Virus record (IMG/VR): IMGVR_UViG_3300039357_000038
Coordinates: 1 to 4,376 of that record
DNA: 4,376 nucleotides
DNA from: a virus
Taxonomy: Duplodnaviria > Heunggongvirae > Uroviricota > Caudoviricetes
Direction: 5' to 3' (one strand)
Shown: piece by piece, positions 1-4,376 of the stretch
Layout: the number at the start of each line of letters is the position of its first letter
Position numbering within the stretch: the first letter of the stretch is position 1
Made by a program: the position numbers and the translations under genes
The notes under the pieces: model-generated
Told to the model about the DNA's origin: nothing
The model's database searches: none
The model's input: the letters and a program-made list of their open reading frames with translations, nothing else

Positions 1-294
1 GACAGCATACTCAAAGCCGGTCAGCATCGTTATCAGCGGGCATTTATCCAGCGATTAAATAATGGGCGCTGGCATGTTATGCAACGTCTTCCCCAGGCCA
101 GATATGAGGAGGGCAATGACGACAAGGGCAGGAAAAAGCGTAATCGCCTTCCCATTCAGGTGGTGAAAATCCCGATGGCGGCCCCACTGAAACAGGCGTT
201 TGATGAGAATGTTGACCGTATCCGGCGTGAACGCCTGCCCGGAGAACTGGCATCCGCGCTGAAACAACAATTGAGGATTGCGATAAAACGATGA
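1..294 (+). CDS. Z: Minor tail protein Z, 5'-truncated by the window edge (C-terminal ~97 aa present; the reading frame is open from position 1, the track ORF 79..294 merely starts at an internal Met)
   Basis: Frame 1 is open from nt 1 to the TGA at 292-294. The translation ...AFIQRLNNGRWHVMQR...[44 protein letters not shown] closely resembles the lambda gpZ C-terminus as recalled. It sits immediately upstream of U, as in lambda. Confidence 0.8.
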   Translation, partial: DSILKAGQHRYQRAFIQRLNNGRWHVMQRLPQARYEEGNDDKGRKKRNRLPIQVVKIPMAAPLKQAFDENVDRIRRERLPGELASALKQQLRIAIKR

Positions 295-686
295 AACATA
301 CTGATATCCGTGCTGCAGTGCTGGATGCACTCGAGCAGCATGAACACGGGGCGACGCTGTTTGATGGTCGCCCCGTTGTTTTTGACGAAGAGGATTTTCC
401 TGCGATCGCGGTTTATCTGACGGATGCAGAGTATACCGGTGAAGAGCTGGATGCAGATACCTGGCGGGCCACACTGCATATTGAGGTGTTTTTACCGGCA
501 CAGGTACCTGATTCGGAGCTCGATCAGTGGATGGAAAGCCGGATTTATCCGGCGATGACTGTGATCCCGGCACTGGCAGGACTGATTACCACGATGGTTA
601 CGCAGGGCTATGAGTATCGTCGTGATGACGATATGGCGTTATGGAGCTCTGCGGATCTGACTTATTCCATTACATACGAGATGTGA
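291..686 (+). CDS. U: Minor tail protein U (tail terminator protein), 131 aa
   Basis: ORF 291..686, product [87 protein letters not shown]...[20 protein letters not shown], is near-identical in length and sequence to lambda gpU as recalled. Its ATG overlaps the Z stop (ATGA at 291-294). Confidence 0.92.
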
Positions 687-689
687 GGA
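685..689 (+). promoter_or_regulatory. Shine-Dalgarno-like GAGGA for V, overlapping the U stop codon
   Basis: GAGGA at 685-689, 4 nt upstream of the V ATG at 694. Confidence 0.55.
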
Positions 690-693
690 CGAT

Positions 694-1440
694 ATGGCAA
701 CACCAAATCCCCTGGAGCCGGTAAAAGGTGCCGGTACCACTCTGTGGGTTTACAACGGCAAGGCTGATGCTTATGCAAACCCGTTGTCAGACGATGACTG
801 GCAGCGACTGGCTAAGGTGAAGGATCTGACGCCGGGCGAGATGACGGCTGAATCCTACGATGATAACTACCTGGATGATGAAGACGCGGACTGGACCGCG
901 ACCGGGCAGGGACAGAAATCTGCAGGTGATACCAGTTTTACGCTGGCCTGGAAACCGGGAGAGGAAGGCCAGAAAGGGCTTATAGGCTGGTTTGAAAGCG
1001 GCGATGTCCGGGCCTATAAAATCCGTTTTCCGAATGGCACGGTGGATGTGTTTCGTGGCTGGGTCAGCAGTATCGGTAAGGCCGTGACGGCGAAAGAAGT
1101 GATCACCCGCACGGTGAAAGTCACTAACGTGGGTAAACCTTCTGTAGCGGAAGAACGCAGCAAAATTACGCCGGTCACTGCGATTAAGGTAACGCCGACA
1201 GGTACGGTTGAAAAAGGGAAAACAACCACCCTGACCGTTACTGTGGAACCGGAAAATGCAACGGATAAGACATTCAGGGCGATTTCCGCCGATCCATCAA
1301 AAGCCACCATTAGCGTGAAAGATATGACGATTACTGTGACGGGGGTTAAGGATGGAAAAGTCAGCATCCCTGTGATTTCCGGTAATGGTCAGTTTGCTGC
1401 GGTGGCTGAAATTACCGTTAATAATGTGCCGGGTGGCTAA
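694..1440 (+). CDS. V: Major tail tube protein V, 248 aa
   Basis: ORF 694..1440. The N-terminal ~155 aa (..[12 protein letters not shown]...[62 protein letters not shown]...[40 protein letters not shown]) match lambda gpV as recalled. The position after U and before G agrees. Confidence 0.93.
1160..1437 (+). other. C-terminal Ig-like (Big_2-type) domain of the major tail protein V
   Basis: The C-terminal ~90 aa ([84 protein letters not shown]) have the alternating beta-strand character and T/V-rich composition of the bacterial Ig-like domain known on lambda gpV. Domain boundaries are approximate. Confidence 0.6.
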
Positions 1441-1458
1441 AGAGCTGAGAGATAAGCG

Positions 1459-1890
1459 ATGTTCCTGAAAACAGAACAATTTGAATATAACGGTGTATCC
1501 GTCATGCTTTCTGAGCTGTCTGCGCTGCAGCGTATTGAGCATCTTGCCCTCCTGAAACGGCGGGCAGAAGAGGCTGAAGCCAGCGGCAACCTGCAGGTGA
1601 GTGTGGAAGATCTTGTCAGAACCGGCGCGTTTCTGGTGGCGATGTCCCTGTGGCATAACCATCCACAGAAAACGCAGTCACCGTCAATGAATGAGGCCGT
1701 GATGAAGATAGAGCAGGAAGTGCTCACCACCTGGCCTGCCGATGCCATTGCCCGGGCGGAAGACGTGGTGTTGTGCCTGTCCGGGATGATCGAAGCTGTT
1801 CGTCCGGATACTGATATTACTGAAGTGGCGAAAAATAACACGCTGACTGATGATGATTTTTCTGCGGGAAAGTCTTCGACGGCGAGCTGA
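1459..1890 (+). CDS. G: Tail assembly chaperone G (zero-frame product), 143 aa
   Basis: ORF 1459..1890, product MFLKTEQFEYNGVSVMLSELSALQRIEHLALLKRRAEEAE...TGAFLVAMSLWHNHPQKTQ.PSMNEAV..IEQEVLTTWP...SAGK.ST.S, matches lambda gpG as recalled. It contains the slippery heptamer near its 3' end. Confidence 0.92.
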   Translation: MFLKTEQFEYNGVSVMLSELSALQRIEHLALLKRRAEEAEASGNLQVSVEDLVRTGAFLVAMSLWHNHPQKTQSPSMNEAVMKIEQEVLTTWPADAIARAEDVVLCLSGMIEAVRPDTDITEVAKNNTLTDDDFSAGKSSTAS

Positions 1891-2330
1891 ACTTTGCCCT
1901 CAGACTGGCGCGTGAGATGGGGAGACCCGACTGGCGCGCCATGCTTGCCGGGATGACATCCACCGAATATGCCGACTGGCGACGTTTTTACCGCACGCAT
2001 TATTTTCACGATACCCAGCTGGATATGCATTTTTCCGGGCTGACGTACGCCGTACTCAGCCTGTTTTTTTGCGATCCGGATATGCATCCCTCGGATTTCA
2101 GTCTGCTCGTCCCCCGGCGTGAGGAAGCGCAGACGGAGAGGCCGGATGAGGAAGACATGCTGATGCAGAAAGCGGCAGGACTTGCCGGAGGCGTCCGGTT
2201 CGGCGAGGAGGGAGGGGGCGATATTTCACCTTCTGCGGATGTGGTGGATGTCAGCGAGGATGATGTCGCATTAATGATGGCTTCAGCGGGGATTTCCGGA
2301 GGTGTGAGATATGTCCCAGCCGGTTGGTGA
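1459..2330 (+). CDS. T: Tail assembly chaperone G-T fusion, made by -1 frameshift at 1866-1872 (G frame 1459..1871, then T frame 1872..2330; about 290 aa)
   Basis: The T-frame translation downstream of the slip site (...MGRPDWRAMLAGM.STEYADW.RFY.THYFHD..LDMHFSGLTY.VLSLFF.DPDMHP.DFSLL..RRE......MLMQKAAGLAGGVRFG...SEDDV.LM..S.GI.GGVRY) matches lambda gpT as recalled. The T frame has no upstream start between its opening at 1857 and the slip site. The Met at 1917 is internal. Confidence 0.85.
1866..1872 (+). promoter_or_regulatory. Programmed -1 ribosomal frameshift slippery heptamer G GGA AAG (G to G-T recoding site)
   Basis: GGGAAAG at 1866-1872 lies in the G zero frame as G|GGA|AAG (codons 1867-1869 GGA and 1870-1872 AAG). 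The -1 frame (frame 3) is closed by two TGA codons at 1851-1856 and opens at 1857, so a -1 slip here continues uninterrupted to the TGA at 2328-2330. Confidence 0.88.
2298..2302 (+). promoter_or_regulatory. Shine-Dalgarno GGAGG for H, embedded in the 3' end of the T coding frame
   Basis: GGAGG at 2298-2302, 8 nt upstream of the H ATG at 2311. Confidence 0.6.
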
Positions 2331-4376
2331 TCTTGTTATTGACCTGAGTCTGGATGCGGTTCGTTTCGATGAGCAGATGACCCGCGTAAGGCGTCATTTT
2401 TCAGGACTGGAGACTGACGCCAGAAAAACCGCCAGTGCTGTTGAGCAGGGGCTGAGCCGCCAGGCGCTGGCTGCACAAAAAGCCGGGATATCAGTCGGGC
2501 AGTATAAAGCCGCCATGCGTATGCTACCCATGCAGTTCACCGACGTGGCCACGCAGCTTGCCGGTGGTCAGAATCCCTTCCTTATCATGCTGCAGCAGGG
2601 CGGTCAGGTGAAGGACTCCTTCGGCGGGATGATCCCCATGTTCCGGGGGCTTGCTGGTGCGATCAGCCTGCCAATGGCCGGTGTCACCTCGCTGGCGGTG
2701 GCGACCGGTGCGCTGGCGTACGCCTGGTACCAGGGGGATTCCACGCTTTCAGCGTTTAATAAAACCCTGGTTCTTTCCGGTAATCAGTCAGGACTGACGG
2801 CAGAGCGCATGCTTACGCTCTCCAGAGCCGGACAGGCAGCAGGGCTGACGTTTAACCAGGCGAGTGAGTCACTGGCAGCCCTGGTGAATGCCGGTGTGCG
2901 TGGTGGTGAACAGTTTGATTCCATCAACCAGAGTGTCGCGCGTTTTGCGTCTGCCTCCGGTGTGGAAGTGGACAAGGTTGCAGAGGCTTTCGGAAAACTG
3001 ACCACCGACCCGACGTCGGGACTGATGGCGATGGCGCGCCAGTTCCGTAACGTGACGGCAGAGCAGATTGCGTATGTTGCGCAGCTGCAGCGTTCCGGAG
3101 ACGAGGCCGGGGCATTGCAGGCGGCGAACGAGGCTGCCACGAAAGGCTTTGATGACCAGACCCGCCGCCTGAAAGAGAACATGGGGACGCTGGAAACCTG
3201 GGCGGATAAAACAGGGAAGGCGTTCAAATCGATGTGGGATGCCATTCTGGATATTGGTCGTCCTGATACCGCGCAGGAGATGCTGATTAAGGCAGAGACT
3301 GCGTTTAAGAAAGCAGACGACATCTGGAATCTCCGCAAGGATGATTATTTTGTTAACGATGAAGCGCGAGCGCGTTACTGGGATGATCGTGAAAAGGCCC
3401 GTCTTGCGCTTGAAGCCGCCCGAAAGAAGGCTGAGCAGCAGACTCAACAGGACAAAAATGCGCAGCAGCAGAGCGATACCGAAGCGTCACGGCTGAAATA
3501 TACCGAAGAGGCGCAGAAGGCTTACGAACGCCTGCAGACACCGCTGGAGAAATATACCGCCCGTCAGGAAGAACTGAACAGGGCCCTGAGAGACGGGAAA
3601 ATCCTGCAGGCGGATTACAACACGCTGATGGCGTCGGCGAAAAAGGATTATGAATCGACGCTGAAAAAGCCGTCCGGTGTGAAGGTGTCTGCCGGTGAGC
3701 GTCAGGAAGACCGGGCGCATGCAGCCCTGCTGGCGCTTGAAACTGAGCTCCGGACGCTGGAGAAGCACAGCGGTGCGAATGAGAAAATCAGCCGGCAGCG
3801 CCGTGATTTATGGAAAGCGGAAAGTCAGTATGCGGTCCTGAAAGAGGCTGCCACGAAACGGCAGTTATCCGGGCAGGAAAAATCCCTGCTGGCTCATGAG
3901 AAAGAAACGCTGGAGTACAAACGCCAGCTGGCTGAGCTGGGCGACAAGGTTGAATACCAGAAACGGCTGAATGAGCTGGCACAGCAGGCGGCACGGTTTG
4001 AAGAGCAGCAGAGCGCGAAGCAGGCCGCCATCAGCGCAAAAGCCCGTGGTCTCACTGACCGTCAGGCGCAGCGGGAGTCTGAAGCGCAGCGTCTTCGTGA
4101 CGTGTATGGCGATAATCCGCAGGCGCTGGCCCGGGTCACCGGGGCACTGAAACAGACATGGGCGGATGAAGACATGCTGCGCGGTGACTGGCTGGCCGGG
4201 CTGAAGTCCGGCTGGGGGGAGTGGACGGAAAGTGCGACGGACAGTTTTTCGCAGGTTAAAAGTGTGGCCACGCAGACCTTTGATGGTATTGCACAGAATA
4301 TGGCGGCGATGCTGACCGGCAGTGAACAGAACTGGCGGGGATTCACCCGTTCGGTGCTGTCCATGATGACAGAAAT
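2311..4376 (+). CDS. H: Tail length tape measure protein H, 3'-truncated by the window edge (first ~688 aa present)
   Basis: Frame 1 is open from the ATG at 2311 to the window end. The translation MSQPVGDLVIDLSLDAVRFDEQM.RVRRHFSG...QALAAQKAGISVGQYKAAMRMLP.QFTDVATQLAGGQ...QQGGQVKDSFGGMIPMFRGLAGAI.LPM.G.TSLAVATGALAYAWYQG.STLS.FNKTLVLSGNQ.GLTA.RML.LSRAGQAAGLTFNQ.SESL... and later ...WNLRKDDYFVNDEARARYWDDREKARLALEAARKKAEQQTQQDKNAQQQSDTEASRLKYTEEAQKAYERLQTPLEKYTARQEEL...GIAQNMAAMLTGSEQNWR.FTRSVLSMMTE matches lambda gpH extensively as recalled. It overlaps the T 3' end by 20 nt. The reverse-strand track ORFs at 2784..3338, 2869..3447, 2924..3115, 3353..3541, 3487..3768, 3788..3994 and 4062..4364 all lie inside it. 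Confidence 0.94.
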   Translation, partial: MSQPVGDLVIDLSLDAVRFDEQMTRVRRHFSGLETDARKTASAVEQGLSRQALAAQKAGISVGQYKAAMRMLPMQFTDVATQLAGGQNPFLIMLQQGGQVKDSFGGMIPMFRGLAGAISLPMAGVTSLAVATGALAYAWYQGDSTLSAFNKTLVLSGNQSGLTAERMLTLSRAGQAAGLTFNQASESLAALVNAGVRGGEQFDSINQSVARFASASGVEVDKVAEAFGKLTTDPTSGLMAMARQFRNVTAEQIAYVAQLQRSGDEAGALQAANEAATKGFDDQTRRLKENMGTLETWADKTGKAFKSMWDAILDIGRPDTAQEMLIKAETAFKKADDIWNLRKDDYFVNDEARARYWDDREKARLALEAARKKAEQQTQQDKNAQQQSDTEASRLKYTEEAQKAYERLQTPLEKYTARQEELNRALRDGKILQADYNTLMASAKKDYESTLKKPSGVKVSAGERQEDRAHAALLALETELRTLEKHSGANEKISRQRRDLWKAESQYAVLKEAATKRQLSGQEKSLLAHEKETLEYKRQLAELGDKVEYQKRLNELAQQAARFEEQQSAKQAAISAKARGLTDRQAQRESEAQRLRDVYGDNPQALARVTGALKQTWADEDMLRGDWLAGLKSGWGEWTESATDSFSQVKSVATQTFDGIAQNMAAMLTGSEQNWRGFTRSVLSMMTE
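2629..2730 (+). other. Hydrophobic, Gly/Ala-rich segment in the N-terminal region of tape measure H (putative membrane-interacting or tube-lumen segment)
   Basis: Residues ~107-140 of H (MIPMFRGLAGAISLPMAGVTSLAVATGALAYAWY) form a ~34-aa uncharged hydrophobic stretch flanked by charged sequence. Seen directly in the translation; function is inferred. Confidence 0.4.

Follow-up and report, generated by a model that had tools for sequence, protein, structure and literature searches.

The exchange of Ig-like domains between phages and the mosaicism of lambdoid genomes are established concepts. The Hendrix/Juhala model, drawn from HK97/HK022 comparisons, reportedly describes lambdoid mosaicism with sharp identity transitions at gene or domain borders and with modules found on different backgrounds. 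A class of phage Ig-like domains appended by frameshifting, for example in SPP1 gp17.1*, is said to go back to Fraser et al. in 2006. In phage lambda, deletion of the tail tube protein's C-terminal domain (gpV-C) lowers activity about 100-fold, while tails still form (PMC8718954). This domain protrudes, is flexible, pairs with the domain of the neighbouring subunit and takes several surface arrangements (PMC10721106, PMC12617516). In the N-terminal domain (gpV-N) the region 149-153 is dynamic, and the acidic loop residues D61 and D62 are required for ring-to-ring growth (PMC8718954). Weak adhesion of phage Ig-like domains to carbohydrates is a proposed hypothesis and experimentally unverified (PMC8718954, PMC5717097). 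A prior catalogue of gpV Ig alleles or of their mosaicism in E. coli prophages was not found in our literature search.

A lambdoid tail module with a gpV-type tube protein

The window, i.e. the whole stretch of 4,376 nt analyzed here, was found to comprise the left-hand portion of a lambdoid tail module with the gene order Z'-U-V-G-T-H (Table 1). The V gene is placed between the terminator gene U and the chaperone genes G/GT, upstream of the tape measure gene H. A prophage in the chromosome of E. coli IBS28 was 98.8% identical to the whole window, and DNA related to the window was detected in 3,745 of 5,426 complete E. coli genomes. The canonical lambda -1 frameshift heptamer G GGA AAG was present at 1866-1872, 6 codons ahead of the G stop codon, and the -1 frame was open from 1872 to 2330 and coded for the T domain (VFDGELNFALRLAREMGRPDW...); thus, the gpGT fusion chaperone is conserved. 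Two minus-strand open reading frames (1014-1367 and 1297-1662) were considered as genes and rejected as spurious, their sole Pfam match being DUF7549 with an E-value of 0.008, under the cut-off. Around V, no promoter-like and one terminator-like site were detected, numbers that were not above those of shuffled sequences.

Table 1. Coordinates of genes, protein domains and recombination-related segments in the window.
Feature	Position (nt)	Strand	Evidence or remark
Z 3' end (Z')	1-294	+	Pfam Minor_tail_Z, 5e-24
U (terminator)	291-686	+	Phage_tail_U, 2e-61
V, 248-aa lambda gpV-type major tail (tube) protein	694-1440 (including stop)	+	ORF, Pfam, synteny
Tube-forming N-terminal domain, Phage_TTP_12, residues 18-152	745-1149	+	Whole N domain: residues 1-155, nt 694-1158
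Highly conserved stretch closing the N domain	1021-1110	+	85-95% nt identity even to lambda; putative left homology arm
Flexible inter-domain linker, residues ~148-159	1135-1170	+	AlphaFold2 pLDDT <50 at residues 148-156
Big_2 Ig-like domain, residues 160-238 (Pfam)	1171-1407	+	Fold reaches residue 243, nt 1422
Divergent recombination patch against nearest alleles, ~200-250 nt	1236-1458	+	dS, max-chi-square, nt identity
Allele-specific C-terminal tail NNVPGG, residues 243/244-248	1423-1437	+	Differs by allele
G (chaperone)	1459-1890	+	Phage_TAC_2, 1e-50
Conserved 5' end of G	1459-1530	+	83-98% identity to all allele classes; putative right homology arm
T frame	to 2330	+	Phage_tail_T
H (tape measure), first 688 codons	from 2311	+	TMP_2, Tape_meas_lam_C

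Both domains of V were assigned by Pfam. Phage_TTP_12 (PF16461) was matched over its complete profile (1-135 of 135) with an E-value of 6.3e-69 and 230.6 bits at a cut-off of 26.1, and Big_2 (PF02368) with 4.5e-18 and 65.4 bits at a cut-off of 22.8. When residues 156-248 were searched alone, Big_2 was found with 2.8e-19 and 69.3 bits at the same cut-off. A sequence search of the PDB with V yielded lambda gpV (6P3E, 7.7e-122) and the NMR structures of its N domain (2K4Q, 1.4e-86) and C domain (2L04, 5.8e-26). An AlphaFold2 model of V, built on 32 homologues, showed eight beta strands at residues 160-243 with a pLDDT of 82-91; the low-confidence segments 1-12, 49-77 and 148-156 coincided with the dynamic loops of monomeric gpV-N. 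Using Foldseek, the modelled C domain was superimposed on 2L04 with a target-normalised TM of 0.81 (rmsd 3.2 A over 89 columns) and on the Big_2-CBM56 structure 7QUZ with an rmsd of 2.0 A. The residues D61 and D62 are present in V (YLDDEDADW) and were invariant in alignments of 4 and of 32 sequences. By every sequence, fold and synteny feature that could be tested, V belongs to the gpV/Phage_TTP_12 family and carries a Big_2 domain. The Ig-like domain had already been placed at the C terminus of V by the first-pass annotation, at 1160-1437, i.e. from the second base of codon 156 to the last sense base. The Big_2 match, the eight strands and the superposition with 2L04 bear this out, and the tail NNVPGG as well as the Ig signature quoted there are contained in the translated 694-1440 reading frame.

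A frameshift-appended Ig domain was considered as well and rejected, as the N and Ig domains are encoded in one uninterrupted reading frame; the sole slippery heptamer noticed within the window was that of G-T. Judged from the identity to gpV-N and from the Foldseek matches 7T2E/8K36 (TMt 0.72), V would polymerise as stacked hexameric rings around the tape measure, with the Ig-like domain predicted, from lambda structures, to sit on the exterior of the tube.

Divergence from lambda gpV and weaker constraint on the Ig domain

The first-pass annotation had described the C domain as apparently more diverged than the N domain from lambda gpV, the degree of divergence being given as uncertain. We recomputed the comparison from the deposited sequence J02459. 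Identity to lambda gpV was not uniform: 131 of 155 positions (84.5%) were identical in residues 1-155 and 57 of 90 (63.3%; Big_2 core 65.5%) in residues 156-248 (Fisher exact p = 2.6e-4), and lambda gpV ends in TAS where V carries NNVPGG. The described asymmetry therefore holds with the deposited sequence, together with a significant Big_2 match. It was also found against closer relatives, with 98.7% (N) and 79.6% (C) identity to the V protein of VT1-Sakai, and with differences at 1 of 155 N and 13 of 88 C positions (p = 1e-5) to the commonest IMG/VR allele. At the DNA level, the N domain overall was 79% identical to lambda. Synonymous divergence from lambda (dS 0.95 for N, about 1.7 for C) was near saturation, so that different ancestry and rate differences are inseparable in the lambda comparison. 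We also considered V-C as an outlier within the tail module and rejected this, since the Z 3' end (63% amino acid identity, omega 0.27) and G (69%, omega 0.34) were about equally diverged from lambda at higher omega than V-C (65.5%, omega 0.16). The contrast between the N and C domains comes in part from an unusual conservation of V-N.

For the family as a whole, a search with the N domain yielded 83 full-length homologues, which were compared in 3,403 pairs. Mean pairwise identity was 83.4% for the N and 57.2% for the C domain, the C domain was the less conserved one in 91% of the pairs, and the identities of the two domains correlated over the pairs (Spearman 0.65). In 32 diverse homologues, about 78 of 155 columns were invariant in the N domain and 3 in the Ig domain (P186, R195, G221), with mean column entropies of 0.48 (N) and 1.32 (C) in the 32-sequence alignment. 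Nei-Gojobori dN/dS was calculated against five alleles, both for each domain and for 15-codon windows moved along the gene. Omega was 0.04-0.12 for the N domain (0.12 against lambda) and 0.15-0.25 for the C domain. The Ig domain is thus under purifying selection that is weaker than on the tube domain throughout the family. We were aware of the fact that many of the chimeric proteins in the set of 83 homologues are single-member metagenome predictions on short contigs and may be assembly chimeras; some of the chimeric proteins were checked at the DNA level in isolate genomes or in multi-member clusters. In four proteins (P0016, P0091, P0118, P0063) the V N domain was fused to Phage_tail_L, to Ail/Lom or to a His/Ala-rich fibre-like tail, and these fusions are probably artefacts of frameshifts, assembly or gene calling.

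Homologues of only 160-175 aa were found in Proteus, Morganella and Xenorhabdus (L128-L136). They showed 66-69% identity to the N domain with a full TTP_12 match (E about 1e-66) and ended in a short charged tail, directly followed by a gene for a G-like chaperone in the same U-V-G synteny. Judged from their sequences, they would be natural "Ig-less" tubes in the same genomic setting.

Exchange of the Ig segment by recombination

The comparison with close relatives was the more informative one. V was carried at 93-100% identity by 80 IMG/VR loci, the commonest allele (termed "B") being of the VT1-Sakai type. The allele of the window was termed "A". Against B, U and V-N of the window were 97-100% identical; identity fell to 57-87% at about 1200-1450, recovered to 90-100% beyond about 1470, with gene G beginning at about 90%, and amounted to 95-100% from about 1600 and to 100% from about 1620. 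The divergent patch (Table 1) takes up two thirds of the Ig domain, on its distal side, and continues through the C-terminal tail and the stop codon to the spacer between V and G; its nucleotide identity to B is 77%, compared to 99% for the N domain. Synonymous divergence followed the same course, with a dS of 0.038 in codons 1-155 and of 0.888 in codons 183-243, a 23-fold difference (Fisher p = 3e-11 for synonymous changes), and with pS rising from 0.037 to 0.52. A max-chi-square scan of third codon positions placed a breakpoint at about 1236, with differences at 5 of 180 positions to the left and 31 of 69 to the right, a value reached in none of 2,000 permutations.

The 68 unique V DNA sequences fell into two groups by the identity of their codons 183-243 to the window, one at 99.5-100% and one at no more than 82%, and intermediate values did not occur. 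Both the A and the B Ig alleles were found on both N subtypes (about 99% and about 96%), which is a four-gamete configuration. Reciprocal recombinants were observed at the conserved GKTTTLTV strand, L031 carrying B to the left and A to the right, and L035 the opposite arrangement. Over the homologue pairs discordance occurred in both directions: for 74 of 303 pairs with at least 95% identity in N the identity in C was at most 70%, and for 137 of 287 pairs with at least 95% in C that in N was at most 88%. These data show that the Ig-coding segment was replaced wholly or partly by recombination. Modular exchange, one of the two explanations suggested in the first-pass annotation, was observed in the form of whole-domain and sub-domain replacements on near-identical flanks. 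With the nearest relatives as reference, the breakpoint does not coincide with the N/C boundary but follows GKTTTLTV (about 1236), within the Ig domain. The comparison with other alleles puts it at about 1100, in the conserved end of the N domain.

The alleles differ in their C-terminal tails, with NNVPGG for A, TAS for lambda, TEAGAAG for B, and TDGAAG, TDEAAEPAS and others. The exact 29-nt tail sequence of the window was found in 52 IMG/VR contigs. The P0021 allele (486 member sequences) was only 47-67% identical to the window at the nucleotide level from about 1100 to about 1460, with 44% protein identity in the Ig domain, while U, V-N and G were 92-100% identical. The complete E. albertii chromosome CP117615 carries a window-like V N domain and is lambda-like (90-100%) from about codons 112-147 onwards, also in G and T. 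In complete E. coli genomes, DNA of at least 95% identity was found in 1,601 records for the N and in 443 for the C domain; the C-domain DNA had 0 records at 90-95% and 1,189 at 80-90%. Identical C-domain DNA of 281 nt was present in CFT073, IAI39, CE10, APEC O18 and others, and 247 records were at least 99% identical. In a diversity profile over five allele classes, values dropped to 0.022 at 1056-1100, stayed at 0.27-0.50 over 1146-1460 and were 0.09-0.10 thereafter; the variable Ig segment is thus enclosed by the best-conserved DNA of this region. For the alleles of E. albertii CP117615 and of the P0021 type the crossovers fall within 1021-1110, and these positions suggest that the conserved flanks of the Ig segment act as homology arms.

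Several database entries required separate treatment. CP025907 (Escherichia phage 204576; L002, 4001-4728) was the nearest "phages" record by DNA (92.9%), an unannotated record in which a frameshift in V leaves a 96-aa reading frame; it was left out of the protein comparison for this frameshift, which is due to an error of sequencing or marks the prophage as defective. Matches at 77% in genome_contigs were tried as independent alleles, rejected and counted as lambda copies. V genes of the lambda type were met on short contigs or contigs of about 1x coverage (L087-L100, L124, L132, L135, L138, L140, L143, L145) in assemblies of Neobacillus, Oceanobacillus, Pseudomonas, Kitasatospora, Shewanella, Chromatium, Bradyrhizobium and others, and were identical or near-identical to lambda wherever the full V gene was read. 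These are almost certainly no true prophages and represent lambda DNA contamination (size marker or spike-in).

Further mosaic joints were visible elsewhere in the module. In H, the segment 3241-3480 was 93-100% identical to lambda with flanks of 80-90%, and 33-68% identical to PhiR12_2 with flanks of 88-98%, forming a sharp mosaic patch inside the tape measure gene; additional divergent patches were located at about 2491-2550 and 4081-4170. A segment of about 60 nt in the 3' end of Z (61-120) was present in the window and in L040/L035-type relatives and missing from lambda, PhiR12_2 and L031-type relatives, making Z polymorphic for an indel in its C-terminal part. VT1-Sakai (L003) has V (96% in the N domain) and segments of T/H in common with the window, but its U and G were essentially unalignable with the window as DNA (45-68% at 1-690 and 1500-1860). 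Its mosaic joints coincide with the U/V boundary on one side; on the G side, those at about 1500 and about 1860 fall within G instead of at the gene ends.

Explanations for the diverged Ig domain and comparison with known systems

We consider it highly probable that the Ig domain diverged more than the tube domain through the combination of weaker constraint and cassette swapping by recombination among related E. coli phages. The N domain would build the hexameric rings and make all essential contacts, and would for this reason be kept almost constant. The Ig domain would be an accessory decoration, attached flexibly by its linker and making few contacts elsewhere in the virion. It tolerates more amino acid change throughout the family and can be replaced wholly or partly by homologous recombination; we infer that its tolerance of exchange is owed to the flexible linkage and the small number of contacts. 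Recombination between co-resident or co-infecting lambdoid phages would replace the Ig segment, with left crossovers in the GKTTTLTV strand or in the very conserved DNA that closes the N domain, and right crossovers in the 5' end of gene G. The window carries the discrete Ig allele A, with its tail NNVPGG, on a tail module near-identical to that of phages with other alleles. Judged from the literature, the domain itself would likely serve in a weak accessory adhesion to carbohydrates of the cell surface or mucus, raising the efficiency of infection. Mosaic patches were also found in G, T and H of the window, so the Ig patch is not unique.

Relaxed purifying selection alone, with the C domain evolving faster along the genealogy of the N domain and without recombination, would agree with the lower conservation of C in most homologue pairs, with the correlation between both domains, with the higher omega in C and with the dispensability of the Ig domain in some homologues. 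However, it leaves unexplained the 23-fold jump of dS within one gene, the bimodal identities without intermediates, the four-gamete configuration with its reciprocal recombinants, and the discordance of homologue pairs in both directions. We therefore regard it as very unlikely; as sole cause relaxed selection is refuted by these observations, and it is kept in our explanation as one of its two components.

Still less probable is an origin of the excess amino acid change without any DNA exchange, by positive (diversifying) selection acting in situ on the exposed Ig domain, e.g. towards a match with different host-surface glycans. This had been the second suggestion of the first-pass annotation. 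The domain is surface-exposed, carbohydrate binding has been proposed, discrete and highly diverged alleles coexist in E. coli, and in the Ig domain polar positions vary more than hydrophobic ones against lambda (23 of 53 and 7 of 31, respectively). Hydrophobic positions changed rarely and conservatively, though, and a higher rate of polar than of hydrophobic change is the pattern expected of a fold kept under purifying selection. Against B, codons 183-243 showed a dN of 0.149 at an omega of 0.17; the highest omega of any 15-codon window, found between A and B, was 0.36. With omega in the range given above in every C-domain comparison, and with synonymous divergence rising as much as non-synonymous divergence, diversifying selection at the level of the domain was rejected. 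Moreover, omega against lambda was higher in G and Z than in V-C, and the recombinant alleles and the four-gamete pattern testify to DNA exchange. A few positively selected sites may exist in the Ig domain. An artefact, by a faulty lambda reference in the annotation or by a chimeric assembly of the window, has a next to negligible probability: the annotation did not use the deposited lambda sequence and some related database proteins look chimeric, but the asymmetry was reproduced with J02459, the 281-nt C-domain DNA is identical in many complete genomes, and the IBS28 chromosome matches the window over its whole length.

Beyond annotation the meaning is small, as the gpV-type protein, its Ig decoration, the dispensability of the latter and its tendency to be exchanged are all documented. 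The Ig segment at about 1146-1460 is a diversity hot-spot of the U-V-G region, located between near-invariant DNA; consequently, when E. coli prophages are typed by V, the N domain will not predict the exposed domain. The natural alleles A, B, C (PhiR12_2), lambda-type and P0021-type offer ready isogenic swaps for testing the binding of tail-tube Ig domains. That the discrete alleles (A, B, C, lambda-type, P0021-type) are kept in E. coli prophages by balancing or frequency-dependent selection is a speculation that we consider unlikely. If it were true, each allele would have its own weak-binding specificity (O-antigen, capsule, gut-mucus glycans) or would provide escape from a tube-sensing host defence, the flanks would be maintained as recombination arms, and the tail tube would be a second exchangeable determinant of host range or niche besides the tip fibre.

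Compared to lambda gpV (2K4Q, 2L04, 6P3E/7T4F/8IYK), V has the same two domains, a flexible linker and a similar length (248 versus 246 aa in lambda), in the same gene order Z-U-V-G/T-H and with the shared loop residues D61/D62. It differs in the first Ig loop, which is one residue longer in lambda (TPASTS versus TPT-GT in V), and in the tail. The lambda Ig domain lies along the tube, and its loss carries the cost in activity noted at the outset. The V proteins of VT1-Sakai (BAB19571) and PhiR12_2 (XSB41801) are 98-99% identical to V in the N domain and share the Ig fold, and most relatives have the same U and G; their Ig alleles (B: ...SFEPESATDK...NGVATGKVQ...TEAGAAG; C in PhiR12_2) differ, with 77-82% nucleotide identity in codons 183-243 and the sharp breakpoint at about 1236. 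T5 pb6 (Big_2), SPP1 gp17.1* (FN3) and YSD1 (Big_1) carry, as V does, a peripheral flexible C-terminal Ig-like domain on the tube protein. These domains are proposed accessory adhesins and are not needed for tube assembly in several systems; the Ig families and modes of attachment differ, and SPP1 gains its Ig domain by a programmed frameshift, whereas V is an in-frame fusion. The Ig swap observed here is ordinary lambdoid mosaicism, known in kind and as the field would expect, and constitutes no new type of element; in the present case, one class of boundaries falls at a conserved beta strand within a domain.

What the first reader, a model, noticed from the sequence alone, without database searches (positions are those of the whole stretch)
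1857..2330. Intact G/G-T programmed -1 frameshift cassette (G GGA AAG at 1866-1872) with a start-less T frame
The heptamer GGGAAAG sits in the G zero frame as G|GGA|AAG, 18 nt before the G stop at 1888-1890. The -1 frame is closed by tandem TGA codons at 1851-1856 and opens exactly at 1857, then runs 158 codons to 2330. T therefore has no start or RBS of its own and can only be expressed as a G-T fusion. This is the lambda recoding arrangement, where a low fixed G:GT ratio is required for tail assembly. It is the strongest non-trivial signal in the window, although it is a known mechanism and not novel.
Basis: partly seen in the sequence, partly recalled or inferred. Interest (0 to 1): 0.5.

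Follow-up and report, generated by a model that had tools for sequence, protein, structure and literature searches.

The report
Lambda-type G/GT tail chaperone frameshift
This is the well-known phage lambda trick in which a few percent of ribosomes slip back one base near the end of tail gene G to make a longer G-T fusion protein needed for tail assembly; it is intact here, but it is ordinary and found in most E. coli genomes.

Summary
GGGAAAG sits at 1866-1872 in the G frame as G|GGA|AAG. The G stop is at 1888-1890.

The window is a lambda-like tail module, Z-U-V-G-T-H. G and T match the NCBIfam equivalog models for lambda G and T, and the heptamer aligns column for column with lambda's proven slip site.

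Across 370 related loci (79 distinct sequences) the arrangement holds down to about 35% protein identity. All have NNN-AAAG at the same place, a G stop 3 or 15 nt later, and no start codon in the T frame upstream of the slip.

"Start-less" needs one qualification. An in-frame ATG at 1917 is annotated as the T start by RefSeq and by phage submitters. It has a weak Shine-Dalgarno sequence and is Phe in 65 of 79 relatives. The conserved T peptide and the T family model both begin upstream of it.

A predicted mRNA structure starts 7 nt after the heptamer. It is probably a moderate stimulator and was flagged by Sharma et al. 2014.

Verdict: real, intact, already known. Interest is low.

The parts
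1459..1890 (+). Gene G, the tail assembly chaperone gpG. 143 aa, zero-frame product, stop TGA at 1888-1890.
   Evidence: ORF. PF06894 E=1.3e-50. TIGR01674 equivalog, 164 bits. 67% identical to lambda gpG.
1866..1872 (+). Slippery heptamer G_GGA_AAG. tRNA-Gly and tRNA-Lys re-pair on GGG AAA in the -1 frame.
   Evidence: Sequence and frame verified. Aligns with lambda's heptamer. The A_AAG part is kept in all 79 distinct relatives. G_GGA_AAG is among the most shift-prone motifs in E. coli.
1848..1856 (+). Three tandem TGA codons that close the -1 (T) frame upstream of the slip site.
   Evidence: They arise from the G-frame codons ACT GAT GAT GAT. The position is not conserved: the frame opens 6-63 nt upstream of the heptamer in relatives.
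1857..2330 (+). Open -1 frame encoding the T domain. 157 sense codons, stop TGA at 2328-2330. Only 1872-2327 is predicted to be translated, as the C-terminal 152 aa of gpGT.
   Evidence: PF06223 E=1.2e-14. TIGR01715 equivalog, 206 bits, with the model starting at residue 5 after the slip. 74% identical to lambda T.
1459..2330 (+). Predicted frameshift fusion gpGT, 290 aa. It is G residues 1-138 (1459-1872) joined to the T frame from 1872, with base 1872 read twice.
   Evidence: The fusion matches both equivalog models end to end. tblastn finds the two halves in two frames in 185 phage records.
1917..1919 (+). Internal Met codon of the T domain (LAREMGRPDW). RefSeq/PGAP and phage submitters annotate it as the T start. 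It is most likely not an initiator.
   Evidence: Annotations. SD duplex -2.3 kcal/mol. The residue is Phe in 65, Met in 13 and Tyr in 1 of 79 distinct relatives. The conserved T peptide and the TIGR01715 model begin upstream of it.
1873..1956 (+). Candidate frameshift-stimulating mRNA structure. The outer helix pairs 1880-1887 with 1943-1950, with weaker pairs at 1873-1877/1952-1956. The inner hairpin pairs 1906-1921 with 1926-1941. The spacer from the heptamer to the outer helix is 7 nt.
   Evidence: MFE -39.5 kcal/mol, z=-3.25. A similar fold is predicted in lambda. More stable than synonymous recodings in 8 of 8 lineages. 85% of cells pair against 25-43% in slid controls, with compensatory pairs at columns 16-84 and 45-72. 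Sharma et al. 2014 Table S4 flag a downstream structure for the gpG cluster. The role is inferred, not shown.
2311..4376 (+). Gene H, the tape measure protein (5' part, runs off the window). Its start overlaps the end of T by 20 nt. A strong SD, GGAGGTG, lies at 2297-2304.
   Evidence: PF06791 and PF09718. SD duplex -10.8 kcal/mol. The N-terminus matches lambda H.
694..1440 (+). Gene V, the major tail tube protein with a C-terminal Big_2 domain. In lambda it is the binding partner of the T domain.
   Evidence: PF16461 and PF02368. The role of T in recruiting gpV is from the review.
1..686 (+). 3' part of gene Z (1-294) and gene U, the tail terminator (291-686). These are the upstream genes of the same tail module.
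   Evidence: PF06763 and PF06141.

Best explanation
The window carries the tail-shaft assembly genes of a lambda-like prophage of Escherichia.

Ribosomes translating G normally stop at UGA 1888-1890 and release gpG (143 aa). A few percent slip instead. When GGA (1867-1869) is in the P site and AAG (1870-1872) is in the A site, both tRNAs slip back one base onto GGG AAA. Translation then continues with GUC at 1872 in the T frame and ends at 2330. The product is a 290-aa gpGT fusion with the junction ...SAGK-VFDGELNF....

The slip is driven by weak pairing of the single E. coli tRNA-Lys (mnm5s2UUU) with AAG. It is probably raised from the bare-motif level to the working level by an mRNA stem-loop that begins 7 nt downstream.

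By analogy with lambda, many gpG molecules and a few gpGT molecules coat the tape measure protein H. The T domain recruits the major tail protein V. Neither protein ends up in the virion.

Shown here: the sequence anatomy, family membership, synteny, and conservation of the arrangement.
Taken from the literature on lambda: that the shift occurs, its rate of about 4%, and the requirement for the ratio.
Inferred: that the same holds for this copy, and that the downstream structure acts as a stimulator.
For: Anatomy: verified.

Family membership:
- G is PF06894 / TIGR01674 and T is PF06223 / TIGR01715, both well above the curated cut-offs.
- G is 67% and T is 74% identical to lambda.
- The gene order is Z-U-V-G-T-H.
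- The heptamer aligns with lambda's.

Conservation across 370 loci, 79 distinct sequences:
- The heptamer is GGGAAAG, AAAAAAG or GGAAAAG, with one GGCAAAG.
- The G stop lies 3 or 15 nt downstream.
- No start codon is ever found in the T frame upstream of the slip.
- The first T-frame start codon wanders from codon +2 to +25.

Translation upstream of ATG 1917:
- The peptide between the slip and ATG 1917 is conserved across lineages: VFDGELNF, AFEGELNF, ALASELKF, VLTREMQF, VLNNELHF.
- The window differs from lambda there mostly at T-frame third positions.
- That segment can only be reached by frameshifting.

Independent annotation: the authors of the N15 and Gifsy-2 records annotated the homologous site as a -1 frameshift.

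Chance is excluded.

Literature:
- Lambda G/GT uses G_GGA_AAG, shifts about 4% of the time, and the 30:1 ratio is essential.
- Sharma et al. list the gpG G_GGA_AAG cluster as a true case.
- The same paper's reporter gave 0.28% without a stimulator and 3.8% with moderate stimulators.

Downstream structure.
Against: - Nothing in this window was tested experimentally, so the shift itself and its rate are extrapolated from lambda.
- An in-frame ATG at 1917 exists and is used as the T start in RefSeq and GenBank annotation.
- SD strength alone does not exclude that ATG, because G's own SD is almost as weak (-2.9 against -2.3 kcal/mol).
- The stimulatory structure is only predicted. Most of its paired columns never vary, because the peptide LARE(M/F)GRPDWRAMLAGM is highly conserved.
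- The mEp460 and Gifsy-2 lineages do not share the same consensus fold.
- The Stx1-type sequence is only marginally more stable than recoded controls (z=-1.3).
Confidence: 0.93

Rival explanations
1. T is an independent gene translated from ATG 1917 as a 137-aa protein, as RefSeq/PGAP (WP_071997252) and the PhiR12 phage records annotate it. The heptamer would then be incidental.
For: The ATG exists and opens a 137-aa ORF. Two independent annotation sources use it. G's own SD is no stronger than the one before this ATG.
Against: - The Met is Phe in 65 of 79 distinct relatives, and the first T-frame start moves between codons +2 and +25.
- The 15 residues upstream of it are conserved as T-frame peptide down to about 35% identity.
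- Those residues are covered by the TIGR01715 equivalog model, which starts at residue 5 after the slip.
- No SD sits at a proper spacing: the best duplex is -2.3 kcal/mol, 2 nt from the ATG.
- The lambda literature describes only gpG and gpGT as products.
- Low-level internal initiation alongside frameshifting cannot be excluded.
Confidence: 0.04
2. The G/T split is a decayed gene. A single ancestral G-T gene would have been broken by a 1-nt indel in a defective prophage, so T is not expressed.
For: Many E. coli prophages are defective. One relative, phage 204576, does have a truncated 76-aa G.
Against: - The two-frame layout is present at the same codon in all 79 distinct sequences from 370 loci, across lineages down to about 35% identity, including viable phages (lambda, N15, HK630, mEp phages).
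- A match to this tail module (the whole 4,376-nt window as query) is found in 3,745 of 5,426 complete E. coli genomes.
- Both frames keep full-length matches to their family models.
Confidence: 0.01
3. The GT fusion is made by transcriptional slippage, with RNA polymerase dropping one A in the A-run, and not by ribosomal slippage.
For: Some relatives (Stx1 and Stx2d types) have AAAAAAG, with six A's, where polymerase slippage becomes conceivable. Transcriptional slippage is used in some analogous length-control systems.
Against: - The window and lambda have only three A's, and GGAAAAG has four. These runs are shorter than those described for transcriptional slippage; this point rests on general knowledge of the review, not on a test here.
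- In lambda the GT ratio responds to modification of tRNA-Lys U34, which points to the ribosome.
- The invariant element is A_AAG in the correct zero-frame phase, which matters for tRNA re-pairing and not for polymerase slippage.
Confidence: 0.02

Closest known systems
Bacteriophage lambda G/GT programmed -1 ribosomal frameshift (Levin, Hendrix & Casjens 1993; Xu, Hendrix & Duda 2004, 2013, 2014, as cited in PMC5009743 and PMC7618472)
   Same: - Identical heptamer G_GGA_AAG at the aligned position, also with 15 nt between the heptamer and the G stop.
- Same gene order, V-G-T-H.
- G is 67% and T is 74% identical.
- Same equivalog families.
- Same predicted downstream fold.
   Different: - The codon after the heptamer is GTC here and GTG in lambda, so the window lacks even the GTG that lambda's RefSeq record uses as a nominal T start.
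- The G C-terminal tail differs, and the T frame opens 9 nt upstream of the heptamer against 39 nt in lambda.
- T overlaps H by 20 nt here and by 8 nt in lambda.
- T has a slightly longer acidic linker.
Near-identical prophage copies: E. coli IBS28 (98.8% DNA identity), phage PhiR12_2_star (97.3%), Escherichia albertii NBRC 107761
   Same: Same genes, same heptamer, same frame layout, and the same three TGA codons.
   Different: Only point substitutions separate them. Those records annotate T as a stand-alone CDS from the ATG that corresponds to 1917.
N15 gene 14/15, and the mEp213, mEp460 and Gifsy-2 G/T homologues
   Same: Same families, same synteny, a -1 overlap at the homologous codon, and a conserved A_AAG. 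The N15 and Gifsy-2 records are explicitly annotated as frameshift products.
   Different: The heptamer is G_GAA_AAG, so P-site re-pairing is imperfect. The G stop is sometimes only 3 nt downstream. Phe replaces Met-1917. The mEp460 and Gifsy-2 lineages have different downstream folds.
E. coli dnaX and IS911/IS3 -1 frameshift signals
   Same: All use an XXXAAAG-type heptamer decoded by the single tRNA-Lys(UUU). All have a stimulatory structure starting 5-8 nt downstream.
   Different: [quoted passage not shown] Their efficiencies are much higher, and dnaX frameshifting gives a shorter product, not a longer one.

Membership tests
Lambda-type tail assembly chaperone G/GT -1 frameshift cassette | The upstream ORF is a gpG homologue. 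| tested here: met
   PF06894 E=1.3e-50. TIGR01674 equivalog, 164 bits against a cut-off of 74. 67% identity to lambda gpG.
Lambda-type tail assembly chaperone G/GT -1 frameshift cassette | The downstream ORF is a gpT homologue, lies in the -1 frame relative to G, and overlaps its 3' end. | tested here: met
   PF06223. TIGR01715 equivalog, 206 bits against a cut-off of 77. 74% identity to lambda T. The overlap is 34 nt, 1857-1890.
Lambda-type tail assembly chaperone G/GT -1 frameshift cassette | The pair lies between the major tail protein gene and the tape measure gene. | tested here: met
   V (PF16461) lies at 694-1440 and H (PF06791, PF09718) starts at 2311.
Lambda-type tail assembly chaperone G/GT -1 frameshift cassette | A slippery X_XXY_YYZ heptamer sits in the zero-frame phase inside the overlap, at the position homologous to lambda's. 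| tested here: met
   G_GGA_AAG at 1866-1872. It aligns with lambda's heptamer. It is the only in-frame heptamer in G.
Lambda-type tail assembly chaperone G/GT -1 frameshift cassette | The T frame has no initiation site able to give the full T domain independently. | tested here: met
   There is no ATG, GTG or TTG at 1857-1916, and none upstream of the slip in 79 of 79 relatives. ATG 1917 is not conserved, has a weak SD, and lies inside the conserved T domain.
Lambda-type tail assembly chaperone G/GT -1 frameshift cassette | A -1 ribosomal frameshift actually occurs at a low fixed rate (about 4%) and produces gpGT. | not testable with these tools
   This is known for lambda from the literature. 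No expression data exist for this copy.
Lambda-type tail assembly chaperone G/GT -1 frameshift cassette | Both gpG and gpGT, in the correct ratio, are required for tail assembly. | not testable with these tools
   This is shown genetically for lambda (Xu et al. 2013, as cited). It is inferred by homology here.
Stand-alone T gene, as annotated by PGAP and GenBank submitters | A conserved start codon with a ribosome binding site at the annotated T start. | tested here: not met
   The residue is Phe in 65, Met in 13 and Tyr in 1 of 79 relatives. The best SD duplex is -2.3 kcal/mol, 2 nt from the ATG. Conserved coding sequence continues upstream of it.
Structure-stimulated bacterial -1 PRF signal (hairpin or pseudoknot 5-9 nt 3' of the heptamer) | A stable structure begins 5-9 nt downstream of the heptamer. 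| tested here: met
   The outer helix starts at 1880, a 7-nt spacer. MFE is -39.5 kcal/mol with z=-3.25. Against synonymous recoding, z=-3.06 for the window and z is negative in all 8 lineages.
Structure-stimulated bacterial -1 PRF signal (hairpin or pseudoknot 5-9 nt 3' of the heptamer) | Covariation supports the pairing across relatives. | tested here: inconclusive
   In favour: 85% of cells pair against 25-43% in slid controls; pairs 16-84 (GC/AU/CG) and 45-72 (GC/GU/CG) show compensatory changes; 0 of 500 shuffles reach the observed score.
Against: the structure was derived from one of these sequences, most pairs never vary because of protein constraint, and the mEp460 and Gifsy-2 lineages do not fit the consensus.
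Structure-stimulated bacterial -1 PRF signal (hairpin or pseudoknot 5-9 nt 3' of the heptamer) | Disrupting the structure lowers frameshifting and restoring it rescues frameshifting. | not testable with these tools
   There is only indirect support. Bare G_GGA_AAG gives 0.28% in a reporter, against about 4% for lambda in its native context.

The most novel reading that the evidence does not exclude
The most novel reading still open concerns the stimulator, not the frameshift. The roughly 80-nt mRNA structure starting 7 nt after the heptamer would be a conserved, selected stimulator that sets the gpG:gpGT ratio in lambda-like phages. It consists of the outer helix 1880-1887/1943-1950 enclosing the hairpin 1906-1941. 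It would lift the rate from the bare-motif level of about 0.3% to about 4%. Different lineages (lambda, N15, Gifsy-2) would have reached equivalent stability with different folds. Sharma et al. 2014 flagged such a structure computationally for the gpG cluster. I found no experimental characterisation of it in the papers I could read.
Probability: 0.45. Interest if true: 0.25.

Novelty: already known. Interest (0 to 1): 0.1.

Why it matters
This matters little as a discovery. It is the textbook case of programmed -1 frameshifting in a dsDNA phage, in a tail module that matches 3,745 of 5,426 complete E. coli genomes.

Its practical value lies in annotation. RefSeq/PGAP and recent phage submissions call T a stand-alone gene starting at an internal Met codon. 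That cuts 15 conserved residues and hides the true 290-aa gpGT product. A joined CDS with ribosomal slippage at 1872 would be the correct annotation.

A secondary point follows from the reporter data. The bare heptamer gives 0.28% while lambda's native rate is about 4%. Together with the excess folding stability seen here in every lineage, this suggests that a downstream structure helps set the ratio. That could be tested cheaply.

Tried and rejected
- **Rfam.** The scan of the whole window at E<=1 gave only a spurious lncRNA hit at 2087-2268, far below its gathering score. No curated RNA family covers the site.
- **Promoters and terminators.** No promoter-like sites were found, and the only terminator-like sites were at chance level on the minus strand. 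Nothing suggests a separate T transcript.
- **Antisense ORF 1437-2087.** This 216-aa ORF matches no family and is taken as a non-coding shadow of GC-rich coding sequence.
- **First searches for relatives.** The search for homologous proteins with G, and the first viral and genome scans, returned only close relatives of at least 75% identity, or lambda itself. These were useless for conservation tests. Diversity came from tblastn with the GT fusion and from scans seeded with the divergent T domains.
- **Xu et al. 2013.** The paper (PMC3762263) is not held in the library. Levin et al. 1993 could not be read either. What those papers say about downstream sequence requirements is therefore not cited.
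- **Stimulation by ribosome collision.** Smith et al. 2019 found the effect peaks at an A-site to A-site spacing of 8-10 codons. The spacing is 6 codons here and 2 in the mEp460 and Gifsy-2 lineages, so collision at the G stop is not the conserved stimulator.
- **Upstream SD-like stimulator.** None is present upstream of 1866, in agreement with Sharma Table S4.
- **Alternative slip at T_TTT (1857-1860).** P-site-only slippage is possible there, but the motif is absent in lambda and other relatives, so it is not the programmed site.
- **P0001.** This 233-aa 'G' protein was checked as a possible natural in-frame G-T fusion. It is a chimeric assembly with an unrelated C-terminus.
Full report
**What is in the sequence.**
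The window is one co-oriented block of genes on the + strand:
- the 3' part of Z (1-294)
- U (291-686)
- V (694-1440)
- G (1459-1890)
- an open -1 frame (1857-2330)
- the 5' part of H (2311 onward)

Pfam assigns each gene to the lambda tail module:
- Z: Minor_tail_Z
- U: Phage_tail_U
- V: the lambda tail tube family plus a Big_2 domain
- G: Phage_TAC_2, 'lambda tail assembly chaperone G', E=1.3e-50
- the -1 frame: Phage_tail_T, E=1.2e-14
- H: TMP_2 and Tape_meas_lam_C

NCBIfam equivalog models agree. TIGR01674 (phage_lambda_G) scores 164 bits against a cut-off of 74. TIGR01715 (phage_lam_T) scores 206 bits against a cut-off of 77.

**Checking the observation.**
- GGGAAAG is at 1866-1872, phased G|GGA|AAG in the G frame.
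- The G stop is TGA at 1888-1890.
- The T frame opens at 1857 and runs 157 sense codons to TGA 2328-2330.

There are two small corrections. The -1 frame is closed by three tandem TGA codons (1848-1856), not two.

The arrangement is not a chance event.
- Only two in-frame X_XXY_YYZ heptamers occur in 1,311 codons.
- An XXXAAAG heptamer in the last 11 codons of a codon-shuffled G appears in 0.13% of shuffles.
- Stop-free -1 runs in shuffled coding sequence average 14.5 codons and never reached 157.

**Identity with the lambda site.**
- Aligned with lambda (NC_001416), the heptamer and the 90 nt that follow match almost base for base, while the G tail just upstream diverges.
- G is 67% identical to lambda gpG, and the T frame is 74% identical to lambda T.
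- The closest copies are E. coli IBS28 (98.8% DNA identity), phage PhiR12_2_star (97.3%) and Escherichia albertii.
- A match to this tail module is present in 3,745 of 5,426 complete E. coli genomes.

The literature available to me states the following (PMC5009743, PMC3296357, PMC7618472):
- Lambda makes gpG and gpGT by -1 ribosomal frameshifting at G_GGA_AAG.
- The zero frame is kept about 96% of the time.
- The 30:1 ratio is crucial for tail assembly.
- Neither protein is present in the virion.
- Hypomodification of tRNA-Lys U34 raises the shift rate and lowers phage yield.

**Is T really without a start of its own?**
There is no ATG, GTG or TTG in the T frame between 1857 and 1916. In lambda the codon after the heptamer is GTG, and RefSeq uses it as a nominal T start. 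Here that codon is GTC, which cannot initiate.

It opens a 137-aa ORF. PGAP (WP_071997252 in E. coli IBS28) and the PhiR12 submitters both annotate this ORF as 'tail assembly protein T'.

I tested that annotation against relatives. tblastn with the predicted 290-aa GT fusion found 185 phage records. The listed matches, apart from a partial one in Gifsy-2, came as two or three pieces, as expected for a product split between two frames, and identity went down to about 35%. I fetched 14 of these records and ran four further viral-contig scans seeded with divergent T domains. The result was 370 loci anchored at the slip site, comprising 79 distinct sequences.

In all 79:
- The homologous site reads NNN-AAAG: GGGAAAG in 11, AAAAAAG in 2, GGAAAAG in 65, and GGCAAAG in 1.
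- The G stop lies 3 or 15 nt downstream.
- The T frame opens only 6-63 nt upstream of the heptamer.
- No start codon lies in the T frame upstream of the slip.

The first start codon in the T frame wanders from codon +2 to codon +25. The residue homologous to Met-1917 is Phe in 65, Met in 13 and Tyr in 1.

The peptide between the slip and that position is conserved in every lineage: GK-VFDGELNF, -AFEGELNF, -ALASELKF, -VLTREMQF, -VLNNELHF, followed by LARE(M/F)GRPDW. The TIGR01715 model begins at residue 5 after the slip. The window differs from lambda in this stretch at GTC/GTG, GGC/GGT and CTC/CTG, which are synonymous in the T frame, and at AAC/AGT and AGA/AAA, which are conservative.

So the segment upstream of ATG 1917 is translated in the T frame, and only a ribosome coming from G can do that. 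The SD before ATG 1917 is weak (-2.3 kcal/mol). G's own SD is also weak (-2.9), so this argument alone carries little weight.

The authors of the N15 and Gifsy-2 records explicitly annotated the homologous site as a -1 frameshift.

**Mechanism.**
With GGA in the P site and AAG in the A site, both tRNAs can re-pair on GGG and AAA. E. coli has a single tRNA-Lys for both AAA and AAG, and A_AAG is the core shift-prone element. G_GGA_AAG is among the three most efficient heptamers in E. coli.

In the N15-type relatives the heptamer is G_GAA_AAG. The A-site slip is preserved and P-site re-pairing is imperfect. This fits A_AAG being the invariant element.

**A probable downstream stimulator.**
Sharma et al. 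2014 measured G_GGA_AAG at 0.28% without a stimulator, 3.8% with the moderate IS911 stimulators and 43% with the IS3 pseudoknot. Lambda's native rate of about 4% is therefore about 14 times the bare-motif value, which implies some stimulator.

The evidence for a structure is as follows.
- Folding 1873-1960 gives a structure of -39.5 kcal/mol, with z=-3.25 against dinucleotide shuffles. The outer helix (1880-1887 with 1943-1950) starts 7 nt after the heptamer and encloses a hairpin (1906-1921 with 1926-1941).
- Lambda folds in a similar way.
- Against a coding-aware null of 400 synonymous recodings that keep the T peptide, native sequences are more stable in all 8 lineages tested. z is -3.06 for the window, -1.82 for lambda, -1.32 for Stx1, -2.12 for N15, -2.59 for MStein, -2.19 for mEp213, -1.78 for mEp460 and -3.62 for Gifsy-2.
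- In seven of the eight predicted folds the stem next to the slip site starts 5-10 nt after the heptamer, although Gifsy-2 uses a differently built long hairpin. The mEp460 fold has no helix at that spacing.
- On 13 and then 79 sequences, 85% of cells pair, against 25-43% when the partners are slid by 1-3 columns. Pairs 16-84 (G-C, A-U, C-G) and 45-72 (G-C, G-U, C-G) show compensatory changes.

The caveats are real.
- The structure was derived from one of the aligned sequences.
- Most pairs never vary, because the peptide is highly conserved.
- A single consensus does not cover the mEp460 and Gifsy-2 lineages.

The idea is also not new. Sharma et al. Table S4 lists the cluster 'G_GGA_AAG_4, gpG, phage tail protein [true]' with SD 'N' and structure 'Y'. 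I treat it as a likely moderate stimulator with probability about 0.45. It is inferred, not shown.

I also considered stimulation by collision with a ribosome pausing at the G stop. Smith et al. 2019 found that effect peaks at 8-10 codons of A-site to A-site spacing. The spacing is 6 codons here and 2 in some relatives, so this is not the conserved stimulator.

**Other checks.**
- No Rfam family matches the site.
- No promoter-like site occurs anywhere in the window, and no terminator-like site lies on the + strand. This fits one late-operon transcript.
- The long antisense ORF at 1437-2087 has no family match.

**Rivals.**
- Independent translation of T from ATG 1917 is contradicted by the comparative data above. 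Low-level internal initiation cannot be excluded.
- A decayed, indel-broken gene is excluded, because the two-frame layout is conserved in viable phages and in a large number of genomes. A truly decayed copy looks different: phage 204576 has a 76-aa G.
- Transcriptional slippage is unlikely with only three A's. In lambda the ratio depends on tRNA-Lys modification.

**Verdict.**
The finding is correct and well described. It is an intact member of the lambda G/GT programmed -1 frameshift family, which is already known. Interest is low.

The useful by-products are two. First, current RefSeq and GenBank annotation of T in these prophages, a stand-alone CDS from an internal Met, is probably wrong. 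Second, there is added support for a previously flagged downstream structure.

Noticed in passing
L005-L012 and L014 (checked); L013, L015-L017 and L019-L021 (not checked): The genome-contig hits in unrelated organisms sit on low-coverage contigs. The hosts include Neobacillus, Oceanobacillus, Pseudomonas, Kitasatospora, Shewanella, Chromatium and Leeuwenhoekiella. The nine loci I checked are 100% identical to phage lambda over the 839-nt G-T region, so they are lambda DNA carried over into public assemblies and not native prophages.
   Followed up: yes
MW057783.1 (hit H59): 'Campylobacter phage CJLB-4' is 48,361 bp. Its G/T match has exactly lambda's scores and sits at nearly lambda's coordinates. 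The record is probably phage lambda, or a very close derivative, and not a Campylobacter phage.
   Followed up: no
window 1917-2330; L022 3416-3829; L002 2959-3372: RefSeq/PGAP and the PhiR12 phage submitters annotate T as a stand-alone CDS from the internal ATG. Lambda's RefSeq record annotates T from a GTG that overlaps the heptamer. None of the fetched records that annotate these genes gives a joined, ribosomal-slippage CDS. Only the N15 and Gifsy-2 records mention the frameshift.
   Followed up: yes
window 1841-1860: The three tandem -1 frame TGA codons are a by-product of the G-frame codons ACT GAT GAT GAT, which encode the peptide TDDD. This acidic G tail is specific to the window's subgroup. 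Lambda has a different tail, and its T frame opens 39 nt upstream of the heptamer.
   Followed up: partly
window 2297-2330: The H start (ATG 2311) overlaps the end of T by 20 nt, against 8 nt in lambda. Its strong SD (GGAGGTG, -10.8 kcal/mol) lies inside the T coding sequence. T ends ...GGVRYVPAGW here and ...GGVRYG in lambda.
   Followed up: partly
L116 (phage 204576, CP025907.1) 301-531: This relative has a G ORF truncated to 76 aa, and the tblastn match comes in three pieces. It appears to be a decayed copy of the cassette, and it shows what a broken version looks like.
   Followed up: partly
window 777-783: The only other in-frame X_XXY_YYZ heptamer in the window is A_AAC_CCG in gene V. 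The -1 frame of V closes within at most 23 codons of any point, so there is no sign of use.
   Followed up: partly
P0001, P0074, P0077, P0082: Several database 'G' proteins are longer than expected (217-251 aa) and combine PF06894 with unrelated domains. P0001 turned out to be G fused to a dehydrogenase-like sequence. It is likely a chimeric or misassembled contig and not a natural G-T fusion. The others were not examined.
   Followed up: partly
L107 (Stx2d_112808) 660-1058; L108 and L113 upstream of G: The Stx2d-type T frame is shorter (132 codons), and a gap separates it from H. The N15, mEp460 and Ayreon records annotate a rho-independent terminator between V and G. The window has no such feature, because only 18 nt separate V and G.
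   Followed up: no
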